In this document: in pieces, positions 1 to 64,000 of the stretch
How positions within the stretch are numbered: the first letter of the stretch is position 1
Layout of the letters: every line of letters begins with the position of its first letter
DNA from: Escherichia phage A73
Direction: 5' to 3' (one strand)
Sequence record: OP778609
DNA: 64,000 nucleotides
Translations under genes and position numbers: made by a program
The notes under the pieces: model-generated
What the model was told of the DNA's origin: nothing
What the model saw: only the letters and a program-made list of their open reading frames with translations
Database searches by the model: none

Positions 1-1488
1 ATGTCTGCTACATTCGCACCAGCGAGTCGAAAGCAACAAATGGTTCTCGAATCTGACGCACAAATAATGGTTATCGGTGGTGCAGCGGGATCAGGTAAGT
101 CCTACCTGCTCCAGTTGATGCCTTTGTTGATTGTAAACGACCCCAGAACAGCATGTATCATGTTCCGTCGTACCGTCCCTCAGATTCGTGGACAAGGTGG
201 TTTGTTCGACAAAGCTAAGGATATTTACAACCAACTACCTCCGGTAGTTAAGCCTAAGTTTAAAGAAAATGAAATGACTGCAACATTTCCTAACGGGGCT
301 ACCGTTAAATGGCAGTCTATGCAACACGTAAGCGATAAATTCGATATTCAGGGATTGGAGTTTACCTTTATCGGAGTTGACGAAGGAACACAGTTCGAAT
401 GGGAACAGTTGGAATATATGATGTCCCGTTTGCGTTCAAACTCAAAATACCCTTCCCGTATGGTAATAAGTTGCAACCCTGATCCTGATCATTACCTTCG
501 TAAGATGGTTGACTGGTATCTCGATAAGGATGGCTATCCTAATCCTGAAAAAGACGGAGTTATTCGTTATTTTGTCCGTGTTGATGACCAGTACATGTGG
601 GGCGAGTCAATAGAGGAGTTGAAGAAACGTTATGGTAAGAAATGTAAGCCAGTATCGTTCACATTCATATCTTCCACTATTTATGACAACCCGCCGATGC
701 TTATCAACAACCCCGAATACCTTGCCCAGTTGGAAGGTCTTAACGAGGTTGACCGTGCACGACTTCTTCATGGTAACTGGGATGCTCGTCCGCAGGGTGC
801 AAACTATTTTAAACGTTCTTTCCTCAAAAATGTAGATCATCTCCCGCTTAATTGCGACAAGGTTAGATCTTACGATAAAGCAGGTACAGAGCGTTCCACA
901 GGTAACAAAACACCTGACTTCACGGCAGGTATAGGTGTAGCGCGAGATCAGGATGGGTTCTACTACCTGTTCGGTGATTATTGTGATGAATTCGTTGATA
1001 CTGGCGATTGGTCCACTGGACAAGCCGGACGCTTCTGCAAAAAAGCAGGTGAGCGTGACAAGATTATTCTTAAACAGGCAATACATGACGGAGATGACGT
1101 TAGGATCATCTTCCCTGTTGACCCTGGTCAAGCAGGTCTATCCGAATTTACTACATCTTCTCGTGAGTTATTAAGTAAAGGGTTCATGGTTGAGAAAGAT
1201 CCAACACCAGGTAACAAGAAGAAGCTTGTACGCTTCTCTCCGTTTGCTAACTTAGCACAGAACGGATTTGTACGGATTGTTGAGAAATCTTTTCCTATGG
1301 ACACATTAGAAGCTTTATTGAAGGAACTTGAATCTTTCGACGGTGAGAGGTCAACTGGATCACGTAAGGACGACTGGGTGGATGCCATCTCTTCGGGTAT
1401 TAACTATCTGGAGAAAACAGAAATTGTCCGTGCTGTTCCAATACCACGACCTCACGCCCCTACGATGTATTCCAGGTATAGACGATAA
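1..1488 (+). CDS. terL: Terminase large subunit
   Basis: 495-aa ORF; Walker A GGAAGSGKS near N-terminus, Walker B-like VDEGTQF, C-terminal nuclease-like region; first gene of the structural block. ATG sits at window position 1, so the true N-terminus could lie upstream. Confidence 0.85.
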   Translation: MSATFAPASRKQQMVLESDAQIMVIGGAAGSGKSYLLQLMPLLIVNDPRTACIMFRRTVPQIRGQGGLFDKAKDIYNQLPPVVKPKFKENEMTATFPNGATVKWQSMQHVSDKFDIQGLEFTFIGVDEGTQFEWEQLEYMMSRLRSNSKYPSRMVISCNPDPDHYLRKMVDWYLDKDGYPNPEKDGVIRYFVRVDDQYMWGESIEELKKRYGKKCKPVSFTFISSTIYDNPPMLINNPEYLAQLEGLNEVDRARLLHGNWDARPQGANYFKRSFLKNVDHLPLNCDKVRSYDKAGTERSTGNKTPDFTAGIGVARDQDGFYYLFGDYCDEFVDTGDWSTGQAGRFCKKAGERDKIILKQAIHDGDDVRIIFPVDPGQAGLSEFTTSSRELLSKGFMVEKDPTPGNKKKLVRFSPFANLAQNGFVRIVEKSFPMDTLEALLKELESFDGERSTGSRKDDWVDAISSGINYLEKTEIVRAVPIPRPHAPTMYSRYRR

Positions 1489-1503
1489 CTGAGGGGAATT
1501 ATT

Positions 1504-3036
1504 TTGAAGAAGAAGAATAAAGGTCGCAACACACAGGTTCGTAAAGCGACGAGCGAAGAATTAAACGTTGCTCGTTTACGAATGAGTGAGCAAGGTACTT
1601 TTGCTTTAGCTAAGGTTCAGGTGGAAACTGAACGTATGAAAGCTGAAGAAATTAAATGGCCTCAATTGATCGGTACGGTTGAAGCTATGAAACAAGATGC
1701 TACGGTAGCGACTGGTCTTGATATGCTTTACACTTTCGTAGAGAAAGCATTCAAGGACTTCAAAGTAATCCCTGGCAAATCTAAAGAGTCTCAAGACGCA
1801 GCAGAGTTCATTACCTTCTGCCTTCGTAACATGGAAGGTCAAACCCTGCGTCAATTTGCCCGTGACGCTGCCACATTTAACGAATACGGCATCTCTGTAG
1901 TTGAGAAGGTATATACTCAGATCCAGACTGGTGAATATGCAGGACGATTTAAGATTAAAAACCTTGCATTCCGTCCACAGGCTTCTCTGAGTCGTAAAAA
2001 CCCTCTCGTGTACAGCGATGATGGTTCTCGTGTTGTAGGTGTTAAGCAATCCCTTGATTCTTTCAAGAACTACACTGCCAGTCCTCTTGGCGCTTCTATT
2101 AGTGGCCTTATCGGCTCTCGTAAAGGCAATGACGTTGTAATCCCAGCAAACAAGCTGATGATCATGACTACTGGTGGTTCTTCTTCTCAAGCACTCGGCG
2201 TTTCCCCGTTGGTTGCTTGTTACCGACCTTGGCGTGAAAAGGTTCTTATTGAGAACCTCGAAGTTGTTGGTGCTACGAAAGACATGGGCGGCGTTATCGA
2301 ACTGAAGATTCCTTCTGCCATCCTTAACAAAGCTGCCATCGATCCTTCCAGCTACGAAGCAGAAATGGTTCAGGGTTTGATGATGGATGCTGCAAACGCC
2401 CACTCCGGTGAGCAATCTTTCTTTATGCTACCATCTGACGTTAAAGACAACTCACCTTTGTACTCAATGTCTCTGAAAGGCATTGATGGTATGGGTAAAC
2501 AGTACAGTACTCGTGACCTGATCAGTGATCGTAAAAAATCAATCCTTGATCGTCTGGGTGCGGGATTCCTGAACGTAGGTAATGATGCTTCTGGTTCATA
2601 CAACCTGTCGGAATCAAAACAAACTATCCATACTCAATTTGTACAACGTGTTAATGAAATTATCGCTGAAGCACTGAATGAAAACCTGCTCCCTCAGCTT
2701 CTGGCTCTGAACGGTATTCGTCTGGCAGAAAAAGAAATGCCATTCGTTAAATTTGGTCAGATCGTTGATACAGACATGGAAGGTTTCTCTAAAGCGGTTC
2801 AGCGTATGGGTGCTGTCGGCTACTTGCCTAAGACACCGGAAGTTATTAATCGCATTCTTGATGTTCTTGGAATCGATTATCAAGTTGGTGAAGATATTTC
2901 GCAAGAAGAACTTATGCTTCTCCTTGGAGATAATACCAGTCGTTCTGGCGATGGCTTTGCACAGGGGACTTCTGGAAACGGGACTGCAAAGATTAGCGGA
3001 ACAAGAGATAATTCAGTTTCTAATTTAGAAAATTGA
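1504..3036 (+). CDS. Portal protein (putative)
   Basis: 510-aa ORF directly after terminase. TTG start at 1504 behind GAGGGGA; alternative in-frame ATG at 1582. Assigned by size and position, no motif confirmed. Confidence 0.6.
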   Translation: MKKKNKGRNTQVRKATSEELNVARLRMSEQGTFALAKVQVETERMKAEEIKWPQLIGTVEAMKQDATVATGLDMLYTFVEKAFKDFKVIPGKSKESQDAAEFITFCLRNMEGQTLRQFARDAATFNEYGISVVEKVYTQIQTGEYAGRFKIKNLAFRPQASLSRKNPLVYSDDGSRVVGVKQSLDSFKNYTASPLGASISGLIGSRKGNDVVIPANKLMIMTTGGSSSQALGVSPLVACYRPWREKVLIENLEVVGATKDMGGVIELKIPSAILNKAAIDPSSYEAEMVQGLMMDAANAHSGEQSFFMLPSDVKDNSPLYSMSLKGIDGMGKQYSTRDLISDRKKSILDRLGAGFLNVGNDASGSYNLSESKQTIHTQFVQRVNEIIAEALNENLLPQLLALNGIRLAEKEMPFVKFGQIVDTDMEGFSKAVQRMGAVGYLPKTPEVINRILDVLGIDYQVGEDISQEELMLLLGDNTSRSGDGFAQGTSGNGTAKISGTRDNSVSNLEN

Positions 3037-3102
3037 TCTTTGATTTAAATCAGACTCTTGCAAAACGAATCGTTCAGTGTTAAAATAAATATCACGGGAG
3101 CA

Positions 3103-3675
3103 ATGATGGAAAACATTACTATCTCCGACCTTCCTTCACAAACCTATCTGTCCCGAATCCAAAAGGGACGGGCTGTGAAAAAGGCCAATGAGCTACTTAA
3201 ACAGGGCTTCAATAAAGAGGCTTCTATTTCTGGAGCCATTGGCTCCGTTCTTGTCCAAAAAGCTGCACAGAAAGAAGAGATGATTTCTTACGAGATCATT
3301 TACGAACCTGATACGCCGGATGCTCATGGACAATGGATGAGCAAAGAGACACTAGTTAAAGCACAACAAGATTTCAAGAAAGCTCAAGAAATCGGTGCGG
3401 TAACTGAGAACTTGTACCACTTGGTTGATACCGAAGCATTCAAGATCGTAGATCATTGGATTCAGCCAGAAATTGATGTAACTGTCACACAAACAGGAGA
3501 AATCATAAAAGCAGGATCATGGGTAGCAAAGGTTCAATATTCACCTGAAGCATGGGAGTTAAAGAAAGCTGGCATCGTCGGTGGATTATCTCTTCAGTGC
3601 GGTGGTATGTTGAATGAGGAAACAAATGAGCTATCCGATCTTGATTTCAGTATCGAATTGGAAGAGGAAGAATAA
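3103..3675 (+). CDS. Head morphogenesis protein, possible prohead protease
   Basis: ORF track gives 3058 (TTG); in-frame ATG at 3103 follows a GGGAG RBS. Sits between portal and scaffold; function from position only. Confidence 0.35.
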   Translation: MMENITISDLPSQTYLSRIQKGRAVKKANELLKQGFNKEASISGAIGSVLVQKAAQKEEMISYEIIYEPDTPDAHGQWMSKETLVKAQQDFKKAQEIGAVTENLYHLVDTEAFKIVDHWIQPEIDVTVTQTGEIIKAGSWVAKVQYSPEAWELKKAGIVGGLSLQCGGMLNEETNELSDLDFSIELEEEE

Positions 3676-4769
3676 TGATTAAGACCCTTATAGAGAAAGG
3701 TCGCCAGATTAAATCTCGCGGAATTGCTCTAACTCACCGAGATCAAGGCTACAGTGCGAATAACCGCCACGTAAGCCTCCTCACTAAATCTGACATTGAC
3801 CCTAGCAAACTTACGGTTGATGTTATCAAAGCCCTTGAGCAAGTTCAAGTAACTATCAGTATGGAAGAGTTTTTACGTCGCTTCTTCCACATGTATTATG
3901 ATGATGCTGAGTTACTTACTAAGCTGCTGGGCTTCACAACTACCTTCGAAGACGAATATGCTGATAAAGATCCTGAAGACTTGGATTCTTATACGGCTGA
4001 TTACATCCGTCGTCATCAAGAATATCTCGATGAGAAGCTTGAAACAATCACTATCATCAAGAAAGCAAAAGAAGGTGCTGACCTTTCTCTCGTTGAACGC
4101 TTCGAGTTAATTAAGACTCGCAAGCAGTTTGAAGACGGATGTAAAGAATTGGGCCTTGACTTTGGTGACAATTCAGAATTATGCAAACCAGAAACTGGTG
4201 AAGTAGTTAAATCAGCTACTAAACCTGAACCTGTAAGCTCCGCTGGAGCGACCACAACCATCAAGGAGACTCCTGTGGAAAAAGAAGTAGATGTAACCAA
4301 GTCCCAACAATTCATTGATCTGATGAAAGCTAATGAAGCGTTGATGGCTCAGGTTGAAGGTATGAAAGAAACCTTCACCGCTGCTCAAGAAATCGTTAAA
4401 GCTCAGGCTGTTGCAAAACGTGAAGTTGCCTTGAACAAAGCTGCAAGTTTTGGTTTTGTTGCTGATGACCAACGTGAAGCTGTTGCTGACCTGATCGAAG
4501 ACCCAGCTAAAGCATCTGTTGTTGCTGTGCTGGAAAAAGCTGCTGCTGCTCTTAAAGAGAAAGACGAAGCTCTCGTCGCTAAAGATGCAGAAATCGAAGA
4601 GATCAAAAAATCCTTCGCTGACGGCAAAGAAGTAGGTGCTGATGGTCAACTGACTGAAGTTGCTAAAGGCTCTGAAGACGCTCAGGCTCGTTTGAACCGA
4701 GTAATCGCAGAACGTGCAGCAGAGATCGCTAAGGCTGCTAACGGCAATGCTGAATTTATTAACGCCTAA
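3675..4769 (+). CDS. Scaffolding protein (putative)
   Basis: 364 aa; start overlaps upstream stop (TAATG). C-terminal half is Ala/Glu/Lys-rich with coiled-coil character; lies just upstream of decoration and capsid genes. Confidence 0.5.
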   Translation: MIKTLIEKGRQIKSRGIALTHRDQGYSANNRHVSLLTKSDIDPSKLTVDVIKALEQVQVTISMEEFLRRFFHMYYDDAELLTKLLGFTTTFEDEYADKDPEDLDSYTADYIRRHQEYLDEKLETITIIKKAKEGADLSLVERFELIKTRKQFEDGCKELGLDFGDNSELCKPETGEVVKSATKPEPVSSAGATTTIKETPVEKEVDVTKSQQFIDLMKANEALMAQVEGMKETFTAAQEIVKAQAVAKREVALNKAASFGFVADDQREAVADLIEDPAKASVVAVLEKAAAALKEKDEALVAKDAEIEEIKKSFADGKEVGADGQLTEVAKGSEDAQARLNRVIAERAAEIAKAANGNAEFINA

Positions 4770-4789
4770 TTATTGAGGAAACGAATAGA

Positions 4790-5221
4790 ATGGCTAAAGC
4801 ACATGTTGTAACTCTCGAAGGTAACTACTCTGATATCGTACTGGGCCGTGTTGTTGCATTTGGTGACACTGGTTGGAACTTTGAAGAAGTAGAAATGGAT
4901 TATACTGCTGATCTGGTCGCAGGTCTGCTGGTTAAAGCTGATGGTACTCCGGCTGCTGTTGCAGACGCTGCTGACGTTTACGGTGTTCTGGTTGACCGTA
5001 AAGTTCTGCCTGGTGTTACCAAGCATGACGGCGCTACCCCGATGGCTGGTGAGAAGCTTCCTATGACTATCGCTGTTCGTGGTCTGACCCTGAACGCAAC
5101 CAAACTGGTCTACGCTGACGGTACTGCAATTGACGCTGCTGGTAAACTGGCTCTGTCTAAAGCTGGAAACCAAGTGACTGACCGTGTAGTAGCTACCGAA
5201 TTCCTGGGCGCTGTCCTGTAA
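4790..5221 (+). CDS. Head decoration protein (lambda gpD-like, putative)
   Basis: 143-aa Ala/Gly/Val-rich protein immediately upstream of the major capsid gene, in the D-E arrangement. Confidence 0.5.
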   Translation: MAKAHVVTLEGNYSDIVLGRVVAFGDTGWNFEEVEMDYTADLVAGLLVKADGTPAAVADAADVYGVLVDRKVLPGVTKHDGATPMAGEKLPMTIAVRGLTLNATKLVYADGTAIDAAGKLALSKAGNQVTDRVVATEFLGAVL

Positions 5222-5244
5222 CTTTTTCGAAGGAGAATATTTAA

Positions 5245-6240
5245 ATGCATAATGGTGATTTTCAAATCCTGGATTACACTGGCCTGATCTCTACTCTGCC
5301 GCGTGTTGATACCCTGCTTCAAAGCATGAACCTGTTCACTGAGAACTTTGGTCGTACCACTATCGCTAAAATCGAACGTCGTGATGACGGTGCTGGTCAG
5401 ATCAATGCTGTACAGCGTGGTAGCGTTCGTCAGCACCTGGGTAATGATCGTAAAAAGATCGTCAACCTGAATATCCCGTTCTTCCCTCTGGACCGTTCCA
5501 TTGACCGTGCTGATATCCAGAACTTCCGTGAATTCGGTACTGAAAATGCTCCGGCAACTGTTGAAGCTGAAGTAGCTCGTCACCTGGCTCGTATCCGTCG
5601 TAGTCATGCGGTTCTGAAATCCAAGGCAATGTACGCTGCTCTGAAAGGTACTTCCTGGTCGCCAAATGATCCGGTTTGTGATTACGACTACTACGATGTT
5701 TGGGGTGTAACCCAGCAGACTGCTGATGTTGACTTCACCTCTCTGGCTGTTGACCCGATTGAAGTGCTGGAAGCTGAAGCTCGTGCACATATCATCGATT
5801 ACGCAGGTGATCAAGGCGACAACTACGAGATCGTTGTTATGGCATCCCGTCAGTGGTTCTCTGCTCTGATTTCTCACCCGCAGGTAACTGGTGCATACTC
5901 TCAGTATCCGTCTACTCAGGAAATCCTGCGTCGTCGTCTGGGCGGTAATGCTAATAACCGTATCTTCGAACACAAGAACATCCTGTTCATCGAAGACATT
6001 TCCGGTAACATCCCTGCTGGTGAAGCATACATCTTCCCTCGTGGTATCGATCGTATGTTCGAAATCTATTACGCGCCGAGCGACACTCTGGAAGGTGCTA
6101 ACCAAGTAGCTCAGGAACTGTATGTATTCTTCAAAGAATCTCAGTACCTGCGTGAAGCGAAGATCGAATCTGAAACTTCCTTCCTGACTGTTAACAACCG
6201 TCCTGAACTGGTAGTTAAGTCTGTTGGTAAGTTTGAGTAA
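5245..6240 (+). CDS. Major capsid protein (lambda gpE-like family)
   Basis: 331 aa; strong AAGGAG RBS; followed by a strong terminator. Contains AALKG...DPV-type segment recalled from E-family capsid proteins. Confidence 0.7.
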   Translation: MHNGDFQILDYTGLISTLPRVDTLLQSMNLFTENFGRTTIAKIERRDDGAGQINAVQRGSVRQHLGNDRKKIVNLNIPFFPLDRSIDRADIQNFREFGTENAPATVEAEVARHLARIRRSHAVLKSKAMYAALKGTSWSPNDPVCDYDYYDVWGVTQQTADVDFTSLAVDPIEVLEAEARAHIIDYAGDQGDNYEIVVMASRQWFSALISHPQVTGAYSQYPSTQEILRRRLGGNANNRIFEHKNILFIEDISGNIPAGEAYIFPRGIDRMFEIYYAPSDTLEGANQVAQELYVFFKESQYLREAKIESETSFLTVNNRPELVVKSVGKFE

Positions 6241-6255
6241 TCTTAATAACTAATT

Positions 6256-6287
6256 AAAGGTCACCTTCGGGTGGCCTTTTTTATTAT
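6256..6287 (+). terminator. Rho-independent terminator after capsid gene
   Basis: aaaGGTCACCttcgGGTGGCCtttttt: 7-bp stem with one G-U pair, UUCG loop, T-run. Confidence 0.7.
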
Positions 6288-6364
6288 GCCTGTACAATTT
6301 AACCAAAATAGTGTACCATTATAAGATAGGCTATTAATCTAATCAATGACGAAGGAGTTATTTA

Positions 6365-6949
6365 ATGTCTAAGCAAACTCACTTGGAAGTCTTTAAGAGT
6401 GAATATCACATGCTCAAGTTCTTTGGTGAATATCTTGAAAAACTTGATGTAAACACCTCTGCACGTTTAGGTGCATTCCTTTATAGTTACGACGGTAAAC
6501 TGGTTCTTGCTCGTGGACTTTACGATTTCCTAACCCAAATGGAAAAGATGACCGCTCTCGGCATCGATACTCTGGCTTCTGCACAAAAAGGTACAAGTTT
6601 CTTAGTGTTTTTCAAAGAGAAACCTAAAGACCCTTTAAAATTTCGATTAGATGTTAAGAAAATCGAGGCTGTTAAAGAAGCTATCGTTGCTGACACCCCG
6701 TCTAAGGTAATGGAAGAGTCTGTTCTTGTCAATACCAAAGTTGAAGAAGTAGAAGTAAAGGCAGAATCATCTGACCGTACTGAAGAAGAAAAAGCACAGA
6801 TCTTGACTAAAGCTGAAGAACTGCGTGATGACAGCAAAAAGGCTGCATCTAAGGCTGCATTGGAAGCTTTCGCTGTGGAATATGGTATTTCACTGAGCAA
6901 AGGCAAAACCTTTGATGGGATGCTTGAAGATTTAGCTGCTGCACTATAA
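6365..6949 (+). CDS. Hypothetical protein, acidic C-terminal half
   Basis: 194-aa ORF with GGAG RBS between capsid and collagen-like genes; no recognisable motif. Confidence 0.45.
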   Translation: MSKQTHLEVFKSEYHMLKFFGEYLEKLDVNTSARLGAFLYSYDGKLVLARGLYDFLTQMEKMTALGIDTLASAQKGTSFLVFFKEKPKDPLKFRLDVKKIEAVKEAIVADTPSKVMEESVLVNTKVEEVEVKAESSDRTEEEKAQILTKAEELRDDSKKAASKAALEAFAVEYGISLSKGKTFDGMLEDLAAAL

Positions 6950-7002
6950 TCCCACCTCATGCCCCTGTTCAGGGGCTTAAAATCCCTAGGAGAATTTTAT
7001 AA

Positions 7003-10000
7003 ATGGCTGAATATAATGATAAGGTCGTGGAAGCATTCGTTACTGCCCCAGATCCTGTCGTAACTACCACTGGTGGTGGAGTTATTTTTGACGGTATTGA
7101 AACAGAAGATACTGTATCAACCCTGCTGATTGGTGATGGTACTGCATCCTCCCCTTTACAAGCGCAAGTCAAACTTTCTCGCCGTGCTGGTAACGCCCTG
7201 ACTATCGTTCAATCCGATACCGAGCAAGGCTTGTTTGCTACTGCCGGAGATGCTAAAGTTTCAGCTTCTCAAGTGAACATTGCAAAATACGTAACTGCGG
7301 AAGAAGCTGCTGCACAAGGCGATGCAGGTCTGGAAGGTATTTTGGTAGAGCCTGTCCATGCGACCACCACCGCAGTTGGCGATGCCTTGGAAATTACCGC
7401 AGATCCTTTGACGGCTAAAAAATCCCGCATTTCCCTGAAAGTTTCCCCTTCCGCAACCAACGCGTTATCTGTAGAGTCAGATGGATTGGCAGTTAAAGTC
7501 TCTCCTGCCGTTGACAACAGCCTGCAAGTCCGTGAAGGTGCACTTTACGTAGCTCCTGTTGGTGCTGATATTTCTCAAGACCCAGGTAACAAACTGGAAC
7601 AGCGTTCAGATGGACTGTTCGTAGAAACCATCAAAGGCGACAAAGGTGATCAGGGCGAGCAAGGACCAGAAGGTCCTCAAGGCCCAGCAGGGGAAGCTGG
7701 ACCTGCTGGACCACAGGGTGAAAAAGGCGACAAAGGCGATCAAGGTGAAGTCGGCCCTGCTGGCGCAACTGGCCCTGCTGGCCTGACTGGTGCAACTGGT
7801 CCTCGTGGTATAGAAGGACCTCGTGGCCCTGCTGGTATTGGTATTAATATCCTAGACACCCTTGCATCTGAAGACCAATTACCTTCTGTTGTTGATCTTT
7901 CGAATGGGGATACCTATGTAATAGGACAGAGTTTCTTTACCGTTATCACTGAAGGTGGTATCAAACAATGGAGAAACGTAGGTAACTTCGCTGGACCTGA
8001 AGGTCTTTCTGCATTTGAAGTTGCTGAAACCGCAGGCTTTGTTGGAACAGTTGATGACTGGTTGGCTACCCTTCGTGGTGCTGATGGAATCGGTCTGCAA
8101 TTACTCGGTTCTTTCCAACGAATTGAAGACCTTCCGGCAGAAGAGAACAACCCAGGCGATGCCTACATCATTCAAGAAAAGATGTATGTTTGGACTGGTG
8201 ATACAGATGGCTGGCAACCTGTAGGACAGATCGGTCCTGAAGGTCGTTCTGCTTATCAGGTCTGGCTGGCTAACGGGAACGTAGGTTCTCAGCGTGAATT
8301 CCTTGAATCACTGAAAGGTGAGAAAGGTGATACTGGCGATCAGGGTCCTCAGGGTATCCCAGGTGCAGATGGTAAAAATGCTAACGCCATTAATATCTTA
8401 GGTTCCGTTGCAGATCAGGCGAGTTTGCCAGAAGGTGCAGATGCAGGTGATGCTTACCTGATCGGTACTAACGTATTCGTTTCTGATGGTGCTGGCAACT
8501 GGCAAGACTTGGGATCTTTCCAAGGTCCGCAAGGTCCTACTGGTGCTAAAGGCGACAAGGGGGACAAAGGGGACAAAGGTGACAAAGGCGATAAAGGTGA
8601 TGACAACTATGCCATCGCAGTTGCTAACGGTTTCCAAGGATCAGTAAATGAATACCTTGCATCTATCAAGGGTGAGAAAGGTGACGTTGGTGCAACTGGC
8701 CCTCGTGGATTAGCTGGTCCACAAGGTGAACAAGGTCCTGTTGGTGCGGGTCTGAATATCCTTGGCTCAGTAGCTTCCGAAGACCAATTGCCTCAGACTG
8801 GTATTAGTGAAGGTGATGCTTATCTGATTGAAGCTGATCTTTATATCTTTACTGGCGGTCAGTGGACTAACGTTGGTAACATCAAAGGTCCCCAAGGGGA
8901 TGTAGGACCACAAGGTCCACAAGGTCCTATTGGTCTGACTGGTGCACAAGGACCGCAGGGTGCAACAGGGGCACAAGGTCCTGCTGGTCCCCAAGGTGAG
9001 ACTGGTCCACAAGGTGGTATTGGTCCACAGGGCGAGACTGGCGAGAAAGGTGACAAGGGCGATAAGGGTGATAAGGGTGATACTGGAATTGGTATCGTTG
9101 CTCGTGGTATTGTTGCAACTCAAGAAGCACTTCCTGCCGATGCCACCACTGGTGACTTCTACGTTGTAGAGTCTGAAGGTAATGGTTATGCTTGGGACGG
9201 CACTGCATGGGTACTGACTGGTCTTACTCGTGGACCTCAGGGTCTGAAGGGCGACAAAGGCGACACTGGTGAGAAAGGAGACAAAGGAGACAAAGGCGAC
9301 GCAGGTGATGCACTGAAGCTGAAAGGTTTGGTTGCAACCTCCGCTGAACTTCCTTCTACTGCTGAATTAGGTGACTTCTACGTAGCTGAAGACACTGGAA
9401 TCGGTTACGCTTGGGATGGCGTGGAATTCGTTTCTGCCGGAACCGTTAGAGGACCGCAAGGTGAAGTAGGGCCTCAGGGTGAAATTGGCCCTCAAGGACC
9501 GCAAGGCGAGAAGGGAGATGCTGGCGACCAAGGACCTCAAGGATTGGTCGGTGAAACAGGTGCAAAAGGTGATAAAGGGGATAAGGGTGACGTTGGCTCT
9601 GGTCTGATTCCGAGAGGAACTTTACCGTCTCAAGCAGACCTTCCTCAAACTGGTGAAGTTGGTGACTTCTACGTAGCTAACGATACTGGTATTGGATATG
9701 CTTTTGACGGAACTACATTCGTAGAAGCTGGCGTTGCCCGTGGTCCACAGGGTGAACAAGGACCTCAGGGTGAACAGGGACCTCAAGGTCTTAAAGGGGA
9801 TACTGGTGAAACAGGTGCTCAGGGACCTCAAGGTGCTCAAGGTGAGAAAGGTGATACCGGAGAACGTGGAGAGGTAGGTCCGCAAGGTGATCAGGGACCG
9901 CAAGGTGAGCAAGGTCCTCAGGGTGATATCGGACCAGGTGTAGAGATCATTGGACGATTTGATACCTCTGATGAATTACCTTCCACGGGTACTTTGGGTC

Positions 10001-10803
10001 AAGGTTACCTTATCCAAGGCGACTTCTGGGGTTGGACTGGTGCAGCATACGAGAACTTGGGTCGTATTCAAGGTCCGGTTGGACCAGTAGGTCCTACGGG
10101 TGACCAAGGACCACAAGGCCCTGTCGGTAACAAAGGCGATAAAGGCGACCAAGGGACCCTTTGGGTAGTTTTTGCTCGTGCACCAATGGTGAGCGATGGT
10201 CGTGTTAACGACCTGTACCTCAACTCTTCCACTCTGGAATATTACCGTAAAACTTCCGCAACGAACTGGGCACTGCTCGGATTCTTAGGTGGTGGTAACG
10301 TGTATGACGCACCAGGGGACGGAAAGCTGTATGTCCGTACTGATGGTGGTTGGGTTGAATTACCTACCGCAGAAGTTCTGGAAGCACCTCGTGATGGTAA
10401 CCAATACGTCCGTAAAGACGGCGCTTGGACAACTGTTACAGTTCCTGTAACGGAAGCACCACTTGAAGGTGGATTCTACGTCCGTGAAAATGGTGCGTGG
10501 GTTAAACTGGATCAGTACGATTTACGTGTTGTTGCTTCAACTGGTGCAATTGATGCAAGCTCTGGTAATGCTTGGACTTTAGATGGTACAACCAACAAGT
10601 CCTTGACTATCACCGGATTGCCAGCAGGAAGGGCTAAAACCATAGTTTTACGATTCACGGGTAACGGTGGTCAGATTAACTGGGATAGCCAGATCGCTTG
10701 GTCTAACGGAACAGCACCTACTCTCGGGGCTACTCGCACTATCCTAACCTTGTTCTGGGATGGTGAGTTCCTGACGGGTACTCAAGCAATGACTATAGGT
10801 TAA
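7003..10803 (+). CDS. Collagen-like repeat fibre protein
   Basis: 1266 aa; AGGAG RBS. Eight Gly-X-Y tracts alternate with ~40-aa modules (LP...GD[AF]Y[LV]...W...G); C-terminal globular region with three YVRxDGxW repeats. Confidence 0.8.
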   Translation: MAEYNDKVVEAFVTAPDPVVTTTGGGVIFDGIETEDTVSTLLIGDGTASSPLQAQVKLSRRAGNALTIVQSDTEQGLFATAGDAKVSASQVNIAKYVTAEEAAAQGDAGLEGILVEPVHATTTAVGDALEITADPLTAKKSRISLKVSPSATNALSVESDGLAVKVSPAVDNSLQVREGALYVAPVGADISQDPGNKLEQRSDGLFVETIKGDKGDQGEQGPEGPQGPAGEAGPAGPQGEKGDKGDQGEVGPAGATGPAGLTGATGPRGIEGPRGPAGIGINILDTLASEDQLPSVVDLSNGDTYVIGQSFFTVITEGGIKQWRNVGNFAGPEGLSAFEVAETAGFVGTVDDWLATLRGADGIGLQLLGSFQRIEDLPAEENNPGDAYIIQEKMYVWTGDTDGWQPVGQIGPEGRSAYQVWLANGNVGSQREFLESLKGEKGDTGDQGPQGIPGADGKNANAINILGSVADQASLPEGADAGDAYLIGTNVFVSDGAGNWQDLGSFQGPQGPTGAKGDKGDKGDKGDKGDKGDDNYAIAVANGFQGSVNEYLASIKGEKGDVGATGPRGLAGPQGEQGPVGAGLNILGSVASEDQLPQTGISEGDAYLIEADLYIFTGGQWTNVGNIKGPQGDVGPQGPQGPIGLTGAQGPQGATGAQGPAGPQGETGPQGGIGPQGETGEKGDKGDKGDKGDTGIGIVARGIVATQEALPADATTGDFYVVESEGNGYAWDGTAWVLTGLTRGPQGLKGDKGDTGEKGDKGDKGDAGDALKLKGLVATSAELPSTAELGDFYVAEDTGIGYAWDGVEFVSAGTVRGPQGEVGPQGEIGPQGPQGEKGDAGDQGPQGLVGETGAKGDKGDKGDVGSGLIPRGTLPSQADLPQTGEVGDFYVANDTGIGYAFDGTTFVEAGVARGPQGEQGPQGEQGPQGLKGDTGETGAQGPQGAQGEKGDTGERGEVGPQGDQGPQGEQGPQGDIGPGVEIIGRFDTSDELPSTGTLGQGYLIQGDFWGWTGAAYENLGRIQGPVGPVGPTGDQGPQGPVGNKGDKGDQGTLWVVFARAPMVSDGRVNDLYLNSSTLEYYRKTSATNWALLGFLGGGNVYDAPGDGKLYVRTDGGWVELPTAEVLEAPRDGNQYVRKDGAWTTVTVPVTEAPLEGGFYVRENGAWVKLDQYDLRVVASTGAIDASSGNAWTLDGTTNKSLTITGLPAGRAKTIVLRFTGNGGQINWDSQIAWSNGTAPTLGATRTILTLFWDGEFLTGTQAMTIG
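8548..8601 (+). repeat. Tandem 9-bp coding repeat (Lys-Gly-Asp units) inside collagen-like gene
   Basis: aaaggcgac aagggggac aaaggggac aaaggtgac aaaggcgat aaaggtgat: six near-identical 9-bp units; similar tracts near 9043-9084, 9249-9300, 9559-9590. Confidence 0.8.
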
Positions 10804-10812
10804 TTTTTAAAT

Positions 10813-10835
10813 GGGGGCTTAGGCCCCCTCTTTCA
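10813..10835 (+). terminator. Putative terminator after collagen-like gene
   Basis: GGGGGCttagGCCCCC hairpin followed by tcttt; T-run is short. Confidence 0.5.
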
Positions 10836-10848
10836 GAAAGGAGTTAAT

Positions 10849-11484
10849 ATGGTGATCGATAAGATTTATGGCTGGACCCCCATGATCCGCATGTCTGACA
10901 TGCGTTATCCGGTATACCTGGCCGACTACCGTGCTGAATATCCTAACGTATCTATTGGTAGCTTTGTTTACGCTGTCGGTATGGCTGAAGTTGGATATCA
11001 TGCGGTTTATGATGTACCGATGCCGCAAGGTGATGTTGTTACGGAAGGACTTCCAGAATTACGAGAAGACGGTTTCTGGTACAGAACTTGGAACGTTAGA
11101 GATTTCACCGAGCAAGAGATTGCCGATAATCTTATCCGTGAAAAAGAGCAACGCATCAATGAAGCTCGAATGGTTCTAGATAATGAAAGATCTGAGGGTG
11201 TTTTTGTATCCGGTAAAAGATATCAATCCGACGCTCAAGCTTTTACTTATTACAGTTCTATCTCTGCTGTTGCTAAAGATTCACCTGAAGGTGTTTTTCA
11301 CTTAGTGACCTCTGACAATCAGGTGGAGGAATTTTTTGGTGATGACGTTATTGTCCACATCAAAGAAATTCAAAAAGTAAATGCAAAAATTTACGATGAG
11401 TTTGCTAAAATTGTAAAAGTTATCCGCGAAGCAAAATCCCCTGAAGAAATCCCTCAAGTTCCTCCCTCGTTCCAAAATATCTAA
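10849..11484 (+). CDS. Hypothetical protein between the two collagen-like genes
   Basis: 211-aa ORF with AAGGAG RBS; no recognisable motif. Confidence 0.45.
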   Translation: MVIDKIYGWTPMIRMSDMRYPVYLADYRAEYPNVSIGSFVYAVGMAEVGYHAVYDVPMPQGDVVTEGLPELREDGFWYRTWNVRDFTEQEIADNLIREKEQRINEARMVLDNERSEGVFVSGKRYQSDAQAFTYYSSISAVAKDSPEGVFHLVTSDNQVEEFFGDDVIVHIKEIQKVNAKIYDEFAKIVKVIREAKSPEEIPQVPPSFQNI

Positions 11485-11516
11485 TTAATCTTCTAACGTA
11501 ACAGAAGGATGTAAAA

Positions 11517-13100
11517 ATGAGTAAAAGTATTAGCGGAATGGCAGGTCATAATAACGGTGTTTTTTACGGAAATGCCTTTTATGATTTAGAAAGAAAGGTT
11601 AAAATGGATTTTAAAGATATCATGGAAAAAGGTGATTCCAGCCAAACACCTGGTCCAGAAGGACCACAAGGACCAAAAGGGGATACTGGTCCTACCGGAC
11701 CTGTAGGCCCACAAGGTGATACCGGACCTCAGGGACCTGCGGGTTTTCAGGGTCCTGCGGGTTTTCAGGGTCCTGTTGGGGAGACAGGCCCTGCTGGCCC
11801 TGAAGGTAAAGAAGGACCCCAAGGCCCTCAAGGGGAGCAAGGTGTGGCTGGACCCACTGGACCTAAAGGTGATACTGGCGATCAGGGTCCTCAAGGAGAA
11901 CAAGGTCCTCAAGGTATTAAAGGGGACACTGGTGAACAGGGTCCTGCCGGACAAGAAGGACCAATAGGTCCAACTGGACCGACTGGCCCTGCCGGACCAA
12001 AAGGGGATGTTGGACCTCAGGGACCTAAAGGTGAAACTGGACCTCAGGGACCTATAGGACCACAAGGCCCTCAAGGGGATGTTGGCCCTGTAGGACCAGC
12101 AGGACTTACTTTCCGAGGTTTTTATGATCCTTTAGTTGAATACTCTCAGAACGATACTGTATCTTACAACGGATCTACTTATTTTTCCTTAAGAACAAGC
12201 ACAGGCGCTAGTCCAGACACATCACTTGAAGATTGGTCTTTATTGGCAGCAGAGGGAGCAAGAGGACCAGCAGGCCCTACAGGCCCTCAGGGACCTAAAG
12301 GCGATCAGGGTGAGATTGGTCCTGCCGGAGCTACTGGTCCTGAAGGTCCAATAGGTCCAACTGGCCCAACTGGCCCTCAAGGCCCTCAAGGGGATAAAGG
12401 AGATAAAGGAGAGGCTGGTCCTCAAGGACCTAAGGGTGATCAAGGGGTCAGAGGAGAACAAGGTCCACAAGGAATAACTGGGTCTACTGGCCCTGCTGGT
12501 CCGCAGGGGCCTAAAGGTGACAAAGGGGATGCAGGTCCTCAGGGTTTGGATGGGGCAACTGGATCAACTGGCGCTCAAGGCCCTCAAGGCCCTCAAGGCC
12601 CTCAAGGTATTAGAGGGGCAACTGGTCCGCAGGGGCCTAAAGGTGAAACTGGTGCTACCGGCCCACAGGGTCCAGCAGGTCAAAATAATACAAACAATCC
12701 AGTTTATACAACTCAACTTTCCGTATCGACAAGCTACTCAGCTATAGCTATACCAAACAACCCTGGCATCTCTTTTTCAGTCAGAAGGGTTGGGAATAAC
12801 ATTGAGTACTCTTTTATAGGCAACTCAATTGCAGGAAGGTATTTTGATGTTGAGGTTGTAAACTTTCCATCTGCTAACGTAGTTAAGAGATATCAGGCAA
12901 ATCACACAATTGCAGGAACTAGCAGGTATGTTGTAGGTGATCCTGCGGGTTATACTGGTGGAGGATATAAAAGGATTCAATTCTCAGCTAGAGATTGGGG
13001 AGATAAAAACATTATAATGATTGATGTTTTTCATCTTCAGCGCCCATCTGATACTAGTTTTAACATCGCCATTAGGATTGAGACATTCAAACTCCCTTGA
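11517..13100 (+). CDS. Collagen-like protein with C-terminal globular domain
   Basis: 527 aa; ~150-residue uninterrupted Gly-X-Y tract, short globular insert, second Gly-X-Y tract, then ~140-aa non-collagenous C-terminal domain. Confidence 0.8.
12575..12607 (+). repeat. Tandem 9-bp coding repeat (Gly-Pro-Gln units)
   Basis: tcaaggccc repeated about 3.5 times within the collagen-like gene. Confidence 0.75.
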
Positions 13101-13105
13101 TAATA

Positions 13106-13135
13106 AAAGCCACCCTCGGGTGGCTTTATTTTTAT
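13106..13135 (+). terminator. Rho-independent terminator
   Basis: aaaGCCACCCtcgGGTGGCtttatttttat hairpin plus T-run. Confidence 0.65.
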
Positions 13136-13191
13136 ACAAATGACTTTCTTTTTATTTTATGGTAAAATGTTCTAATACACTGGAGGAATAT

Positions 13192-13713
13192 ATGACTGAT
13201 GAAGAAGTAGTACAACTTGTCCGTAACTTTTTAGGCGGTCTTACTGAAGATGAAATGCCTGATAGCATGATTCTGTTTTTCTATAATAAATGGAAGGTCT
13301 GTTATGATTTAGAAAACAGACCTGATCAATTCTCCATTATTCTTTATAACACCGTATTAGATTGTGTCCGCTGGCTTCTGGTTCAAAGCGTTTCAAGTGG
13401 TGCTTCTGGCATCCGTGAAAGATTTGAGAAGGTAGGTGATGAGACGATATCTGTTAAGTATGGAGATAGCTCAGGTAATTGGCAAAATTTCTTGGATTAC
13501 CTGCTTGAACATCCCGAATATATAGATCCTTGTTTAAAAGAGGCAAACGGGAATGGTTTAGGTCTTGTCATCATTGGCGGCGTAAGAAGAAATGAAGTTA
13601 ACCGTGTTCGTAGAAACCCAAATTCTCATAACGGTTTCATGGAGCAAGGTATCTATCCCGCACCAGGTACAAGATCCAGTGTAAGAAAGCGTAATCCGTG
13701 GATGGTTAAGTAA
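13192..13713 (+). CDS. Putative head-tail connector/adaptor protein
   Basis: ORF track gives 13159; ATG at 13192 follows a GGAGG RBS. Function guessed from position between head and tail genes. Confidence 0.35.
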   Translation: MTDEEVVQLVRNFLGGLTEDEMPDSMILFFYNKWKVCYDLENRPDQFSIILYNTVLDCVRWLLVQSVSSGASGIRERFEKVGDETISVKYGDSSGNWQNFLDYLLEHPEYIDPCLKEANGNGLGLVIIGGVRRNEVNRVRRNPNSHNGFMEQGIYPAPGTRSSVRKRNPWMVK

Positions 13714-13776
13714 AGCTTTGAGTTTGTTGCTTTTGCTCATCTATTGTGGTAAAATAACTTTCATGGAGAAATAACC

Positions 13777-14238
13777 GTGAAGAAAACATCGACAATTGAT
13801 TTTTCTGTCATGGATCGCTATTTCGACCAACTCTCAGATTTAGAAACAAAAGAGATTGAGGTGGGCTTCTTTGATGAGGCTCATTACTCTGGTTTGAATA
13901 TGGCGACTCTCGCAGCTATTCACGAATTAGGATGGAACAATCTTCCTGAACGTAACTTCATGCTTTCTACTTCGATTCATTATCGCGGTGGACTTATCAA
14001 GAACCTGAAACGGCTTAATGATGATTTGCTGAAAGGTAAGTCATACAACCCTGCACTAAAGAAAATCGGTAAAGACTACGCTGACAGCATTCGTTTTACG
14101 ATTGACCAAGGTACGTTCTCTAATAACCGAGTATCTACAGCATGGGCGAGCTATAAAGGGTTCAGTGATGCAATGATCCATTACGGCGATCTTTCAGATT
14201 CAGCGAAGTTTAAGATTGTCCCTCTTACGAAAGACTAA
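13777..14238 (+). CDS. Hypothetical neck/head-completion protein
   Basis: 153-aa ORF, GTG start behind GGAG RBS; position only. Confidence 0.35.
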   Translation: MKKTSTIDFSVMDRYFDQLSDLETKEIEVGFFDEAHYSGLNMATLAAIHELGWNNLPERNFMLSTSIHYRGGLIKNLKRLNDDLLKGKSYNPALKKIGKDYADSIRFTIDQGTFSNNRVSTAWASYKGFSDAMIHYGDLSDSAKFKIVPLTKD

Positions 14239-14247
14239 GGAGGCATC

Positions 14248-14688
14248 ATGTCTCGTGGCTATTTATTGTTAAGCCGTCGCAATCAGCTTATTCCTCGTAT
14301 CGAGGTTGAAGGTCGCAGACGTGCTTATAAAAAGGTTGATCTGGATGACCCGTTTGATAACGGTGGTCTGGAGATTGAATATACACCATTCACGGCTGTT
14401 GAATGTGTCATTCAACCAATCAGAGGCAAAGCGCTTCGTGACCAGAACAACCAACTGACTACTGCTGGTGAGGAAGATTATGATTCCTACACTGTGTATT
14501 CAGAAACTGTATTGTATCGTGCACAAGAAGGAACGGATAAACTTTCTGATCAATTGTGGCTTCCCAATTCTGTTGGTGAGAATAGTTGGTTTACAGTAAT
14601 GAAAGCTGACCGTTACCCAAGTGCAGGCAACATGAGATATCGTTACTATCTGATCGCTGTACCTGTTGGAACAGAGGGTGGATTATAA
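14248..14688 (+). CDS. Hypothetical neck protein
   Basis: 146-aa ORF with AGGAGG RBS; no motif. Confidence 0.4.
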   Translation: MSRGYLLLSRRNQLIPRIEVEGRRRAYKKVDLDDPFDNGGLEIEYTPFTAVECVIQPIRGKALRDQNNQLTTAGEEDYDSYTVYSETVLYRAQEGTDKLSDQLWLPNSVGENSWFTVMKADRYPSAGNMRYRYYLIAVPVGTEGGL

Positions 14689-15347
14689 TGGATCAATTGC
14701 CTAATGAGTTTACAAACTCCGACGAGATTATGGGCAATCTCACAAGGGTTATCGGTCGTCTCTTGAAAGACGTAACCACTTATAAGGTGGTTGAAGCTGG
14801 TGAAACAATCCCTAAAGTTGAGGGACCATTCATCCTCGTAGACCTCTCAGATTTAAGCCCTCTCGATTGGGAAACAAATCAGATTGTTGAGAATGGTATT
14901 ACACACACTGTTCACAACTACACTGCAACATACACACTCACCGCATATCGTGGAAAACCTCACTGGGCATTGACTCGTTTTCATCAGGCATTGAGCCTTG
15001 CATGGATAAGAGATAAATACTTCCCTGTCGGATCACCTTATGCTTACTCGTCCACTTCTTCTATTGCAAGATTAAGAATTCCTCTTAATGAGCAATATTA
15101 TGAAAACAGGGCAAGGGTACTGATTACCTTTAACGTTACGTTCGTTGAAAGTGACTTTGGTCAGTTTGAAAATATCGAGAGCATCATTATCGACACCAGT
15201 GTTTCAGATCCTTCTGGAAACAAGATCGAAAATGAAGCCATTGTAGATATCAACGTCAAACCAGGTGGTGATGGTCCTAGTATCCCGCCAGAACCGGAGA
15301 TTCCTTTCACTTACATCGATACTATCGTTACTGTAAACGAGAAGTAA
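14688..15347 (+). CDS. Hypothetical tail-completion/terminator protein
   Basis: 219-aa ORF, start overlaps upstream stop (TAATG); lies just before the sheath gene. Confidence 0.35.
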   Translation: MDQLPNEFTNSDEIMGNLTRVIGRLLKDVTTYKVVEAGETIPKVEGPFILVDLSDLSPLDWETNQIVENGITHTVHNYTATYTLTAYRGKPHWALTRFHQALSLAWIRDKYFPVGSPYAYSSTSSIARLRIPLNEQYYENRARVLITFNVTFVESDFGQFENIESIIIDTSVSDPSGNKIENEAIVDINVKPGGDGPSIPPEPEIPFTYIDTIVTVNEK

Positions 15348-15387
15348 ATCCGGTTATTGATAGGCACACGCTTATCAGTGACAAATG

Positions 15388-15404
15388 AGGGGCTTTTAGC
15401 CCCT
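15388..15404 (+). other. Stem-loop in intergenic region upstream of sheath gene
   Basis: AGGGGCttttaGCCCCT perfect 6-bp hairpin; no T-run, so possibly a processing or regulatory structure rather than a terminator. Confidence 0.35.
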
Positions 15405-15459
15405 AATCAATTGGCACTTCCGGTGCTAGTCAATAATCGTCTAGAAGCAGAGGATAAAC

Positions 15460-16875
15460 ATGGCTTATGAAGATAAGGTAGTTGACGTCGAGGTAACGCT
15501 TGGCACTCAACCTATTGATACCGTAGGGTTTGAAACCCCAATGTTCTTAGCAGTACACAATAATTTCCCTGAACGTCTCCGTCTGTACGGATCTGTGGAA
15601 AGTCTGGTTGGTGATGGATTTGCAGTTGGGTCCGCAGCATATCAATTCGCATCCAATGCATTTGGTGGGTCTTTTGCCCCACAACTGGTAGCAATTGGTC
15701 GTATGTCTATGTCTGGTTCTCGAATCGACTTCACAGGCACTACCAATACCGAGCGTGTTGTGGTAAACATTACTATCAATAAGGTGGTAAAGGCAATAAC
15801 TATCACGATCAACCCTGGAAACACCCCTGGTCAGATCGCAACTGCTCTTGCAGAAGGTATTAACAATGATGTAGATTTGGCTGGTCGCGTTACTGCAACT
15901 GTTGAAGGCAGTACAGTCGTAGTTGTGCAATCCGCAGAGATTATCAGTGTAGGTAAAGGCGAAGGTAGCTACAAGATTGTAAACACCTCTGTTGAAACTG
16001 TTGCAACTGTTCTTCCGCAGGTACTTGCTGAAAACCACAACTGGTACTTCCTGTCTCACGAACAACGTTCTGATGCAGATATCGTTGCAGCGGCTGAATT
16101 TGCACAAGCTAATTACAAACTGCACGTATATAACTCCAGTGACAGCGATGCTCTGGCAGCAGCTAACCAAAGCGCTTCCGTGTTTGATACACTGAAAGCT
16201 CTGGGTTACAACTCTCTGGGTACTTACGACAAAGAAGCGGATGTAGAATTCACCGAAGGTTCTGTTATCGGCGCAATGGCTGCTAACGATCCTTCTTACG
16301 GTGACTCTATTCACCTGAAGACAATGCCTGGCATGAAGCCTTCTACGATTTCCGAAACTCAGCGTAGCAACGCTTGGGGACGTAACGCAAACATCTATCG
16401 TGCAATGTACGGCACTAACAGCTACATCGAAGGGCGTACCTCCAGCGGTCAGTATGTTGACGTTATTCGTTTCTCCCATTGGCTGAAATTCCGCATGGAA
16501 GAATCTGTATTCGGATACATGAAGCGTCGTTCTGATCAAGGCCAGTCCATGAAGATGAGTGATGAAGACCTTCCGGTTCTGCGATCTATCCTGTTTAATA
16601 ACCCAATCAACATCGGTATTCGTAACGGTGGCATTCTGACTGGTTATGACACAGTGAACCGTGTTAGCTATGATCCGATTATCACCATTCCTCGCCGTGC
16701 TGAAATCCCAAGTAATGACTTAGCTAACCGTATTCTGCGTGATGTTAAAGTTGAAGTGGTTTACAACAACTCCCTGCACTACGTTAAAATTCGCGCTGCT
16801 GTTGTTCTGGATCGTCCGCAAAACACGACCCAAAGCACTCAGACTCCTTTCACTAACTCTACTGTAGGGGTGTAA
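15460..16875 (+). CDS. Tail sheath protein (putative)
   Basis: 471-aa ORF with AGAGGA RBS, immediately upstream of a 160-aa tube-like gene and the chaperone/tape-measure pair. Confidence 0.55.
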   Translation: MAYEDKVVDVEVTLGTQPIDTVGFETPMFLAVHNNFPERLRLYGSVESLVGDGFAVGSAAYQFASNAFGGSFAPQLVAIGRMSMSGSRIDFTGTTNTERVVVNITINKVVKAITITINPGNTPGQIATALAEGINNDVDLAGRVTATVEGSTVVVVQSAEIISVGKGEGSYKIVNTSVETVATVLPQVLAENHNWYFLSHEQRSDADIVAAAEFAQANYKLHVYNSSDSDALAAANQSASVFDTLKALGYNSLGTYDKEADVEFTEGSVIGAMAANDPSYGDSIHLKTMPGMKPSTISETQRSNAWGRNANIYRAMYGTNSYIEGRTSSGQYVDVIRFSHWLKFRMEESVFGYMKRRSDQGQSMKMSDEDLPVLRSILFNNPINIGIRNGGILTGYDTVNRVSYDPIITIPRRAEIPSNDLANRILRDVKVEVVYNNSLHYVKIRAAVVLDRPQNTTQSTQTPFTNSTVGV

Positions 16876-16878
16876 TAG

Positions 16879-17361
16879 ATGGCACTGAATCCTAAGTTAA
16901 TTAGTCTCCAGGCATACGACCCAGCGAAGGTTCTGATCTTCATCGGCGGTCAACGTGTTTCTGGATTTGCCGCTGATACGAAAGTTGTTGTTTCTCGTAA
17001 CAACGATAACATTACCCCGCTGTCTGGTGTTGATGGTGAAGTAAGTTCGGCTATCGTTCGCGACAACTCTGGTGTAGTAACTATCTCCTTGCAGAATACT
17101 TCTGTATGGAACGGTTATCTTTCCCAATGGCAGTTGCAAGCCCGTCTGACCGGACTTGTTTACTTCCCAATCCAGATTGAAGGTTCTCAGGGTCTGTCCT
17201 TGAACACCTTTGGTTGGATTCAACGTCAACCAGACCTGACCTATGGATCTGAAGTAGGGCAGATGGACTGGGAAATCGGCGTTGTCGATGCACAACTGAG
17301 TGCTGACCAGATTCAGGGTGTTGCTGCCGGAATCGGTGGAATCCTCGGTCTGGATCAATAA
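16879..17361 (+). CDS. Tail tube protein (putative)
   Basis: 160-aa ORF starting 4 nt after the sheath stop; position between sheath and chaperone. Confidence 0.5.
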   Translation: MALNPKLISLQAYDPAKVLIFIGGQRVSGFAADTKVVVSRNNDNITPLSGVDGEVSSAIVRDNSGVVTISLQNTSVWNGYLSQWQLQARLTGLVYFPIQIEGSQGLSLNTFGWIQRQPDLTYGSEVGQMDWEIGVVDAQLSADQIQGVAAGIGGILGLDQ

Positions 17362-17441
17362 TTACGTGAGCCTCAAGGATGAGGCCCTTCTCACGCAATG
17401 GATGATATTCATATTAACAAAGTGGACACAGGAGTGTAAAC

Positions 17442-17912
17442 GTGCAAGGTTTTAAATTTAAAAAGACCACAGAGATTACTCTTTGCGGCGGTAAGCGATT
17501 CACAATCTATCATTGGTCACCTACTCAAGTTATCCGTAATATGCCTAAGATTGGTAAACTGGTAGCTGTTCCTTTGGGCACGATGGCAGGTTCTGCTATT
17601 TCCGGTGGACAAGATTTTCAAGACGCTGTACCAACAGCAATTCTCTACATCTTAGATCGCATAGATGAAGGTGGTCTGGAAATTATTAATCTTCTGTTGG
17701 AAGGTGTAGAAGTAGACAACATGGGTGGCCCTATTGATATAGACGAAGTGTTCGATGGTCACGTAGAAGATTTGTTTAAACTGCTGGCAGAAATTATACA
17801 GGTGAACTACGGCTGTTTTTTCGGCAAGAGCGGTTTCGGGACAATCGAAAGTCTCCTTCAGAAGTTCGGTCTGGTTCGCAAGGTGGAGCAACTGGATCAG
17901 ACGGAAGCCTGA
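17442..17912 (+). CDS. Tail assembly chaperone (short form)
   Basis: 156-aa ORF (GTG start) between tube and tape measure; contains slippery heptamer T_TTT_TTC at 17816-17822. Confidence 0.55.
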   Translation: MQGFKFKKTTEITLCGGKRFTIYHWSPTQVIRNMPKIGKLVAVPLGTMAGSAISGGQDFQDAVPTAILYILDRIDEGGLEIINLLLEGVEVDNMGGPIDIDEVFDGHVEDLFKLLAEIIQVNYGCFFGKSGFGTIESLLQKFGLVRKVEQLDQTEA

Positions 17913-18175
17913 GGCCGCTGAGTACAGTGGAAAGGGCCTTGGAGTATTGTAGAAAAAACTCTAGTCTGAAATGGTATGACTATCTCTATTTCCGTGTCAT
18001 GGAGAAATTCAAGGGAGTTAACGAACTTTCTATCGAAAGTGGAGACATGGAAGACCTTCTTAAGAAAAATGAATATATCGATATTCAAGAATATTTGGAA
18101 GGGGTTCAAGACAAAGAGAAGGAATACGAACGCCAGCGAATGGAACAAGAGGCCCAGTTGAAACGGAGAAAGTAA
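17442..18175 (+). CDS. Tail assembly chaperone, -1 frameshift extension product (predicted)
   Basis: A -1 shift at 17816-17822 fuses residues 1-127 to the 17822-18175 frame (...NYGCFF/RQERFRDN...ERALEYC...), giving ~244 aa. Confidence 0.45.
17816..17822 (+). promoter_or_regulatory. Candidate -1 programmed ribosomal frameshift site
   Basis: T TTT TTC fits X_XXY_YYZ in the chaperone frame; the -1 frame is open from 17780 to 18175. Confidence 0.5.
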
Positions 18176-18183
18176 ATAAATAG

Positions 18184-18220
18184 GGCTGGAGTCGAAAGAC
18201 TCTGGCCTTTATTTTTATTA
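18184..18220 (+). terminator. Rho-independent terminator
   Basis: GGCTGGAGTCgaaaGACTCTGGCC: 10-bp stem with two G-U pairs and GAAA loop, then tttatttttatt. Confidence 0.6.
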
Positions 18221-18232
18221 TGAGGAGTCAAA

Positions 18233-20656
18233 ATGGCTGTTGAAGTAATTGCAACAACAAAGAACCGAGTCATATTTGAAACTGACAAAGGTTCCTATCG
18301 AAAAGCTCGTGAGGAGATCCGAAAACTCTCCAACGAATGGAAAAAGGCTTCAACAGAGGCTACCGCTGCCGGAAAGAATTCTCCTGCTGAGGCTTATAAA
18401 CAATCCGCTCGTGAAATGAGACTAGTCAGTAAACGTTTGGAAGAGACTCGTAAACGAGAAGAGAAGAAAGCAACTGATTACCGTATTGCTCTGGCAAAGA
18501 AAGAGGCCAAGGCAAAGGAAGCAATCCAGAAGGTTTCTGCTGCAAGAATACGACAACAGGTTAAAAGCCTTACGGCTGCATCGCCTGGTTCTGCTGAGAT
18601 GAGAAAGTTTTATCAGGAACAGGAAAAAGCTGCTAGAGCGGCTGCAAGATCTGCAAACCGTACAGCGACACCATTGCCGCCTTTCAACATTCAACGTGTA
18701 GAAGCTGCAAACCAATTATTATCCCGTGGCAACAGAGAACCAGGGTCAGGGATTGTTGGAGATCCTAATAGTCGATTCAACCCTGAGTTAATTGCTGCAC
18801 AAAACAGAGCGATGCAACGTAGTTCTCGTATCAAGGAGAGGATGCAGAAGCAACAAACTCAAGAACAGGAACGTGAACGTGTCCGCGCTGCTCGCGCTGC
18901 TGCCCGTATTGATGATGTTACAGCACAACAACGTATTCGTCTATCCTCCAGATATGGTCGTGGTTATGCAGGCGCTTTGGGTCGTGATTCAGAGGGTCGT
19001 GGGATTGAAGATCTTAATAGACAATTCCGTGCGGGAACATTATCATCTGGACAATATCGACAAAGTGTTCAGGCACTCGAAAGACAATTTCGCGCCGCAC
19101 AATCAAGTGCTGGGTCTTTCTCTTCTACGTTGAGAGATATTCGTTCTAACTTGGTAAGTGCTACGGCTGCATATGGTGTTTTCTCCGCAGGTGCATCAAT
19201 CACTCGTCAAGGTCAATTCTTCGAAGGTATTAATGCAACCTCCTTGCTGATCTCTGATTCAGCAGAAGAGGCTGGTCAGCGTGTTAAGTTTGTTCGTGAC
19301 GAAGCATACCGTTTAGGTTTGGATCTGAAAACTGCATCGCAGGGATTTACCCAGTTAGCGATCTCTGCTGATGGTGTTATTAGTAAATCTCAAACAGACG
19401 AATTATTTAGTGCATTTTCTGAATATTCCACCGCACTTCAGGTCGATCCTGTAAGATATCAGCGTGGCATTACAGCAATTCAACAGATCCTTGGTAAAGG
19501 TCAAGTAATGGCTGAAGAACTTAAAGGTCAGTTGGCTGAAGCTATCCCAGGTTCTTTGCAAGTCTTCTTGAAAGCAACTCAAGAAGCATTTGGTGACACC
19601 TCTATCGACATTGCAAAATTACTAAAGTTGATGGAAGATGGTGAATTGAAAGCATCAAAGATCATCCCATTAGTTGGTAAATACTATGCAGAAGCTGCCA
19701 ATAAAGGTGGTGCGCTGGATAAAGCTTTGGAAAGTAACCGTGTTGCTTACCAACGTTTAACTCAGACCTTTGCAGAGTTTCAAAACAAAATATTCCAAGG
19801 TGGCTTTGGTGAACAACTGACAAGGGTGTTCAATAACTTAGCTACCATCCTATCGAGCAATGGTAACGTTGCAAGCACCATCGGTAGATTCTTCGGTAAC
19901 GTAATTGAAGGATTTACAGACATGGTTCTTGAAATACATGATAACCTTGTCCTTTTGGATCGTGTGGTGTCTTATTACTTCAAGAAAATAGGTGTTGAAG
20001 GTGATACTCTTCGTCAAGTGTTTGATTGGGGTTCTTATCTCCTTGGTATCGGATTGTTCCTCGGCGGTCTAACTAAAGTGTTTAATATCCTAGCTAAGAT
20101 TGCAGGATTAAAAGGTGCACTTAAGGAGATTCGTGGAACCCTTGGTGGAGATTTAGCTACGGGTGGAAAAACCACAACTGGTGCAAACACTACAGCCTCT
20201 GGTGGCGCAACTACCCCAGGTAAGACAAGTGTAGCTGGAAGATTCAGTCAACTTGGTAAGCTTGGTAAGCTTTTTGGCCTTGGTACGCTTTATTCAGCAG
20301 GGTCGGAAATCAATGACCGCTTTATCCAAAGTGGAGAGAGCCGATTGGCTGGAGCAGGGCTTGACGCAACAGCTTTCCAGCAGCAATATGGTGTAACTCC
20401 ACAACCTGTCGGGTTAACTGATGTGTTCAGAGAGTTGTTTGGTGGCTCTCGTGACATAACTGTAGATCCTAACACTATCTCGACTCCATCTGGTATTCGC
20501 CCTAGCGGATTTCCTCTGGAAACTCCAGCAGCACCACCTGAAGGTAAGATCACCGTTGAGATCAAGAGTGGAGAGATTCGTCAATATATCCGTGCAATTG
20601 TGGATGAAGAGAACGGATTCAATATCAACCTGCTCACTCAGGGTGGTAACCAATAA
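18233..20656 (+). CDS. Tail tape measure protein
   Basis: 807 aa; charged Arg/Glu/Ala/Gln-rich helical N-terminal third, hydrophobic segments mid-protein, Gly-rich region; directly after the frameshifted chaperone. Confidence 0.85.
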   Translation: MAVEVIATTKNRVIFETDKGSYRKAREEIRKLSNEWKKASTEATAAGKNSPAEAYKQSAREMRLVSKRLEETRKREEKKATDYRIALAKKEAKAKEAIQKVSAARIRQQVKSLTAASPGSAEMRKFYQEQEKAARAAARSANRTATPLPPFNIQRVEAANQLLSRGNREPGSGIVGDPNSRFNPELIAAQNRAMQRSSRIKERMQKQQTQEQERERVRAARAAARIDDVTAQQRIRLSSRYGRGYAGALGRDSEGRGIEDLNRQFRAGTLSSGQYRQSVQALERQFRAAQSSAGSFSSTLRDIRSNLVSATAAYGVFSAGASITRQGQFFEGINATSLLISDSAEEAGQRVKFVRDEAYRLGLDLKTASQGFTQLAISADGVISKSQTDELFSAFSEYSTALQVDPVRYQRGITAIQQILGKGQVMAEELKGQLAEAIPGSLQVFLKATQEAFGDTSIDIAKLLKLMEDGELKASKIIPLVGKYYAEAANKGGALDKALESNRVAYQRLTQTFAEFQNKIFQGGFGEQLTRVFNNLATILSSNGNVASTIGRFFGNVIEGFTDMVLEIHDNLVLLDRVVSYYFKKIGVEGDTLRQVFDWGSYLLGIGLFLGGLTKVFNILAKIAGLKGALKEIRGTLGGDLATGGKTTTGANTTASGGATTPGKTSVAGRFSQLGKLGKLFGLGTLYSAGSEINDRFIQSGESRLAGAGLDATAFQQQYGVTPQPVGLTDVFRELFGGSRDITVDPNTISTPSGIRPSGFPLETPAAPPEGKITVEIKSGEIRQYIRAIVDEENGFNINLLTQGGNQ

Positions 20657-20658
20657 TT

Positions 20659-20686
20659 ACAGGGGCTTCGGCCCCCTTTTTTATTG
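20659..20686 (+). terminator. Rho-independent terminator
   Basis: AGGGGCttcgGCCCCTtttttatt hairpin with UUCG loop and T-run. Confidence 0.75.
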
Positions 20687-20723
20687 TACTTATTCGTGTT
20701 AAAATACTGAAAGGAGGAAACTT

Positions 20724-21599
20724 ATGGCTACTGATTTAAAACCTAGCACTTACAAAATGGGTACGTATTCACCTGAGCAGATTGCTGCTATCGACAAGGC
20801 GTATCAGCAAGGTCAAGCTGAAGAGGCCCGTCAAAAACAGACGGCACAGAATACCAAGTTGCGTGAAGATGTTCAATACACACTCTTCGCTTCTGGTATA
20901 AATACAGGTAGAGCACCACTTCTTTACGACAAGAACCAAACAGACGATATTGCTATCCTGTTTGACGTTGTTACTACCCACACCTACACAAAGGATTATA
21001 ACAAGACCAGCTATGCTGTAGAGTCAAAAGCTAAAGCATCTGATCATGTTGTAACTCAAGATGGTAAATTTAGTTTTTCGGCAGTCATCACTGACTCTCC
21101 TTTAATTATAAACGAGAGAAACTATATTGATTTCGATACGGACAAAAATAACCCGTTACAATCCAAGCGTCCAGCAAAAGCTGTAGAGATCCTTAAGCAA
21201 ATTGGTGATGGTCATCAACTTGTTACCTTGGTAACAGAAGATGATATCCTGACGAACTATGTGATCACAAACTTCTCTGTTACTCGTGACAATGGTCAGG
21301 GAGGTAGCATTGCTGTTAGTTTGACCCTTGAAGAGTTCCGTTTCCGTGATATTTCTAAAACAGTTTTAGCAAGAACTACTGCTGATCCTAAGAAAGCTAA
21401 GAATGTAAACTCTGGCACTAAACAGACCGCAGAGAATGGTTCTGTTAGCGACAACGCTCAAGGTAAGCGTAAAACACCGTATCTCGGAAAGAATGCTGCT
21501 GCAAAAGAGCGAATCGAAAACGCACTTACAGGAACGACAGATTTCTCTGGAGAGGCAGGTAAGAAATATGAATTTGATCCAGCATCTTTGAAGAGGTAA
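20724..21599 (+). CDS. Tail/baseplate-associated protein (hypothetical)
   Basis: 291-aa ORF with AGGAGG RBS, first gene after tape measure. Confidence 0.45.
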   Translation: MATDLKPSTYKMGTYSPEQIAAIDKAYQQGQAEEARQKQTAQNTKLREDVQYTLFASGINTGRAPLLYDKNQTDDIAILFDVVTTHTYTKDYNKTSYAVESKAKASDHVVTQDGKFSFSAVITDSPLIINERNYIDFDTDKNNPLQSKRPAKAVEILKQIGDGHQLVTLVTEDDILTNYVITNFSVTRDNGQGGSIAVSLTLEEFRFRDISKTVLARTTADPKKAKNVNSGTKQTAENGSVSDNAQGKRKTPYLGKNAAAKERIENALTGTTDFSGEAGKKYEFDPASLKR

Positions 21600-21601
21600 T
21601 A

Positions 21602-21970
21602 ATGATTGATCTTAACAAGAAATATGTGAGAACATTCGATTTTGAATTGACTGGATACCCTGACGAAACATTCCGTGTGGTCCTCGACTCCGTAACTTAC
21701 GAGGTTCGTTTTACATGGAATGAAAGGGATGAGTCTTGGTTATTCTCTTTAGGTGATATCGGTGTTTCTCCTACGATAACTACCAAATTGACTTGCTATA
21801 GTGATATTATCGGACCTTATCGTTATTTGGATAATGTTCCCGATGGTAACCTGTATTTATTCCCATTGCGAGATATTGCTACTCGTGTGGGTCGTTATAA
21901 TGTTGGACCTCTTTCTGGTGTCCAGATGATTTATGCATCCAGAGAGGAAGATGTGGAGGCGATTAATTAA
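21602..21970 (+). CDS. Hypothetical tail protein
   Basis: 122-aa ORF 2 nt after the upstream stop. Confidence 0.4.
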   Translation: MIDLNKKYVRTFDFELTGYPDETFRVVLDSVTYEVRFTWNERDESWLFSLGDIGVSPTITTKLTCYSDIIGPYRYLDNVPDGNLYLFPLRDIATRVGRYNVGPLSGVQMIYASREEDVEAIN

Positions 21971-22926
21971 TGAAGGCATTGGAAAGGACATATACTTTAG
22001 TTATCGGAAGACCTGTTTATATTGGTGAAAAGCCTGTCAACATTGAGCGCTACGCCAGTAACAGTAACCAAGGTGAAGCATATGAGATCAAGGATCTTCA
22101 TATTACCTTTCAGTTAAAGAAAGACAACTCAAAGGAACCTAACAAGGGATACGTAAGTGTATTTAACCTTTCCGATGACGTTGTTAACTACCTCAGTATA
22201 AACCAAAGGGAATCTCTCGCTGTCCTTTTAAAAGCGGGATACAATGGTGACGAAAAGCTTATCTTTTCTGGAACAATCGAGTTTGTAGAGGATACTTTCT
22301 CAGAGGAAACACGAGAGACTAAGTTTATTTTTGGTGATGGAACACTAAACTTAACTACCGCCACAACCTCACGATCTTACAGAAAGGGAACGCCTGTGAA
22401 TCAGGTTCTTAATGACCTTATCTCTGATCTTAAGCTACCCAAAGGGCGTGTTGTTCCTTTTAGTACTGACACATTGCAGAGTTCTATGGCATTTACTGGG
22501 AATGCGGCACAGAACTTAGAAAACCTTGCAAAAAATACCGGATCTACCTTTTCCATACAGGATGGTGCTGTTTATTGGACAAAAGAAGGTTCTCGGTTTG
22601 CAAATGTTATGTTTGAGATCTCCGAAGAAGGCGGGATGGTTGGCACACCAACATTAAAGCAACCAAACATCTCGAAGAAGAAAAAGAAGAAAGATACAAA
22701 AGAGACTTCAAATAAGAAGGAGAAGAATGTAAAAGAGGACGTTGGTTTAACAGTAACTACACTCCTTAATGGTGCGATCCTTCCTGAGTCTACAGTATAC
22801 CTAAACACTCGCTACATTAAAGGTTTTTACAAAGTCATTGAGTTGACACACAGGGGCGGTTACGAAACAGGCGACTGGGTAACCGAATTAGGTCTTGCAG
22901 AAACACGAGGGGAGTTGATAAGATAA
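21970..22926 (+). CDS. Baseplate hub-like protein (putative, gpD/gp27-like position)
   Basis: 318-aa ORF, start overlaps upstream stop; contains a Lys-rich low-complexity insert (KKKKKKDTKETSNKKEKNVKED). Confidence 0.4.
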   Translation: MKALERTYTLVIGRPVYIGEKPVNIERYASNSNQGEAYEIKDLHITFQLKKDNSKEPNKGYVSVFNLSDDVVNYLSINQRESLAVLLKAGYNGDEKLIFSGTIEFVEDTFSEETRETKFIFGDGTLNLTTATTSRSYRKGTPVNQVLNDLISDLKLPKGRVVPFSTDTLQSSMAFTGNAAQNLENLAKNTGSTFSIQDGAVYWTKEGSRFANVMFEISEEGGMVGTPTLKQPNISKKKKKKDTKETSNKKEKNVKEDVGLTVTTLLNGAILPESTVYLNTRYIKGFYKVIELTHRGGYETGDWVTELGLAETRGELIR

Positions 22927-22929
22927 CTT

Positions 22930-23622
22930 ATGGCTTACGTAGATCGTTATGATGCAGCACTATCTGTCTTTGTCGGAAGATATCTGCGAAACAACGTGCA
23001 TACTAACATCCGAGGAACAGTGGTTGGCGTTAATTACGCCATTCCATCTGTTGATGTTAAACCTATGGCACAAACTGAATTTGAGAACGGAACAGTAGAA
23101 GCTTATCCGGTTATTTACGATGTTCCGATTAACTTCCCTTCCGGTGCAGGTGGAAAGGCAAGATTATCTATGCCTATAAAAGTCGGAGATCTGGTAGGTG
23201 TTGCTTTCTCTGAAAGAAACGAAGGTGACTTCAAGGATGTGAATACCCATCAATTGTTCCCTGGTTGGGCTGTGACACAGATATTTACCGAAGGTAATGG
23301 AAAGGCTGCTCATCCAGATAACGTTGTTCTTGAGAACGACAAAGGAGTTATGACATTGATGCCTGATGGTACGATGACGTTTCAGAATCCCGCTGCAAAT
23401 CTAAAGATTGAGCAAAGTGGCAAGATGACATTTTCGAATGGCCCTGCCAACATAGAAGTAATGGAATCTGGAATGGTAAGGGTGAATGGTTGCACCATAA
23501 CAACCTCCGGTAACGTGATCACAGCTTCCGGTGTTGATCTGGAAGATTTTTATGCCGACTACCTCAACCATAGACATAGTGGCGTTGAAAGAGGTGGTGA
23601 TACCAGTGGGGTTAAAGTATAA
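22930..23622 (+). CDS. Baseplate spike protein (gpV-like)
   Basis: 230 aa; N-terminal OB-like segment (GTVVGVNYAIPSVDVKP...) and C-terminal NHRHSG His-x-His motif as in P2 gpV-type spikes. Confidence 0.6.
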   Translation: MAYVDRYDAALSVFVGRYLRNNVHTNIRGTVVGVNYAIPSVDVKPMAQTEFENGTVEAYPVIYDVPINFPSGAGGKARLSMPIKVGDLVGVAFSERNEGDFKDVNTHQLFPGWAVTQIFTEGNGKAAHPDNVVLENDKGVMTLMPDGTMTFQNPAANLKIEQSGKMTFSNGPANIEVMESGMVRVNGCTITTSGNVITASGVDLEDFYADYLNHRHSGVERGGDTSGVKV

Positions 23623-24146
23623 TGGCTACAGTATTTAAAGACTTCCTTCTAGATCCCTTAACAGGGGATCTTGATTTCTCGACTAGAACTTTGCAGGTTG
23701 TCACCTCTAACCAGATGAGTTTACGACAGAGGCTTTATCTTCGCTTCGGGATCTGGCAGGGTACTTGGTATTTCGACGAAACAATAGGATTCCCCTATGG
23801 GATGTTTATTGCTAAGAAACTATCAAAAACTGTTCTTGATAACAGGATAAAGCAAGAAGTTCGTCAAGAACCTGATGTTATTGCGATAAAAGATTTCAAT
23901 TCCTCTGTGGATATCTATAGCCGTAGTTATAAATGCTTCTTTACAGTTGTAACGTCAGAGGGTGAGGAAATTAACTTCGCATTCTTAGGTGATGATACTT
24001 ATGAGTATCCAACACCGCCGGAAGGTAACGTTGAACTGTGTGGTGACGAAGGTTCTTTGATTGAGTTCAAGAACAAGCTTTACTACCTGATTAACTTCAG
24101 ATTGCCGAAATATGGTGACTCTACTTGGGTCAATACCTGGAAATAA
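23622..24146 (+). CDS. Baseplate wedge protein (gpW/gp25-like or GP46-like)
   Basis: 174 aa, start overlaps upstream stop; N-terminal pattern LDPLTGDLDF...RQRLYLRFGIWQGTWYFD. Confidence 0.5.
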   Translation: MATVFKDFLLDPLTGDLDFSTRTLQVVTSNQMSLRQRLYLRFGIWQGTWYFDETIGFPYGMFIAKKLSKTVLDNRIKQEVRQEPDVIAIKDFNSSVDIYSRSYKCFFTVVTSEGEEINFAFLGDDTYEYPTPPEGNVELCGDEGSLIEFKNKLYYLINFRLPKYGDSTWVNTWK

Positions 24147-24149
24147 CCT

Positions 24150-24178
24150 CAAGGGAGCCTCGTGCTCCCTTTTCTTTT
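24150..24178 (+). terminator. Rho-independent terminator
   Basis: AGGGAGCctcgtGCTCCCTtttctttt hairpin plus T-run. Confidence 0.65.
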
Positions 24179-24237
24179 AATTCTCTGGATATTATGATAA
24201 AATACGCTTATCGTCTAATTTTGGAGCAGGAGGAACA

Positions 24238-25722
24238 ATGGCGTCCAATTACGGTCTAACGGGTAGTGGATTTAACCTCCCGCCGATGGAAGACTTGATT
24301 CAGGAAACGAAGAAAACTTTCAAGAATGAATTTGGTGAAGATTTCAATACCGAAAGTAACTCAGTTGCTGACAAACTCATTTCTATCTTTAACGAACGTG
24401 AATATCAACTCTGGTTGTTGATGGGGTCTGTTTATTACGCACAGACAATGCAAGGTGCAGAAGGTATTTACCTTGACGACCTTTTATCTAAGCGTGGTAT
24501 TTATCGTAACGGGAAGACTCGAAGCACAGGTCAGGTTCAGTTGACCATTGATTCCACTATCCCTTACAACATGATTTACTCTGCCTCTGCATACACCATC
24601 GACAACGATTATCGTCTCTCTAACGATGTTCAGGTTGCAGGAAACATTTTTGCTCAGGTCATCCGTGGTTCGGATCTTTCTGTCGGGAGTTACAGATTAC
24701 AGATCCAGAACATCAATGATCAATCGATCAAGACCATGACATATCAATTGACAGCCACCACTGGTGCGCCTGTTATCGCATTCTTCTCTGCAATTAAAGA
24801 TTTCATTGTGGAGAACACTATCCTGTCCAACCGTGATAAAATCATTATTGATTCCGTAGCCAACTCTATCCACATTGGGTATGATAGTAACAAGAACCTT
24901 ATCGGCTTGTCAAGCAGAATCGATTTCCGTACTCAACCATTGGCAGGTACTAGAACTATCACAATGGATGTTAGAGCTACGGAGCCTGGTTTAACATCTC
25001 GTGATGCTTTCAGTGTTCGTGGAATAAGTCCTGTTCCGGCGGGTTTCCTTGACTTAACGAACCTGATTGCATTCACCCCAGGGTCAGACGTAGAATCAGA
25101 TAATGAATACCGTCTCCGTGCAATTGACGCAGTTAACACAGGAAAGGCCACTCGTGCAGCGATCCTTTCTGCACTGCTGAACAAAGTTGAGGGTATAGAG
25201 AAGGTAAGGATCTTTGCAAACAATACCGATAAGACAAACTCTGTTGGTGTACCTCCTTACTCCTTCATGCCTGTTGTTTACGGTGGTAACACTGCTGAAA
25301 TCAGTCAGGTACTTTACGACACTATTGCGGGTTCCAACAATACGTCAGGGAGTACTTTCTACAACATCACCACTGAAGATGACCAAGTAGAAACAATCTG
25401 GCACACGAAAGCCCAAGCCCGTAACCTGAGTATGAGGATCAGTTATCGTGGAAGACCTCTTTCTGTCGTCGAAGAAACAACTATCTCAAATAGCTTGATT
25501 ACTGCGATAAATGGTACTATTATAGCCGGAACTCTGTACAACGTTCAGTTGGTGGGTACGGTTATCAGTTCAACGGCATCATCTCGTTTCACTCAAGTTT
25601 TTGTTGAGATTAAGAACGTAGAAGAACCTGAGTCTTCATATGTTGGAACAGATGTATCTGCCGATGTTACTGAAGTATTCGCCCTGTCCGCAGAGAATAT
25701 TGAATTCCGTCAGATAGTTTAA
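24238..25722 (+). CDS. Baseplate J-like protein
   Basis: 494 aa with GGAGG RBS; N-terminal region with the spacing pattern of baseplate J/gp47 family; followed by an I-like gene. Confidence 0.7.
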   Translation: MASNYGLTGSGFNLPPMEDLIQETKKTFKNEFGEDFNTESNSVADKLISIFNEREYQLWLLMGSVYYAQTMQGAEGIYLDDLLSKRGIYRNGKTRSTGQVQLTIDSTIPYNMIYSASAYTIDNDYRLSNDVQVAGNIFAQVIRGSDLSVGSYRLQIQNINDQSIKTMTYQLTATTGAPVIAFFSAIKDFIVENTILSNRDKIIIDSVANSIHIGYDSNKNLIGLSSRIDFRTQPLAGTRTITMDVRATEPGLTSRDAFSVRGISPVPAGFLDLTNLIAFTPGSDVESDNEYRLRAIDAVNTGKATRAAILSALLNKVEGIEKVRIFANNTDKTNSVGVPPYSFMPVVYGGNTAEISQVLYDTIAGSNNTSGSTFYNITTEDDQVETIWHTKAQARNLSMRISYRGRPLSVVEETTISNSLITAINGTIIAGTLYNVQLVGTVISSTASSRFTQVFVEIKNVEEPESSYVGTDVSADVTEVFALSAENIEFRQIV

Positions 25723-25731
25723 GGAGAAAGA

Positions 25732-26373
25732 ATGGCAGAGGTTACAGAAAAGAAGGATGTTAACCACATCCATCCTCTGCCTGATTTCGTCAAAGGGGGT
25801 ATTGATTACTTACCCCCTGAGATCTTTGAGAATAAAGATAACATCCAAAAGGTCCTTGAGATCTTTTTGAAACGTCTTGAACTCATCGATCAGAAAGCTG
25901 TTGAACTGGCAGAGATGAGAACAATCATCAATGCAGAGGGCGACACTCTCGACGAGATAGGCAGACAAAACGGTATCTTCCGTAACGGATTGAATGATCC
26001 TGAGTACAGGGCTGTTATTATAATCCTTACAGGTATCGGATCTAAAAGTGGAACAAGATCTGAAATTATATCCACACTGAAGCAATTATTCGGTGAAGAG
26101 GGTGTGACTACTTATAAAGGTAGAAACTACCGTATGGATATTAACATCTTCAATACCTGTGTGGAAGTTGAGCTTATTCTTGACCAAATACTTGATATGC
26201 TCCCTCTGGTGACTCACTTGCGAGTTGTGGAGAATCAGGGATACCCGTTTGGATTTGAGGGTGACGAACAAGCATTTGGGTGGGCATCCGTCTACGACAC
26301 TGATCGTACTGGCGCGGGTGGACTTGCAACTTTAGTTTATGTATCTGACGACGAAGACCCTTGGGGCTTTTAA
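25732..26373 (+). CDS. Tail protein I-like (baseplate)
   Basis: 213 aa; segment GDTLDEIGRQNGIFRNGLNDPEYRAVI resembles the P2 gpI family; position after the J-like gene. Confidence 0.55.
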   Translation: MAEVTEKKDVNHIHPLPDFVKGGIDYLPPEIFENKDNIQKVLEIFLKRLELIDQKAVELAEMRTIINAEGDTLDEIGRQNGIFRNGLNDPEYRAVIIILTGIGSKSGTRSEIISTLKQLFGEEGVTTYKGRNYRMDINIFNTCVEVELILDQILDMLPLVTHLRVVENQGYPFGFEGDEQAFGWASVYDTDRTGAGGLATLVYVSDDEDPWGF

Positions 26374-26385
26374 TGGGAGAATTTA

Positions 26386-28020
26386 ATGGCTAGACCAACA
26401 ACACCGATTGTTGTCTTTGCGGCACAAGATGTTAACCTTCCTGGTACTGGAAGACCTAACAAATCAAAACCGATTGATGACCTTTTAGCAAAGGGCTATG
26501 ACAAAGGGCAAAAACCAGCGGCAGAAGAATTCAACTATATTCTTCACCAGTCTGGTGCTTGGCTTAATTGGATCGTAGAAGAGAAGTTTCCAGAGGTTGA
26601 AGAAGAATACAAGCGACTGATTCAGGAACTCGAAACACGAGTAAACAATCAACTGGAAGTTATTCGTGAAGATGTTGCGAACGTAAGACAATCTGTTGCA
26701 ACCTTAAGAACTTATGTAGAGCAGACTGTTGCAGATCTTCGTCGTGAGATCACTGCTGTTGATCAGCGTGTTACTCGTTTGTCTCAAGACTTGGATAATG
26801 CTGTTTCCAGATTGAACTCCCGTATTGATGAGCTTGAGCCTCGTTTAGTTCCGATCGGTGCAATCTTAACTTGGGCGGGTCAAACACCGCCAGCGGGATT
26901 TTTGGAATGTAATGGACAAGTGTTCAGTACATCTCAAAACCCACGACTGTACCAAGTTCTAGGACGAAACGTAGTTCCTGATTATCGTGGATTGTTCCTT
27001 CGTGGATGGGCGCATGGATCTGGAGCTTACGATCCTGACTCCGGTCGTGGTTTAGGTTCTATCCAAGGCGATGCAATTAGAAACATTACGGGTGTAATGG
27101 GTTACGAAAGTATTCGTACTGACCACGGTTATCGTGAACAAGGTGCGCTTTATACGCAATATAACTCAAATTCGGGTCCTGACCACGATCGTAAAAACCC
27201 AGCGGGTGATGTTCGATTCGATGCGAGCCGTGTAGTTCCGACAGCACCGGAAAACAGACCTAAAAACGTCGCAGTAATGTACATTATCAAGACTGACCAG
27301 GCACAAGGTACTGGAAGTCTGTCACCAACGGCACTTGTTACTACACCAGATAGCATTACAAACCGTGTAGGTTTTACCCGAGGTATCTCAGCACAGGTTC
27401 TCCCTGCAAACTTGGCGAGCCAATATCCTGTGACATGGACCTCTCAGAATGGTAATGTTGCAACCGTAGATAGTGCAGGTAATGTGAGATTAACTGGACC
27501 AGGTGAAACTAACATCATCGCCTCTATCTCTACAGGTATATCAGCACAGGTTAAAATAGTTTCATACACACCATTGACAGCGATCAGTATCGGTAGCATC
27601 CCCAATGTGGAAGTTAACGACTCTGAAATAATCCCTGTTAATAGAACACCTGCGAACTCTAATGAACCGCTTGTGTATTCCACCAGTAATGCTAACGTTG
27701 CTGTCGTTACACAAAGTGGATATGTATCGGGTGTTGCTCCAGGTACTGCTGTTATTACTGTTCGTGGATCTATTACGGGAATCCAAGCAACAAGGCAGGT
27801 TACAGTTATTCCAGCCGTAGTTGTTCAAACTATCGAAGATGTTCGTTTAGGTATTGAGCAACAAACGACAATGAATGGGGACAACTATACCAGTCCTGTA
27901 CGTGCTCCGGCAGGTTGCGTAATCACTGGTGTTGTTTCAGCGGGGCTTGGATTAAACCAAGGTTATTACAAACCAATCCAGAAGCGTATGTCTGGCGTAT
28001 GGGTAACGGTGGAGGGCTAA
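26386..28020 (+). CDS. Tail fibre protein with collar domain and Ig-like repeats
   Basis: 544 aa; tail-collar motif GAILTWAGQTPPAGFLECNGQVFS...YRGLFLRGW; C-terminal region with two Big_2-like Ig repeats. Confidence 0.75.
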   Translation: MARPTTPIVVFAAQDVNLPGTGRPNKSKPIDDLLAKGYDKGQKPAAEEFNYILHQSGAWLNWIVEEKFPEVEEEYKRLIQELETRVNNQLEVIREDVANVRQSVATLRTYVEQTVADLRREITAVDQRVTRLSQDLDNAVSRLNSRIDELEPRLVPIGAILTWAGQTPPAGFLECNGQVFSTSQNPRLYQVLGRNVVPDYRGLFLRGWAHGSGAYDPDSGRGLGSIQGDAIRNITGVMGYESIRTDHGYREQGALYTQYNSNSGPDHDRKNPAGDVRFDASRVVPTAPENRPKNVAVMYIIKTDQAQGTGSLSPTALVTTPDSITNRVGFTRGISAQVLPANLASQYPVTWTSQNGNVATVDSAGNVRLTGPGETNIIASISTGISAQVKIVSYTPLTAISIGSIPNVEVNDSEIIPVNRTPANSNEPLVYSTSNANVAVVTQSGYVSGVAPGTAVITVRGSITGIQATRQVTVIPAVVVQTIEDVRLGIEQQTTMNGDNYTSPVRAPAGCVITGVVSAGLGLNQGYYKPIQKRMSGVWVTVEG

Positions 28021-28022
28021 TT

Positions 28023-28535
28023 ATGAGAATGAATAACTTCAAGCTTTATACACCGGAAGTTAAAGCTTTTGGAGAGGGTGTTCAGTATTTTCAGGACGAT
28101 AAAGGTCGTGATTTCTACGACTCTCGTGAACTGTTCAAAAAGAAATATGTTGTTTTCTTTGATGAACATAGCATTGTCCGTGGCTGGGCAAAGAGTGAAG
28201 AGGTTACCCGTCTTCACCCAGGTGGTTTGTCTGTTGTGGATCTTAATACCTTACCTAAGGATTTCTCTTTACAGGAAGGCGTTTGGTCATTCAATGGAAA
28301 ACAGGTTGTTAAAGCAGATTATGACCCTGCTTTTAGCACCGCTGCAAGAAAGGCTGGCATTCTGCAAGTGATCGGTTCTGTTATCGTTCCGCTTCAGGAT
28401 GCTGTTGAATTGGGAGATGCTACAGACGATGAGCTTGAGAGATATAACGATCTTCGCAAGATGAGAGTTAAAGTCATGCGTATCCCTGATAGCACCTCCC
28501 CTGGTGATATCGACTGGTCAGAGTTCACCTTTTAA
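28023..28535 (+). CDS. Tail fibre assembly protein
   Basis: ATG 2 nt after the fibre stop (ORF track 27915 is an upstream extension); C-terminal pattern ...MRVKVMRIPDSTSPGDIDWSEFTF typical of Tfa-type chaperones. Confidence 0.7.
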   Translation: MRMNNFKLYTPEVKAFGEGVQYFQDDKGRDFYDSRELFKKKYVVFFDEHSIVRGWAKSEEVTRLHPGGLSVVDLNTLPKDFSLQEGVWSFNGKQVVKADYDPAFSTAARKAGILQVIGSVIVPLQDAVELGDATDDELERYNDLRKMRVKVMRIPDSTSPGDIDWSEFTF

Positions 28536-28574
28536 CCTTAGATGAGTCGGGCTTCGGCCCGACTATGGAGACTT

Positions 28575-28907
28575 ATGATTGTTGATATAATGGCAGTTCT
28601 GAAAGCACTTTGGGGTCTTTTAACATTCATTTTGCTGGGTGCACTAAAGATCTTTTACACCGACTTTAAAAAATTAGAGTCACGTCAAAGTGAGCTTGAA
28701 AAAGATGTTCTTCGTTTGAAGGAATCTGCGGTTACTAAGGATAGTATCGATGCCATTCTTGACCGTAAGATAAAGCATATCACTGATACGATTCAAGATA
28801 TCAGGACCGATATCACAGATATGCGAAAGGAAGCGAAAGAAGAAAACCACGCTCTACAGAAAGATATTCGAGAGTTACTAAACAAAATTATTGAGAACCG
28901 CAAATGA
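28575..28907 (+). CDS. Membrane-anchored coiled-coil protein (possible spanin/holin-like)
   Basis: ATG at 28575 behind GGAG (ORF track 28542 lies inside a hairpin); N-terminal TM helix then ~80-aa charged helical region. Confidence 0.45.
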   Translation: MIVDIMAVLKALWGLLTFILLGALKIFYTDFKKLESRQSELEKDVLRLKESAVTKDSIDAILDRKIKHITDTIQDIRTDITDMRKEAKEENHALQKDIRELLNKIIENRK

Positions 28908-29362
28908 TTACAGCCATAATATATGGCATTTGTTTCGTAATCCTTGCTACTCGAAAAGAGAGTGGAACAAAGATAATGGCTGGGCTTTGCCTAGCCTATC
29001 TCGTATTGGAGAACCTGATCCTTTGGTTCTTCTCTACGCAACAATATTTCGACATCACTCTTTATTTTAATGTTCTCTGGACATTGGATTCGATACTGCT
29101 TTTCACTATGGGTTGTACAGTGAAGGGATTACGACAAAAACTTATCGTATGCCTAAGTATTCCGTTCATGCTTATTCAAGTGTTTGCAATCCAATATCCA
29201 GAATTGTTCCCCTTATGGGTTTACGAATTCGCTCTTAGAGACGCTCACAAATATTTCATAGAAACCTTTGTGTTCGTTTATTCTTGGAAGGATAATACCG
29301 TACCGGAATGGATAAGAACAGCAGTAGTGATATTTCTAGTGCTCATTGCCCACATGGTATGA
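28904..29362 (+). CDS. Polytopic membrane protein
   Basis: 152 aa, start overlaps upstream stop (ATGA); 4-5 hydrophobic helices. Confidence 0.5.
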   Translation: MITAIIYGICFVILATRKESGTKIMAGLCLAYLVLENLILWFFSTQQYFDITLYFNVLWTLDSILLFTMGCTVKGLRQKLIVCLSIPFMLIQVFAIQYPELFPLWVYEFALRDAHKYFIETFVFVYSWKDNTVPEWIRTAVVIFLVLIAHMV

Positions 29363-29384
29363 ACATTGATAATGAAGGTGATCT

Positions 29385-29645
29385 ATGTTAAAATTTCTCA
29401 AAGACCTAGTGACCTCTGCGGTGGAACCAGATAAAGCTTCTCATACGAAGTTTTGGTCTAACGTAGGTATGGCTGCTATGACTGCCGTCTTTCTCTGGTA
29501 TGGATTCAACAATACATTGCCTGAATGGTACGTATGGCTTTATGCCCCTACGGTAGTGGCCCCACACCTGTTGAGTGACCTCATCAACCTCCGTTGGGGA
29601 TTATCTTTGAAAAAAGATAAAGACCCTTCCGACGAAAACAAGTAA
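29385..29645 (+). CDS. Small membrane protein
   Basis: 86 aa with GAAGGTGA RBS; one or two TM segments and charged C-terminus. Confidence 0.45.
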   Translation: MLKFLKDLVTSAVEPDKASHTKFWSNVGMAAMTAVFLWYGFNNTLPEWYVWLYAPTVVAPHLLSDLINLRWGLSLKKDKDPSDENK

Positions 29646-29657
29646 GAGGAGAAAACT

Positions 29658-32600
29658 GTGTCGTCTAATACTGATATATTGGCACTGGTAAGCACTGAAG
29701 CAGACCTCGCTGTTGATCAGATCATCGAAGACTCTCGAAGACTTCATTTGATCGTCAACGGAACTGCAACAGAACAAGCTGTTACAGAAGATGGTAGCTT
29801 AATTCCTAGTGTACGTAAAGCGATAATTGATAACTTTTATTTTAAAACTCCACCGTTACCGTGGAGAAATGGAAGTTCAGTTATTGAATTCAATCAGTTG
29901 TATGCCTTTACCGATGTAAATGGCAACGTAACTTGGTGGTATGCCCCAGGTGCAACCAGCAGTACCCCTGTCGTTATGCGAGATAGTCCAATCAACGACG
30001 GGAAGTTTAGACCTTTCTTCGATAAAGGTAACATTCAAGAAACTTACGCCCCTATCCTTTCCCCTGTCTTCCGTGGAAACCCTACCGTACCCCTTGCTGC
30101 TGAAGGCGATAGCTCATTTACTATCGCGAACACCGCTTGGGTTAGCCGAGAAATAGAAAAAGTACGTGGTGAGGTTCTTGAAGAATCCAGAGGTGAATTC
30201 CAAAACATTATCGTTGCAGATGATGCGAGTCTGAAAGATCTCTATGTAAGTGGAGAAACCATCTTTACTGGTGATAGGATCGCTGCTCTTGATGCCGAGT
30301 TATCTTTAAAAAGATTACGAATGACAGGTACAGGCGCAGAAATCGCATTTGAACAAAATGGTGTTCCACCCCAAGCAGGATTAACAAAAAGAACAAATAT
30401 CAAACCTTTCCAAGTCACCACTGGGGTTGTTGATACAGATAATATAACTGCGAGAGAGATCAAGGTTGGAAATACCTCTGTTTCCACGAATTCCCTCGAT
30501 GTTGATGGATTCATGCAAGGTGACTATCTTCACTTACAGGGTAATGCCAACAACGCAGAAGACCGCCCACAACTGATCGTTGACGGTGTTGCGGAAATAA
30601 ATACTCTTCGTGTGACGAACACCATTGAAGGATTGAAGGCTGACGTTGAAGGTCTGGATATTAATCCTAACAGTATTGTGGTTGAAAGAACTGCGGAGAT
30701 CAAGGGAAATACAACCCTTGGTGCAGATCTTTCCGTTTCTGGCAATACCGTATTGAAAGATGTACGCATCGATGGTACTCTTACTGGCGCGGGAATCGGC
30801 GTTGATGGTAAAGATATCTCTCCTCGTAACGTGAGTGCAACATCCGTAACAGTTGCAGAGAATTTAAATATCACAGGTCCAACTAATGCTTCCGGCGATG
30901 TTACAGTAAACAACCTCACTGTTAACGGGACACTTAGAGCAGATATCGATTTTGGAACAAGTGCTGTTGAATTTCAAGATTTAACTGTAACCAATAGAGC
31001 TACGATTAAAGATCTTGAGATCACGGGCAACGTTACAGGTTTTACTCCCTCTGTTGATGGAGAAGCAATATCCCCTTCATCTGTGACAACGACAGGGAAC
31101 ATTGATGTTGGAAACAATCTACGTGTCCGTGGCGATCTTAGCCTAGATGGTGAATTGAGCCTTCCAAGCTTAGATACTGGAGATATCTCCGCTGCTGAAA
31201 TTGACGCTGCAAGTCTTTCGGTTAGTGGTGACATTACCGCAGGGACAACCTCGACTACAACGGTTAATAATCTTGTGGTAACAGGAACCACTACAGGAAT
31301 CACTGTAACGGGCAATGTTGATGGACAAGACATTCTCCCATCGTCGGTAGAAACAACGTCTGTAGAAGCTTCTGAGAGCGTTACAACGGCAAACCTGACA
31401 GCCACTGGAGAAACTCAGGTAAATAACCTGACAATCACGGGAACTGTAACAGGTTTTGAAGTAGACCTCACTGGGCGGGACATTCAGGTTAATACCCTGA
31501 CGGTTACTCGTGGATCAACTTTTGACGAGGTTACTGCTAATAACATAACCAACAATCAAAAGATTACTACGGTAGATCTTCAGGTAACTGGAAACCTGAC
31601 AAATGCCAATGGTGAGCAATTCTTTGCAAACGTCACTGGTCAAGACATTCTTCCAAATAGTGTGCAGTCTGCAACGTCTGTGAGAACTAAAACGCTACGT
31701 GTCGAAGAGACTAGCCTCTTGGAAGGTGCTGTTACCTTAAATGATGGTTTGACTATCACCGCTGGTAATATCACATCTGTTCAAGGTCAAGCAAGCTTCA
31801 ATGACGTACAGGTATTTGGATCTCTTCTGGACGCGAATGGTAACGCCTTAGGGACAGCGGAAAGCATAAACGGTAAAGATATCTCTCCCCGTAGCGTAAC
31901 CGCTCAAGTTGAGATTCAGACTACTGCAATTGTTGCTACAGGTCAAGCTGAAGTTGGTTCTTTGATTTCAACTGGACAAGTAACGGCAGGAAGCTTAGAG
32001 GTTTCAGGGATAGGCAACATTGATCAAGTCATCACCGATGATATCCGTGCTGGTAAAGTGACTTCCGGTAACACTGTTATCACTCGCACTGTCGGGTCTA
32101 ATGACCCTGCTCTTGAAGTTCGTGGACCAGGTGAGATTCAGGGCGACCTTAATGTAACCGGAACTGTAACTGGTAACATCGACCTTAGCTCTCAGGACGT
32201 TAACGTTGCTTCTATGACCTCAACGGGAACAATAAATGCCCTTTCCATTGAGTCTCGTACATCGGTAATTGGATTATCTGGTACATTCGGTGAAGATTAT
32301 GAAGGTGCACCTACATACGGGATAACTTCTCTTTCCGGCGCAAACATCAACAAGAACCTTCGAGTTGGTGGAAACCTGACTGTTGTTGGTAACATCTCTG
32401 GCAATATCGACTTGTCTGGAAAGGCGATCGAGCCTGCATCTTTGTCTACCACGACAGCTACGTTAACGACGGCGAACATAACAGACCTGACTGTAACTGG
32501 TCAGTTTAATATCCCGACTGTACCGTTAAATGTTCAATCCCTTAGTTCTGAAAACGCTATTTCCGCAAGCAAGTTCAGCACCACACCAAAAGAAGTAAGC

Positions 32601-32891
32601 ACCACCTCTTCTTCTTATATCCCAGACGGCTCAACGAGCATATATAACGTAAACGTTATAAATGATGTTGAAGTGAAAGCGCCGATTGGCCTGTTGAGTT
32701 CAGGAAAAGGTGAGTCAGTATTCCTTTTCTTTGAACAGGATGGTACTGGTGGACATGCGGTAACATTCGGATCGGAGTTTGTTGTGCACGGTACTGAAAC
32801 CATCAACACAGATGCAAACACTGTATCGGTAGTTAACATGGTTTATCGTGGCAAAGGCCCATTGATTGACGTATTCATCACTCGTCGCTAA
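29658..32891 (+). CDS. Long tail fibre protein
   Basis: 1077 aa, GTG start behind GAGGAG RBS; at least six copies of a ~20-aa motif ([VI][DN]G[KQE][DA]I[SLE]P.S[VL]), Thr/Val/Asn-rich composition. Confidence 0.7.
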   Translation: MSSNTDILALVSTEADLAVDQIIEDSRRLHLIVNGTATEQAVTEDGSLIPSVRKAIIDNFYFKTPPLPWRNGSSVIEFNQLYAFTDVNGNVTWWYAPGATSSTPVVMRDSPINDGKFRPFFDKGNIQETYAPILSPVFRGNPTVPLAAEGDSSFTIANTAWVSREIEKVRGEVLEESRGEFQNIIVADDASLKDLYVSGETIFTGDRIAALDAELSLKRLRMTGTGAEIAFEQNGVPPQAGLTKRTNIKPFQVTTGVVDTDNITAREIKVGNTSVSTNSLDVDGFMQGDYLHLQGNANNAEDRPQLIVDGVAEINTLRVTNTIEGLKADVEGLDINPNSIVVERTAEIKGNTTLGADLSVSGNTVLKDVRIDGTLTGAGIGVDGKDISPRNVSATSVTVAENLNITGPTNASGDVTVNNLTVNGTLRADIDFGTSAVEFQDLTVTNRATIKDLEITGNVTGFTPSVDGEAISPSSVTTTGNIDVGNNLRVRGDLSLDGELSLPSLDTGDISAAEIDAASLSVSGDITAGTTSTTTVNNLVVTGTTTGITVTGNVDGQDILPSSVETTSVEASESVTTANLTATGETQVNNLTITGTVTGFEVDLTGRDIQVNTLTVTRGSTFDEVTANNITNNQKITTVDLQVTGNLTNANGEQFFANVTGQDILPNSVQSATSVRTKTLRVEETSLLEGAVTLNDGLTITAGNITSVQGQASFNDVQVFGSLLDANGNALGTAESINGKDISPRSVTAQVEIQTTAIVATGQAEVGSLISTGQVTAGSLEVSGIGNIDQVITDDIRAGKVTSGNTVITRTVGSNDPALEVRGPGEIQGDLNVTGTVTGNIDLSSQDVNVASMTSTGTINALSIESRTSVIGLSGTFGEDYEGAPTYGITSLSGANINKNLRVGGNLTVVGNISGNIDLSGKAIEPASLSTTTATLTTANITDLTVTGQFNIPTVPLNVQSLSSENAISASKFSTTPKEVSTTSSSYIPDGSTSIYNVNVINDVEVKAPIGLLSSGKGESVFLFFEQDGTGGHAVTFGSEFVVHGTETINTDANTVSVVNMVYRGKGPLIDVFITRR

Positions 32892-32892
32892 T

Positions 32893-32919
32893 AGAGGCCC
32901 TTCGGGGCCTTTTCTTTTT
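32893..32919 (+). terminator. Rho-independent terminator
   Basis: AGGCCCttcgGGGCCTtttcttttt hairpin with UUCG loop and T-run. Confidence 0.7.
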
Positions 32920-32930
32920 AGGAGGACAAC

Positions 32931-34166
32931 ATGATCCCTTTTCCAATTATTAATTTCGGTGGCGGTGTTCCACTACCTGTAGGCGTTACAATCAAGTATG
33001 CAGTAAGTACCAGCACCGGAAATATTTTTATTCTGCTTACCAATGGGCATCTATATGTAACCGGATCTAATTATCTAAACGGGCTTGGTAAAACAGGGAC
33101 CACAAATAATGCAACTTCGGGATGGTCACTTACTAACACAGGTGTTGAAGAAGTTTATGAGGTAGGAACAGAAAGTACACTGTACGGCGGTGTGTGGGTT
33201 AAGAAAAATAATAACCACTATGAATATATCTCTGCCGTAGTCTTTCCCACTGTTGACACAACTCTCCAAAACAGTTGGAACGTCTTGCCTGAATCCGCAT
33301 ACATCGTTGATGGTGTAAATATCTTATCTTCAGCAATACAAATAGCCAGATCATACGCGATCCAACCCGACGGCACTGTTTACAGACTGCTTCCAGAGGG
33401 GCCGCAAGTAGCTTGGCCTGAAAAAACAAAATACCTGTATTTTGCAAACTATAATGCCATTCGTGTCGAGGTGGATGGGACTTTAAAATACCGAGGCGAC
33501 AATGGTGTAGATCAAGTGGCAGGCACTTCTGCCGGAACAACATTATCAACTTGGACAACCATCGGGGATTCTTCTGTAAGGTATATTAGGGCAAAATGTG
33601 CTCGTGGTCAAGTGGCTAACACGAGTGGCGGTTCAGGTGCTCAATCTATTGTACTTGTTGTTGCACAGAGGGAAGATGGGTCATGGGATGCAGTTGGATC
33701 GACAGCAAGAGCAGGGATAAACTCAACCAACGTCCTCGGTCCTAATTTAGCACCTATGACAAGCATACCTGCGGGGGTTGAAGTTTATGTCACTAACCAG
33801 GTCAGTTATACAAACGCAAGTGTGGGAACAAGGGGAGCATTGCAAGTGTTCATCTCCGATAGGGTTAATGGCATCTATCAATCAACGGGTGGACAAGGTG
33901 GATACACCTATTCTTTATTTAGGAATCTTTCTATAACCACTAATGCAACATCTTTCGATAATATATCTGAAGATATTATAAACGATGGTGGTATCCTTCA
34001 CATGACGGGTTCATTATCCGATACTTTCAAAGTGATTGTTAGTGGTAATGGTAATCTTTACTGGACAGGGAGAGGATATTCAGGGGCTATGTACCCTGCT
34101 GACTTTACGGCCTCTAATACGATAGCTCAGAAGTTTAACTTGGAAGGTATAGTTATTCCAGCATAA
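32931..34166 (+). CDS. Putative distal fibre/adhesin protein
   Basis: 411-aa Gly/Thr/Ser/Asn-rich ORF with AGGAGGA RBS; last gene of the + strand block, after the long fibre. Confidence 0.4.
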   Translation: MIPFPIINFGGGVPLPVGVTIKYAVSTSTGNIFILLTNGHLYVTGSNYLNGLGKTGTTNNATSGWSLTNTGVEEVYEVGTESTLYGGVWVKKNNNHYEYISAVVFPTVDTTLQNSWNVLPESAYIVDGVNILSSAIQIARSYAIQPDGTVYRLLPEGPQVAWPEKTKYLYFANYNAIRVEVDGTLKYRGDNGVDQVAGTSAGTTLSTWTTIGDSSVRYIRAKCARGQVANTSGGSGAQSIVLVVAQREDGSWDAVGSTARAGINSTNVLGPNLAPMTSIPAGVEVYVTNQVSYTNASVGTRGALQVFISDRVNGIYQSTGGQGGYTYSLFRNLSITTNATSFDNISEDIINDGGILHMTGSLSDTFKVIVSGNGNLYWTGRGYSGAMYPADFTASNTIAQKFNLEGIVIPA

Positions 34167-34200
34167 AGAAAAGGCGCTCAAATGAGCGCCTTTATTTTTA
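34165..34200. terminator. Bidirectional terminator at strand switch
   Basis: aaagaaaaGGCGCTCAaaTGAGCGCCtttattttta: 8-bp stem flanked by A-run and T-run, between convergent gene blocks. Confidence 0.75.
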
Positions 34201-34214
34201 TCTAAATTTTACGA

Positions 34215-35390
34215 TCAAAACGGAATATCGTCGTCAAAATCCATATCATCTACAGACATATTTACATGTCCTTCAATATCAGGGGTAGGTGAATCTTCTG
34301 CTGACGGAGTTAACTGCGGTTCCGGCTCAGGTTTCTTTTCCTCTTGCTTAGGAGTTGAAGCACCGTTACGGATCTTATCTTCCAATTGACAGATGAATCG
34401 GAAATTCTCTTCAGTCTTAGCAATAAAGGTTTCGATATTGTCACGACCCCAACGGGCAGAAAGAATGCCACACTGGCCTAAACGAGCACCGAAAGAGTAA
34501 TCATCCATAGATTTAAACTCTTCACGCAGTTTTGCTTTGATCGAATCCATCGCTGCAAGAACTTGTTCTACGATCACACCCTGATTTGCAATAGTTTCAT
34601 CAGGGAACATTGCATCGGTAATAGATAGTGCATTACCTAAACGAATAGGTAGATCATCTTTACCTTTACCTGAACGTGATCCTGTTCCAGTACTTGCACC
34701 TTTTGGACCGTAAGCTTTAAAGCCTGTAACCGTACCATCATCTGAACGAACACCTGCAATACGACCACCTTCTGTAATCTGACCCGTCTGTTCATCAGTG
34801 AGGTTTACAGTAACTTCTGTGCCGTCTTCCAGCTTAACAACTACCTTATTGCCTTCGATAGATGTGATATCACCATAAATCTTCTTAGCTGCACCACCAG
34901 ACGGCTTTTGCTGCTGTTGGGAACCACTTGATTGCTGCTGTTGCTGACGAGGCTCACGAGCACCGGATGCGTCAGTAATCTTGATACGTGCTTTCTTACC
35001 TTCTGTAGAAGAACCTTGACTACCATCTTGTTTGGTATAGGTCTTGATAACAACAGGTAAACGAATTTTCATACCCTCTTTAAGATCGGTGTAACCACCT
35101 TCAGGATTTTTAATCTGGAACTGATTCTCATACTTCAGATTTTTAACTTCACCCTCACCAAAAGAAATCCATGCTTGATCTTCACCTTCTTTAAGAAGAA
35201 CCGCATAGCGGTGGGTATTGTTAATGCTTTTCTGCTGACCAGTATTCTTGTCTTTGAAGGTAGTCACTCGTGGGCTACCATCTTCATTAATACGTTTGAT
35301 CATGATACGTTCAATCGTACCTGCTGCAATGTTTACTGTGGTATCGGAAACAGCATCGTATACAGCATTGATAACTTTAACTTCAGACAT
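34215..35390 (-). CDS. SSB-like protein with C-terminal acidic DDDIPF tail
   Basis: 391 aa; ends ...SVDDMDFDDDIPF, matching the bacterial SSB C-terminal tail; Gln-rich linker; N-terminal OB fold not verified. Confidence 0.5.
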   Translation of the reverse strand: MSEVKVINAVYDAVSDTTVNIAAGTIERIMIKRINEDGSPRVTTFKDKNTGQQKSINNTHRYAVLLKEGEDQAWISFGEGEVKNLKYENQFQIKNPEGGYTDLKEGMKIRLPVVIKTYTKQDGSQGSSTEGKKARIKITDASGAREPRQQQQQSSGSQQQQKPSGGAAKKIYGDITSIEGNKVVVKLEDGTEVTVNLTDEQTGQITEGGRIAGVRSDDGTVTGFKAYGPKGASTGTGSRSGKGKDDLPIRLGNALSITDAMFPDETIANQGVIVEQVLAAMDSIKAKLREEFKSMDDYSFGARLGQCGILSARWGRDNIETFIAKTEENFRFICQLEDKIRNGASTPKQEEKKPEPEPQLTPSAEDSPTPDIEGHVNMSVDDMDFDDDIPF

Positions 35391-35473
35391 TTAAATCTCC
35401 TTTAACTATTGAACACACCACTTAAGGCCGAGAAACTATATTACAACTAACTTATTTGAATTGCAAACAACTT

Positions 35474-35854
35474 TTAGAGATAAACTCGCTTAACTTTTTC
35501 ATGAACATTATCAAACAAAGTGTTGATCATCTGCAAGTCTTTAATAAGTTCTTCCGTAAATTGTTCTTCTTTGTGAGCAAACACACGAGAACGGTCAATG
35601 TTTACAGGATCTGAACTTTGGTCGCCTGACAGATCGAAAATGTCGATACCGATACGAGCACGGCCTTTTTCAATCTTGTTGTTTTCATCAATACCGAAGA
35701 CACTCATGATTTGCATTTCACGATCTTCTTCACTGTTTGTGTAAATGATCGTCGTATTCAAATTCTTAACACCATCGTAAATGTGAATGTTACGTGTCGC
35801 AGAGATAGGAATCCAATCAGCAACCAAATAATCTTTACCGTCGAAAATACTCAT
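35474..35854 (-). CDS. Hypothetical protein
   Basis: 126-aa ORF in the - strand early block; no motif. Confidence 0.45.
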   Translation of the reverse strand: MSIFDGKDYLVADWIPISATRNIHIYDGVKNLNTTIIYTNSEEDREMQIMSVFGIDENNKIEKGRARIGIDIFDLSGDQSSDPVNIDRSRVFAHKEEQFTEELIKDLQMINTLFDNVHEKVKRVYL

Positions 35855-35908
35855 CTTCTTTCCTCTTTTGTTTAAGTGGGGCCATTATGCCCCACACTTA
35901 ACTTTCTG

Positions 35909-36481
35909 TCAAGGACGTTTCGGTGGACTAACGACACCTTTTTTAGATAAAGGTAATTCGTCTGCATCTTTTCCACGGAGAGATTCTAACCACTCATCTA
36001 AAGATAGAGGTACTTTGCCAACACCCTTGGACCATACAGATAAGCAATACAGGTCGTATGCAGATGGGCCAGCATCACCCTTGTCACCATACGGCCCTTT
36101 TAAACTCGCCAACCAATCCTTTTCATTCAGTGGGATAGTGCCTGGATCTTCTTGTCGAAGAACTCTTAGGTATGTTTCATAAGCAGACTCTCCACGGGGA
36201 CCCATTGGACCAGGTAAACCTTGCGGTCCCTTTGCATAGTCTAAATATGCAGACTTTGAACCATCATTGACCACTGAAACTTTATACAATGACCAAGCCA
36301 ACAGAACTATCCAACAAGCAAACAATGCAAGCGGGTAAGGGATCATTGAAGTAAAGAATGACAGGGCTAAAATTACAACCTTGTTCTTGTGATCACGACG
36401 GAAAGCGATGATCACAGGGGCTAACCAGATAGCAAAGATAACCCACGCAGATAAGATAAACAACCAACTAATGTATTCCAT
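35909..36481 (-). CDS. Membrane protein with collagen-like/fibre-type motifs
   Basis: 190 aa; three N-terminal TM helices, then [39 protein letters not shown] and SLRGKD segments. Confidence 0.5.
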   Translation of the reverse strand: MEYISWLFILSAWVIFAIWLAPVIIAFRRDHKNKVVILALSFFTSMIPYPLALFACWIVLLAWSLYKVSVVNDGSKSAYLDYAKGPQGLPGPMGPRGESAYETYLRVLRQEDPGTIPLNEKDWLASLKGPYGDKGDAGPSAYDLYCLSVWSKGVGKVPLSLDEWLESLRGKDADELPLSKKGVVSPPKRP

Positions 36482-36669
36482 TAAGCCTCCTCAGTATCGT
36501 CTTTAAAGTAATCTAACATCCAACTCTCTACAGGTTTCGCATAGTAACCCGTTCGCCCTTTCTTTTGGAACTCCATAACAATTTCATTTGCAATACCTTT
36601 TGTGATTGCGATCCCGATCAGTGCACCACCAGGCCCCATTACTGCATGTGAACTAAGATCATTACTCAT
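36481..36669 (-). CDS. Hypothetical small protein
   Basis: 62-aa ORF, start overlaps upstream stop. Confidence 0.35.
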   Translation of the reverse strand: MSNDLSSHAVMGPGGALIGIAITKGIANEIVMEFQKKGRTGYYAKPVESWMLDYFKDDTEEA

Positions 36670-36961
36670 TTTTAACCCCCTTCATTTTATCTCTTAAACT
36701 TTGAGCATCCCACGTATAACCTGAGGAGATACCTTTTTCACGTTCACTATCTTTGAACTTGCAAATTACAGATTTTGCTTCACCATCAACAACAACCGCA
36801 TAACTGTTGTAGTAATTGTGTTGCTTCTTGCAAAATTCGTGTAACTCCTTGACCTCTATTGGCATCAGAGAAGGTAGATTTTTGTATCGCTTTGTCTGAT
36901 CATCTTCACCCTCTCCGCAACCAACAAGAAGAAGTATACATAAAATGATTAACCTTTTCAA
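36662..36961 (-). CDS. Putative lipoprotein
   Basis: 99 aa; N-terminus MKRLIILCILLLVGCGEG with lipobox LVGC. Confidence 0.5.
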   Translation of the reverse strand: MKRLIILCILLLVGCGEGEDDQTKRYKNLPSLMPIEVKELHEFCKKQHNYYNSYAVVVDGEAKSVICKFKDSEREKGISSGYTWDAQSLRDKMKGVKNE

Positions 36962-37113
36962 TAGCTACCCCCAAAATATTTTGTAGTCTCTACTGCAAAT
37001 ATTGTCCCAAGTATGAACCATGTCGCACTTAGCACGTTGAAAGGTAAAAACCTCGATCCTGCAAGAGAAACCATAATAAAAAACGTTACAAAAATCTCTG
37101 GAGGAATCATCAT
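36958..37113 (-). CDS. Small hydrophobic peptide (not in ORF track)
   Basis: 51-aa ORF MMIPPEIFVTFFIMVSLAGSRFLPFNVLSATWFILGTIFAVETTKYFGGSY; ATG overlaps stop of upstream gene (ATGA). Confidence 0.35.
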   Translation of the reverse strand: MMIPPEIFVTFFIMVSLAGSRFLPFNVLSATWFILGTIFAVETTKYFGGSY

Positions 37114-37511
37114 TGTTTGATAGTCCCTTTGGCGATCATCTCGTCAAGTTCATCTTCCGCACGACACATGATTTGGTAGATAGTTTCTGGATTGTTTAAG
37201 AATTCTGTGTACTTCTTGATACGACAAACTAAACGTGCACGAACTTTACGCTCACGGGCCACATGATTAAAGTAATGTCCCTTTTGTCTGTAGACCCAAG
37301 CATAATATACAGTTTTTGCTCTCTGGCGATCAGAACCTAAACGTTCAGCTAATTCTGTGTACGGGTCATTGTTGGTTGGACCAAACAAAAATATTTCTGC
37401 AAAACTTTCCTTCATGATACGAGCTTCTTCATCCGTAACTCGCGGACATTCTTCAGAACCGTAACGTGGGGTTTTAGTGGCATTTGGCTTCTTAGGGTAT
37501 ACTTTACGCAT
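37110..37511 (-). CDS. Hypothetical protein, possible HTH regulator
   Basis: 133-aa basic protein; segment YTELAERLGSDRQRAKTVYYAW is helix-turn-helix-like. Confidence 0.4.
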   Translation of the reverse strand: MRKVYPKKPNATKTPRYGSEECPRVTDEEARIMKESFAEIFLFGPTNNDPYTELAERLGSDRQRAKTVYYAWVYRQKGHYFNHVARERKVRARLVCRIKKYTEFLNNPETIYQIMCRAEDELDEMIAKGTIKQ

Positions 37512-37578
37512 TTCATCACTCCTCTAATTAAAACTCTTACTCCCGATGTGAGGAGCCTTTCGGCCCCTCCCTTAAATA

Positions 37579-38187
37579 TCAATCACAACTGCTTGAAGAA
37601 CTGCTACTGCTACTATCCGAAGAATAACTATCGTAAGATGATGAGCTATCATACGAACTTGATCGACTTGGAGAACAGTAAGAACTTGAACTACTTGTAC
37701 GATCTTCACTGGATGACATTACGGCAGCATACGTTGCCACACCACCTAAAGCTGCCACCTGAGGATCAACCTGGCTAGTCCCGTACCCGTTTGGGGAGTC
37801 GCTCATCTTACGTGGTGCTGCCCGACGTGCCTGATCAATATACTGTCGCTTTGCCTTCGGCGGTAATTTCTTACCTTGAGCATAGGACGGTAATTCAACG
37901 CCCTTCAGTTGTTCATCCAAGGACTTAGGCGGTGTAGCCTGAGCTTTTGGGCGTTCAATTGAGATATCTACAACCTTCATTGTTTTATCTTTAAGGTTTA
38001 CCCCTACCAACGCTTCATTTTCCTTTAGTGGTTCTTCTAAAGATCGTGTTTCAACTGGACTGAATTTAACGCTTGCAGTTTCTTGACGTTGTTCAGCTTG
38101 CTTTGCGATATACTTATCGATCGCCGCAGTTTCTACTTCCAGAGGAATAAATAATGATTTTACCCAAGCAACAAACTTCTTGATCAT
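37579..38187 (-). CDS. Hypothetical protein with poly-Ser C-terminal tail
   Basis: 202 aa; last ~50 residues almost exclusively Ser/Tyr/Asp. Confidence 0.45.
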   Translation of the reverse strand: MIKKFVAWVKSLFIPLEVETAAIDKYIAKQAEQRQETASVKFSPVETRSLEEPLKENEALVGVNLKDKTMKVVDISIERPKAQATPPKSLDEQLKGVELPSYAQGKKLPPKAKRQYIDQARRAAPRKMSDSPNGYGTSQVDPQVAALGGVATYAAVMSSSEDRTSSSSSYCSPSRSSSYDSSSSYDSYSSDSSSSSSSSSCD

Positions 38188-38408
38188 ACTCTTTCTCCTT
38201 TTTCATCAATAACGATTAATGGCTCAATAACTAAAAGGCGCTGCTTCATAAGACTTTTTATAGTCTCATCGATATCAGATAGAAGAATATCTTTTTGACT
38301 TTCTATCCAATTACGTGCTGCCTTTTCTGAAACAAATGCAATACCTTCTTGACCAATATCCCATTCACAGAATACTTTATACACCATCATCTTCTCCCTT
38401 GTCAACAT
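38184..38408 (-). CDS. Hypothetical small protein
   Basis: 74-aa ORF, start overlaps upstream gene. Confidence 0.35.
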   Translation of the reverse strand: MLTREKMMVYKVFCEWDIGQEGIAFVSEKAARNWIESQKDILLSDIDETIKSLMKQRLLVIEPLIVIDEKGERV

Positions 38409-38694
38409 TTTTCGGATTAAGTTTCTTTTCTGCGGCCTTCAAAATAATATCCAGCTTTTCAATTTCCTTATGTAAAGGCTCAGATAATAACTTCTCACCA
38501 AAAAGCCAGAATTTCTTCATGCCTTTCTTAACGCACTTTCCCATAAAGCCCGCGAGGTCTTCTAGTCGCCAAGCAATAAAACTAAATATTGCAGCTAAAA
38601 GGTGAATCAAGGCCAGTAGTAAACGATGCGGGTTTAGTACAGCAAGGCACAGGATCATAAAGATTATTTTAGTAAAACCCCAAATAATTTTCAT
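38377..38694 (-). CDS. Small membrane protein
   Basis: 105 aa; two N-terminal hydrophobic helices, charged C-terminus. Confidence 0.4.
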   Translation of the reverse strand: MKIIWGFTKIIFMILCLAVLNPHRLLLALIHLLAAIFSFIAWRLEDLAGFMGKCVKKGMKKFWLFGEKLLSEPLHKEIEKLDIILKAAEKKLNPKNVDKGEDDGV

Positions 38695-39077
38695 TCGTAA
38701 TTGATCTCCACTTTAACAATTTTACCAGTTTTATCATTGAATACTTCAATGTCATAGTATTCAACAACGCCTTCATCATCAAAAGAACTTTTTTGTTTGC
38801 AAGGTGATACCCAAAAACCGTGGATTACTGCCTCCTCCAGTCCGTCGGTATGTGATACAACACTCAATGTTGGGTAAGGGACCATAATAGGTTTTACCTC
38901 ACCACAACCACACGTACAGCAAAATACTTCATCTTCTTCCAGTTGGTACAGTCGCTTTTCTGGAACAAAGGTCAGATGCGCCAAAGGATATTTAGAGACG
39001 ATGGCATTAATATAAGGTTTTCCTGCCAAGCTGTCAATAAATTCATTAAACTCTTTTCTATTTTTTGATAAGCTCAT
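38691..39077 (-). CDS. Hypothetical Cys-cluster protein
   Basis: 128 aa; CCTCGCG cluster. Confidence 0.4.
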   Translation of the reverse strand: MSLSKNRKEFNEFIDSLAGKPYINAIVSKYPLAHLTFVPEKRLYQLEEDEVFCCTCGCGEVKPIMVPYPTLSVVSHTDGLEEAVIHGFWVSPCKQKSSFDDEGVVEYYDIEVFNDKTGKIVKVEINYE

Positions 39078-39310
39078 CGAGTACCTCCAAAAATATTTAA
39101 AGCTTTAGAATAATCAATGTGACCTGGAACAGTGTGGGCCTCTTGTACAAGGCATTGCCGACAAATACGTGACACAACTGTTGTCTTGATCTCTTCTGTA
39201 TCGTAGAAGCGAGACATTACCTTTGTAACTTGATTGCATTGAGTAATAACAAAATCGTGTTTACAACTTGGTTTGTTTTCTTCAGTTTCTTTCTTTTTAA
39301 AAGGCCACAT
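39074..39310 (-). CDS. Hypothetical small protein, possible zinc ribbon
   Basis: 78 aa; C-x8-C ... CxxC arrangement. Confidence 0.35.
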   Translation of the reverse strand: MWPFKKKETEENKPSCKHDFVITQCNQVTKVMSRFYDTEEIKTTVVSRICRQCLVQEAHTVPGHIDYSKALNIFGGTR

Positions 39311-39318
39311 GGTGACTC

Positions 39319-39501
39319 CTATTCTTCAACTATTTCGTATTCATCTTTCAAGAGCATAAATTGATAGCCCTTGCCCTTATTCGCAATAATAGTACCAGAC
39401 GCGCTCTCTTTTGTCACGAAAAGAATTGAATCTTTTTGGACACCGTAATACTTAAGTTGCTCAAGCAGTTTGGTCTTTGATTCTAAGATTTTGACTTTCA
39501 T
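39319..39501 (-). CDS. Hypothetical small protein
   Basis: 60-aa ORF. Confidence 0.3.
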   Translation of the reverse strand: MKVKILESKTKLLEQLKYYGVQKDSILFVTKESASGTIIANKGKGYQFMLLKDEYEIVEE

Positions 39502-39596
39502 TAGATATCAATTACTACGATTTCAAGCATTGAGTTTTCAACAGCTTCCTTATGTTTTGCTGAGTAAAATTTCATTTAATTATCCTCTCTGCCAGT

Positions 39597-39863
39597 TTAT
39601 AATTTTTCTTTGCCTAAAGTAAGACTAATTTCGAAAGTTTTTGTGATAACTTTATCGTCTTTGTCGAAGAAATCAAATTGGACATAACTCTCGGTCGAAC
39701 TGACAACCAGACCTACAGAGACAGTCCCTTCTGGTACGAGAGCCTTATATTCTTCTTTTAGCACAACGTCGTAAAAATACAACGCTCCACAATAAACTTC
39801 ATCCCAACCATCAAAAGATTCGATGAAAGCTTTTTCAATACCAACTAAAGTATTTTCTGACAT
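39597..39863 (-). CDS. Hypothetical small acidic protein
   Basis: 88-aa ORF. Confidence 0.35.
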   Translation of the reverse strand: MSENTLVGIEKAFIESFDGWDEVYCGALYFYDVVLKEEYKALVPEGTVSVGLVVSSTESYVQFDFFDKDDKVITKTFEISLTLGKEKL

Positions 39864-39886
39864 TATATTATCCTCTTCGTTTCAAG

Positions 39887-40153
39887 TTAGATATAGTCTA
39901 CACCAGCTTGTTCCAACAAGTCAAGCCTTAATTTAAGTTCTTTTTCACGATAGTCGGAAACAAGTTTATCCTTTTTCTTTTCTTCTTCGTCGAACTGTTC
40001 GAGTGGAAGAATACGAATAATGTGCTCTGCCTTCATGTAGGACGTTGATCCGATAAGCTGAACATTACCATTTGGTAACAATCGACCCTTGATCACCCGA
40101 TAACGAGGGAACAAGTCATATTTAACAATCGCGGTAACTGCTAGATTACTCAT
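39887..40153 (-). CDS. Hypothetical small protein
   Basis: 88-aa ORF. Confidence 0.35.
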   Translation of the reverse strand: MSNLAVTAIVKYDLFPRYRVIKGRLLPNGNVQLIGSTSYMKAEHIIRILPLEQFDEEEKKKDKLVSDYREKELKLRLDLLEQAGVDYI

Positions 40154-40472
40154 GTGTATTCTCCATATCGCGAATTCGATCTTCTACCCAACCACGACGA
40201 TAAATGTTGAGGTAAGATTTACCTTTTGAACCATGATGGGCATATTCGTCAAAATCAAAATCAAAAGGCGTCTCGGTGTTAAGACCCGCATCAAAGAATT
40301 GATTCTTCATTTCGAATTGCACTTTCATGTCTGGATCATTTTTACCTAAAAATGAAGACAAATTAAAACAAAGGCCAGCACCTCGGTAAAAAGCCCCATC
40401 TTTTGGTGCACCGATATCTAACCATTTTTTATATTCTCGGTAGAAATTCAGAAGTTGCGGACTGCTTTTCAT
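40146..40472 (-). CDS. Hypothetical protein, paralog family B (copy 1)
   Basis: Start set at MKSSPQLL behind GAGGAG RBS (ORF track 40523 extends through an inverted repeat); shares FY..Y..WLD.GAP...GLC..L...DAGL...PFD with ORF 49858-50154. Confidence 0.45.
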   Translation of the reverse strand: MKSSPQLLNFYREYKKWLDIGAPKDGAFYRGAGLCFNLSSFLGKNDPDMKVQFEMKNQFFDAGLNTETPFDFDFDEYAHHGSKGKSYLNIYRRGWVEDRIRDMENTHE

Positions 40473-40491
40473 TTTGTTCTCCTCATTTGTT

Positions 40492-40523
40492 TTGATAGGA
40501 CTACTATAACATAGTCCTATCAA
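40492..40523 (-). promoter_or_regulatory. Perfect 11-bp inverted repeat upstream of family-B gene
   Basis: TTGATAGGACT-N10-AGTCCTATCAA, 20-51 nt upstream of the start codon; candidate operator or 5'-UTR hairpin. Confidence 0.4.
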
Positions 40524-40605
40524 CTTGTATACTATTTAATTAAAGATTTTATGAATGCTTGGTAGGACCCTTCTTTAAATACTCATCTGGATAATAAAAA
40601 TCATC

Positions 40606-40983
40606 CTATACTCCAAATGTGGATTTGATTTCAGCAATAACCTCATGCACATTGTTTTCGTTTACTTCAAATGTGTAGGACGTTGGTTTAAGGAACGTCT
40701 GAGGTGAAACATTAACAAAGAATTCAAATTCATCATTAAAAATTTCAAAGTATTTTCCAGGTGTTGATTCTTGGCTTTTGAAAACAGTACCATCTTCCAT
40801 AGTAACAGAAGAAACAGATTTTTCACCAAGGGTGTATGTTTTTAGCTCGTCAACAACGAAACTGGGGCCGTGGCGACGGAGTATTTCAACCATAGTTCGG
40901 TTAGCTCCACAAATACCAGTACGATTAATAAATAACTCTTCACACCGAGGATTGAGAATATAAGTTTTTCCTACTTGCATCAT
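40606..40983 (-). CDS. Acidic small protein, paralog family A (copy 3 in transcript order)
   Basis: 125 aa; shares M.[VI]GKTY.LN...HGP.F[IV]V...YFE...EF.FF...SNA.E[VT][IL].[LE]IK[SA]TF with the two adjacent ORFs. Confidence 0.5.
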   Translation of the reverse strand: MMQVGKTYILNPRCEELFINRTGICGANRTMVEILRRHGPSFVVDELKTYTLGEKSVSSVTMEDGTVFKSQESTPGKYFEIFNDEFEFFVNVSPQTFLKPTSYTFEVNENNVHEVIAEIKSTFGV

Positions 40984-40993
40984 TACAATCTCC

Positions 40994-41353
40994 TTATGCT
41001 AAGTTAAATGTGGATTTGATCAGGTCAATAACCTCTTGTGCGTTGCTCTCCGACACAGATACCTGAATAATTTTAAGGTCGCTGACCTCTTCAAAGTATT
41101 CGAACTCAGATTCACGAAGTTCAAAGTACATTGCCCCACAGCCCACACTGAATGAATCACACCCTACAGCACCATCTTCTGTTGTGATGTTATTAACATA
41201 CTCATCACCTTCGATCATGCTCATGTTGTTAACAATAAATCGTGGCCCGTGCTCATCCAGAAAAGAAACAATCTCGTGATTGTAACTTGGGTCAGCCTGA
41301 ATAAATTCTTCTACGAGTTTTGGATTAAGTTTATAAGTTTTTCCGACTTCCAT
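40994..41353 (-). CDS. Acidic small protein, paralog family A (copy 2)
   Basis: 119 aa; same motif set; own RBS. Confidence 0.5.
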   Translation of the reverse strand: MEVGKTYKLNPKLVEEFIQADPSYNHEIVSFLDEHGPRFIVNNMSMIEGDEYVNNITTEDGAVGCDSFSVGCGAMYFELRESEFEYFEEVSDLKIIQVSVSESNAQEVIDLIKSTFNLA

Positions 41354-41364
41354 CTTTGTTCTCC

Positions 41365-41739
41365 TTACGCCAGGTTAAAGGTAGCTTTAATCAAATCTAA
41401 AGTTTCTTGTGCATTACTACGAGAGACGGCAACCTGAATAATAACAGGGTCTTCATCTTCCCCGACTTCTTTGAAGAAGGGAAATTCACTCTCTGCAAGT
41501 TCAAAGTATACACACTTGTTACCTTCGCAGTCGTGAAAAACGTCACTACCTAAAGTACCATCTTCAAATATGACATTGTTAACATATGCAACATTATCAT
41601 AGAAGTGGGTGGTGTTGACAACAAATTTAGGACCGTGCTTATAAATAAGGTCAACCAATTCTTGATTGTAGCTAGGGTCCATATTGATAAAAGCTTTTTC
41701 TAAGTCTTTATTAAGAATGTAAGTTTTTCCGATTTCCAT
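41365..41739 (-). CDS. Acidic small protein, paralog family A (copy 1)
   Basis: Start at MEIGKTY behind GAGGAGAG RBS (ORF track 41826 runs through promoter and terminator). Confidence 0.5.
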   Translation of the reverse strand: MEIGKTYILNKDLEKAFINMDPSYNQELVDLIYKHGPKFVVNTTHFYDNVAYVNNVIFEDGTLGSDVFHDCEGNKCVYFELAESEFPFFKEVGEDEDPVIIQVAVSRSNAQETLDLIKATFNLA

Positions 41740-41768
41740 CTTTGCTCTCCTCTTCAGTTGATGGATAC

Positions 41769-41798
41769 ATCTTAGTTGATATAGACATGTCTTGTCAA
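41769..41798 (-). promoter_or_regulatory. Sigma70-like promoter with palindromic spacer element
   Basis: On - strand TTGACA-N18-TAAGAT; spacer contains perfect 10-bp palindrome AGACATGTCT (41783-41792); ~30 nt upstream of the copy-1 start. Confidence 0.5.
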
Positions 41799-41819
41799 TA
41801 ACTTTTTGCACATAAAAGA

Positions 41820-41842
41820 AAACCACCCTTCGGGGTGGTTTA
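41820..41842 (-). terminator. Rho-independent terminator after DNA polymerase exon 2
   Basis: On - strand AAACCACCCcgaaGGGTGGTTTtcttttatg: 9-bp stem plus T-run. Confidence 0.7.
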
Positions 41843-41847
41843 AATTA

Positions 41848-42198
41848 CTAGTGGCACGCCCCCCAGTTCATCCCTGTGAGGTATTCACCTGTTATGTGGA
41901 CAGGAGATTTCATCATTCGTGCTGCTTGCTCTACACAACGAACAACCATCTCTCCAACTGGACAATACATGATCGTGTAGATTCCATTCTCATCAGGATC
42001 ACACTTAAACTTCCCTTCTTTCACACAATGACCATCCAAGATCATTTTCTTAGCCAAGCAAGCTTCTACAAATTTCTTCGCGTCAGCTTCGTTGTCAAAG
42101 GTCCAGGTCTTCTTGAACTTGTGCGGTACTTCAAGCTGGTATTCATCCAAAAGTTTAACGAGGTCGTTACTCTCGCCCACATCATTACATGTTGCCAT
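41848..42198 (-). CDS. DNA polymerase (family A, T7-type), 3' exon
   Basis: 116-aa ORF ending ...GMNWGACH, like the family-A C-terminus; contains LLDEYQLEV, a candidate motif C. Frame is closed 2 codons upstream of the ATG; true exon start is probably near 42180. Confidence 0.65.
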   Translation of the reverse strand: MATCNDVGESNDLVKLLDEYQLEVPHKFKKTWTFDNEADAKKFVEACLAKKMILDGHCVKEGKFKCDPDENGIYTIMYCPVGEMVVRCVEQAARMMKSPVHITGEYLTGMNWGACH

Positions 42199-42954
42199 AC
42201 GTTTTCACATATGGATCGGACTATATCACCATCCTTTTCAGGATGCTCCCCATTTCGACGGCACTTGCTCGCCTACGCCTCTCGGCTAGTCTCTGAACGT
42301 TAGGACCATGTGTAGTCACAAGAGATGTGTGTCCAGTTTTTACGGATTTTTATGGACCTTACCACGTTGTAAGGATAACCCATATCCCGAATCTGTGCAC
42401 TTCCATAACCTTGCCCCAGGAAGTTGCAAATCTCTCTAACCTCTTCTTCGGTAACTATACTTCTGGCGTTATCAACCCCTGTTGCTGAACGACATTTATC
42501 AGCAAAGGTTTTCTTGATATTTCCACCACGAGTTGTCCATTGGAGGTTTGAATAGTGGTTATTCCTTTTGTCAGGCCACTTATGATCAACCTCCGGCAAA
42601 CCTTCAGGGTTTGGTACAAAACACTCTGCCACCAAAACGTGAACAGCCTTTGTAGTCGTCCTTTTGTTGAGATACAGACTTACAATAAGATACCCACGTC
42701 CATTATCAACTGCCGCCATTGGTTTCCCTCGACGACCTATAATGGTCCCGTCTTCATAAACCTTGTAACCGAAATAATCTTTATATTCCACATGATCCTC
42801 TTCGCTGCTGATTAACATAGTCTCATACTAACTCACACTTGAATTAATATCAACCTTAGTCTTCCAGCAATTAAAGGAGTTTTCGATGTGAGTTACCTCA
42901 CAAAGCCACAATGTTACTTATGGTAATAGATAATACGTCTAACGCCTTCATCAT
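42180..42954 (-). mobile_element. Group I intron with HNH homing endonuclease ORF (boundaries approximate)
   Basis: On the - strand RNA, in order: P-like AAUUGCUGGAAG (42861-42872), Q-like AAUCAGCAGC (42804-42813), HNH ORF, R-like GUUCAGAGACUAG (42286-42298), S-like GAUAUAGUCC (42218-42227). P/Q and R/S cores are complementary. Confidence 0.7.
42300..42818 (-). CDS. HNH homing endonuclease (intron-encoded)
   Basis: 172 aa; NUMOD4-like N-terminus (YFGYKVYEDGTIIGRRGK...GYLIVSL) and HNH_3-like core (KAVHVLVAECF...VDHKWPDKRNNHYSNLQWTTRGGN). Confidence 0.8.
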   Translation of the reverse strand: MLISSEEDHVEYKDYFGYKVYEDGTIIGRRGKPMAAVDNGRGYLIVSLYLNKRTTTKAVHVLVAECFVPNPEGLPEVDHKWPDKRNNHYSNLQWTTRGGNIKKTFADKCRSATGVDNARSIVTEEEVREICNFLGQGYGSAQIRDMGYPYNVVRSIKIRKNWTHISCDYTWS

Positions 42955-45250
42955 ACCAACCTTTCTTGACCAACTGCCAGTGCAGGAGGATACCCACCAA
43001 GTCAAACAGTGCAGCACCACCATTCTGCTGATAAGCATTAAGCAATGAGTGTTTGGAACGAGTGTAGATCTTACGTCCATCAAGACCGTAGATGAATCGC
43101 TTACCGTTAGCTTCCCAAAACTTCTCTAATGCTTCTTTACGACCTTTCAAGCCGATGTTGCTATCCCAGAATGCGTCGATTACTGCCTGGGCCTTCTCAA
43201 GAGTGATCCCCAGCATTGATGCAATCTTCGCTGCCTGTGCCCCGTACATAATTCCGTATGTCACACCTTTACCTTCACCACGAGAAACCTTCTTCCCTGC
43301 CGCTTTGGTATACGCTTCTGCGTTTCGGGAGTGAGCATCTCCAGATTCCATGATACGAAGATAAGCACCGCCATCGAAATCATAAGCGCCCCATGCTGCG
43401 ATCATACCTTCTAGGTTTGAACCGTCGATACCTACCTGATATTTACCCTCAGAGGCTCTGAATAGTTCACGCATCTCTTTACCGAGAAGAACTTTCTCAT
43501 CCGGCTTAGGTACGTTTGCTACGATCGTATGCTTACGACGACCTGTGTTAGTTATTCCACTATAACGGGCCGGAAGTTTACCGTCAACTCGTAGACGTGG
43601 ATGGTTAAGCCATCCGGTATCAACCTTCTCTTCTTTCAGCGGGTCAAGAACAGATCGTCGGTTACGTAAAGACAGCCATTTAACAATCTGTTTAGCCATT
43701 TCACCATCTACTCGCTCAAGGTTAGGGCAAAGACCCTGTTGATCCTTAAGTTGTGGAGATGTAGGTAATGCACGAGCTTTCTTACGGAAAAACTTGAACA
43801 TCTTTTCTTTATCTGACCACTGCTTAGGTGTGATCGCCAAGCTTTTCAGAATCAGATCACGATACTCCGTCTGATCCAAATCTTCAATGTATTGACGAAC
43901 AATCAGATCAACTTCACTATCGGGACGTTGTTTCTTGAACTGATCTTTAGTTGCATCCTTTGTACGCCAAATTGTTGGGACCCATCCTGCATCACGGATC
44001 AGGAACTTCTTAACGTCGTCCTGGTTACCAATACGCATCGGAATCATAATGTCCGGCATCTTTTGTTCTTTGATATCCATCAAAGCACGAGCCATATCTT
44101 CCGGCGGCAAAGGAACAAGCCCTTGCTGCTTAACGTTTTGTGCACGGATAAAATCACCCATTTTGGATTCGTCCTCTACACCGTGTTCAACACAATACTT
44201 GATCGCGGCAGCAGTAAGAGATCCGTCAGCCTTAAACGGCTTACTTGGTGCACCTTTAAATTCCAAGGCTTCCCAATTGATATTATAACCTAACTTCTCT
44301 AACCATTTCCAACCTGTACCGGAAAGAGATCCATCACCCTTGAAAGGTTTGGATGGGAATGTCGGTTGTGCTGATTTCGACATCTCTTTCTTCGGCAACT
44401 TAGGTTCAACCTCTAACTCAATGTCAGTCATCATCTTATCGATACGATCACGAAGCTTGAGTGCTTTTTCTTCATCAAATGAAACACCCTGAATTTCTTG
44501 CTCAATCATCAGGTAGTCAGTCAACATACCTCGACGCAGGGCATTCTTCCAGTTGATCATTTTATACTTCTTCTGATCTTTGTCTGTTTCATCCTTAAAC
44601 ATGAAGCGTTTATCATCCGGCATGGATTCACAGGAGATCTCTTTCATCAGAGCATCCCACACCATTTCGTTGATAATTACGTCTTCAATAATACGATCGC
44701 AATACTTCCAAAGTGGAAGGCCACGCCAATCTTCAATCGCCACTTTCTGGTTAGCTACTCGCATACCCCAAGCTTCAAGCCCGTGTGGCCCTACAGGCTT
44801 CATTTTACCTGTGACGGGGTTCTTTACCATCTCAGGACAACCGCGAGGCAGAGGGCGATCTGGATACAATGTACGGGACATTGAAAGTGTATCGAAGATG
44901 GTTACTTGTTTACCATTGATCGTCCCCATGCAACCAGGGTCTGCAAACATATCGTAAGTTGTTCCTAGCATCTTCTTAAACAACTGGAGGTCATAGCCGA
45001 AGATGTTGTGGATAGCAACTGCTTTAGGCTCGGTAACGAACCATTCGTTTAATTCTTCAAGGGTGCGGATCTTGAAGTTTTTACCTTTAGATTGGATAAA
45101 TTTAACAGCTTGATCGTAACCTTCTCGCTGTGGATCAAGAAAGATGTTCCAGTTATCTTTTTTGTACTCTTTAAACAAGATGCAGTGGATTAGATCAACT
45201 TCTGTCAACAGACCATTAGCTTCCGCATCTCCAATAAATAAGCCTTTCAT
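42914..45250 (-). CDS. DNA polymerase (family A, T7-type), 5' exon with 3'-5' exonuclease domain
   Basis: 778 aa; Exo I-like FIGDAEANGL, HGLEAWG segment, motif A-like QVGIDGSNLEGMIAAW, motif B-like RGEGKGVTYGIMYGAQAAK, GRKIY...NGGAALFDL; stops just before the expected motif C. Confidence 0.85.
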   Translation of the reverse strand: MKGLFIGDAEANGLLTEVDLIHCILFKEYKKDNWNIFLDPQREGYDQAVKFIQSKGKNFKIRTLEELNEWFVTEPKAVAIHNIFGYDLQLFKKMLGTTYDMFADPGCMGTINGKQVTIFDTLSMSRTLYPDRPLPRGCPEMVKNPVTGKMKPVGPHGLEAWGMRVANQKVAIEDWRGLPLWKYCDRIIEDVIINEMVWDALMKEISCESMPDDKRFMFKDETDKDQKKYKMINWKNALRRGMLTDYLMIEQEIQGVSFDEEKALKLRDRIDKMMTDIELEVEPKLPKKEMSKSAQPTFPSKPFKGDGSLSGTGWKWLEKLGYNINWEALEFKGAPSKPFKADGSLTAAAIKYCVEHGVEDESKMGDFIRAQNVKQQGLVPLPPEDMARALMDIKEQKMPDIMIPMRIGNQDDVKKFLIRDAGWVPTIWRTKDATKDQFKKQRPDSEVDLIVRQYIEDLDQTEYRDLILKSLAITPKQWSDKEKMFKFFRKKARALPTSPQLKDQQGLCPNLERVDGEMAKQIVKWLSLRNRRSVLDPLKEEKVDTGWLNHPRLRVDGKLPARYSGITNTGRRKHTIVANVPKPDEKVLLGKEMRELFRASEGKYQVGIDGSNLEGMIAAWGAYDFDGGAYLRIMESGDAHSRNAEAYTKAAGKKVSRGEGKGVTYGIMYGAQAAKIASMLGITLEKAQAVIDAFWDSNIGLKGRKEALEKFWEANGKRFIYGLDGRKIYTRSKHSLLNAYQQNGGAALFDLVGILLHWQLVKKGWYDEGVRRIIYYHK

Positions 45251-45416
45251 TTTTTCTCCTTCTTTTAAACTCCAACTAGACTAAAACAAAGCCTAGCCGG
45301 AGGTATGACCCTTCGGCTAGGTTATCAAAAGTGTCGGTATCCTTCATCAACAAAATAAAGTATTACCAAGATGGCAAACACGACACCCAAGAATATTAAT
45401 CCTAGTGAAGTTGGCA

Positions 45417-45650
45417 TCAGTCTTCTATTACCTCAAATTCATCATTAAAAGCTACGATAGTTTCACCGTAGCCCATGTTTAATCGGGCAGTTGTAGGTTT
45501 GCCATTCCTAGATAGATAGTACACCCTCGCTTCGTAAATGTCACCAACTTTTACACCGTAAGCCTGTAGGTCTTTGTTATTGATATCTTTATTTTCAGCA
45601 TTGATTATTCGAACACTGCTGATCTCTGAGTATACAGAATTATCTTTCAT
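45417..45650 (-). CDS. Hypothetical small protein
   Basis: Start set at MKDNSVYSE (45650), adjacent to the upstream stop; ORF track extends to 45692. Confidence 0.35.
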   Translation of the reverse strand: MKDNSVYSEISSVRIINAENKDINNKDLQAYGVKVGDIYEARVYYLSRNGKPTTARLNMGYGETIVAFNDEFEVIED

Positions 45651-45940
45651 CAGTATTTTTCCTCTGGACGGAAAACTCCACGGCAAGCCCACATACTTGC
45701 TTCTTTGAGGCGATCTTTAGCCTTAGATAAGCAATCAGATGCAAAAAGCACGGAATCTAGATCCCCTTCGGGAATCGAAGAGTCATTAGCCAGTCGATTA
45801 TATTCCTCAATAATCTCGTCTTCTAATGCTTTTAAAATAAGACCTAAACGAATTTCAGCATCTTTAATGGCATTCACCTTACCGATTTTTTCATCGGTGT
45901 GTGGTTTGTAGCCCTTAATGTCATCAATAGCCATTACCAA
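45650..45940 (-). CDS. Hypothetical protein
   Basis: 96-aa ORF. Confidence 0.4.
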   Translation of the reverse strand: MVMAIDDIKGYKPHTDEKIGKVNAIKDAEIRLGLILKALEDEIIEEYNRLANDSSIPEGDLDSVLFASDCLSKAKDRLKEASMWACRGVFRPEEKY

Positions 45941-46422
45941 TCCTCTTCTGTTTGTTCATACTCGGAAGGGGTGATGAAGTAATTCTGCCCCCGCTTGCAC
46001 TGGTTGAAAGTCCCAACATACCAAGTACCGATATCCATGTTGATGAAAGTTTCTTCTTGAACAAAGATCAGATCAGTAAGATTATTGTCTGATCGTTGGG
46101 TCGCTAACAAAATATGCTCAAAATCTGCTAATGTTATGTTGTAACAGAAACCATCTTCGTCCTCCATAACTGCAACAACAGAGCTACGCCCTTGGGTGAA
46201 TTGACGAAACTGTAAACGTAAATGACGATGTTCATGTTCATTCGTCTTCACCTTTTTCCGATTTTCGAAATATTCTTCGGAATAATTTGGATGCTTTAAT
46301 TTCAGCTTTTCGATCTCTTCGGTAGAAAGAGCATCCTTATCCCAACCAGTAAACCATTTACCGTTATCATTAAATACCGCAGGGTATTTACGCTTACTCA
46401 AATCTTTAAACATTTGAATCAT
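45934..46422 (-). CDS. Hypothetical protein
   Basis: 162-aa ORF. Confidence 0.4.
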   Translation of the reverse strand: MIQMFKDLSKRKYPAVFNDNGKWFTGWDKDALSTEEIEKLKLKHPNYSEEYFENRKKVKTNEHEHRHLRLQFRQFTQGRSSVVAVMEDEDGFCYNITLADFEHILLATQRSDNNLTDLIFVQEETFINMDIGTWYVGTFNQCKRGQNYFITPSEYEQTEEDW

Positions 46423-46792
46423 CTCCTTCAGCTAGGCTACGAATATACTTGAAAATTTCTTCATGATCATTACCAAATGCAACATATCCCTTTTCAGCAT
46501 CAAGTCCATAATTATGCTCTATTTTCTCTAAAAAGCAATTTCCGTAAGTAATTTTTTCAACCAGGGGATCGGATTCTGAAAAACCCAACCCAAAAGCTTT
46601 CCAGTGCTCACGTTTAAGCTCCACGTATTCCCACGGTTTATCTCCATCGTGGAATAACACAAGGGTGTCTTGATCTTTCTTTTCTACATTGACATGACCA
46701 TAAAATCCACTGGGCGATTTGTTAAATTTCATAATCTTCTCCGTAAATATCTTTAATTTTTGAACTGAGGTATCCAGGATCGCAGCCATCAT
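46406..46792 (-). CDS. Hypothetical protein
   Basis: 128-aa ORF; true start may be the internal Met at 46732. Confidence 0.35.
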   Translation of the reverse strand: MMAAILDTSVQKLKIFTEKIMKFNKSPSGFYGHVNVEKKDQDTLVLFHDGDKPWEYVELKREHWKAFGLGFSESDPLVEKITYGNCFLEKIEHNYGLDAEKGYVAFGNDHEEIFKYIRSLAEGDDSNV

Positions 46793-47054
46793 ACCACACT
46801 TCTACGAAAACCTTTTGGGAATCTTTGATGATCTTTGCCCCGACTCTTTCAATCCCCTTGAAGAAAGATTGTAAGATGTAATCATCTAACACGTTTACTC
46901 CATAAGCATCGTGGAGGGATTTTTCATCGTGAACATACACAACCATCTTACCATCATACGTAACTTGAATGCAAGGGTCATCTTCCCAAGTAATAGCCGG
47001 AGAATCCGGCTCAAGCTTTGCAATAACACCAATAGTCAATCGGTTGTCACTCAC
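46722..47054 (-). CDS. Hypothetical protein
   Basis: 110-aa ORF, start overlaps stop of the GHKL-like gene. Confidence 0.4.
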   Translation of the reverse strand: MSDNRLTIGVIAKLEPDSPAITWEDDPCIQVTYDGKMVVYVHDEKSLHDAYGVNVLDDYILQSFFKGIERVGAKIIKDSQKVFVEVWYDGCDPGYLSSKIKDIYGEDYEI

Positions 47055-48268
47055 TCTTTACCCCCTGCGATGCGTAACATTTGGATAGTTTTCTCCAGTT
47101 CTTTACGAGGTTTGGCAACTAAACGACGTTCGTGTCGCTTCAGGAAGCCTTCTAAGAACTCTAACGGTTTAAAGGATAACACTTCCTGTACTGATTCGTC
47201 AACAGCATACTCTTTCTGGACCATACGATAAACCGGATTTTTTACAGTTACAGGAGTATAACCCTTACTGATCGCCATTTGGGTAACAACACGCTTCTTG
47301 CCATCGGTCCATGAGTCATCGATCGGGAAAGAATCTTTACCGTATTTTTCAGAGAATAACTTAACTGCTGTTTTTGTCAAGTCATCCTGATCTTCTTGTG
47401 TTCGACTTTGACCCCAATAATAACCACCAGAGGTCTTAGCACGACGTTCCGAGAACAAAGCAAGGTCATCGTACTGCTCAAGAGCTAAACGCGCCAGAAG
47501 CTCGATATCGTCGCTTTCTGACAGCAGTCGGTTTGCTTCGTACTTAACTTCAAAAGTATTTGCACTATCACGATCACGGTCAAGGGTGAAAGCTTCTGGC
47601 TTGAAGTCGTAATCGAATTTAAAATTACCTGGAACACGAGTAACGAACAGTCCATTTACAAACAGGTTGCAGTCACCGCCTGTGATAGATCCATCCTCTT
47701 CTTCATTTTGGTATTCATCAGCCGCATTGTACAGCTTAGTATAAGCTTTGCCTCGATCATTCTGAATAACGACTGTACGTTCAGTTGTTGGTGCATAGTT
47801 ATCCATAATTTCTGACATAGCGTACTGAGGGATGTTTTCAATGATCACAGTTACAGTATTTGAATCACGGCCCGACAAAGCATTTTCATGGATATCTACA
47901 GCCAAAATGTTCTGTTCGTATGTGGTATCGTAAACCATATTTGGAATCCAAAGATCATTACCATTTTCGATAACGATATCTGCACCTTCACGAACAAGCA
48001 CTAAAAGACCTACTTTCAGACCTTCGCCAAACTTACCGATCTTACTGTCATCATCACGTTTGGTTGAAACACCCATCAAAAGGCCGGAGACAGGAACAAC
48101 GCCACCACGAGAGATGATTGTGATCTTGCCTTGATTACTGTCATCATTGCCAAAATAAATATTGAAATCTTCCGTATCGATAGCGTTTTGCATGAGTTCA
48201 CGAGCACCTTGCCACCATGACCAGTGGCTGACGTAATTTTCAGTGATGCTCAATTTAATCTGTTTCAT
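47051..48268 (-). CDS. GHKL-type ATPase-like protein (putative)
   Basis: 405 aa; N-box-like RELMQNAID (E24, N28, D31) and G2-box-like GKFGEGLKVG (78-87); G1 box not clear. Confidence 0.4.
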   Translation of the reverse strand: MKQIKLSITENYVSHWSWWQGARELMQNAIDTEDFNIYFGNDDSNQGKITIISRGGVVPVSGLLMGVSTKRDDDSKIGKFGEGLKVGLLVLVREGADIVIENGNDLWIPNMVYDTTYEQNILAVDIHENALSGRDSNTVTVIIENIPQYAMSEIMDNYAPTTERTVVIQNDRGKAYTKLYNAADEYQNEEEDGSITGGDCNLFVNGLFVTRVPGNFKFDYDFKPEAFTLDRDRDSANTFEVKYEANRLLSESDDIELLARLALEQYDDLALFSERRAKTSGGYYWGQSRTQEDQDDLTKTAVKLFSEKYGKDSFPIDDSWTDGKKRVVTQMAISKGYTPVTVKNPVYRMVQKEYAVDESVQEVLSFKPLEFLEGFLKRHERRLVAKPRKELEKTIQMLRIAGGKE

Positions 48269-48280
48269 TTATTTACCCTC

Positions 48281-48997
48281 TTATTTGTTGTATTGATAAA
48301 TTGCTTCAGCTAAACCCCGTGGAGTTAGTGACCGGATCATCTTAGTTCTTGCTGACTTACCTCCCAACTTATTCTGCTGATCTGACCAACCAGGTGCAAC
48401 AGGAACCGGAGAGGTTTTTGGAATTATAAACCCATTTCCTGTCCAAAGTCCAGTCTTTTTCGGATAAGCATCCCGTGGTTTAATGTATTGAGGAAAATAA
48501 GGGTTAACATCATTTACCGGAAGGTAACCACCATATTCCCAAGGGTTAAAATATACAGTAGGTTTTCGCCATTGTCCAGCTAAAACACTTACTGGGTTTT
48601 CAATCATATACGGACAATCGAAAACAAATTCAGCAAGCCAGGCTGCAATCTTCGCAGTTCTTACCGCCTTGATCTGGAAGAAAGGATCTTTTGCTTTCTT
48701 CGATGCAAAGTGACGAGAACCACTAACAGCCATATCGGTACATGGAGGGTAGGCAAGGATCAGGTCCGGCGCAGGCAATCCTAAGTTCTCTACATTCTCC
48801 ATCCATTCAATATCGATAAAGGCGTTAACGTAAGTGATGTTGGGATGAATTTCCTTTACGCCTTCATAATCCCCGTGATCAGCATCATCATAGTTGAAGC
48901 AGTAGCATTTGTGCCCTGCCTTCGCCCAGGGAAGAACATCAATCCCTGAGCCAGAAAAGAGACTCCAGATAATCTTTTTATTCATCGTAGCATCCAT
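48281..48997 (-). CDS. Compact C5-cytosine methyltransferase-like protein
   Basis: 238 aa; motif I-like SLFSGSG (12-18), motif IV-like YPPC (83-86), motif VI-like ENP (133-135), RSLTPRGLAEAI near C-terminus; very short region where a target-recognition domain would sit. Confidence 0.5.
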   Translation of the reverse strand: MDATMNKKIIWSLFSGSGIDVLPWAKAGHKCYCFNYDDADHGDYEGVKEIHPNITYVNAFIDIEWMENVENLGLPAPDLILAYPPCTDMAVSGSRHFASKKAKDPFFQIKAVRTAKIAAWLAEFVFDCPYMIENPVSVLAGQWRKPTVYFNPWEYGGYLPVNDVNPYFPQYIKPRDAYPKKTGLWTGNGFIIPKTSPVPVAPGWSDQQNKLGGKSARTKMIRSLTPRGLAEAIYQYNK

Positions 48998-49290
48998 ATA
49001 GTGGTTAATTTACAAATACACCAGAAAATCCCGATCAGTGTAGCAAGAGCAATAACACAAGTCAATGCCATAGGTAAGAATATTGTCATAATCACTGCAA
49101 ATACTGAAATACCTACGCTTGCAATAAGATCCGGTACGAAATAGTGAAATGGTTCTCTGGCCTTTTTAACGTTGTCCCATGTTATCACTACGGAGGTAAT
49201 AGCGAGCCAGAATAAAAAGTACAAAGTGCAAGAAAATAAAGTCATATTTGACTTAATCATATCAAACCACATGTTGTAGAATTCAATCAT
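48982..49290 (-). CDS. Small 3-TM membrane protein
   Basis: 102 aa; begins MIE like the upstream neighbour; overlaps the MTase-like gene start. Confidence 0.45.
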   Translation of the reverse strand: MIEFYNMWFDMIKSNMTLFSCTLYFLFWLAITSVVITWDNVKKAREPFHYFVPDLIASVGISVFAVIMTIFLPMALTCVIALATLIGIFWCICKLTTIWMLR

Positions 49291-49610
49291 TCAGTTTTCC
49301 TCGGTACAGATGCAATAACAGCCTTTTCGACGAGACATACAATAAATCTCCCAATCCCTGCCAAAAGGAGAGCAAAGACTGTAAAAGGCAACCCATAAAT
49401 AAGAACTAGGGCCATCAATCCAAAACCAATGGCAAACAGGGTTTCTGTGCCTAGCCACATCTTAGAGTAATTGATATAATTATACCGCAATTTTAAAAAC
49501 AGTCCAGCAATAGAGCCTACAGAAAATATACCAATCAACCAAGGTGCGGTTACAAATGAACGACTGAACCCTTCCCAAAAAACAAAAACATTAATGATTG
49601 CTTCGATCAT
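49287..49610 (-). CDS. Small 3-TM membrane protein
   Basis: 107 aa; start-stop overlaps on both sides. Confidence 0.45.
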   Translation of the reverse strand: MIEAIINVFVFWEGFSRSFVTAPWLIGIFSVGSIAGLFLKLRYNYINYSKMWLGTETLFAIGFGLMALVLIYGLPFTVFALLLAGIGRFIVCLVEKAVIASVPRKTE

Positions 49611-49861
49611 AAACCATACCTCGCTTCATATAAGAATTCATCAAGATCTTTACTGTCGTCTGAACCTTCTACTGTCAGTGGCATTAGATGTTCTTTAAAA
49701 TAATAGCAAAGATTGCCGGAACTTGTTTCTACTAAACATGTTGTTTTGCAAACCATTTTAACCCTTACCGATAGTCCGGCATCTTCATGGCTGTGGACCA
49801 TTGCAAGGCAACCATCGTAAAGCTTATCCTCATAAGGTAAGCAAGGATCTGGATTTTTCAT
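49607..49861 (-). CDS. Hypothetical Cys-rich small protein
   Basis: 84-aa ORF. Confidence 0.35.
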   Translation of the reverse strand: MKNPDPCLPYEDKLYDGCLAMVHSHEDAGLSVRVKMVCKTTCLVETSSGNLCYYFKEHLMPLTVEGSDDSKDLDEFLYEARYGL

Positions 49862-50154
49862 TGGGAACTTTCCTCCTCTGCATGTTTACGTACCCAAGCT
49901 ACACGGGCCGGATTGAGGTGTTTCTTAGTGTCTTTATGATATGTATACCGGCCTTTATCAAAAGGGAACTCACAGCACAGTCCAGCGTCGGTAAACTGTT
50001 GTTGCATCTCTTCAGACAAATCAAAATTATAGTCCGGCCAATGGTCCAGTGAGTAACATAACCCCTTACGACGATTAAACGGATCGCGGTCAGGTGCGCC
50101 ATCGTCAAGCCACGCGGCATAGGCTTTATAGAATGCTTTAAGTTGCTCGCTCAT
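49858..50154 (-). CDS. Hypothetical protein, paralog family B (copy 2)
   Basis: 98 aa; MSEQLKAFYKAYAAWLDDGAP...GLCYSL...FTDAGL..EFPFD aligns with ORF 40146-40472. Confidence 0.45.
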   Translation of the reverse strand: MSEQLKAFYKAYAAWLDDGAPDRDPFNRRKGLCYSLDHWPDYNFDLSEEMQQQFTDAGLCCEFPFDKGRYTYHKDTKKHLNPARVAWVRKHAEEESSQ

Positions 50155-50550
50155 TTATTCCTCCTCTGCATATGCAATCTTAGTCATGTAGTCAATACAA
50201 TCATATTGAACATTGTGGCTATTAAAAACAGCCTTGCCTTTGTAAATAACTTCCCAATAATTAATACTTTCAATTTCGGAAAGGTAGGCAACACACTCCC
50301 CCTTCGGATTAATAAGTTCAACCTGCTCAGTTTCTCGTAATTTCCAACCAGTAGGCAACTGAACAACTTGTTCCTTAAAAATCATAATATTGTCACGGTA
50401 ACCCGTTGCCCTTTTAAATGCTCGGAGTAATTCTTTGTATTCACGATATTTCACATAAAGGCCGTCCTCTGATTTTTCCATACGGGCTTCATTGATATTG
50501 CAATTACCATCCATATCTCCAACCAGGTCGTAACGATATACAGGTTTCAT
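50155..50550 (-). CDS. Hypothetical protein
   Basis: 131-aa ORF. Confidence 0.4.
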   Translation of the reverse strand: MKPVYRYDLVGDMDGNCNINEARMEKSEDGLYVKYREYKELLRAFKRATGYRDNIMIFKEQVVQLPTGWKLRETEQVELINPKGECVAYLSEIESINYWEVIYKGKAVFNSHNVQYDCIDYMTKIAYAEEE

Positions 50551-50759
50551 TTTTTAACTTTCTCCTTTTTCTCAGGTTTTACATCGCAAACTTTTTGTTG
50601 ATAACTGATCGGTGTTACATAGCGCCACGTCTTTTTAAGGTTCTCAACGAGGATTCGCATTTGTTCCTCATCAGCACCCCAGCCTGCGGTATGTGCTATT
50701 TCATCAACACTCATCTGGCATTTAACGTACCATCTTGTAATTGTCTTCGATTGTATCAT
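50547..50759 (-). CDS. Hypothetical small protein
   Basis: 70-aa ORF, start-stop overlap. Confidence 0.35.
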   Translation of the reverse strand: MIQSKTITRWYVKCQMSVDEIAHTAGWGADEEQMRILVENLKKTWRYVTPISYQQKVCDVKPEKKEKVKK

Positions 50760-50786
50760 TATCGTTTCCTTGAGGTCAAGAGATTT

Positions 50787-51083
50787 TTATTTAATACCTA
50801 ATTCTTTTGCACTGTAAATATCATTACCTTCATAGCCTTTGTAGTAGATCAGGATATCTTTGACAATCTCTCCCGTCGGTCCGCTCCGGCGAGTACGTGG
50901 TCGCTGTGCATTGACCAAATAAACTTCACCACGAGTATTTATTTTTGTTGTACGATGGCCTTCGACAAAGGTCAAAGTTGTATATGCAGGAACCTTAACA
51001 AGAACTTCTACCTGGTCACCAGCAGTATTCTGTTGTTCATTTGCCATATCATCTTTAACAACAGTAGTCATAAGTTTGGTCAT
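50787..51083 (-). CDS. Hypothetical protein
   Basis: 98-aa ORF. Confidence 0.4.
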   Translation of the reverse strand: MTKLMTTVVKDDMANEQQNTAGDQVEVLVKVPAYTTLTFVEGHRTTKINTRGEVYLVNAQRPRTRRSGPTGEIVKDILIYYKGYEGNDIYSAKELGIK

Positions 51084-51085
51084 TT

Positions 51086-51349
51086 TTATTCTCCTTTGTT
51101 CAGTGTGGATACGAATTCGATATAAGATTCTGCATTTCGTTTATGATAAATCTTAGGGTAACTTTCGGTTACTTTGCTGTATTTGATGTATCGCTCAAAC
51201 ATACCGACGACACCACCAATGGAATGCACAACAACGCCCTCTTCACCAACAAAGGTAACAACCTCTACGAATGGAGTATTATCGTAAGAGCGATTTACAA
51301 TCAGGTCGCCAACTTCAAATTCGATTTTATCATTTTGTGAGTAGTACAT
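51086..51349 (-). CDS. Hypothetical protein
   Basis: Start set at MYYSQNDK behind AAGGAG RBS (ORF track 51409 runs into the promoter). Confidence 0.4.
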   Translation of the reverse strand: MYYSQNDKIEFEVGDLIVNRSYDNTPFVEVVTFVGEEGVVVHSIGGVVGMFERYIKYSKVTESYPKIYHKRNAESYIEFVSTLNKGE

Positions 51350-51380
51350 TTGTTTTCTCCTTTCTGTTTGGTATGGGAGA

Positions 51381-51409
51381 AGTATAGGGGAGTTTGATGA
51401 GGGTGTCAA
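51381..51409 (-). promoter_or_regulatory. Sigma70-like promoter
   Basis: On - strand TTGACA-N17-TATACT, ~32 nt upstream of the start at 51349 and just downstream of the helicase terminator. Confidence 0.55.
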
Positions 51410-51411
51410 TA

Positions 51412-51440
51412 GAAAAAACCGCCCGAAGGCGGTTTATTTT
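51412..51440 (-). terminator. Rho-independent terminator after primase-helicase
   Basis: AACCGCCcgaaGGCGGTT hairpin with A-run and T-run flanks (bidirectional in form). Confidence 0.7.
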
Positions 51441-51445
51441 TAGGA

Positions 51446-53491
51446 TCAGAAAGGTGCGTCGTCGTCCCAATCATCCGGCTCTGTGTCCGGCACATCAGGA
51501 ATATCACCTGTGGATTCAACGATACTTTGTTGTTCCCACGTAGGTTCTTCTGAAGGTTGTTCCATTTCTTCCATAACCTTCTTGATCTCTTCCTCTTGCT
51601 CACGCAGGAAGTTATCATCCGGCTCAGGAATATCTTCCTCTTTAATATCTGAACGAGTGAGATCACTGTTTTGTTCAGACAGAGGTTGAATCTCTGCTGC
51701 TTTAGGCTTAAAGTCTGGAGAACGATGATCATCTTCTGGATGAGCGGCATACCACTCACGAAGAGTTTCATAAGGACTCTCTAAGAAGCCCTCTGGCGGT
51801 TCCAGATAATCACCCGTGTCAATGTCATAGAACACAGGGAATTTACCAGCACGACCGTGTTTACGGTCATCCAGAATAACAAAGTAAGAAGTGTTACGTT
51901 GTTTCATCGGGAGTTCTGGATCTTTGTTACGTTCAATACCCCACATGTAATAAGTGTTACGCATCATTGCACGGCTACCAGCAAACTGCGCTGACTGGAC
52001 TTGACCACCAAATTCATGAGGCTTACCAGATTCAGGCTTGTTAAGGTGACAGAAGCAATAATAGGTAAAGCCAAGCTCTTTTGCCAGTTTGGAGATCTCA
52101 TCAGAGAATCGTTCCAGTTCCTGGTTAGCTTCGGAAGCACTCATACCTTGCACAAGACGAGTGATTGGGTCAATAAAGATATCTTCACAACCTTCTACGA
52201 TCACTGCGTGACGGATAGCACCTTTCAGTTCATCCCATACTGCACGACCATAGTTGTTATAATAGATAACACTATCACCAACTTCATCAGTAGCCTTGAT
52301 CAGTTCTTCTTGCTTAAAGTAGCCACGTTGACCTTCAAATACTTCATTACCCCAAATGTCACGGAAAGTTCCATCTTCTTGAGGAATCATTACCTTTTCT
52401 GCGTTAACAAAGTCTTTATGATAACGCTTACCTGCGATCTTTTTACAGGTAATTTCGTTCTCTTCTTCAAACTTAAACACCGCAGCCTTTGACTTCTCAA
52501 TGCCTGTAATGTGTTCTACCATCTGGTTAAGAAGTTCACTCTTACCCATCTTGACCCCAGCCCCGATAAAGTAACCTTCACCTGGGCGACGGCCTAAAGT
52601 AAGCTTGGTCATGGTAGGCCAAGGGAATTTCTTACCAAGTTTAGGGATCTCATGGGCTTTTTCACGGAACTGTGAATAAGTCGAGAAACCATCCGGCACA
52701 TATTCCTTTGGCTTCATTGCAGCCCAAAACAACTGATCAGAAAGTCCTTTGTTATACATGTCGCAAGGGTCCATATCTTCTGGAATGTCCACGACTTTCA
52801 TTTGTGGAATTACAGAGTATACCGCTGCAACTGCATCTTTACCTTTCATGATCCCTTTGGCCTTCTCTGCCTCTGTTGCACGGTCAGCGTCGAAAGCTAC
52901 GATAATCTCTTCAAACTTACTCAGAAGCTTATAGTTATTCTTCTGTGATAAGTTTTGCACGGCATTGGATGTACCGTTAGAGATTGATACTACGGTGAAG
53001 TTAGGTTTACGGGTGGAACCATCCTTCGGTTTGTACTTCTCTGTCAATACCTGCCACAAGATTGCAGCATCATATTCACCTTCAGTGATAAAGATCATAC
53101 GTTTGGAAGACTTATTTGCACCTTCCAGCCCAAACATATCACAAGCCACAGATTGGAAACCAATAGTTGTAAAGTGACCTTTCTGTTGCTTAGGGATCGT
53201 AAGATCACGCTTCTTAAAACCTACAACCTTACCTTCCAATGTGTACGGAAAATAATGTGCTTCTGGAGTCATACCGTCTTTAGCTGACAACTTGGTACGA
53301 ATACCAAATCGTTTAGCTGTCTTTTCGTCGATACCACGCTCAGGGATACTTTTACACGGATAAGTCAATACGTCTTCAACTGTTTCTTCCACACGAGACA
53401 CACCACCACCATAATTACGTGCTACTGAAGCTTTAGGATTTTTATGTCCAAACTTATAACCGCCAAACAGACTTTCGCCAATAGTGCTCAT
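51446..53491 (-). CDS. Primase-helicase (T7 gp4-like)
   Basis: 681 aa; TOPRIM-like FITEGEYDAAIL and AFDADRA, DnaB-type Walker A GAGVKMGKSELLNQM; acidic C-terminus ending DDWDDDAPF. Confidence 0.8.
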   Translation of the reverse strand: MSTIGESLFGGYKFGHKNPKASVARNYGGGVSRVEETVEDVLTYPCKSIPERGIDEKTAKRFGIRTKLSAKDGMTPEAHYFPYTLEGKVVGFKKRDLTIPKQQKGHFTTIGFQSVACDMFGLEGANKSSKRMIFITEGEYDAAILWQVLTEKYKPKDGSTRKPNFTVVSISNGTSNAVQNLSQKNNYKLLSKFEEIIVAFDADRATEAEKAKGIMKGKDAVAAVYSVIPQMKVVDIPEDMDPCDMYNKGLSDQLFWAAMKPKEYVPDGFSTYSQFREKAHEIPKLGKKFPWPTMTKLTLGRRPGEGYFIGAGVKMGKSELLNQMVEHITGIEKSKAAVFKFEEENEITCKKIAGKRYHKDFVNAEKVMIPQEDGTFRDIWGNEVFEGQRGYFKQEELIKATDEVGDSVIYYNNYGRAVWDELKGAIRHAVIVEGCEDIFIDPITRLVQGMSASEANQELERFSDEISKLAKELGFTYYCFCHLNKPESGKPHEFGGQVQSAQFAGSRAMMRNTYYMWGIERNKDPELPMKQRNTSYFVILDDRKHGRAGKFPVFYDIDTGDYLEPPEGFLESPYETLREWYAAHPEDDHRSPDFKPKAAEIQPLSEQNSDLTRSDIKEEDIPEPDDNFLREQEEEIKKVMEEMEQPSEEPTWEQQSIVESTGDIPDVPDTEPDDWDDDAPF

Positions 53492-53649
53492 TACTGCTCC
53501 TTGATCATTGTCGCCAAATAAATAGTGTTACCGTTTGAATTAATGCCTGCTGTTACAGGACCCATCAATTTATAACCATAATCGTAATGCTTCAGTATAT
53601 ATTTTTGAAGAGACAACAAATTTGTATACGATAGGATCTTAATGTCCAT
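53491..53649 (-). CDS. Small ORF coupled to primase-helicase (not in ORF track)
   Basis: 52 aa MDIKILSYTNLLSLQKYILKHYDYGYKLMGPVTAGINSNGNTIYLATMIKEQ; GGAGG RBS; start overlaps upstream stop (TGATG), stop overlaps helicase start (TAATG). Confidence 0.35.
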   Translation of the reverse strand: MDIKILSYTNLLSLQKYILKHYDYGYKLMGPVTAGINSNGNTIYLATMIKEQ

Positions 53650-53957
53650 CAAAAACCTCCAGTTTCTTCATCAAATGCCTGACTTACTTGTGCATCACGG
53701 ACACGTTCTTCAATACAACGATACACTACTTCATACGGGATATCAAGAGCAATTTCTTCACCATCTTCATAAACAGTGATTGAAAAAATATCTAAGTAAT
53801 CTTCGGCATCCCAATCCGACTCCGCATCTGGAATACCTTTGTACATAACAACCTCTGCTTCAACAACTACCTCTTTACCGATCGCTTTATGAAAATGTGT
53901 GAATTCGAAGTTTACTGTACGCATTTTATTTTCTCCTGATAATTTATATTTATTCAA
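53649..53957 (-). CDS. Hypothetical acidic protein
   Basis: 102-aa ORF. Confidence 0.4.
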   Translation of the reverse strand: MNKYKLSGENKMRTVNFEFTHFHKAIGKEVVVEAEVVMYKGIPDAESDWDAEDYLDIFSITVYEDGEEIALDIPYEVVYRCIEERVRDAQVSQAFDEETGGF

Positions 53958-53960
53958 TTC

Positions 53961-54152
53961 TTACTTTTTGGAAATGATATGCTCTTCACGAACCTGAAGC
54001 TTAGTGCCATCTGTCATCTCGACAAGGTAGGCATTGCAAAGAATGTATTCTTGCAGCATCAAGATCTTACCATCACCTTTCTTACCATACTTTTCGCCAA
54101 CCTGATCGAAGCTTACATCATCATTGATTGCGTATTTGAACACATTATTCAT
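53961..54152 (-). CDS. Hypothetical small protein
   Basis: 63-aa ORF. Confidence 0.3.
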   Translation of the reverse strand: MNNVFKYAINDDVSFDQVGEKYGKKGDGKILMLQEYILCNAYLVEMTDGTKLQVREEHIISKK

Positions 54153-54352
54153 GCGTATTCAACCTCACTAATCATTTCAAAACCATCATTTTGGATCAGT
54201 GTTTTAACAAAGCCGATATTACCCTCTTCTATGTTTCTATGCAACCACATATACCCTTCAGCACAGTAAAGATTAACACCGTAACCTAGTTTAGCTGCTC
54301 GTTCAAAATCACCACTTTCTTTCTTAACCAAACAACGAACCGTCTTTTTCAT
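54149..54352 (-). CDS. Hypothetical small protein
   Basis: 67-aa ORF, start-stop overlap. Confidence 0.3.
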   Translation of the reverse strand: MKKTVRCLVKKESGDFERAAKLGYGVNLYCAEGYMWLHRNIEEGNIGFVKTLIQNDGFEMISEVEYA

Positions 54353-54516
54353 CAGTCTTTCCCCTTATGATCAGGAACAACGTGTTTATTGATTACCTTA
54401 ACAAGACGTTCCCGTAATTGTTGTGTATGACCATACTTTGAAACAGTTTCCATAATCTCACCAATGTACTTATTGAACAGATGAGGTGGAATTTTTAACT
54501 TTTCAAGTTGGTCCAT
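54352..54516 (-). CDS. Hypothetical small protein
   Basis: Start set at MDQLEKLK behind GAGGA RBS, 1 nt after the upstream stop; ORF track extends to 54582. Confidence 0.3.
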   Translation of the reverse strand: MDQLEKLKIPPHLFNKYIGEIMETVSKYGHTQQLRERLVKVINKHVVPDHKGKD

Positions 54517-54517
54517 A

Positions 54518-54742
54518 TCAATCCTCAATAATTTCAAGCTTACCGTTAATAGTATACAGAGTTGTCGCCTTCTCTTCAACAACTTTTAACGCGTTAATGA
54601 CAGAATCATAAAACTCTTCAGATTCCTTAACTTCTTGTTTGCACTTCTTGATATGGTCGGCACTAATATCACGAAGACTCAACAGTTGTGCACGATTAAG
54701 TACAGACAAGTCTACAGAAAAATCATCAACTTTAAAACTCAT
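54518..54742 (-). CDS. Hypothetical small protein
   Basis: 74-aa ORF with AAGGAG RBS. Confidence 0.35.
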   Translation of the reverse strand: MSFKVDDFSVDLSVLNRAQLLSLRDISADHIKKCKQEVKESEEFYDSVINALKVVEEKATTLYTINGKLEIIED

Positions 54743-54789
54743 ATTTAATCTCCTTGTTTGTGTTCAGTTACTTTATCACTTTGAGAGAA

Positions 54790-54820
54790 AGATGCAACAA
54801 GATTATCGCATCTTTTTTAA
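54790..54820. terminator. Hairpin with T-run between helicase and downstream operon
   Basis: AGATGC-N12-GCATCT followed by tttttt on + strand; on the gene-bearing - strand the U-run is weak (uucucuc). Confidence 0.35.
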
Positions 54821-54824
54821 TTAT

Positions 54825-56183
54825 TTACTGGTTATTGAAAATACTCGGGAACTTCTCGTGATAGAAGTCTACAACATCCTGATCAACGATGATATCTTTT
54901 ACTCGCAGACGCTTCATCAGGCGAAGACCTTCTACGGATGTGGCACGAGATAGCATGACGTAGGCTTGCCCAGGTGTAAAAGTACCAAAACCAAGATCAA
55001 TATTTACTTTACCCAAGGTAAGACCCTGCGCTTTATGACCCGTGATTGCATAACCTAACTTAAATGGGTACTGGATATACTCACCGATAGATTTATCAAC
55101 AAGAACAGTTTTTTCAACCATCTTCTTGATCGTCTTTTTGGTTCCGTCCGGCATATCCACCTCTTCCTCTTCAAGCATCATCTTTTTCTCAGGTACTTGA
55201 GCAACGTTGTTCCATGTTGCAGGGCCTATTGGGACCATCTTGCCATCGATATCTACAACAACAAAGGTTTTTGCGATACGACGAACAATGCCGACTGTAC
55301 CGTTGACATAATCAGGCACTTTCTTCTTCTGATCATTGTCGTTAACAACAATCATTACTTTAAGACCTTCCTTGAGAAAGAGTTTTTCATTAACTGGACG
55401 TTCAACAAACTCACCAGTAATACGGGCATTAAATTCATGCTGTTCAGCATTAATCTTTGCGTACTCTTTGTTGTTAATCTCTTCTGCCAGCTTGTTTGTG
55501 GTAGTTAAAGTTACTGCCCCGTCAAGTGGACGACCAAAGCAACGCTGGTTAAAGAAGTTAACGGCATCAGGGATGTTTTTCCCGATACGAATATTGTTCA
55601 GGTGTTCTGCAAACACTGGATCACTTTGACGATGAACTTTAGGAAGATAAGCATAGGTCAGATTCAAAGATTCCCAAGTTTCACACCCAAAAGGAATTTC
55701 TTTCCCGTGCAGTTCACGGAACAAAGGAACTTCTTCTTTCTTAAGTACAGGCTTGATCTGGAAGCCGTCACCAAACATGATGATCTGGAGTCCACCAAAA
55801 GGCTTATCGGATTTACGATGGTGGCGAAGTTTCATATCGATTTCTTTCAGTTTGTCACTTCTAGTCATACCGATCTCATCGAACACGATACCATCGAGTG
55901 CATCAGATGCCATAAGCATAGCTGCCTTTTTAGATTTTGCTTTATAATCCTCGGAAGTTGTGACACCAAAGGTTAAACCAAACGCTTTATGGGTAGTAAC
56001 ACCACGGATGTTTAATGATGCCACGCCTGTTGGACCAACAAACAGAAAACTATCAGCAAAGAAGTCACGCAGTGCTGCGATCATCATACTTTTACCACTA
56101 CCACCAGGTCCGGTGATAAAAACGTTTTCCCCATTCATGATTGCTTGCATTGCCGCTTCGTTACCGATCACTGTCTTAGTCAT
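54825..56183 (-). CDS. SF1 DNA helicase (Dda/RecD/PIF1-like)
   Basis: 452 aa; Walker A ITGPGGSGKS, Walker B VFDEIGM, motif V-like AYAITGHKAQGLT, motif VI-like YVMLSRATS. Confidence 0.8.
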   Translation of the reverse strand: MTKTVIGNEAAMQAIMNGENVFITGPGGSGKSMMIAALRDFFADSFLFVGPTGVASLNIRGVTTHKAFGLTFGVTTSEDYKAKSKKAAMLMASDALDGIVFDEIGMTRSDKLKEIDMKLRHHRKSDKPFGGLQIIMFGDGFQIKPVLKKEEVPLFRELHGKEIPFGCETWESLNLTYAYLPKVHRQSDPVFAEHLNNIRIGKNIPDAVNFFNQRCFGRPLDGAVTLTTTNKLAEEINNKEYAKINAEQHEFNARITGEFVERPVNEKLFLKEGLKVMIVVNDNDQKKKVPDYVNGTVGIVRRIAKTFVVVDIDGKMVPIGPATWNNVAQVPEKKMMLEEEEVDMPDGTKKTIKKMVEKTVLVDKSIGEYIQYPFKLGYAITGHKAQGLTLGKVNIDLGFGTFTPGQAYVMLSRATSVEGLRLMKRLRVKDIIVDQDVVDFYHEKFPSIFNNQ

Positions 56184-56373
56184 TATTTAGTTCCTCATAT
56201 TCGTATGGGTAGATTTGATACTCTTTGTTGTCTTTTAGTGCGACGGCTGTAACACTTTCAACGTAAAAATCATCATCATAGTGTATTTCCTCAATTACGA
56301 GAATATCACCTTTCTTTGGATGATCATCACGATCACTGAAATCATTTAATAGCTTTATTTTTACGTTTTTCAT
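56176..56373 (-). CDS. Hypothetical small protein
   Basis: 65-aa ORF overlapping helicase start. Confidence 0.3.
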   Translation of the reverse strand: MKNVKIKLLNDFSDRDDHPKKGDILVIEEIHYDDDFYVESVTAVALKDNKEYQIYPYEYEELNND

Positions 56374-56554
56374 ACAACATCTCCGCTGCTACAAGTGATA
56401 AGATCATTGCCATATACATCACAATAGAGGTCACACTGATTTGAATGAATAGTTCATCAGTAACATGATTGAAGTAAACATTCTTTACATATCGAACCCC
56501 TATAAGCCAAAATGCCATCACCACAGCAAATGTTAGTATCATACGTTTTATCAT
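56342..56554 (-). CDS. Small 2-TM membrane protein (possible holin)
   Basis: 70 aa; two hydrophobic helices, basic C-terminus KRKNKAIK; immediately downstream of the hydrolase gene with overlapping stop-start. Confidence 0.35.
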   Translation of the reverse strand: MIKRMILTFAVVMAFWLIGVRYVKNVYFNHVTDELFIQISVTSIVMYMAMILSLVAAEMLYEKRKNKAIK

Positions 56555-57066
56555 TTCTTCTTCTCCTCTTTGTCTTTATAAAAGATGTGATTTTCTATGG
56601 TTACTGTTCTTTTTAGAAGTTTACGCCAAACGGGTTTAACCTTCTTCGTATGATAATACAGAGATCCATATGTCGGGTCAAACCTTTTGTACAAAATCTC
56701 GTTATTTTTTAGCTTATGTACGAATTTTGATATACTAAGAGCACCCTCCCAAGAATCTTTATCTGTTATATTATAGGAAGATTTGGTTAGTGTCCACGAG
56801 AACTGAGAGGCTTGATACACAACACCCTTCATAGTGGTTGGGAACTTATCATGCTTCATACGATTCATGGTTACAAATGCAACAGCCATCTGACCATTAA
56901 CAGTCTCACCTCTTGCTTCCATATAGACATTACAGGCTAAGGCATTTACAGAATTATCCTTTTTCGTACATTTATGAATAACCTTCTGTGCTCTCTCTTT
57001 GGCATAAGTGACACCTGGTGCCAGAGACAGAGTACAAATCAAACCACATAAAACTAATTTTTTCAT
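56551..57066 (-). CDS. Cell-wall hydrolase (SleB/Hydrolase_2-like) with signal peptide
   Basis: 171 aa; N-terminal MKKLVLCGLICTLSLAPGVTYA looks like a Sec signal; core ALACNVYMEARGE...VAFVTMNRMKHDKFP...GVVYQASQFSW. Confidence 0.7.
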   Translation of the reverse strand: MKKLVLCGLICTLSLAPGVTYAKERAQKVIHKCTKKDNSVNALACNVYMEARGETVNGQMAVAFVTMNRMKHDKFPTTMKGVVYQASQFSWTLTKSSYNITDKDSWEGALSISKFVHKLKNNEILYKRFDPTYGSLYYHTKKVKPVWRKLLKRTVTIENHIFYKDKEEKKK

Positions 57067-57112
57067 TTTTCCTCCAATTGAGGACCCAGCTTATCACTGG
57101 GTCACCCTCTTG

Positions 57113-57499
57113 TCAACTACCTTCGATATGCTTCTGAATTTGATCAGCAATGCCTTTCCATAAACCATTAAGGAAAGGGTTACTTGTGATGATTTCGCCC
57201 AACCAAGGGCCATACAGGCGGTATACGTAGTCATCTGTGATCGCATAGATACTTCCATCACGTACAGCAAGACCACGTACAAGGGAGGTTGTTACACGAC
57301 GACCTGCAAACCCCGTCTTTTGGTATTCCAGTTCAGAATGTTCAATATAACCTACCAGATTTACCAGATTTTGAGTTCCATCAATTGCAAACCCACATTT
57401 CTTTTCAAGGTCTTCTGAAATCTTACTGACCCCCTCTAATGCGAAGTTACCTCCAAATTTTAGGCCGTACTTAGCTGCAAGTTTATCGTGCGCTGTCAT
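57113..57499 (-). CDS. Hypothetical protein
   Basis: 128-aa ORF. Confidence 0.4.
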   Translation of the reverse strand: MTAHDKLAAKYGLKFGGNFALEGVSKISEDLEKKCGFAIDGTQNLVNLVGYIEHSELEYQKTGFAGRRVTTSLVRGLAVRDGSIYAITDDYVYRLYGPWLGEIITSNPFLNGLWKGIADQIQKHIEGS

Positions 57500-57690
57500 T
57501 TTACACTTTCCTTGATCAGTTGTTCAAAAGTTTCAACATCCTGAGTGATATGTGCTGTACTTCCATCACGGAAGACAACAACGGTAGTTTCTTCACCAAA
57601 ATGATTACCTTCACGAAAGAGAAGAATCTCTTCTACACGTAGAGCAACTTTAAGACCACCCTCACCTGTCAAATTTGCTTTTACGAACAT
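57496..57690 (-). CDS. Hypothetical small protein
   Basis: 64-aa ORF. Confidence 0.3.
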   Translation of the reverse strand: MFVKANLTGEGGLKVALRVEEILLFREGNHFGEETTVVVFRDGSTAHITQDVETFEQLIKESVK

Positions 57691-57881
57691 TATAAACCTC
57701 CCATGCTACGAAGAATAACATCTTTCATACGAATAAGAATTTCATTCTTATCCACCTCAGGAAAAATTTCAACCAGTTTAATAAGTAAACTTCTTCCACT
57801 TTTATACTCACCCGATCTTGCAAGGTGTAGAACAGTTCTTGCAAACTCTAACTCGTCTAAAGGTACTTTTCCTTCAACCAT
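57690..57881 (-). CDS. Hypothetical small protein
   Basis: 63-aa ORF. Confidence 0.3.
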   Translation of the reverse strand: MVEGKVPLDELEFARTVLHLARSGEYKSGRSLLIKLVEIFPEVDKNEILIRMKDVILRSMGGL

Positions 57882-58135
57882 TCCGCAGCCTCCTTCAAGT
57901 TGTCAAACACTTTATAAGCAACACCTGTATATTCTGAATCCCAATCGTCACTTGGGTCATAATCCTCGTTAATCTCTTCTACATCAACATGATACTTATT
58001 TTCGTAGTCCTTTTCAACAAGAATACGAAGATCATGATAAACAGATGCTTCAACTTGGTCTGCTATTTTATCAAAGTAATCTCGATCTGTCATCTTTATA
58101 CCCCACAACGTTGGAGAAAAGCTTCGCAAATGCAC
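57857..58135 (-). CDS. Hypothetical acidic protein
   Basis: 92-aa ORF. Confidence 0.35.
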   Translation of the reverse strand: MHLRSFSPTLWGIKMTDRDYFDKIADQVEASVYHDLRILVEKDYENKYHVDVEEINEDYDPSDDWDSEYTGVAYKVFDNLKEAAEWLKEKYL

Positions 58136-58347
58136 AAAAAATCTTCTTTTTCTACATTCTTGATATCCATACCGATCTCTTTAAAAAGTTTAGGAAGATC
58201 AAGAGCCTTCGCGTCCTTTTCTAACTTGAAATAGCCGTTCTTATCATACGGAATTTTTTGGAGGAATAGAACATCTGGATTATCAGAGCCTTTTGTTTTT
58301 GTTGCTAGATAATCATAAATATCTTCACGAGGTACTGGCTTCTTCAT
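58096..58347 (-). CDS. Hypothetical small protein
   Basis: 83-aa ORF. Confidence 0.35.
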   Translation of the reverse strand: MKKPVPREDIYDYLATKTKGSDNPDVLFLQKIPYDKNGYFKLEKDAKALDLPKLFKEIGMDIKNVEKEDFLCICEAFLQRCGV

Positions 58348-58348
58348 A

Positions 58349-58792
58349 TTATTCTCCTGTCAAATTTAATTTGTCACCTTTTCGCATCTCAAGGAAGGCT
58401 TTGAGATCTCCAAACTTAGTTTCCGTAAACGCAGAACCTGCCGGAGCTTTGTTATAATCCCATGTTTCCTTTGCTTCGTCAATATCTCCCACACGAGATT
58501 CAATTTTCTTTCTGAATTCGTAAACGGAATACTTTGAACGAATAACTTTCGGCGGTACGTAACGCATAATGCCTGCGTCGCTTGATCTCTTTGATAATGA
58601 AACCTTTTGTTGATGCATTTTAACACATCTTAAAACGTACTCCTCGAATTCCTTTTTAAAAGCCAGGTGAATCAAGGATTCTGGTGCAGAGAAGTGAACC
58701 TTACGATAAGACCCATCATCATCCATAAGGTAACACACTTCTGGTTTTCCTGCAAAAACTTCAACATCAAAACTTTCAATCTGGAACTTCAT
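58349..58792 (-). CDS. Hypothetical protein
   Basis: 147-aa ORF. Confidence 0.4.
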   Translation of the reverse strand: MKFQIESFDVEVFAGKPEVCYLMDDDGSYRKVHFSAPESLIHLAFKKEFEEYVLRCVKMHQQKVSLSKRSSDAGIMRYVPPKVIRSKYSVYEFRKKIESRVGDIDEAKETWDYNKAPAGSAFTETKFGDLKAFLEMRKGDKLNLTGE

Positions 58793-58836
58793 AAAGTAAA
58801 ACCCCCATCGGTTAGGATAGGGGTATATTACATTGG

Positions 58837-59031
58837 TTACTCTACAGAGTCAACCGTTTCAACAAAGATAATATCACCATATTTCAGCTTACGGCGGTTG
58901 TCACCTTTGTGGGTGTGGTCCACAGGGTTAAATGATCCAATATCATTGGAATGTTTCCAGCCAGATTTAACAGAAAACTGCTTAACAACAGCAGCAAAAT
59001 CTTCCGGCTTTAACTCAATCATATGCTCCAT
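58837..59031 (-). CDS. Hypothetical small protein
   Basis: 64-aa ORF. Confidence 0.3.
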   Translation of the reverse strand: MEHMIELKPEDFAAVVKQFSVKSGWKHSNDIGSFNPVDHTHKGDNRRKLKYGDIIFVETVDSVE

Positions 59032-59119
59032 TACATACTCCTTTCATAAGAAATTTCTCTATAGGGGCTTCATAGAGTAAAAACCCCTATTGATTAAGAT
59101 AGAACCTATTATCAGTTAT

Positions 59120-59509
59120 TTACTCGTCAACAACTTTCCAACTCCAAAGATAACCATCTTTAGGCATAGTGGAACCTTTAACAAATATCATTTCGTCATA
59201 AAGATCATTTTCGTTAGGCAAATCTTCTAGGAGTTTAAACTCAACATTGTTATACTCATTATAGATGATTTGTGCACGGAGTTTCTTGCCTACCTTAATG
59301 GAGTTAGTTTCTGATCGAACACATTCAATAATGTATCCCTTTTCATAAGAAATTTCTTCACGAGATACCTTATAGACCTTGACCAACGCAGGAAATTCCT
59401 TTTGTATTTTCAAAGCTGTATGCTGCGCTTCTTGTTCACTATCATAACCCTTGAAGAATTTAAAAACTTCACCTTCCCACTTGATCCAGACTTCATATTC
59501 TTTTTCCAT
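59120..59509 (-). CDS. Hypothetical protein
   Basis: Start set at MEKEYEV behind AAGAGG RBS; ORF track extends to 59617. Confidence 0.4.
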   Translation of the reverse strand: MEKEYEVWIKWEGEVFKFFKGYDSEQEAQHTALKIQKEFPALVKVYKVSREEISYEKGYIIECVRSETNSIKVGKKLRAQIIYNEYNNVEFKLLEDLPNENDLYDEMIFVKGSTMPKDGYLWSWKVVDE

Positions 59510-59519
59510 GTATCGCCTC

Positions 59520-59837
59520 TTAAGAAATAAGTTGGATTTTTGGACCTTTTTCTTTTTCTGCTTGACGCAGGCGTTCACGAACGTACAGTTCGATATCAGT
59601 TGGTCGCCACAATTCAACTATAACCACATCGAAACGGTTTTCGTGAGCACCAGGTTGTTTATTCATGTAGCTTGCCATCAGGTCTGCACTTTCTTGATCA
59701 GCAAATACAGCTTTTGCTACGATTGGCTTACCATCTTCAGTTTGTCCCATACTCATGCTCGGAATGTTGTGACCTGCATCATTATCACGAATAGCAAACA
59801 CAAGAGTAGTTTCAGCATTTTTCAGAAAGTCAGTCAT
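59520..59837 (-). CDS. Hypothetical protein
   Basis: 105-aa ORF. Confidence 0.4.
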   Translation of the reverse strand: MTDFLKNAETTLVFAIRDNDAGHNIPSMSMGQTEDGKPIVAKAVFADQESADLMASYMNKQPGAHENRFDVVIVELWRPTDIELYVRERLRQAEKEKGPKIQLIS

Positions 59838-60063
59838 TAATAATCTCCACGTCAGAATTGATATCAGTTTTATAAAACAGTCCCAGAGTTTCTGCGACCC
59901 CTATCTCTATGAAAACAGCATCCTCATACACAACTGCATCAGAGGTTGCGTATACTTTATTATAAATTGGCTGGCCTGTAAAGTCACAATCAACAATATA
60001 TTTAAACTTTTGGCCTTTCTTTACATCACGGGCCTTGATCAGCTTAACATTAATCATCGGCAC
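59830..60063 (-). CDS. Hypothetical small protein
   Basis: 77-aa ORF. Confidence 0.35.
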   Translation of the reverse strand: MPMINVKLIKARDVKKGQKFKYIVDCDFTGQPIYNKVYATSDAVVYEDAVFIEIGVAETLGLFYKTDINSDVEIIND

Positions 60064-60745
60064 TCCCTATTTGTAATGGTACAATACCTAAAGCTTCCAA
60101 ACCTGCCTCCACGACCTTACGATTTACAGAAGCCTCAAACTCTGCTTGTGCTTTCGCCTTAACAACCTCGGAGTTTTCCTTAAACACGTTAATCGCATGT
60201 TGAGTGATATCCGGCAGCTTTGAATGAACACGAGTGATCTTATTCTTAAGTTCAGTCAATTCTTTCTTTGTTGCCTTACCTTTCTCAATAAGTTGCTGGA
60301 CTTCAATTACGGCTTCCAGATGGTCCTTTAAAAGATCTTTTAAGTCTTTATCCACGTTCAAGCCGATCATGTCAGAACTGTTTTGTTGTCCCTCAATGCC
60401 AGGAACATATCCATCGCCCTTGATATATCTTAATGTGATTGGTACGCCTTGTCCACTATGGGATGCCACTAACTCTGCCCATTGGTAAGATGTTAATTCA
60501 ATCTCAATGACACGAGAGTTTCGTGACGTATAATAAGACGGCAAACCATAAGAAATCTCCTGGTATGCGGTATCAATACGTAAACAAACACGTTGATTAT
60601 GGGTCGTGTCTGATCCGAACATTTCCACATTCCCACCAGTTGGGTGAGTGATTGATGCCAACCCATAAGCGGGGTGTGTCTGGATTACACGCTCAAATAC
60701 GCCAGCTTCAGACAATTTTACTTCGGGCTTCATTACGTTTCTCAT
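60050..60745 (-). CDS. Hypothetical protein
   Basis: 231-aa ORF; C-terminal half helical and charged. Confidence 0.45.
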   Translation of the reverse strand: MRNVMKPEVKLSEAGVFERVIQTHPAYGLASITHPTGGNVEMFGSDTTHNQRVCLRIDTAYQEISYGLPSYYTSRNSRVIEIELTSYQWAELVASHSGQGVPITLRYIKGDGYVPGIEGQQNSSDMIGLNVDKDLKDLLKDHLEAVIEVQQLIEKGKATKKELTELKNKITRVHSKLPDITQHAINVFKENSEVVKAKAQAEFEASVNRKVVEAGLEALGIVPLQIGSADD

Positions 60746-60753
60746 AAAATCCC

Positions 60754-60954
60754 CTATTTTATTTTTACAATGTATTTAGAAGTTCTTCGGATTCTTTGGG
60801 TCCTTGTCCAAGTTGGGTCAACATACTCTATTTCTGCCAGACCCTTACTCGGGATGATTCTGGTGATAATCCCCTTAAATATAGTTTTACGATCGTCATA
60901 AGTAAAATCTACTTTGTCACCAACTTTCATCTCTATACCCATTAAATCTTTCAA
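60754..60954 (-). CDS. Hypothetical small protein
   Basis: 66-aa ORF. Confidence 0.3.
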   Translation of the reverse strand: MKDLMGIEMKVGDKVDFTYDDRKTIFKGIITRIIPSKGLAEIEYVDPTWTRTQRIRRTSKYIVKIK

Positions 60955-60958
60955 ATCA

Positions 60959-61183
60959 TCAACCCCGTCTTTCTTTCAGTTCCTGTAAGAATAACTCATC
61001 CGCAAGATTATTTAAACTATTTGCCAGATTTCGGGCTTGTTCACGAGTAACACGAATACCAACAGAATCACAACCTTCGCGATCGCAGTAGTCAATACCA
61101 ATCAGAATTTTACCTTTTTCAGTTGAAGGGGTGATGTTAATTTCTGCCTGATAATCTACACCAATATCTTGAAATGCCATCAT
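60959..61183 (-). CDS. Hypothetical small protein
   Basis: 74-aa ORF. Confidence 0.3.
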   Translation of the reverse strand: MMAFQDIGVDYQAEINITPSTEKGKILIGIDYCDREGCDSVGIRVTREQARNLANSLNNLADELFLQELKERRG

Positions 61184-61337
61184 TTTGTATATACCTCTTG
61201 TATTTCTGCGATTAATGTTTCAGAGGAACTGGCAATTTCTGCTCGGACTTCCTCTGCTTTTTCTTTATCTTCAAACAGGGTCGGATGAATTTGAGCATCC
61301 TCACCACAATGAAGACACAGTATAGCATAATACTTCA

Positions 61338-61700
61338 TCACTTATTACCTTTTTCTTCTTCATGCGGCTTAACAATAATCTCTTCAATAATCTCAGGATC
61401 AATGTTTTTAGTATACATAAAAGTATAAAGCGCCGTTTTCAAAGCGGCACGTTTACCATAGTAATGATCTGCGATGCCATTCTGTTTTGATAGTTTATGA
61501 ATCTCCACTATTTTGCTTTCAACTTCTTCGTTGGAGATCTCTATGTACTCGACTGCTGACATACGTTCAATAAATATTGCATTAAGACCGTATAACTTGG
61601 CATCTCGCTCCACGTATTCTTTGAATCGCTGCCACTCTACCTCATCTTTGATAAGGTCTGCAATTTTAAAGATTACTGGGTGCTTACGTGATTTGGTCAT
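61338..61700 (-). CDS. Hypothetical protein
   Basis: 120-aa ORF. Confidence 0.4.
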   Translation of the reverse strand: MTKSRKHPVIFKIADLIKDEVEWQRFKEYVERDAKLYGLNAIFIERMSAVEYIEISNEEVESKIVEIHKLSKQNGIADHYYGKRAALKTALYTFMYTKNIDPEIIEEIIVKPHEEEKGNK

Positions 61701-61756
61701 TTATTCTCTCCTCGTTTGTTTTGATAGGGTCATATTACACAACCCTTGATATGGTG

Positions 61757-62014
61757 TCAACTAAAAATTAAAGAAACAACGTGGTAAATTACTTGGGGAA
61801 AGATAACTACGAAGTACAGATCAACAAATCCAGAGATAAAGTGATAAGCCTTCAGTTTTGTACGTTTACCTTTGTAAAAATCAGAGATGATTTTGAAATA
61901 TTTATAAAGATTCCTTAAAAGTGCAAAACCGATCAACCCCAACCCACTAAGAACCACAACAAAAAGTGAAAACTGGACGTCCGCACTAAAAACACCAATA
62001 ATAAGATCTAACAT
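61757..62014 (-). CDS. Small membrane protein
   Basis: 85 aa with two hydrophobic helices. Confidence 0.4.
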   Translation of the reverse strand: MLDLIIGVFSADVQFSLFVVVLSGLGLIGFALLRNLYKYFKIISDFYKGKRTKLKAYHFISGFVDLYFVVIFPQVIYHVVSLIFS

Positions 62015-62289
62015 TAAATTTCCTCCAATTCAGACTCTACGATGTAAAAACCTTGTAATATTTCATAAACCCACGTATTAAAATGGTCAGAATATACTAT
62101 ACCCTTTACACTATAAGTTTTATTTTCAAACTTAACTGTTGGGTTATTGACCCTCACCACAGTATCACTTGCAAACTTGGGCATACCGTGCTTTGAAATT
62201 GCTTCACGATCAACTTTATAAACATTCCTCCCAAAGAACTTTTCCAGTGGGCAAAGATTATTCTCAAAATCAGTACCCATAGTCAACAT
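62014..62289 (-). CDS. Hypothetical small protein
   Basis: 91-aa ORF. Confidence 0.35.
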   Translation of the reverse strand: MLTMGTDFENNLCPLEKFFGRNVYKVDREAISKHGMPKFASDTVVRVNNPTVKFENKTYSVKGIVYSDHFNTWVYEILQGFYIVESELEEI

Positions 62290-62536
62290 CCCCTGTAATT
62301 ACTGAAGTGCTTTTCTTTGTCTTACCATTTGAAGTCTTGATATGAGTATCTGCATGAGGACAATACACCACATTCAGACTCATATCTCCTGGGTTAGCTT
62401 TGAGACGATAAATCTTACAACCTGCCTCTTTCATTTCTTGCGGTAAAATGTAATTAGTAGTCTTATCGACAACGCCCTTTTGATCACAACCGGAAATGAA
62501 ACATACCATAAAAATCGCAGCAATAATCTTTTTCAT
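62270..62536 (-). CDS. Putative lipoprotein
   Basis: 88 aa; N-terminus MKKIIAAIFMVCFISGCDQ with lipobox ISGC. Confidence 0.45.
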   Translation of the reverse strand: MKKIIAAIFMVCFISGCDQKGVVDKTTNYILPQEMKEAGCKIYRLKANPGDMSLNVVYCPHADTHIKTSNGKTKKSTSVITGDVDYGY

Positions 62537-62883
62537 TTTACCTCCATCATAAATACTTTAACTTTTCGTACCTCTAATCTTACTTTATTAGAGCCTTGAA
62601 GTCTATTTCTTTTTTCAATTGCGTCATTAATGTCGCCATAGAAGTAGTGATCCTTACCTATTGTTGGTATTCCATTGCCGCCTTGCATAGCCAGTGTATA
62701 CATTTCTTTTCCACCTTGCAACCCTTTTGATACTTTTTCTTCAAAATATTTATTGAATTGGGTTGGTGAAGTGTCAATTTCTACATCATCTTCCCATCCC
62801 ATAACTTTATCCCAAAAACGGTCAATCTTGTCAAGAACTTTGTTACTAATCTTTTTAATCTTCTTCAACATAATCTTCCCCAT
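62533..62883 (-). CDS. Hypothetical protein
   Basis: 116-aa ORF. Confidence 0.4.
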   Translation of the reverse strand: MGKIMLKKIKKISNKVLDKIDRFWDKVMGWEDDVEIDTSPTQFNKYFEEKVSKGLQGGKEMYTLAMQGGNGIPTIGKDHYFYGDINDAIEKRNRLQGSNKVRLEVRKVKVFMMEVK

Positions 62884-63343
62884 TATTTATTTGGATACCG
62901 AAACGATTTTCATTAGTGGAAAAGAAACCATTTTCCATGCGGCGAATCTCTTCTTTCATCACTTCCTGCATCGTTAATTTAAGGATTTCTTTGTTTAATT
63001 TTGGCTTAACTTCACGGAGCTTGTCAAGAAGTTTTTCCATTTCTTCTTTTACTTTTTCTTCCTCATTTTCTACCTCTAATTGGTCCATTGCATCTTTACA
63101 AACACAGCAATGGCCCACAACTCTTAAAATATGATTTTGTATAGGTAATGCTTTTCTTCCACAATACCCACAAACAATAGACCCACCGGAGGACCGGGCA
63201 TCTATCGTCAATGTAGGCTTGGCCCCTTCTGCTTGAGAATGCCAAGTCTTTTTACCCTGGTAATCATACATAAAGAATTCGTAGGATCTTTCATCAACGT
63301 GGTCTTCGAGCATATGTAAAGTTCGTGTATTGAAATGTTTCAT
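62855..63343 (-). CDS. Hypothetical zinc-binding protein (first gene of - strand block)
   Basis: 162 aa; CGYCG...HCCVCK Cys cluster, charged coiled-coil region; GAGGAG RBS; lies just downstream of a - strand promoter. Confidence 0.45.
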   Translation of the reverse strand: MKHFNTRTLHMLEDHVDERSYEFFMYDYQGKKTWHSQAEGAKPTLTIDARSSGGSIVCGYCGRKALPIQNHILRVVGHCCVCKDAMDQLEVENEEEKVKEEMEKLLDKLREVKPKLNKEILKLTMQEVMKEEIRRMENGFFSTNENRFGIQINNGEDYVEED

Positions 63344-63372
63344 TTTTAACTCCTCGTCGTTTGTATGTGCTA

Positions 63373-63401
63373 ACTATACGAGAACTTGAGGGGAAGATCA
63401 A
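63373..63401 (-). promoter_or_regulatory. Sigma70-like promoter for the - strand early block
   Basis: On - strand TTGATC-N17-TATAGT, ~30 nt upstream of the ATG at 63343. Confidence 0.55.
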
Positions 63402-63404
63402 TAC

Positions 63405-63432
63405 TTGATTTGCATTTTATTTTCATTATACT
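63405..63432 (+). promoter_or_regulatory. Sigma70-like promoter for the + strand HD-domain gene
   Basis: TTGATT-N16-TATACT on + strand, back-to-back with the - strand promoter; AAGGAGA RBS before the ATG at 63464. Confidence 0.5.
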
Positions 63433-63463
63433 GTGCACATCTAAAACGAGAAGGAGATGACAA

Positions 63464-64000
63464 ATGAGTCAAGATAAAGAGTTAGCCATTGCGATATCCG
63501 TAGCTGCTTCTGCCCATGTTGACCAAGTAGATAAAGGGGGGAATATCTATATTCTTCATCCTTTGCAGGTGATGCAAACATTGCAGCAAAAGGGAAGGGA
63601 AGATTTAATGGCAGCAGGAGTTTTGCATGATGTGATTGAAGATACTGAAATCACTATGGAACACCTCTTTAAAAAGGGGATTTCAGAAAGAACCTTAGTG
63701 ATTGTCGATGCAGTGACAAAGAAACGTAAGCAATCTTCATCTGATTACCTAGAGGGGATTTTAGAGAGTGAGGGTGCTTGTCATGTTAAGCTTGCGGATC
63801 TTAAACACAACTTAGATATTCTGCGAACTTGTAGCACCACAGAAAAAGACTTGCAACGGGTCAGGAAGTATGTAACAATGCACTTGTTGATTACGGAGAT
63901 GGTTGATTGGTATGAAAGTATCGGAAGGTATCTCGATTATTGTGATTCTTTTGCCTATTCTAGCTATCTCGACGAACGTAAAGAATTTGTTCAGAAACTT
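63464..64000 (+). CDS. HD-domain protein, RelA/SpoT-type hydrolase-like (3' partial)
   Basis: ORF runs off the window end (absent from ORF track); HD signature ...AHVDQVDKGGNIYILHPLQV...AAGVLHDVIEDT. Confidence 0.6.
   Translation, partial: MSQDKELAIAISVAASAHVDQVDKGGNIYILHPLQVMQTLQQKGREDLMAAGVLHDVIEDTEITMEHLFKKGISERTLVIVDAVTKKRKQSSSDYLEGILESEGACHVKLADLKHNLDILRTCSTTEKDLQRVRKYVTMHLLITEMVDWYESIGRYLDYCDSFAYSSYLDERKEFVQKL

Follow-up and report, generated by a model that had tools for sequence, protein, structure and literature searches.

What kind of protein is encoded by the long, repetitive gene at 7003..10803, and from which part of the phage particle would it project? The window analysed here is a 64,000-nucleotide stretch of DNA from Escherichia phage A73 (OP778609), and the open reading frame is a 100% match to W70_131 (OP778610.1) of phage W70 (Escherichia phage, Septuagintavirus, Vequintavirinae), the name used below. 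Its product has a mass of 128.5 kDa, a pI of 4.2 and no cysteine. The original prediction of a collagen-like protein of 1266 residues is borne out: Pfam Collagen (PF01391) is recovered in 8 stretches with E = 8.7e-45 and 150.8 bits against a gathering threshold of 27.2, which is passed with uninterrupted Gly-X-Y tracts, and the Gly-X-Y periodicity is therefore far beyond chance. The main parts are:

7003..10803, plus strand: W70_131, segmented collagen-like virion fibre protein (ATG start, 1266 aa)
7003..7635, plus strand: N-terminal domain without collagen, aa 1-211, presumed to attach the protein to the virion
7636..10161, plus strand: repeat array, aa 212-1053, with modules and linkers between nine collagen (Gly-X-Y) tracts
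10162..10311, plus strand: degenerate ninth module, aa 1054-1103, modelled by AF2 with four beta strands (pLDDT ~80)
10294..10521, plus strand: three tandem foldon-like beta-hairpins, aa 1098-1173 (Pfam Fibritin_C)
10525..10800, plus strand: distal beta-sandwich knob, aa 1175-1266 (~90 aa; 8 strands in the AF2 model, pLDDT ~75-80)

The array contains nine tracts of at least 7 triplets, rather than the eight first counted, each of 7-23 triplets and totalling 129, which amounts to about 111 nm of triple helix, a length comparable to that of the 120 nm tail. The X position is mostly P, D or E and the Y position mostly Q, K or T, and there are 28 KGD/KGE pairs, which in most tracts cluster at the C-terminal end. 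Modules do interrupt the tracts, as had been proposed, but the alternation is not strictly one-to-one: a second linker type of ~25 residues (SAYQVWLANG..FLESLKG-like) is present three times. The eight predicted module copies, each of ~45 residues, are all found between aa 281 and 1023, and share the form [ILV]x[ILV]xG...LP...GDxY[VIL]...W/Y...G, with L, P, G, Y, G and G as the invariant columns of their alignment. The individual elements are:

7843..7986, plus strand: module A1, aa 281-328, GDxYVI type
7999..8082, plus strand: linker B1, aa 333-360, second repeat type (..AFEVAETAGFVGTVDDWLATLRG)
8095..8235, plus strand: module A2, aa 365-411, from the module alignment
8248..8331, plus strand: linker B2, aa 416-443, SAYQVWLANGNVGSQREFLESLKG
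8389..8523, plus strand: module A3, aa 463-507, from the module alignment
8605..8685, plus strand: linker B3, aa 535-561, NYAIAVANGFQGSVNEYLASIKG
8752..8886, plus strand: module A4, aa 584-628, from the module alignment
9094..9231, plus strand: module A5, aa 698-743, GDFYV..GYAWDG subfamily, repeat family D7
9313..9450, plus strand: module A6, aa 771-816, GDFYV subfamily, in a unit missing from the phiTE and CR9 orthologues
9604..9741, plus strand: module A7, aa 868-913, GDFYV subfamily
9940..10071, plus strand: module A8, aa 980-1023, from the module alignment

The division of the modules into two subfamilies also stands, with amino acid identities of 40-56% among M1/M3/M4 and 43-59% among M5/M6/M7 as against 22-40% between the two groups. 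DNA identity between modules does not exceed 70%, which makes their duplications old; a search of the gene for long exact DNA repeats found none, and its sole long direct repeats are diverged triplet tracts. The ~45-residue module has neither a Pfam family nor a solved structure, and is contained in about 4,800 protein clusters.

The non-collagen C-terminus, once put at ~300 residues, is 213 residues long and consists of the degenerate ninth module, the three foldon-like hairpins and the knob. Three repeats of the proposed YVRxDGxW type are indeed present at about aa 1098-1173, although the third reads YVRENGAW. Each is identical to the T4 foldon at 11-14 of 27 positions, and the key E/D, Y, R and W residues are retained in all three. 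Pfam Fibritin_C matches with 41.7 bits (E = 1.3e-10; cut-off 21) and spans only profile positions 53-92 of 93, and PDB searches return the T4 foldon, their fibritin matches being restricted to it. In the AF2 model of the monomer, whose mean pLDDT is only 63.8, the foldon repeats form hairpins, the ninth module a four-strand beta unit and the end a beta-sandwich knob. This knob, presumed to be the ligand-binding tip, is 98.9% identical to that of UPEC06 and ~60% identical to those of phiTE and CR9. The ninth module and C-terminal region recur in rV5-like collagen-domain lateral tail fibres (as annotated), which speaks for a place on the tail, and the ninth module also occurs in phi92 gp151 (tblastn, query residues 1-67/75).

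Such a repetitive coding sequence, assembled from short reads, might in principle be a mis-assembly or a decaying gene undergoing non-functional repeat expansion. We reject this extremely improbable reading. Five independent genomes share the full-length frame and its organisation (3801 nt in W70, A7_1, UPEC06 and LTH01, 3792 nt in A5-4; 88.8-100% nucleotide identity at 100% coverage), which, together with the lack of long exact repeats, speaks against the assembly artefact named at the outset as a possible refutation; every indel is in frame and unit-sized, and peptides are abundant in the virions of both W70 and CB7. Absence from virions, the other such refutation, is contradicted outright by published mass spectrometry of purified W70 particles, in which W70_131 yields 2032 spectra, the highest number among 28 proteins. 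It is also visible on SDS-PAGE of W70, and its orthologue CB7_10 was detected in virions with 39 peptides at 46% coverage. W70_131 is an abundant protein of the W70 virion, and its repeat architecture is real and widespread.

The orthologues of W70_131 are phiTE gp215, CB7_10, CR9 gp008 and the Seunavirus proteins of the 4MG_067 type, gathered in PHROG 3904, to whose profile it matches over its full length (E = 0, 1068.7 bits); the name of that family, 'tail fiber protein', is an annotation only. These proteins have the N- and C-terminal domains and the module types in common with W70_131, as well as a gene order of major capsid protein, small head gene, fibre, W70_130-like gene, variable slot and adaptor, a synteny kept in phiTE, CB7, CR9, SSBI34, Kashira, 4MG, UPEC06 and A5-4. 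They differ in the number of modules, triplets and foldon-like repeats: those of W70 and its close relatives are the longest, at 1266 aa with 8 modules, 129 triplets and 3 foldon-like repeats, other PHROG 3904 members have 875-1099 aa with about 6-7 modules and 1-2 foldon-like repeats, and a natural, nearly collagen-free form of 324 aa with four triplets is found in GEC_vB_MG. Relative to phiTE gp215, to which it is 63.6% identical, W70_131 has exactly one additional unit of a collagen tract with an M6-type module (76 aa) and one additional complete foldon-like hairpin (27 aa), while five collagen indels of 6, 15, 15, 9 and 15 aa are all multiples of three. The differences thus amount to whole units, which supports the predicted expansion by stepwise internal duplication.

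Taken together, the domain sequence suggests, with about as much to be said for it as against, that copies of W70_131 assemble into a long, thin and flexible homotrimeric virion fibre. We infer its trimeric state, the role of the modules as nodes and its binding function as follows. The stacked foldon-like hairpins would bring three chains into register from the C-terminal end, with all three chains contributing to each hairpin layer, as they do in T4 fibritin. Every module would serve as a local trimeric node that re-registers the chains and nucleates the adjoining collagen segment, and might also act as a hinge; the KGD/KGE-rich tract ends would abut these modules. The result would be a beads-on-a-string fibre whose length evolves through gain and loss of whole units, with the conserved N-terminal domain anchoring it to the particle, and a distal binding tip made up of the knob and W70_130, a virion protein inherited along with it.

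In the known proteins Scl1/Scl2, Lcl, BclA, SPP1 gp12 and prophage EPclA, Gly-X-Y helices are stabilised by charged pairs and Pro/Gln in place of hydroxyproline, and their register is set by a non-collagen trimerisation domain, a plan that W70_131 would share. W70_131 differs from bacterial collagen-like proteins of the Scl, Lcl and BclA type in that its triple helix is broken eight times by a dedicated beta module and, being a virion protein, in lacking both an LPXTG anchor and a signal peptide. The NCBIfam Scl/Lcl models score 171.7-189.2 bits, far below their cut-offs of 325-500, and match triplet regions only, so that an LPXTG-anchored or secreted bacterial adhesin of the Scl1/Scl2 or Lcl kind was rejected; the PDB match to BclA is likewise confined to the collagen region.

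W70_130, which lies directly downstream of the fibre gene, is probably a tip-associated assembly or adhesin factor:

10849..11484, plus strand: W70_130, 211 aa, virion-associated (114 MS spectra)

Its orthologue CB7_11 has been confirmed by mass spectrometry. It is modelled with confidence (AF2 pLDDT 91.9), no solved relatives were found, and a search for homology or fold similarity to the Tfa, gp38 or gp57A chaperones found none. Among its homologues in 110 phage records, those of Ea35-70, PhiEaH1, Noxifer, RSL2, Psa21 and FLC4-11C abut a match to the fibre C-terminal domain although these phages lack the W70_131 N-terminal domain; even in jumbo phages of this kind the homologue lies just 3' of the C-terminal domain. 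W70_130 and this domain hence occur together in phage lineages that are unrelated, which fits the pattern of a fibre with a co-evolving accessory gene.

Where the fibre is attached should depend on the N-terminal domain, which is found in only 36 phage records, all Vequintavirinae-like (tblastn), is best conserved in its first ~66 residues and has no paralogue within the window. Its sole PDB match is the long tail fibre gp015 of phage 7-7-1 (PDB 9rkv_M), residues 91-215 of which align to aa 3-127 of W70_131 with E = 6e-5. Residues 1-120 of gp015 constitute its baseplate anchor. The similarity overlaps the end of the anchoring region and speaks for a tail location, though it covers mostly a shaft segment, which counts against it; the first 90 residues of gp015 have no counterpart in W70_131, and gp015 is collagen-free and continues as a beta-helix with a jelly-roll tip. 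The cryo-EM study of phiTE reports a single fibre-like density without an assignment, located at the baseplate, and in the 108-142.3 kb region of the phiTE RefSeq record the 'tail fiber protein' genes are only 215 (the orthologue), 236 and 241. The 'third fiber' of phiTE would accordingly be gp215 to judge from annotation, the main text of the phiTE paper naming no gene for it. We therefore consider the tail end the most likely location, with roughly equal measures of belief and doubt: W70_131 would form a third set of fibres around the edge of the baseplate, beside the short (W70_112) and long (W70_107) fibres. Its relatives in Certrevirus, phiTE and CR3, are flagellotropic, and such a fibre would likely serve to touch the cell or its flagella first, reversibly and at long reach.

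Against this location, the gene is not among the baseplate fibre genes; it is placed after the capsid genes and before the head-to-tail adaptor gene, in a block bounded by terminators and shared with a capsid-decoration-type gene:

6256..6279, plus strand: strong intrinsic terminator that follows the major capsid gene and marks the upstream boundary (10-bp stem, then a T-run)
11517..13100, plus strand: W70_129, 527 aa, second collagen-like virion protein (Pfam Collagen E = 1.3e-47)
13106..13127, plus strand: strong intrinsic terminator after W70_129 and before the adaptor gene, downstream boundary

A terminator is annotated in phiTE at the place equivalent to the upstream one, and another after gene 217. 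This setting had prompted the suggestion of a head fibre, whose N-terminal domain would sit on capsid pentons or hexamer centres and whose ~150-nm collagen fibres would catch flagella or the cell surface. Gene position is the only specific basis of that suggestion, and with an N-terminal region resembling a baseplate fibre it is not supported; we regard a head fibre as unlikely, though several further observations are in its favour. W70_131 has the top spectrum count and more spectra per observable peptide (50.8) than the baseplate fibres (22 and 36), but the calibration of such counts is poor, the sheath and portal giving 13.5 and 16.1. Beyond the flagellotropism of the Certrevirus relatives, phage 7-7-1 is reported to use capsid fibres on flagella. 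The best fold match of the C-terminal region is the capsid spike gp52 of Pa223 (PDB 9ny6; Foldseek E = 2.7e-4, probability 0.98), whose trimeric beta stalk carries a jelly-roll/TNF-type knob at its end. This similarity, however, at 14% identity and a TM of about 0.27 to a collagen-free protein of 294 aa, lies in the distal stalk and knob and not in the capsid anchor, an N-terminal arm for which no counterpart was detected in W70_131, and the tailspike Solidus gp83 matches almost as well.

The capsid of phiTE also bears on this question. Its 3.6 A map, as described, contains only the major capsid protein, decoration trimers and a hexamer-centred 'Pagoda' density, the latter assigned to another gene, although that assignment to gp217 was made by MS abundance alone, without a model. 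W70_129 occupies the variable slot in which phiTE encodes the Pagoda protein. Its N-terminal ~40 residues align with phiTE gp217, CB7_12, CR9 gp010, an SSBI34 protein and 4MG_065, and match the Pagoda family in hhalign (E = 2.5e-5, probability 75%). An N-terminal capsid-binding anchor of the phiTE Pagoda or SPP1 gp12 type was sought in W70_131 and not found, aligning instead with W70_129. SPP1 gp12 is a small protein that binds the capsid at hexamer centres, and by analogy its logic fits W70_129 better than W70_131. W70_129 (728 spectra in W70 virions) is thus, judging from its N-terminus, the better candidate for a head fibre, and for W70_131 the tail is a likelier point of attachment than the head.

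The foldon-like C-terminus raises a further alternative, a neck whisker at the head-tail junction: it would be a collagen counterpart of T4 fibritin (Wac), and its foldon-bearing tip would hold or chaperone the long tail fibres. The cassette ends just 5' of the adaptor and Neck1 genes, the phiTE long fibre has been proposed to bend capsid-ward and touch the third fibre, and conservation is higher in the knob than in the distal half of the long fibre, which might be expected if the knob bound a phage-encoded or otherwise conserved partner. Both proteins would be fibres ending in a foldon-type hairpin, trimeric in T4, but the shaft of fibritin is an alpha-helical coiled coil, that of W70_131 collagen with beta modules, and the single terminal foldon of fibritin contrasts with three tandem repeats and an extra knob. 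Searches of Pfam and the PDB found neither the segmented coiled-coil shaft nor the neck-binding N-terminal domain of the Wac family in W70_131, the similarity to fibritin being restricted to the foldon region. No neck whiskers have been described in phiTE, and its connector, at about 3.1-3.3 A, consists solely of the rings of portal, adaptor, head-completion and terminator proteins; no fibre, collar or whisker base is described for it. Orthologue shafts ranging from 4 to 129 triplets also fit a role of fixed geometry poorly. We consider this placement very improbable.

W70_131 is a representative of an already known kind of phage appendage. A broader and rather doubtful proposal is that it forms a ~150-nm collagen 'tentacle' anchored to the capsid or another non-baseplate site, in many copies per virion (consistent with the top spectrum count), which with W70_129 would make up a hairy head capturing flagella or cell surfaces at long range, the module being an undescribed and very widespread domain for trimer registration and hinging. 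If this is true, the ~45-residue module would let phages build collagen fibres of adjustable length.

W70_131 (7003..10803, + strand), whose gene is 100% identical to that in OP778610.1 with the deposited annotation 'tail fiber protein', encodes a 1266-residue segmented protein whose collagen character is established beyond doubt (Pfam Collagen, E = 8.7e-45) and which belongs to PHROG 3904 (E = 0). Examination of the protein revealed nine Gly-X-Y tracts of 7–23 triplets each, totalling 129, where the original prediction had counted eight, and eight modules of ~45 residues with the shared invariant positions L-P...G..Y...G...G, as it had proposed, which resolve into the same two subfamilies. 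The alternation of tracts and modules envisaged earlier holds in so far as the modules interrupt the tracts, but an additional linker type of ~25 residues is present in three copies, and the stretch directly after the last collagen tract is a degenerate ninth module. Three YVRxDGxW-type repeats were recovered after the modules, and the non-collagen C-terminus, which had been taken to span ~300 residues, comprises 213.

Architecture of W70_131 from N- to C-terminus (C, collagen tract; A, ~45-aa module; B, ~25-aa linker)
N-domain (aa 1-211)
C1, A1, B1, A2, B2
C2, A3
C3, B3
C4, A4
C5, A5
C6, A6
C7, A7
C8, A8
C9, A9 (degenerate)
three foldon-like hairpins
knob

The X positions of the tracts are occupied chiefly by Pro, Asp and Glu and the Y positions by Gln, Lys and Thr, with Pro accounting for only 17% of the X and Y positions combined. 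GPQ is dominant at the tract starts, and 28 KGD/KGE pairs are found mostly at the C-terminal ends of the tracts, adjoining the next module. Charge pairs of this type stabilise triple helices without hydroxyproline, and in its collagen without hydroxyproline W70_131 resembles the bacterial Scl/BclA-type proteins. An assignment as an Scl/Lcl adhesin was rejected, with NCBIfam scores far under the curated cut-offs. Taking 0.286 nm per residue, the collagen tracts by themselves would be ~111 nm long; the tail measures 120 nm and the head 69 nm.

The repeats near the C-terminus resemble the foldon in sequence: they match the Pfam Fibritin_C model above its cut-off (E = 1.3e-10), are identical to the T4 foldon at 11–14 of 27 positions, and keep the stabilising E/D, Y, R and W residues of the T4 foldon in all three copies. 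This reading is backed by sequence and fold matches in the PDB to foldon constructs. W70_131 is therefore like T4 fibritin in its use of the foldon principle; an identity as a fibritin proper was rejected, as it conforms to that family neither in the coiled-coil shaft nor in the N-domain. An AlphaFold2 monomer model of residues 1045-1266 (mean pLDDT 63.8) predicts the ninth module as a four-stranded β unit (pLDDT ~80), the three hairpins with low confidence, and the knob as an eight-stranded β-sandwich (pLDDT ~75–80); the weak confidence of the hairpins in a monomer would be expected if folding needs three chains. The top Foldseek match of this model was the capsid spike of Pa223 (E = 2.7e-4), followed by a tailspike (E = 4.3e-4). 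Pa223 gp52 combines an N-terminal capsid anchor with a triple β-helix and a TNF-fold knob, and its likeness to W70_131 is limited to the distal parts and is uninformative on the site of attachment. By analogy, W70_131 would work like a trimeric phage adhesion fibre. Protein engineers fuse collagen to a foldon in order to nucleate collagen peptides, and W70_131 represents a natural fusion of this kind with an extra ~45-aa module type.

The full gene is 3801 nt in W70, A7_1, UPEC06 and LTH01 and 3792 nt in A5-4, with 88.8–100% nucleotide identity. DNA identity between modules is at most 70%, and the direct repeats are diverged triplet tracts without long exact copies. In published ESI-MS/MS of purified W70 virions the protein (129 kDa) ranks top of 28 with 2032 spectra, ahead of the major capsid protein with 1596, and its band was seen on SDS-PAGE; the authors of that study classed it among virion structural proteins whose function is unknown, with collagen unmentioned. 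Its Certrevirus orthologue CB7_10 was likewise found in virions (39 peptides, 46% coverage). The conservation of a gene of 3792–3801 nt across genomes without long exact repeats, together with detection in virions, thus contradicts both an assembly artefact and a protein absent from the particle. An estimate of copy number from spectral counts was rejected because the sheath, with ~144 copies, gives a lower score than the portal, with 12.

Comparison with phiTE gp215 (1099 aa, 63.6% identity) showed that W70_131 contains one additional whole unit of collagen and module (76 aa) and one additional whole foldon hairpin (27 aa), and that the two proteins differ by five collagen indels, every one a multiple of three residues in length.

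Lengths of W70_131 orthologues
1266 aa: W70, UPEC06, LTH01
1263 aa: A5-4
1099 aa: phiTE, CB7
1093 aa: CR9
1092 aa: SSBI34
960 aa: Kashira
875 aa: 4MG

The orthologues of 875–1266 aa have about 6–8 modules, 82–129 triplets and 1–3 foldon-like repeats. The form in Salmonella phage GEC_vB_MG is reduced to 324 aa, in which the N-domain and four triplets are followed by the ninth module, foldon-like repeats and knob; this natural mini-version shows that the whole collagen/module array can go while the gene persists. Judging from the unit-wise differences and the length range down to 324 aa, the array is a putative length-adjustable spacer, with a conserved base and tip. The stepwise internal duplication suggested in the original prediction, which also called for a comparison of length across related phages, is supported by these whole-unit differences over 324–1266 aa, the duplications being old. 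The family hence offers a clean natural experiment on fibre reach versus adsorption.

The modules and linkers have no family in Pfam or NCBIfam, and a profile of the eight modules found no credible match in the PDB (best E about 0.1, acyl-CoA dehydrogenases). The same profile hits 4,828 cluster representatives at E ≤ 1e-3, falling to 739 at ≤ 1e-10 and 90 at ≤ 1e-30, and single proteins carry as many as 16 copies. In nine sampled carriers, located on contigs of up to about 250–290 kb, the only Pfam domains were Collagen and sometimes Fibritin_C, and one of the nine was without any Pfam match. The breadth of the profile matches and the Pfam content of these carriers indicate that the predicted collagen, module and foldon fibre is a widespread, uncurated architecture. 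The structure of one collagen-module-collagen unit would provide a new building block for designed fibres.

The fibre gene lies downstream of the portal, protease, decoration and major capsid genes, of which the capsid and decoration products match those of phiTE (PDB 9cul) with E = 9e-204 and 3e-52, respectively.

Features around the fibre gene
6256..6279, strong intrinsic terminator, stem AAAGGTCACC...GGTGGCCTTT
6365..6949, W70_132, conserved non-virion gene between the capsid and fibre genes
10849..11484, W70_130, 211-aa virion protein
11517..13100, W70_129, 527-aa second collagen-like virion protein (728 MS spectra)
13106..13127, strong intrinsic terminator near-identical to the first, stem AAAGCCACCC...GGGTGGCTTT
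13159..13713, W70_128, head-to-tail adaptor (PDB 9cc7_D, E = 2e-63; phi92 gp126)

The two terminators flank W70_132 to W70_129 and mirror annotated phiTE terminators, which suggests that these genes form a separately regulated late transcription unit. The family of W70_132 extends to rV5-like and Klebsiella phages, and the C-terminal ~54 residues of the W70 protein match rV5-type proteins that carry the annotation 'inhibitor of prohead protease'; the protein was undetected in the published MS of W70 virions. Given this annotation and its absence from the virion, W70_132 is a head or head-morphogenesis gene outside the fibre system, and a role as fibre chaperone was rejected on the same grounds.

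W70_130 yielded a confident AlphaFold2 model (pLDDT 91.9), with no family in Pfam or NCBIfam and no informative relative in the PDB. Its homologues occur in 110 phage records directly downstream of the fibre C-terminal domain, an arrangement also seen in the jumbo phages Ea35-70, PhiEaH1, Noxifer, RSL2, Psa21 and FLC4-11C, which are without the W70-type N-domain. Jumbo phages with such homologues infect Erwinia, Pseudomonas and Ralstonia. As it tracks the fibre C-terminal domain even where the W70-type N-domain is missing, W70_130 is probably a novel type of fibre partner, associated with the tip as an assembly factor or adhesin, rather than a virion anchor.

The slot after W70_130 is variable, being occupied by W70_129 in W70 and in phiTE by gp217, to which the hexamer-centred 'Pagoda' density of the capsid has been assigned. 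Whole-protein BLASTP detected no significant similarity between the two. The N-terminal ~40 residues of W70_129, of its UPEC06 homologue and of A5-4_226 can be aligned to the corresponding residues of phiTE gp217, CB7_12 and CR9 gp010, as well as of an SSBI34 protein and 4MG_065, the last of which bears the label 'putative phage head fiber protein'. In the CR9 and SSBI34 proteins the shared N-terminus leads directly into short Gly-X-Y tracts. The similarity signal comes only from comparison of the N-terminal profiles of the W70_129 and gp217 groups (hhalign, E = 2.5e-5, probability 75%, 32 columns). Should the Pagoda assignment hold, W70_129 would probably be a collagen fibre anchored on the capsid. 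It is a better head-fibre candidate than W70_131, and the head fibre envisaged in the original prediction may be valid for the locus, but for W70_129 rather than W70_131. Separately, an interruption in mid-collagen (12119..12190, aa ~203-223 of W70_129) gave a weak, sub-threshold match to CBM_5_12 (E = 0.0012; 19.3 bits against a cut-off of 26.2).

For W70_131 itself, the N-terminal 211 residues, present in only 36 phage records and with a single homologue in a word-indexed protein search, have as their sole PDB relative the long tail fibre gp015 of phage 7-7-1, residues 3-127 aligning with 91-215 of the latter (E = 6e-5). Residues 1–120 of gp015 constitute a baseplate anchor. The whole protein matched only animal collagens, the BclA collagen region and foldon-tagged constructs among PDB sequences, and no phage virion chain. 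In the phiTE RefSeq record, the one used in the phiTE structural paper, the only 'tail fiber protein' genes within 108–142.3 kb are 215, 236 (an Ig-domain short fibre) and 241 (a long fibre), and the ninth-module region recurs in rV5-like proteins annotated as collagen-domain lateral tail fibres. On this evidence we give about even chances to a position of W70_131 at the tail or baseplate periphery. A head fibre agrees with the placement of the gene among head genes, the highest spectrum count in the virion and the precedent of capsid fibres in the flagellotropic phage 7-7-1. It is also favoured by 50.8 spectra per observable peptide, as against 22 and 36 for the baseplate fibres, although this calibration is unreliable, with the sheath (13.5) falling below the portal (16.1). 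The phiTE capsid map as described contains the MCP, decoration trimer and Pagoda and no other fibre base, and we consider attachment of W70_131 to the capsid unlikely. Attachment at the neck appears very improbable; the phiTE connector map as described comprises portal, adaptor, head-completion protein and terminator, with no fibre base. A high-copy collagen tentacle situated away from the baseplate is a doubtful proposition. The phiTE structural atlas leaves the W70_131 orthologue without a model, the Agrican357virus jumbo-phage paper gives no information on the position of the homologous fibre, and the phi92 paper describes no such fibre, phi92 having only gene 125 between those for the capsid protein (gp124) and adaptor (gp126).

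Just after the long tail fibre gene lies W70_106 (32931..34166), a 411-aa virion protein (44 kDa, 115 spectra) with 40% identity to phiTE gp242 and a faint RCC1-repeat match, which is an alternative candidate for phiTE's third fibre, a density without a model. GC skew and coding strand flip at ~34200, the structural module occupying the + strand to 34166 and the genes beyond it the - strand.

At the opposite end of the fibre, the knob is 98.9% identical between W70 and UPEC06, with 87.6% identity in N-domain residues 67–211 of the same pair. Compared to phiTE and CR9, whose hosts belong to other genera than that of W70, it is ~60% identical, against 36% for the distal half of the long tail fibre. 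The knob is not hypervariable in these alignments, and its better conservation suggests that the target of the tip is probably a conserved one and that the tip is unlikely to be what chiefly determines host range.

W70_131 is already public knowledge as an annotated gene and as a virion protein, and collagen-like phage fibres are well known as a kind. A combined collagen-like, foldon and tail fibre architecture found no description in the literature searched. That literature lacks an account of how the protein is laid out in detail, of its foldons in tandem, of how widely the module family is distributed, of the evolution of length by whole units, of the association of W70_130 with the tip of the fibre, and of the connection of W70_129 to the Pagoda protein. 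Placing W70_131, a protein conserved across at least three Vequintavirinae genera, would complete the virion model, and locating the fibre could show which organ the flagellotropic Certrevirus phages use to capture flagella or surfaces.

Follow-up and report, generated by a model that had tools for sequence, protein, structure and literature searches.

The one known collagen-like decoration of a phage capsid is gp12 of SPP1, whose gene lies in the head module beside the capsid gene and whose product is small (about 64 aa), with few Gly-X-Y triplets. This collagen-like trimer sits at hexamer centres but is not needed for stability (PMC7602432, PMC5292684). The collagen motif lies at its N-terminus, and the C-terminal part is rich in helix (PMC5292684). 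T4 Hoc is a non-essential, exposed and variable hexamer-centre protein for which adhesion to bacteria or mucus has been proposed, and phi29 gp8.5 (PDB 3QC7, 6QVK) is a trimeric capsid fibre thought to aid cell attachment. In the Certrevirus phiTE, passages of the structural study assign gp217 to a density at the hexamer centre, termed 'Pagoda', gp217 being the fifth most abundant virion protein with an abundance index of 79,432, exceeded only by the capsid, decoration, sheath and tube proteins (PMC11972413). The same passages present this assignment as putative, based on mass-spectrometry abundance, the density being without a model (PMC11972413). BclA from Bacillus anthracis and the C1q/TNF proteins carry a C-terminal globular, beta-rich head on a Gly-X-Y stalk projecting from a surface. 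Finally, the E. coli prophages encode collagen-like proteins of the side-tail-fibre type, EPclA and EPclB (PfN-PCoil-Col-Pf2-Col-PfC); EPclB has two collagen domains split by a small Pf2 repeat and a trimerising C-terminal domain, and for EPclA experiments demonstrated a trimeric state and a CD spectrum of the collagen type (PMC3368898).

The window analysed here, 64,000 nucleotides of Escherichia phage A73 (OP778609), is 100% identical to Escherichia phage W70 (OP778610.1, Vequintavirinae), whose gene names are used below. The open reading frame at 11517..13100 (+) starts with ATG, is preceded by an AAGGA ribosome-binding motif read from the sequence (11505..11509, +, 7 nt 5' of the ATG) and encodes the 527-residue protein W70_129. 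All its segments are given on the plus strand. An N-terminal anchor of 45 residues (aa 1-45, 11517..11651) is followed by a first collagen tract of 51 unbroken Gly-X-Y triplets (aa 46-198, 153 aa, 11652..12110), an insert of 48 residues (aa 199-246, 12111..12254), a second tract of 48 unbroken triplets (aa 247-390, 144 aa, 12255..12686) and a C-terminal domain of 137 residues (aa 391-527, 12687..13100 with the stop codon). This layout, which an earlier note had proposed from the DNA alone, proved exact, and the succession of a collagen stalk, a small knob, another stalk and a globular, beta-rich head at the C-terminus is supported by our analysis. The collagen assignment is far beyond chance, with an E-value of 1.3e-47 and 159.8 bits against Pfam Collagen (PF01391, cut-off 27.2 bits), and neither of the two tracts is interrupted. 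In the first, proline occupies 63% of the X positions and is found at none of the Y positions. If triple-helical, the tracts would measure about 44 nm (tract 1) and about 41 nm (tract 2).

W70_129 is likened to SPP1 gp12 by description, differing in its 99 triplets, its CBM5/12-like knob, its 137-aa beta-sandwich tip and its N-terminal anchor. The fibres of phi29 occupy quasi-3-fold sites and are built of a helix-turn-helix supercoil instead of collagen, and W70_129 itself has no module in common with gp8.5. Hoc is monomeric and made of Ig-like domains, with a domain at the C-terminus that binds the capsid; it contains no collagen, and there is no sequence similarity. The two split collagen domains recall EPclB, but the Pfam scan of W70_129 revealed no PfN (PF08400), PfC (PF06820) or Pf2 (PF03406), and its gene context is that of the head and not of the tail. 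The syntenic last slot of its gene unit, the terminator that follows and the homologous N-terminal ~35 residues are shared with phiTE gp217 and CR3 gp010 (Certrevirus), although gp217, whose capsid assignment is putative, has 164 residues, no collagen and another globular body, so that W70_129 is three times longer, with a different tip. In our search of the literature on long collagen-like head fibres, SPP1 gp12 was the only match, and the phi92 and Bas63 structure papers held nothing on collagen-like fibres.

The AlphaFold2 (AF2) monomer model of the C-terminal domain is a predicted all-beta sandwich. The earlier note had compared this head with the C1q/TNF/BclA jelly-roll, and this part of its proposal was not borne out by the model or by the fold searches, which rejected the ten-strand gC1q/TNF jelly-roll and gave no known ligand for the fold. 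At E<=0.01, the Pfam scan of W70_129 returned Collagen and a weak CBM_5_12 only, with no C1q (PF00386) or TNF (PF00229) match, and the best phmmer hit of the C-terminal domain among PDB sequences had an E-value of 0.06.

The tip family is small. A word-indexed protein search with the C-terminal domain, as a single sequence or as a profile, gave almost no matches, the exhaustive HMMER search gave 13 representatives only, and two IMG/VR scans gave one locus, on a 47,112-bp contig, and none. The tip DNA had no match across 5,426 complete E. coli genomes and is therefore absent from their prophages. The tip has been swapped between unrelated coliphages: from 12639 to 13096, the W70 DNA is 96.5% identical to that of MM01, a siphovirus of the Rogunavirinae, and the recombination junctions of the exchange lie at about 12545-12639, within collagen tract 2. 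A comparison of 32 proteins of W70 with those of A7_1 gave identities of 91% or more for all but two, W70_129 (56%) and the tail fibre W70_112 (68%). Such variability and tip exchange are as expected for a ligand-binding surface.

Relatives of the C-terminal domain are found between the cement-protein and capsid genes in the Drexlerviridae (MM01, AugustePiccard, AN_ECEAS) and adjoin Hoc-like genes in T4-like phages (VR26, JS10, Kosakonia 305). W70_129 and its relatives are encoded in the head module, with the copy of the podovirus PAS7, located among lysis genes beside the tailspike gene, as the only exception.

In W70, the gene is the last of a four-gene unit, 132-131-130-129, that begins right after the major capsid gene and is enclosed by strong intrinsic terminators. 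The upstream terminator (6256..6279, +, a 10-bp stem with five GC pairs and a T-run) lies directly 3' of the major capsid gene, whose stop codon is at 6240. The unit then comprises W70_132 (6365..6949, +), 55% identical to phiTE_214, W70_131 (7003..10803, +), a collagen-rich protein of 1266 residues orthologous to phiTE_215, with nine Gly-X-Y tracts (129 triplets) and three foldon-like, fibritin-type motifs, and W70_130 (10849..11484, +), a virion protein of 211 residues (phrog_4998) whose pairing with the large fibre gene is conserved in Certrevirus, Seunavirus and several jumbo phages. The downstream terminator (13106..13127, +, a 9-bp stem with five GC pairs and a T-run) is directly 3' of W70_129 and is followed by the head-completion gene. 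In phiTE, terminators are annotated at both matching places, after the capsid gene and after the syntenic last gene, and in PVP-SE1 one is also annotated 3' of the gene syntenic with W70_129. The 131/130 pair is conserved among relatives, whereas the last gene of the unit varies. The fibre module that had been suggested between head and neck genes is supported, and its two collagen-bearing members and the 211-aa product encoded between them are as described in the earlier note.

W70_129 is present in purified virions, with 728 spectra by ESI-MS/MS and a visible SDS-PAGE band (PMC11370258), so that the possibility raised earlier of a protein missing from the particles does not apply. W70_129, W70_130 and W70_131 are all virion proteins, the last with the highest spectral count, and W70_132 is missing from the virion mass-spectrometry table as quoted (PMC11370258). 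W70_129 is a genuine component of the particle, a collagen-like fibre of ~90 nm whose tip is exchangeable. The portal is a conserved 12-copy ring. Since it outscores the sheath in W70 (467 against 311 spectra; PMC11370258), spectral counts do not track copy number in these data and abundance cannot separate a head from a tail location for W70_129; an estimate of copy number from these counts was dropped for the same reason.

The N-terminal ~35 residues of W70_129 are homologous to the N-termini of phiTE gp217, CB7_12, CR3 gp010, PVP-SE1 gp67 and 4MG gp065. The homology to gp217-type N-termini is remote: the anchor motif HMM gives E<1e-22 inside the W70_129 family, but in phiTE gp217 the anchor escapes profile-to-sequence HMMER (E=1) and is detected by profile-profile comparison alone (hhalign of the family anchor against the gp217/gp67 N-termini, probability 94%, P 9e-8). 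The alignment score of 32.7 compares with a mean of 8 (sd 1.8, max 17) for 400 column shuffles. W70_129 is the sole open reading frame with this anchor in the window, where a separate Pagoda homologue was not found, and the capsid proteins of W70 and phiTE are 90.6% identical. CR3 gp010 provides a bridging form, in which a Pagoda-type anchor is fused straight to nine Gly-X-Y triplets, and is encoded in tandem with a W70_129-like gene, gp011. In the Seunavirus proteins PVP-SE1 gp67 and 4MG gp065, the W70-type anchor family is combined with a C-terminal module of the phi29 head-fibre type; the remainder of gp67 matches the phi29 head fibre (3QC7/6QVK, E 4e-13 and 2e-12), the phage decoration protein 9D82, crAss001 head-fibre proteins and PHROG 'head fiber protein' families.

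From the gene unit placed after the capsid gene, the synteny with gp217, the anchor homology and the head-module context of the relatives, we infer a head location, and we consider it somewhat better than an even chance that W70_129 is a trimeric collagen-like head (capsid) fibre and not a tail fibre. The precedent of SPP1 gp12, the variability of the protein and its clear presence in virions also speak for this reading. In the mechanism we propose, the N-terminal ~40 residues would anchor the trimer at the centres of the major-capsid-protein hexamers, the phiTE counterpart of this site being the 'Pagoda' density assigned to gp217. Triple helices of ~44 and ~41 nm, with the CBM5/12-like knob between them, would carry the beta-sandwich head ~90 nm from the shell. 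The head, and perhaps the knob too, would bind a surface glycan belonging to the host or to its surroundings. This would widen the capture radius, and contact would first be made reversibly, ahead of engagement by the baseplate fibres, a role modelled on proposals for phi29 head fibres, T4 Hoc and SPP1 gp12. The tip would act as an exchangeable cassette, with recombination inside the collagen-coding repeats. Several observations count against a head location, among them the gene context of the PAS7 copy, the remoteness of the anchor homology and the putative status of the 'Pagoda' assignment. Fibres of 90 nm on all 120 hexamers would form a very large corona. Moreover, T4-like phages, with a capsid protein of unrelated sequence, carry this anchor too, which is hard to reconcile with a specific binding to the W70/phiTE hexamer; the anchor segment may alternatively promote trimerisation or have a partner protein as its target.

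The knob was analysed separately. The insert matches Pfam CBM_5_12 (PF02839) with E=1.2e-3 and 19.3 bits, under the curated cut-off of 26.2 bits, and the same weak match was obtained in Bas01. When a profile of 12 inserts was compared with PDB sequences, chitin-binding modules of chitinases and chitin deacetylases made up 19 of the first 21 rows, all weak (E-values of 2e-3 to 0.16). Tyr20 and Trp51, in the numbering of the insert alignment, are invariant in the 12 family members. By its sequence, this conserved, small CBM5/12-like knob is a candidate module of the chitin-binding type and may point to carbohydrate binding.

A side or lateral tail fibre, borne on the baseplate or tail with the C-terminal domain as its host-range receptor-binding tip, is an explanation that we regard as unlikely. 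The GenBank product name is 'side tail fiber protein Stf' and the top PHROG matches carry the name 'tail fiber protein', but these names derive from collagen-repeat similarity: the PHROG 'tail fiber' matches cover the collagen region, and aa 1-45 and 391-527 have zero PHROG family matches. The Pfam scan revealed neither Phage_tail_N (PF08400) nor another tail-attachment domain. Neck and tail genes come shortly after W70_129, but what follows it directly is a terminator and the head-completion gene, not a tail-fibre assembly gene. Tail-fibre loci are expected downstream of the tape-measure gene, whereas the Drexlerviridae and T4-like relatives are in the head module and not 3' of that gene; only the PAS7 copy, with its neighbouring tailspike gene, agrees better with a tail role. 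Thin flexible fibres were seen at the tail by TEM. The phiTE baseplate map, as given in passages of that study, has one short and one long fibre together with a third candidate, 'previously annotated'; none of them is named gp217, and the third is probably gp215. The swapping of whole alleles and of tips among close relatives is typical of receptor-binding proteins. In addition, plaques on 311IE2-3 divide the phages into A5-4/A7-1 and W70/A73, a split that we read as parallel to that of W70_129, which according to the authors is not shared with A5-4 and A7-1 (PMC11370258). However, W70_112 also differs between the phages, so that host range is not attributable to W70_129. As a tail fibre, W70_129 would be of an ordinary collagen type, set apart by a new fold at its tip.

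It is distinctly improbable that W70_129 forms a neck or collar whisker, or a branch borne by W70_131 via W70_130. Such an arrangement would explain how one anchor can serve phages with unrelated capsid proteins, and it is favoured by the co-transcription of the three genes, whose products are all in virions, by the position of W70_129 immediately before the head-completion and neck genes, by the fibritin-type foldon motifs of W70_131 and by the constancy of the 131/130 pair next to a variable last gene. A Hoc-like gene is always adjacent in the T4-like phages and could serve as the adaptor, but W70_130 has no sequence similarity to these Hoc-like neighbours. Passages of the phiTE paper describe the neck as a narrow connector, without the words 'whisker' and 'collar', and the abundance index of gp217 given there fits hundreds of copies and not 6-12 attachment points.

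That W70_129 is on the capsid but non-adhesive, stabilising or spacing particles, for example against aggregation, would agree with a C-terminal fold lacking a known ligand but is very improbable in view of the conserved, putatively carbohydrate-binding knob and of a tip exchanged at 96.5% DNA identity between unrelated coliphages with a common host species. Tip variability in such a non-adhesive protein would stem from evasion of immunity or defence, or from neutral drift.

Returning to the capsid-fibre interpretation, a location on the head would mean that host-range prediction and receptor-binding-protein engineering for E. coli phages, those of the BASEL collection and therapy candidates included, misinterpret a whole protein family now annotated as tail fibres. 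Capsids, and not tails alone, would bear horizontally exchanged modular adhesins, the single collagen-like decoration known from SPP1 would be extended to fibres longer than the capsid radius, and the unmodelled phiTE 'Pagoda' density would gain a candidate identity and an anchor motif. More tentatively, and short of an even chance, W70_129 and its relatives could represent an unrecognised class of very long collagen-like capsid fibres (about 40-90 nm), systematically mis-annotated as tail fibres. Such a class would combine N-terminal capsid anchors specific to each lineage with lectin-like tips open to horizontal exchange, and would occur in virulent phages of enterobacteria from no fewer than three unrelated groups (Vequintavirinae, Drexlerviridae and T4-like Straboviridae). 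These 'hairy heads' would provide a second, head-borne layer of host or mucus recognition, with cassette exchange like that of tail receptor-binding proteins.

At the DNA level, the W70_129 gene contains only short partial repeats of 9-45 nt and no simple tandem array. The minus-strand open reading frames that run across its two collagen tracts are presumably by-products of the GGN-CCN periodicity.

The window matches at 100% identity the 137-kb Escherichia phage W70 (OP778610.1), a member of the Vequintavirinae for which the genus Septuagintavirus has been proposed, and window and record share one numbering. The W70 ORF W70_129 (11517-13100, +) encodes a 527-aa protein whose computed layout agreed exactly with the one described in the earlier note: a 45-aa N-terminus, a first collagen tract (aa 46-198, 51 uninterrupted Gly-X-Y triplets), a 48-aa insert (aa 199-246), a second tract (aa 247-390, 48 triplets) and a 137-aa C-terminal domain (aa 391-527), hereafter the tip. 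The Pfam Collagen match had an E-value of 1.3e-47. Proline occupies 52-63% of X positions and none of the Y positions in the tracts, which we take to be the bacterial and phage style of collagen, and with 0.286 nm for each residue their predicted spans are ~44 and ~41 nm. Both tracts are overlain by long ORFs, out of frame or on the opposite strand (11586-12074, -; 11716-11967, +; 12240-12470, -; 12517-12747, +), which are presumably by-products of GGN-CCN periodicity, not genes.

An exhaustive HMMER search retrieved only 13 representatives of the tip. Its AlphaFold2 model, built on 11 aligned sequences, was rated "reasonable" (pLDDT 81.3, pTM 0.79) and contains ten beta strands. The proposal of a stalk bearing a globular beta head thus stood, while its assignment to the C1q/TNF/BclA fold was rejected, since Foldseek returned no PDB match at E<=1e-3. 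In the set of predicted viral structures, matches to the fold (TM 0.54-0.78) were confined to the C-terminal ends of further phage proteins, from Kosakonia phage 305, JS10, Aeromonas phage 65.2, BECP10 ("collagen-like protein") and Tenacibaculum phages. The insert resembles CBM5/12 modules of the chitin-binding type: its Pfam match (E=1.2e-3) lies under the Pfam cut-off, and for a profile of 12 family inserts, 19 of the 21 top rows were chitin-binding modules from chitinases or chitin deacetylases, at marginal E-values of 2e-3 to 0.16.

The protein itself is already known: it has been deposited, and it is present in purified W70 virions, where it is visible by SDS-PAGE and gave 728 spectra, a count that does not mirror copy number; the W70 paper lists it as a "virion structural protein of unknown function" (PMC11370258). 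What is new is the argument that W70_129, and with it a family of proteins from three phage families annotated as "tail fibre", probably form long collagen-like fibres on the head, with tips that can be exchanged. For W70_129 itself, we somewhat favor a head fibre, and five strands of evidence lead to the capsid: the syntenic phiTE protein, the N-terminal homology, the head-fibre matches of PVP-SE1 gp67, the lack of another Pagoda homologue in the window, and the head-module setting of genes with a like tip in other phages. Its GenBank name is "side tail fiber protein Stf" and PHROG also labels it a tail fibre, a label that arises via collagen-repeat matches; the non-collagen ends matched neither a PHROG family nor any Pfam domain of tail fibres. 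Attachment as a fibre to the tail or baseplate is an unlikely, if serious, alternative, and a non-adhesive decoration is the least probable reading.

W70_129 is the last gene of a unit, W70_132-131-130-129, flanked by two strong intrinsic terminators: one, at 6256-6279, immediately follows the major capsid gene and the other, at 13106-13127, W70_129 itself. The counterpart units are 214-215-216-217 in phiTE (Certrevirus), with terminators annotated at both matching places, and 70-69-68-67 in PVP-SE1 (Seunavirus). The phiTE orthologues of W70_132, W70_131 and W70_130 are phiTE_214 (55% identity), phiTE_215 (60% over the first 628 aa) and phiTE_216 (39%). Variation within the unit, in these phages and their relatives, is confined to the last gene, which encodes gp217 (164 aa) in phiTE and CB7, proteins of 84-99 aa in PVP-SE1 and 4MG, a 103-aa and a 456-aa protein in CR3, and collagen proteins of 527-565 aa in W70, A7_1, UPEC06 and LTH01. 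The module noted earlier, lying between the head and neck genes, thus exists, but as a feature conserved in these genera and not as a W70-specific insertion. Downstream lie a head-completion protein gene and then the neck genes. W70_129 as a neck whisker, or as a branch on the collagen-rich 1266-aa W70_131, is an improbable reading. The syntenic counterpart of W70_129 in phiTE is gp217.

By cryo-EM of phiTE, gp217 was putatively assigned to the unmodelled "Pagoda" density at the capsid hexamer center, on the grounds that it ranks fifth in abundance among the virion proteins (PMC11972413). This density is described as disordered at its base, as if bound in several rotated positions (PMC11972413), which would be in keeping with a trimer at a site of six-fold symmetry. 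The capsid proteins of phiTE and W70 are 90.6% identical. The N-terminal ~35 residues of the W70_129 family (the anchor; W70, A7_1, LTH01, CR3 gp011, Kosakonia 305 and VR26) align with the N-termini of gp217, CR3 gp010, PVP-SE1 gp67 and 4MG gp065 (hhalign probability 94%, P 9e-8), with a score of 32.7 against a mean of 8 (sd 1.8, maximum 17) for 400 column shuffles. The homology is remote and is not detected by profile-sequence HMMER. Of the ORFs in the window, W70_129 alone has this anchor, and a separate homologue of the Pagoda protein was not found there. Beyond the anchor, PVP-SE1 gp67 has matches to the solved head fibre of phi29 (E 4e-13), to a phage decoration protein, to crAss001 head-fibre proteins and to PHROG "head fiber" families, and 4MG gp065 is annotated "head fiber protein". 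CR3 gp010, in which a Pagoda-type anchor is joined directly to nine Gly-X-Y triplets, is a bridge between short and long forms. A head fibre would be of the kind known from SPP1 gp12, phi29 gp8.5 and Hoc, SPP1 gp12 being the precedent for a collagen-like trimer bound at hexamer centers (PMC7602432, PMC5292684).

In Cronobacter phage CR3 (L014:3632-5357), gp010 (103 aa, 9 triplets) and the W70_129-like gp011 (456 aa) are tandem genes with related anchors. Pagoda density is reported as unequal between the two hexamer classes of phiTE (PMC11972413), and one might speculate that these paralogues partition between such classes.

In further phage families, proteins with a W70_129-type tip are encoded in head modules. 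The Drexlerviridae gene order (MM01, AugustePiccard, AN_ECEAS) runs portal, protease, cement protein, a variable gene, collagen protein and capsid protein; in T4-like phages (VR26, JS10, Kosakonia 305) the collagen gene follows gp24, directly before Hoc-like genes. The PAS7 copy, which adjoins a tailspike gene, is the exception; its N-terminus is short and basic only. As the anchor is also found in T4-like phages with a sequence-unrelated capsid protein, it may serve for trimerisation or for binding to a partner, for instance the neighbouring Hoc-like protein. The Drexlerviridae relatives (L002:5873-6200, L011:5963-6300) carry in place of the W70-type anchor a ~110-aa N-terminal domain matching DUF1737 (PF08410, E=5e-6). 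Anchors appear lineage-specific, with stalk and tip in common. The product of bas01_0009 (L011:4591-5880), the gene just upstream of the AugustePiccard collagen gene, is annotated "putative head outer capsid protein"; with its lipase-acylhydrolase domain of the GDSL/SGNH type (PF13472, E=4e-13) it could possibly be a capsid-displayed esterase.

Among 32 structural and packaging proteins (coordinates 1-34167), 30 are 91-100% identical between W70 and A7_1. The two strongly divergent ones are W70_129 (56%), whose whole ORF is swapped for a same-length allele, and the tail fibre W70_112 (26387-28021, 68%). UPEC06 shows ~85% DNA identity to W70 up to 12545, then a third, very different tip. The W70 tip DNA (12639 to 13096) is 96.5% identical to that of the Rogunavirinae siphovirus MM01 and had no match in 5,426 complete E. 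coli genomes; at the protein level, a copy from a podovirus of the Autographiviridae shows 86% identity to the W70 tip. Since the exchange junctions fall inside collagen tract 2, the repeats appear to serve as recombination sites. Plaque formation on strain 311IE2-3 separates A5-4 and A7-1 from W70 and A73, and the authors state that A5-4 and A7-1 do not share W70_129 with W70 (PMC11370258); we read its distribution as following the same split. W70_112 also differs between the phages, so host-range differences are not assignable to W70_129 alone.

Elsewhere in the unit, the C-terminal 45 aa of W70_132 (6365-6949) weakly match the PHROG "minor head protein inhibitor of protease" (E=1.6e-5); since it is missing from the quoted virion MS table of the W70 paper (PMC11370258), it may act in assembly and not belong to the structural proteins. 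W70_131 carries three tandem foldon-like motifs (aa 1101-1169; 10303-10509), the middle one, EAPRDGNQYVRKDGAW, being nearly identical to the T4 fibritin foldon. All PDB matches were fibritin or engineered foldon fusions; W70_131 is a natural collagen and foldon protein, a pairing that protein engineers make artificially. At ~34000-34200, at the end of the structural module, the GC skew changes sign and gene orientation switches from + to -.

Follow-up and report, generated by a model that had tools for sequence, protein, structure and literature searches.

The closest described counterparts of the locus analyzed here are the gpG and gpGT proteins of phage lambda and, more broadly, the tail-chaperone frameshift conserved among dsDNA phages with long tails (Levin 1993; Xu, Hendrix & Duda 2004, summarised in PMC5009743). 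In lambda, the N-terminal part binds the tape measure protein (TMP), the C-terminal part binds the tube protein, and the two products are made in a ratio of about 30:1; P2-like phages frameshift at 2 to 3 times the lambda level (PMC5009743). In December 2025, a study of Pseudomonas phage Adele (Pakpunavirus) added a GTTTTT motif that does not vary at the 3' end of the gene for the N-terminal tail assembly chaperone (TAC-N); 56 Vandenendeviridae alleles and 231 Andersonviridae genomes combine it with a -1 frame free of interruptions (PMC12846349). These two families are stated to be related to the Vequintavirinae, and their -1 frame of >200 bp runs through a region routinely annotated as a "hypothetical protein" or as intergenic (PMC12846349).

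A joined CDS is already held in GenBank for one site of this kind, in the Felix O1-like phage Moogle (Ounavirinae, 88 kb). U-rich heptamers are also found in P2 E/E+E', which has T_TTT_TTG, and in T7 10A/10B, which has G_GTT_TTC. These two share with our locus a tRNA-Phe in the A or P site; P2 is also a contractile-tail chaperone case, whereas the T7 site lies in a capsid gene instead. Vladimirov, Gautam and Davidson reportedly described, in 2022, T4-like tail assembly chaperones that use a non-frameshift mechanism. We argue from the canonical heptamers described below that this T4-like alternative probably does not apply here.

Set beside these systems, a 64,000-nucleotide stretch of DNA from a Vequintavirinae myophage (the window) very likely carries, in its tail assembly chaperone gene, a programmed -1 ribosomal frameshift of the lambda G/GT type, as judged from comparison of homologous sequences. 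Over positions 16879-18300 the identity is 100% with Escherichia phage W70 (OP778610.1, Vequintavirinae, 137 kb), 92-99% with four further coliphages, and ~70% with the CR3/phiTE group; we refer to the allele as W70. A neck/tail terminator gene (14688-15347, PF23961) and a sheath gene (15460-16875; phrog_205, 4.5e-106) are followed on the plus strand by the tail tube gene (16879-17361; PF11681, 2e-09; phrog_280, 1e-38), the TAC-N (G-like) chaperone ORF (17442-17912), and the TMP gene (18233-20656; PF20155 TMP_3, 5.1e-14; phrog_5255, 3e-291). The chaperone ORF begins at a GTG, 7 nt after a plus-strand Shine-Dalgarno (SD) sequence, AGGAG, read from the sequence at 17430-17434, and encodes 156 aa in the 0 frame before its stop at TGA 17910-17912. 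The initial annotation had proposed a chaperone ORF between tube and tape measure, and the Pfam and PHROG matches of this ORF and of its flanking genes bear that out. The ORF scores 78.6 bits against Pfam PF21822 Phage_TAC_15 (cut-off 22; E=7.9e-22; profile 1-127 of 127) and also matches phrog_3840, "tail assembly chaperone" (2e-63), and a protein database search returned 45 homologous proteins of 153-161 aa. The AF2 model of TAC-N (pLDDT 72.7) had no significant Foldseek match in the PDB, the best being at E=0.83, with the HK97 chaperone 2ob9 at rank 10 (E=4.3, TM 0.24-0.32); a PDB sequence profile search with TAC-N gave no match.

Within this ORF, the slippery heptamer T_TTT_TTC occupies 17816-17822 on the plus strand, and the codons that hold it, TGT (17814-17816), TTT (17817-17819), and TTC (17820-17822), confirm the X_XXY_YYZ register first assigned to it. 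Ten stops interrupt the -1 frame from 17453 to 17777, and no other follows until TAA 18173-18175, in agreement with the open stretch of 17780-18175 reported earlier, and the +1 frame of the chaperone locus is closed. The heptamer sits within the frame overlap (17780-17912), and the -1-frame extension, or T-like part (17822-18175, plus strand), comprises 117 codons plus TAA and reaches 263 nt past the 0-frame stop. A fusion of ~244 aa had been projected; recomputed as 127 + 117 residues, it comes to 244 aa, with the junction ...NYGCFF|RQERFR.... The predicted tryptic peptide across this junction is LLAEIIQVNYGCFFR, and its TAC-N counterpart is LLAEIIQVNYGCFFGK.

To gauge the rarity of this arrangement, in-register X_XXY_YYZ heptamers were sought in 64 ORFs of the window that do not overlap one another (17,620 codons). 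The scan found 55, of which 17816-17822 alone reads T_TTT_TTC and alone leads into a long -1 frame. That frame stays open for 117 codons; the median was 5, and the next longest was also 5. Given a -1-frame stop density of 0.102 per codon in the window, the probability of 117 open codons is ~3e-6.

Comparison with homologues covered 33 loci, representing 28 distinct alleles, from GenBank and IMG/VR. The 20 IMG/VR loci were partly seeded by a peptide pattern containing FF and form a biased sample; the 14 GenBank loci, obtained through tblastn, DNA similarity, or accession, are unbiased and agree with the seeded ones. T_TTT_TTC was present in register inside the overlap in 27/27 distinct alleles with an FF site, at TAC-N identities down to about 25-29%. 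These alleles include W70, CR3, phiTE, rV5, SSE121, PVP-SE1-like phages, and Klebsiella Mydovirus, as well as Acinetobacter ABPH49, phi92-like Eryne, Phapecoctavirus tuntematon, and Aeromonas 2L372X. A canonical heptamer in the overlap combined with a long -1 frame was seen in all 28 distinct alleles, plus Moogle and the Rheinheimera phage Barba18A. Among homologues with a complete contig, the +1 frame is short, and the -1 frame continues for 224-296 nt after the 0-frame stop; within the set of 28 alleles the span is 254-296 nt. In each case the -1 frame is already open when the heptamer is reached, and it ends immediately ahead of the tape-measure gene or of an inserted gene.

The strongest evidence came from a control on codon usage at synonymous sites. 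Across 24 alleles with >=41% identity, 25 invariant residues have degenerate codons, and 22 of these columns are mixed, including two other Phe columns (TTT:TTC = 14:10 and 4:20). The three single-codon columns are the two heptamer Phe residues (TTT 24/24, TTC 24/24) and a Gly, GGT, in the overlap. When distant alleles were added, the heptamer TTT and TTC were kept in 27/27. Directly ahead of the heptamer, the codon differs between alleles (Cys TGT, Pro CCT, Ser AGT), but its third base is T in 27/27. The frozen Gly codon, at 17832-17834 inside the overlap, lies where the -1 frame reads the conserved R-F-R, and GGTTTCG (17832-17838) is nearly invariant across alleles.

More distant relatives have exchanged the slip site and kept the layout around it. 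Vibrio phage 193E37-1 (28.6% identity) has A_AAT_TTT at the equivalent place and lacks T_TTT_TTC. In Barba18A, which was located through its T-part and not through TAC-N, LTS replaces FF, and G_GGA_AAG stands in register on S-G-K codons a few codons downstream, within a 154-nt overlap whose -1 frame is open 224 nt past the stop. Both halves of the Barba18A protein are homologous to those of W70 (TAC-N, BLASTP E=3e-18 with YGC aligned; T-domain, hhalign 99.3%, E=3.7e-20). Exchange of the slip site with retention of the architecture is hard to explain unless, as these sequences suggest, ribosomal slippage is itself the selected function.

Moogle offers a second outside comparison. Its TAC-N shows homology to that of W70 over 129 aa (blastp E=1.3e-10) and carries the orthologous AGT-TTT-TTC in ...NFGSFF..., in register, within an 85-nt overlap; the -1 frame there continues for 236 nt after the stop. 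Its T-part has only a short local motif in common with that of W70, and we do not claim homology between the two T-parts (hhalign probability 18%). With GTTTTT at 17815-17820, a -1 frame of >200 bp, and this homology to Moogle, the W70 locus has the features that define the GTTTTT-motif TAC frameshift, although the TAC analysis in PMC12846349 concerns Vandenendeviridae and Andersonviridae, not Vequintavirinae or Stephanstirmvirinae, and W70 is likened to them by motif and frame layout.

If the T-like part is reached by frameshifting, it should be translated from the heptamer onward; a different account holds that there are simply two genes. The downstream ORF would then start at ATG 17999 (58 aa) or GTG 17927 (82 aa), possibly by termination-reinitiation after TGA 17910-17912, and the heptamer would be incidental. 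GenBank follows the first version, with W70_121, a "hypothetical protein" of 58 aa at 17999-18175 (plus strand) starting at ATG 17999, and separate small ORFs are likewise annotated in W70, CR3, phiTE, rV5, and other records. PHROGs also holds the fragment as families of its own, and W70 has a GTG at -1-frame codon 35 with GAGG ~12 nt upstream. Yet the aligned -1-frame products fall into three segments that do not begin at ATG 17999: R/H-x-x-R-F-R, a variable-length Gly/Ser/Asp-rich linker, and a conserved block. The block has the pattern LSTVERALEYCRKNSSLKWYDYL...FKG...DM..LLK.NEY.D, reads LSTVERALEYCRKNSSLKWYDYLYFRVMEKFKG...SIESGDMEDLLKKNEYIDIQEYL in W70, and starts ~25 codons 5' of the annotated ATG. 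In W70 coordinates, the dual-coding overlap after the heptamer (17822-17912, plus strand) holds the TAC-N C terminus in the 0 frame and RQERFR with the Gly/Ser/Asp-rich linker in the -1 frame; the linker spans ~17822-17917 and the conserved domain ~17918-18172.

Counting pairwise substitutions at -1-frame codon positions 1/2/3 separates these regions by their coding constraint. The overlap has 5115/4689/3952 substitutions, a pattern in which the 0 frame dominates. Between the 0-frame stop and the annotated ATG the counts are 3251/3462/6374, and this third-position excess is a clear -1-frame coding signature in a region that W70_121 leaves out; after the ATG they are 8919/7088/13271. The sequence preceding ATG 17999, tatctctatttccgtgtc, contains no SD. 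Candidate start codons of the -1 ORF vary between clades, the -1 frame of Klebsiella-clade alleles offers no ATG, GTG, or TTG until codon 83, a point already past the conserved block, and the records of some relatives annotate no ORF in the T-part region. Because the Klebsiella clade has no usable start, ATG 17999 has no SD, and the starts vary between clades, independent initiation cannot be the general route to the T-domain. Two separate genes would also leave unexplained both the frozen heptamer codons and a -1 frame that always opens upstream of the heptamer, and we consider that account very improbable. W70_121 is best read as a C-terminal fragment of the frameshift product, not as a separate gene.

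The fusion could in principle be produced before translation. An RNA polymerase that added an extra U in the T6 run would yield a fraction of mRNAs encoding the fusion in one frame; the run is conserved, one inserted U gives the same -1-frame product, and both bacteria and phages are known to make fusions through slippage (PMC5009743). Polymerase slippage is nonetheless disfavored because A_AAT_TTT and G_GGA_AAG contain no run of more than 4, yet each is a canonical ribosomal heptamer in the 0-frame register. Six residues also make a short run for efficient slippage by RNA polymerase. In 27/27 alleles neither the register nor the terminal C varies, which likewise speaks against a transcriptional origin, and we regard this route as having little chance of being correct. 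A chance arrangement or sequencing artefact of no biological role is effectively refuted already by the probability of the open frame within the window and by the retention of the arrangement in hundreds of independently sequenced genomes.

The G/GT-type reading given in the initial annotation is thus supported by heptamer conservation and turnover, the open -1 frame, the -1 coding signature, and the lineages that lack a start. For the process itself, we infer that most ribosomes would read 17442-17912 and halt at the TGA, yielding the 156-aa TAC-N. A minority would slip back one base while tRNA-Phe sits on UUU in the P site and on UUC in the A site of U_UUU_UUC; the slipped tRNAs would re-pair to UUU_UUU, and reading would resume at CGG (17822) and continue as CGG CAA GAG... 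to TAA 18173-18175. The predicted long product, the 244-aa TAC-NC, would consist of the chaperone core, the Gly/Ser-rich linker, and the conserved ~85-aa domain. By analogy with lambda, the shared N-terminal part may coat or bind TMP while the C-terminal domain recruits the tube protein. With the N-terminal part on TMP and the C-terminal domain recruiting tube protein, the slip frequency would fix the ratio of TAC-N to TAC-NC; on the lambda model both proteins would be needed to assemble the tail, and neither would be expected in the virion. The rV5 proteomics paper makes no mention of the chaperone frameshift locus.

W70 shares with lambda G/GT the overlapping ORFs between tube and tape-measure genes, the -1 extension, and the apparent lack of strong 3' structure; by expectation, they also share a short main product and a long minor one. 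It differs from lambda in its heptamer, T_TTT_TTC instead of G_GGA_AAG, in its contractile tail, in a T-part without a Pfam match, and in a possible SD-like 5' element. No Pfam family, those of the lambda gpT type included, matched 17822-18172 at E<=0.01, and the only PHROGs matched by the T-part were phrog_10409 and phrog_8811, both of "unknown function." When the 244-aa fusion was used to query a database of 5.8 billion proteins, the only matches were TAC-N proteins of 153-161 aa, none of them a fused record, and no fused protein was found among the sampled GenBank annotations of the W70 lineage. Gene callers are unable to produce fusions in any case, which tempers the absence of fused records.

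The consequences for annotation are broader than a single phage. The T-domain is carried by 357 GenBank phage records, and in every record sampled it is a stand-alone "hypothetical protein" or is unannotated; in the papers and GenBank records sampled, we found no annotation of a frameshift for Vequintavirinae, Stephanstirmvirinae, Plateaulakevirus, or Barbavirus. Recognizing the frameshift would supply the correct 244-aa product, remove a spurious small gene, and assign a function. Such repair would span rV5-like, phi92-like, phAPEC8-like, CR3-like, Aeromonas, Vibrio, and Rheinheimera myophages, several of which appear in phage therapy work. The mechanism is ordinary, adding one more lineage to a process known since 1993 and catalogued since 2004, and the modest extras beyond annotation are the heptamer turnover and a possible SD-like stimulator.

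A stimulatory RNA structure just downstream of the heptamer had been suggested as a check on the frameshift, and here folding z-scores and RNAalifold found none that was significant or conserved. The 90 nt at 17823-17912 fold at -26.5 kcal/mol, compared with -25.5 ± 3.1 for shuffled sequences (z = -0.32), and the 181 nt at 17780-17960 give z = -0.85 against shuffled controls. RNAalifold on 16 diverse alleles returned only a helix of -4.6 kcal/mol that includes the heptamer itself and has no covariation. Given these z-scores and the weak helix, we rejected a 3' RNA stimulator. Lambda G/GT shifts at low efficiency, a few percent, without a downstream structure. A missing 3' structure is not a real refutation because, according to Sharma et al. 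(2014), a -1 frameshift signal has no mandatory component other than the heptamer (PMC4066793). The same source names two classes as the more frameshift-prone in E. coli, heptamers with UUN or AAN A-site codons and those with homogeneous X and Z (all pyrimidine), and U_UUU_UUC belongs to both (PMC4066793). Phage tRNA-Phe was rejected as a modulator, as the window contains no tRNA genes.

On the 5' side, an internal SD-like AGGTGA at 17800-17805 (plus strand), 10 nt before the heptamer, is a candidate stimulator of the dnaX type. Its duplex with the 16S 3' end is predicted at -8.4 kcal/mol, in the 5th percentile of window positions. E. coli dnaX has its internal SD ~10 nt 5' of the shift site (PMC5009743), and W70 resembles it in this spacing; unlike dnaX, W70 has no strong 3' stem-loop, so that only the upstream half of the dnaX pairing (SD-like sequence ~10 nt 5' and stable 3' stem-loop) was found, and the SD-like element is missing in several clades. 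A comparable or stronger element (top 5%) occurs in 10/18 representative alleles, the Vibrio phage included, and none is found in the CR3-like, Klebsiella, and Aeromonas clades. We therefore treat the element as a plausible lineage-variable enhancer suggested by the sequence, and not as an established part of the signal. That the frameshift is tuned by this element and not by 3' RNA structure, with lineages lacking it making a different chaperone ratio, is a tentative idea that we think somewhat unlikely to hold. If it did, the at least three heptamer types (T_TTT_TTC, A_AAT_TTT, and G_GGA_AAG) and the SD variants would provide a natural series on evolution of the G:GT ratio. These variants lie 9-13 nt upstream of the heptamer: AGGTGA in W70, GGAGGT in rV5-type phages, and GGAGG in the Vibrio phage, where it accompanies a different heptamer.

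GGTTTCG lies on the plus strand 9 nt 3' of the proposed slippery heptamer, T_TTT_TTC, at positions 17832 to 17838 of the window, and its nucleotides are nearly invariant across alleles of the chaperone locus, down to approximately 30% identity. The Gly codon within it, GGT, is frozen. Dual coding is probably the explanation for the invariance, with the motif being read as G-F-G in the 0 frame and as R-F-R in the -1 frame. Alternatively, GGTTTCG may contribute to frameshifting, either as a spacer or by acting in the entry channel.

In phi92-like and phAPEC8-like phages, the heptamer is part of the sequence CCCTTTTTTC, found at 1854 to 1863 of the collected Eryne locus (L026) and 1866 to 1875 of the tuntematon locus (L027). 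Here the heptamers C_CCT_TTT and T_TTT_TTC overlap, both of them in register, which makes the slippery stretch of these phages longer than that of W70. ARAGORN found no tRNA or tmRNA genes in the 64-kb window (1 to 64000), so any phage-encoded tRNA-Phe with a possible influence on slippage would be located elsewhere in the 137-kb genome.

Between the chaperone and tape measure genes, a strong hairpin resembling an intrinsic terminator occupies 18182 to 18219 on the plus strand (12 bp, 6 GC, and a GAAA loop, followed by TATTTTTATT). It begins 7 nt past the -1-frame stop and ends just ahead of the tape measure start at 18233, and the rV5 and phiTE records have a terminator annotated at the equivalent position. 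Transcription between the two genes may be attenuated by this hairpin. This otherwise tight junction evidently tolerates insertions, because extra genes separate the -1-frame extension from the tape measure gene in Rheinheimera phage Barba18A (an HNH endonuclease gene on the minus strand, opposite to the chaperone; L033, 2228 to 2866) and in phiTE (two small open reading frames; L004, 2821 to 3921).

Related records also revealed annotation issues. In UPEC06, the annotated chaperone begins at an internal start and is 123 aa long (L002, 2162 to 2533), despite a reading frame with 98.7% identity to the 156-aa W70 product, and a 31-aa open reading frame annotated over the end of the UPEC06 tube gene is spurious. 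Approximately 20 unannotated GenBank records labeled "Campylobacter phage" (128 to 143 kb), such as MG065666, MG065672, MG065661, and MG065690 (tblastn matches H59, H60, H108, and H122), score the same at the chaperone locus as rV5-type phages of E. coli and share 41.4% identity with the W70 chaperone, the same figure as rV5; their host labels look doubtful.

Follow-up and report, generated by a model that had tools for sequence, protein, structure and literature searches.

The gene at 35909-36481 raises the question of why a small membrane protein encoded among non-structural genes carries a collagen-associated repeat that also occurs in a virion fiber of the same phage. The original prediction had taken the repeat to be a membrane-anchored copy of the fiber motif and had suggested that the protein acts as a decoy, an exclusion factor or an assembly anchor. 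Coordinates are those of the window, the whole stretch of 64,000 nucleotides that was analyzed, and equal those of record OP778610.1 (Escherichia phage W70, Vequintavirinae) minus 1; in the annotation of that record, the product of 35909-36481 on the minus strand is the hypothetical protein W70_103. The gene and two genes upstream of it are placed as follows:

35909..36481, minus strand: whole W70_103 gene with an ATG start, 190 aa and a stop codon at 35909-35911
36662..36961, minus strand: gene for a 99-aa lipoprotein (lipobox LLVG-C), upstream of W70_103; a frequent but not universal neighbor in the family
36958..37113, minus strand: gene for a 51-aa two-helix membrane protein (phrog_22594), upstream of W70_103; a neighbor of distant family members too

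The start codon of W70_103 overlaps the stop codon of the open-reading frame upstream, and comparison with the UPEC06 ortholog (90% amino acid identity) gave a pN/pS of 0.19, with similar values for the TM, stalk and tail parts, indicating that W70_103 is a real gene under purifying selection. Its place is close to the 3′ end of a long, leftward-oriented run of non-structural genes, small ones and ones of replication type; this block meets the rightward tail-fiber block head-on at a bidirectional terminator-like hairpin at 34170-34193. The homologous region of Certrevirus has been described as probably early (PMC7344957), and W70_103 is probably expressed early as well. A promoter scan gave matches not above chance and is therefore uninformative on the timing of W70_103.

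The protein was divided into a membrane domain, a linker, two short collagen-like tracts alternating with two modules, and a C-terminal peptide:

36266..36481, minus strand: Imm_superinfect-like membrane domain, aa 1-72 (Pfam, PHROG, hhalign and AlphaFold2)
36230..36262, minus strand: linker with a partial module copy, GSKSAYLDYAK, aa 74-84 (module-like part SKSAYLDYAK, aa 75-84)
36185..36229, minus strand: G-X-Y tract 1, 5 triplets, aa 85-99, GPQGLPGPMGPRGES
36095..36187, minus strand: module 1, aa 99-129, SAYETYLRVLRQEDPGTIPLNEKDWLASLKG (SAYETY...DWLASLKG), with predicted helices at 100-108 and 120-126
36062..36097, minus strand: G-X-Y tract 2, 4 triplets, aa 129-140
35972..36064, minus strand: module 2, aa 140-170, SAYDLYCLSVWSKGVGKVPLSLDEWLESLRG (SAYDLY...EWLESLRG), with predicted helices at 141-151 and 161-167 and an unpaired Cys146
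35912..35971, minus strand: conserved C-terminal peptide, aa 171-190, KDADELPLSKKGVVSPPKRP, present family-wide

The SAY...[DE]WLxSL[KR]G segments originally described in W70_103 are thus present as two full copies and one partial copy. Each full module is predicted by AlphaFold2, at low confidence, to be a helix-loop-helix, and the monomer model of the stalk as a whole has a pLDDT of 40-60. Against the Pfam Collagen model (PF01391), W70_103 scored 14.7 bits, below the 27.2-bit cut-off, with tracts of only five and four triplets; tracts of this length are short for a stable triple helix by themselves. The linker has a 5-aa indel in A7_1, LTH01, and UPEC06. The stalk probably oligomerizes the protein, most likely as a trimer.

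The 1266-aa fiber (7003-10803) carries three modules of this kind beside triplet tracts, ending at nucleotides 8079, 8319, and 8673, in agreement with the earlier observation that the two proteins have a motif in common:

8008..8079, plus strand: fiber module f1, SAFEVAETAGFVGTVDDWLATLRG, 24 aa
8248..8319, plus strand: fiber module f2, SAYQVWLANGNVGSQREFLESLKG, 24 aa, the best BLASTP partner of W70_103 module 1
8602..8673, plus strand: fiber module f3, DNYAIAVANGFQGSVNEYLASIKG, 24 aa, with G-X-Y tracts on both sides

A strict scan for [DENQ][WFY][LI]x[ST][LI][KR]G in all six frames of the 64-kb window found five sites only, two in W70_103 and three in the fiber. When W70_103 was compared with the fiber by BLASTP with composition-based statistics, the best HSP had an E value of 9e-07 with 39% identity over 51 aa, and the local scores of the modules alone against the fiber, taken without the Gly-rich flanks, were reached by 13/1000 and 9/1000 shuffles (about 1%), indicating that the likeness is better than that between random Gly-rich segments. 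The partial copy in the linker scored no better against the fiber than shuffles did. The modules of W70_103 are 31 aa long and those of the fiber 24 aa. Modules 1 and 2 scored 62 against each other and module 2 scored 54 against the module of the family member P0029, compared with 29-40 against the fiber modules, and blastn of W70_103 against the fiber gene found no nucleotide similarity beyond 11-14-nt G-X-Y words. Recent copying of the modules from W70's own fiber was rejected on these pairwise scores and on the lack of DNA similarity, and the idea that the motif is a copy of this phage's fiber motif, to which the difference in length is also contrary, was abandoned.

The same kind of module was found well beyond W70. 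In a database-wide tblastn search, fibers of Streptomyces, Ralstonia, Pseudomonas, Xanthomonas, and Erwinia phages matched aa 64-180 of W70_103 (E 4e-6 to 8e-4), while W70's own fiber was absent from the same matches, and PHROG tail-fiber families matched aa 62-140 only, the repeat region (E 2e-7 to 8e-5). A protein of Listeria phage LPJP1 (QXN67846.1) has five tandem GKSAYELAKLAGFSGTEAEWLASLKG units between G-X-Y tracts. Both W70_103 modules fit a pattern with an [ST]A[YF] start, a helix-loop-helix of 24-31 aa and a [DE][WFY]Lx[ST][LI][KR]G end, placed between G-X-Y tracts. A Pfam scan gave no model for the module, searches of the stalk and of a canonical five-module protein against the PDB gave nothing relevant, and a literature search for the module strings found no paper. 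In its G-X-Y tracts interrupted by short non-collagen modules, W70_103 resembles the collagen-like fibers of the EHEC prophage (EPcl), W70, and LPJP1, and the last two also have the same end motifs as the W70_103 module in the same position between triplet tracts. The domains flanking the collagen of EPcl (PCoil, Pf2, and PfC) are different from the SAY...WLxSLKG module (PMC3368898). We are therefore highly confident, jointly with the architecture and the homology described below, that SAY...WLxSLKG is a generic, widespread phage collagen-interrupting repeat that is not specific to the W70 fiber. The module sits between triplet tracts and, in members with a single module, just before the C-terminal peptide, a placement that suggests a role in registration or trimerization.

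W70_103 belongs to a Vequintavirinae-specific syntenic family of at least 45 sequence clusters, in which a T4-Imm-type core is joined through a variable collagen-like spacer to a conserved basic C-terminal peptide. The core and the peptide were common to the 45 cluster representatives. Homologs are found in the same slot in the Certrevirus phages CR3, CR8, CR9, PBES 02, KaOmega, POP15, and PcCB7V, in Salmonella phage SSBI34, in metagenomic contigs of the same phage type, and within the W70 group in A5-4, A7_1, LTH01, and UPEC06. This slot lies upstream of a DUF7325 gene and a gene for a protein of ~400 aa, just before the convergent fiber genes. A word-index protein search with the full-length family alignment returned 11 matches and was swamped by collagen words.

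The spacer between core and C-terminal peptide ranges from 7 to 114 residues across the family, indicating that a fixed reach is not required. Most members have 3-13 uninterrupted G-X-Y triplets, with spacer lengths stepping by whole triplets in strict periodicity, and orthologs with 10-13 triplets have a PF01391 match. Triplets with one module occur in P0029, P0030, P0032, P0035, P0039, and P0127, and the W70 clade alone has two modules with an additional partial copy and the longest spacer of the family, while 36/45 cluster representatives have no module and carry either G-X-Y triplets only or no stalk. On a crude neighbor-joining tree of the N-domains, the one-module P0039 is the sister of the W70 clade and module-bearing members are scattered, suggesting that modules were gained or lost repeatedly and that the W70 lineage underwent a tandem duplication; that duplication is old, since modules 1 and 2 share only 46/96 nucleotides. 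This suggests that the modules were gained within the family and duplicated in the W70 clade. The C-terminal peptide reads (D)A(D)E-[IVL]P[LI]SKxG and then continues with basic residues, with G170, D172, A173, E175, P177, L178, S179, G182, and V183 invariant or near-invariant in 30 sequences, and it is kept even in the stalk-less P0033 (89 aa). What the family conserves is the core related to Imm and the PLSKxG peptide at the C-terminus, and not the module.

These comparisons bear on the proposal that the W70_103 module co-trimerizes with the 1266-aa fiber or docks it during assembly, or that it serves as a decoy for incoming virions or host receptors. The module and its flanking G-X-Y triplets are indeed common to the two proteins, and the cytoplasm, if the stalk is located there, would be where fibers fold. 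However, most orthologs have no module, conservation is seen in the Imm core and in the PLSKxG tail, and the module subtypes differ both in length and in score, with 29-40 for W70_103 against the fiber and 54-62 within the family. DNA similarity to the fiber gene is lacking, and the tblastn matches include foreign fibers and not W70's own. W70_103 also differs from tail fibers in being membrane-anchored, in being encoded outside the structural block, in its module of 31 aa compared to 24-26 aa, and in having neither a virion-attachment N-domain nor a receptor-binding C-domain; its N-terminus is a membrane domain and its C-terminus a 20-aa peptide. We consider a fiber-directed role very unlikely, and the decoy and assembly-anchor functions originally proposed are disfavored because most orthologs do without the module and because the module is not fiber-specific.

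In the N-terminal domain, hydropathy analysis found two hydrophobic regions (4-27 and 35-66), and AlphaFold2 predicted helices at 2-28, 34-46, and 48-72 (pLDDT 82-89), the first joined to the second by a basic loop, RRDHKNK, at aa 28-34. The three N-terminal transmembrane helices described originally are thus recovered as three hydrophobic helices in the model, all or only some of which may span the membrane. Against the Imm_superinfect model (PF14373), W70_103 scored 18.8 bits (E 0.0015) over aa 18-43 and profile positions 1-26 of 42, which is below the gathering cut-off of 27.9 bits. In PHROGs, it matched phrog_1039, 'immunity to superinfection' (E 8.9e-6), and phrog_15593, which is functionally unannotated (E 1.6e-21). 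PF14373 was matched by 5/9 orthologs at E ≤ 0.1 (best E 1.8e-5), precomputed PF14373 matches are present in orthologs P0019, P0023, P0025, P0036, and P0128, and the CR8 and PBES 02 orthologs are named 'Superinfection immunity protein' in UniRef.

Profile comparisons extended this relationship to T4 Imm (sequence from NC_000866), which itself matches PF14373 with an E value of 7e-16. The family N-domain profile aligned with T4 Imm in hhalign at a Prob of 80.5-80.8% and an E value of 1.3e-5 over 50-55 columns. When 1.84 billion representatives were searched exhaustively by HMMER with the N-domain profile, 100 matches were obtained at E ≤ 1e-3, of which the top ones were family members and, among the more distant ones scanned with Pfam, 80/80 were PF14373 proteins. 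Comparison of the family with those 80 proteins by hhalign gave a Prob of 99.1% and an E value of 4.3e-19, for a set that was chosen by similarity to the query profile and whose PF14373 status was confirmed independently by Pfam. The signature P22-x-x-I-A26-x-x-R29-x-H31-x-N33 and a second hydrophobic region with W57 are common to the family and PF14373; P22, A26, R29, H31, N33, and W57 are invariant or near-invariant in the family and line up with the consensus of PF14373, and P48 is also conserved.

T4 Imm and W70_103 are both small proteins of lytic myoviruses encoded among non-structural genes, and their homologous cores have in common a hydrophobic helix, after it a P-x-x-I-A-x-x-R-x-H/S-x-N/S basic loop, in which W70 R29 aligns with T4 R33, and after that another hydrophobic region, in which a Trp is conserved. 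They differ in that this second region has a 6-residue insertion with the invariant Pro48 in the W70_103 family, which the alignment places at the N49-W50-S51 loop of T4, and in that T4 Imm is an 83-aa protein with an 18-residue tail, whereas W70_103 has a 118-aa C-terminal extension made up of the G-X-Y tracts, the modules and the PLSKxG peptide. A profile search of the PDB with the W70_103 N-domain gave no matches, and Foldseek searches of BFVD and of a PDB copy without T4 Imm, using the full and N-domain models, gave no significant Imm match, the sole match being the UPEC06-type ortholog. The lack of an Imm-like fold match is explained by the poor discrimination of small helical membrane proteins. 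PADLOC returned no match for W70_103 and NCBIfam no meaningful match. The profile evidence makes it very probable that the N-terminal domain is a divergent Imm_superinfect (PF14373) domain homologous to T4 Imm.

The stalk may lie on either the periplasmic or the cytoplasmic side of the membrane. Canonical PF14373 proteins have a second helix of 23-24 aa, and some have a signal peptide and a periplasmic N-region, from which an arrangement with the N-terminus out, the basic loop in and the C-terminus out would follow, giving a periplasmic stalk. A periplasmic stalk is also favored by the single non-helical residue between helices 34-46 and 48-72 in the AlphaFold2 model, which makes a kink and not a hairpin. 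A cytoplasmic stalk, which corresponds to the three-helix arrangement of the original prediction, is favored by the length of the family's second hydrophobic region (30-35 aa, mean 32.1) with its invariant central Pro, by polar inserts at the point of that Pro in some members (GPFPDEYKW and GPFSDQYQW), by the K/R-rich tails of stalk-less members (6 K/R in 21-24 aa), and by the unpaired Cys146 in module 2.

To our knowledge, T4 Imm is the sole characterized member of PF14373, with most members being bacterial and having no assigned role, and the transfer of its function to W70_103 is uncertain for this reason. The identity between W70_103 and T4 Imm is only ~24%, and this within a domain that is hydrophobic. 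For T4 Imm, binding to the helical-bundle domain of the tape measure gp29 has been reported, as has weaker exclusion with the substitutions R33A and W50A (bioRxiv 10.64898/2026.03.06.709160). W70_103 is best explained as an Imm-type superinfection-exclusion protein, a function to which we give about even chances. An exclusion role had been among those originally proposed on the basis of the shared fiber motif; it is supported independently by the homology to T4 Imm and PF14373, and not by that motif. As such an exclusion protein, W70_103 would be made from the leftward replication/early block and take up an N-out arrangement in the inner membrane, where the helical core and the loop at the junction of H2 and H3 would engage the tape-measure/tail-tip apparatus of a later related phage in the manner of T4 Imm, the tape measure being the probable target. 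Formation of the inner-membrane channel would thereby be prevented, and superinfecting DNA would be excluded after adsorption. The G-X-Y tracts, registered by the SAY...WLxSLKG modules, would oligomerize W70_103, a trimer being the most likely form, and would bear the PLSKxG peptide, with the modules acting as structural nucleation or registration knots as they may do between the collagen tracts of many phage fibers. HK97 gp15, which is prophage-encoded and is not known to have a collagen-like part, resembles W70_103 in its proposed mode, as do other inner-membrane exclusion proteins directed at the tape measure, namely that of a small inner-membrane protein blocking tape-measure-dependent DNA entry. 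HK97 gp15 has been cited as an analog of Imm (bioRxiv 10.64898/2026.03.06.709160).

That the Imm-type reading does not account for the PLSKxG peptide, the best-conserved element, weighs against it. The peptide is central to another explanation, in which the PF14373-like helices are an anchor and the PLSKxG-basic peptide is presented on the stalk to bind a host envelope or cytoplasmic factor, so that superinfection is not the target; suggested processes are host takeover, envelope remodeling, or lysis timing. Outside the membrane part, no element is more conserved than the peptide, and it is kept without a stalk in P0033. PF14373 domains of bacteria occur in fusions with many domains unrelated to one another, SHOCT and zinc ribbons among them, and next to W70_103 are encoded a lipoprotein and a membrane protein of small size with unassigned functions. 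Against this, the core conserves the PF14373/T4 Imm residues P22, A26, R29, H31, and N33, including a position important in T4, which weakens the reading as a mere anchor because an anchor would not need conserved Imm residues. We regard a membrane-tethered effector as possible though somewhat unlikely, and as a serious alternative given the conservation of the peptide in the absence of a stalk and the otherwise uncharacterized nature of PF14373.

The adjoining lipoprotein gene raises a further possibility, that the collagen-stalk protein and the lipoprotein bridge the periplasm as a spanin-like pair acting in lysis. The lipoprotein gene is found just upstream in W70, CR3, CR9, KaOmega, POP15, PcCB7V, SSBI34, and L016, a stalk in trimeric form could reach across part of the periplasm, and, as in Rz/Rz1, a protein of the inner membrane that has an extended oligomeric domain is encoded beside a lipoprotein. 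An i-spanin has a single N-terminal transmembrane segment and a periplasmic coiled coil, and the o-spanin gene is embedded in, overlaps or follows that of its obligatory partner. W70_103, in contrast, has a multi-helix Imm-like anchor, the lipoprotein gene comes first, the location of the gene differs, and the lipoprotein is not always present, being missing from loci L013 and L015. No spanin PHROG or Pfam match was found, and the stalk varies from 0 to ~110 residues across the family. In addition, a conserved Rz/Rz1 pair lies beside the terminase gene in Certrevirus, rV5, and PVP-SE1 (PMC7344957). The separate Rz/Rz1 in related phages and the absence of the lipoprotein at L013 and L015 led us to reject this explanation, which we consider extremely unlikely.

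A more elaborate form of the exclusion reading is that a trimerized Imm core matches the symmetry of the incoming tail tip or tape measure, and a fiber-derived stalk of evolvable length presents the invariant PLSKxG as a second contact, so that the family would constitute a new exclusion device. In this form, the PLSKxG contact would be either periplasmic, intercepting the tail tube or tape measure ahead of its arrival at the membrane, or cytoplasmic, capping the channel exit. We hold it to be doubtful and put it forward as speculation. If true, stalk length and the gain or loss of modules would be an arms-race variable setting which phages are excluded, and a single exclusion complex spanning the envelope would include the neighboring lipoprotein and small membrane protein as accessory parts.

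A limited literature search found no earlier description of an Imm/PF14373 core combined with collagen-like repeats and fiber-type modules, and we conclude that the W70_103 family is an architectural variant of Imm-type protein previously undescribed in the literature searched. Should exclusion not be borne out, what is left is an unusual domain fusion. The family also shows that SAY...WLxSLKG is a portable unit used beyond virion fibers. Within its very large family, T4 Imm alone has been studied, and a mechanism for it, binding of the tape measure, has been proposed only in a 2026 preprint. The C-terminal series found among the relatives of W70_103, from no stalk through 3-13 triplets to one or two modules, provides natural experiments on oligomerization or reach in exclusion, and it also bears on exclusion specificity and on collagen-like triple helices as membrane-anchored scaffolds in bacteria. 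The rV5-related phages are a group used in phage therapy cocktails, and a gene of the W70_103 type could cause mutual exclusion among the phages of a cocktail.

A lipoprotein gene lies just 5' of the Imm-collagen gene in W70, the Certrevirus genomes CR3, CR9, KaOmega, POP15 and PcCB7V, Salmonella phage SSBI34 and the compared locus L016, where the lipoprotein is fused with a small membrane protein; the metagenome contigs L013 and L015 are without it. The features surrounding W70_103, the Imm-collagen gene of the window, are as follows.

36958-37113, minus strand: two-helix membrane protein, 51 aa (phrog_22594)
36662-36961, minus strand: lipoprotein, 99 aa, with a TTG start and the lipobox LLVG|C
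36481-36669, minus strand: 62-aa ORF, inserted between the lipoprotein and Imm-collagen genes
35884-35912, minus strand: sigma-70-like site, TTGACA-17-CATAAT
35876-35895: G+C-rich hairpin GTGGGGCCATTATGCCCCAC
35474-35854, minus strand: DUF7325 protein, 126 aa (PF24011, E 1e-27)
34215-35390, minus strand: protein of unknown function, 391 aa (phrog_4477)

The 99-aa lipoprotein, which contains two cysteines besides that of the lipobox, matched phrog_15849 and had no match in Pfam; in the UPEC06 record, it is annotated solely as a 67-aa version beginning at an internal methionine. The 62-aa ORF was found in the W70 clade only, with no match in Pfam or PHROGs. Further upstream, the gene for the 51-aa membrane protein is kept in Certrevirus, and uncalled copies were found in L013 (3846-4000) and L015 (3856-4000).

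Directly after the W70_103 stop, a 54-nt gap contains the hairpin, which is overlapped by the sigma-70-like site of the same gap; the promoter scan overall was not above chance. In the examined loci, the Imm-collagen gene has the DUF7325 gene on its downstream side, at times with one or two small genes between. An extra gene of ~215 aa directly follows the Imm-collagen gene in CR9 (L003, 2817-3461), KaOmega (L005, 2830-3483) and POP15 (L006, 2823-3461), and is absent from CR3, PcCB7V and W70.

Within W70_103 itself, the 31-aa variant of the SAY...WLxSLKG module (36095-36187, minus strand; likeness over aa 97-124) bears a weak likeness to the small-protein core of YbdD/YjiX (DUF466): PF04328 Sel_put matches at E 0.005 and NF033934 KCU-star at E 0.0025, each below its cut-off and each confined to members of the W70 clade. 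This likeness may be due to chance or to a helix-Pro-loop-helix pattern in common.

A further entry belongs to the virion fibre.

7003-10803, plus strand: 1266-aa fibre, with foldon-like Fibritin_C matches at about aa 1070-1130

The Fibritin_C match (E 1.3e-10) falls in two stretches, and three tandem ..G..YVR.DG.W..L units were recognized by eye past the last collagen tract.

The 391-aa phrog_4477 protein has a linker rich in Gln, Ser and Gly and ends in ...DMDFDDDIPF, an acidic tip as at the C-terminus of bacterial SSB; it may be an SSB-like hub protein.
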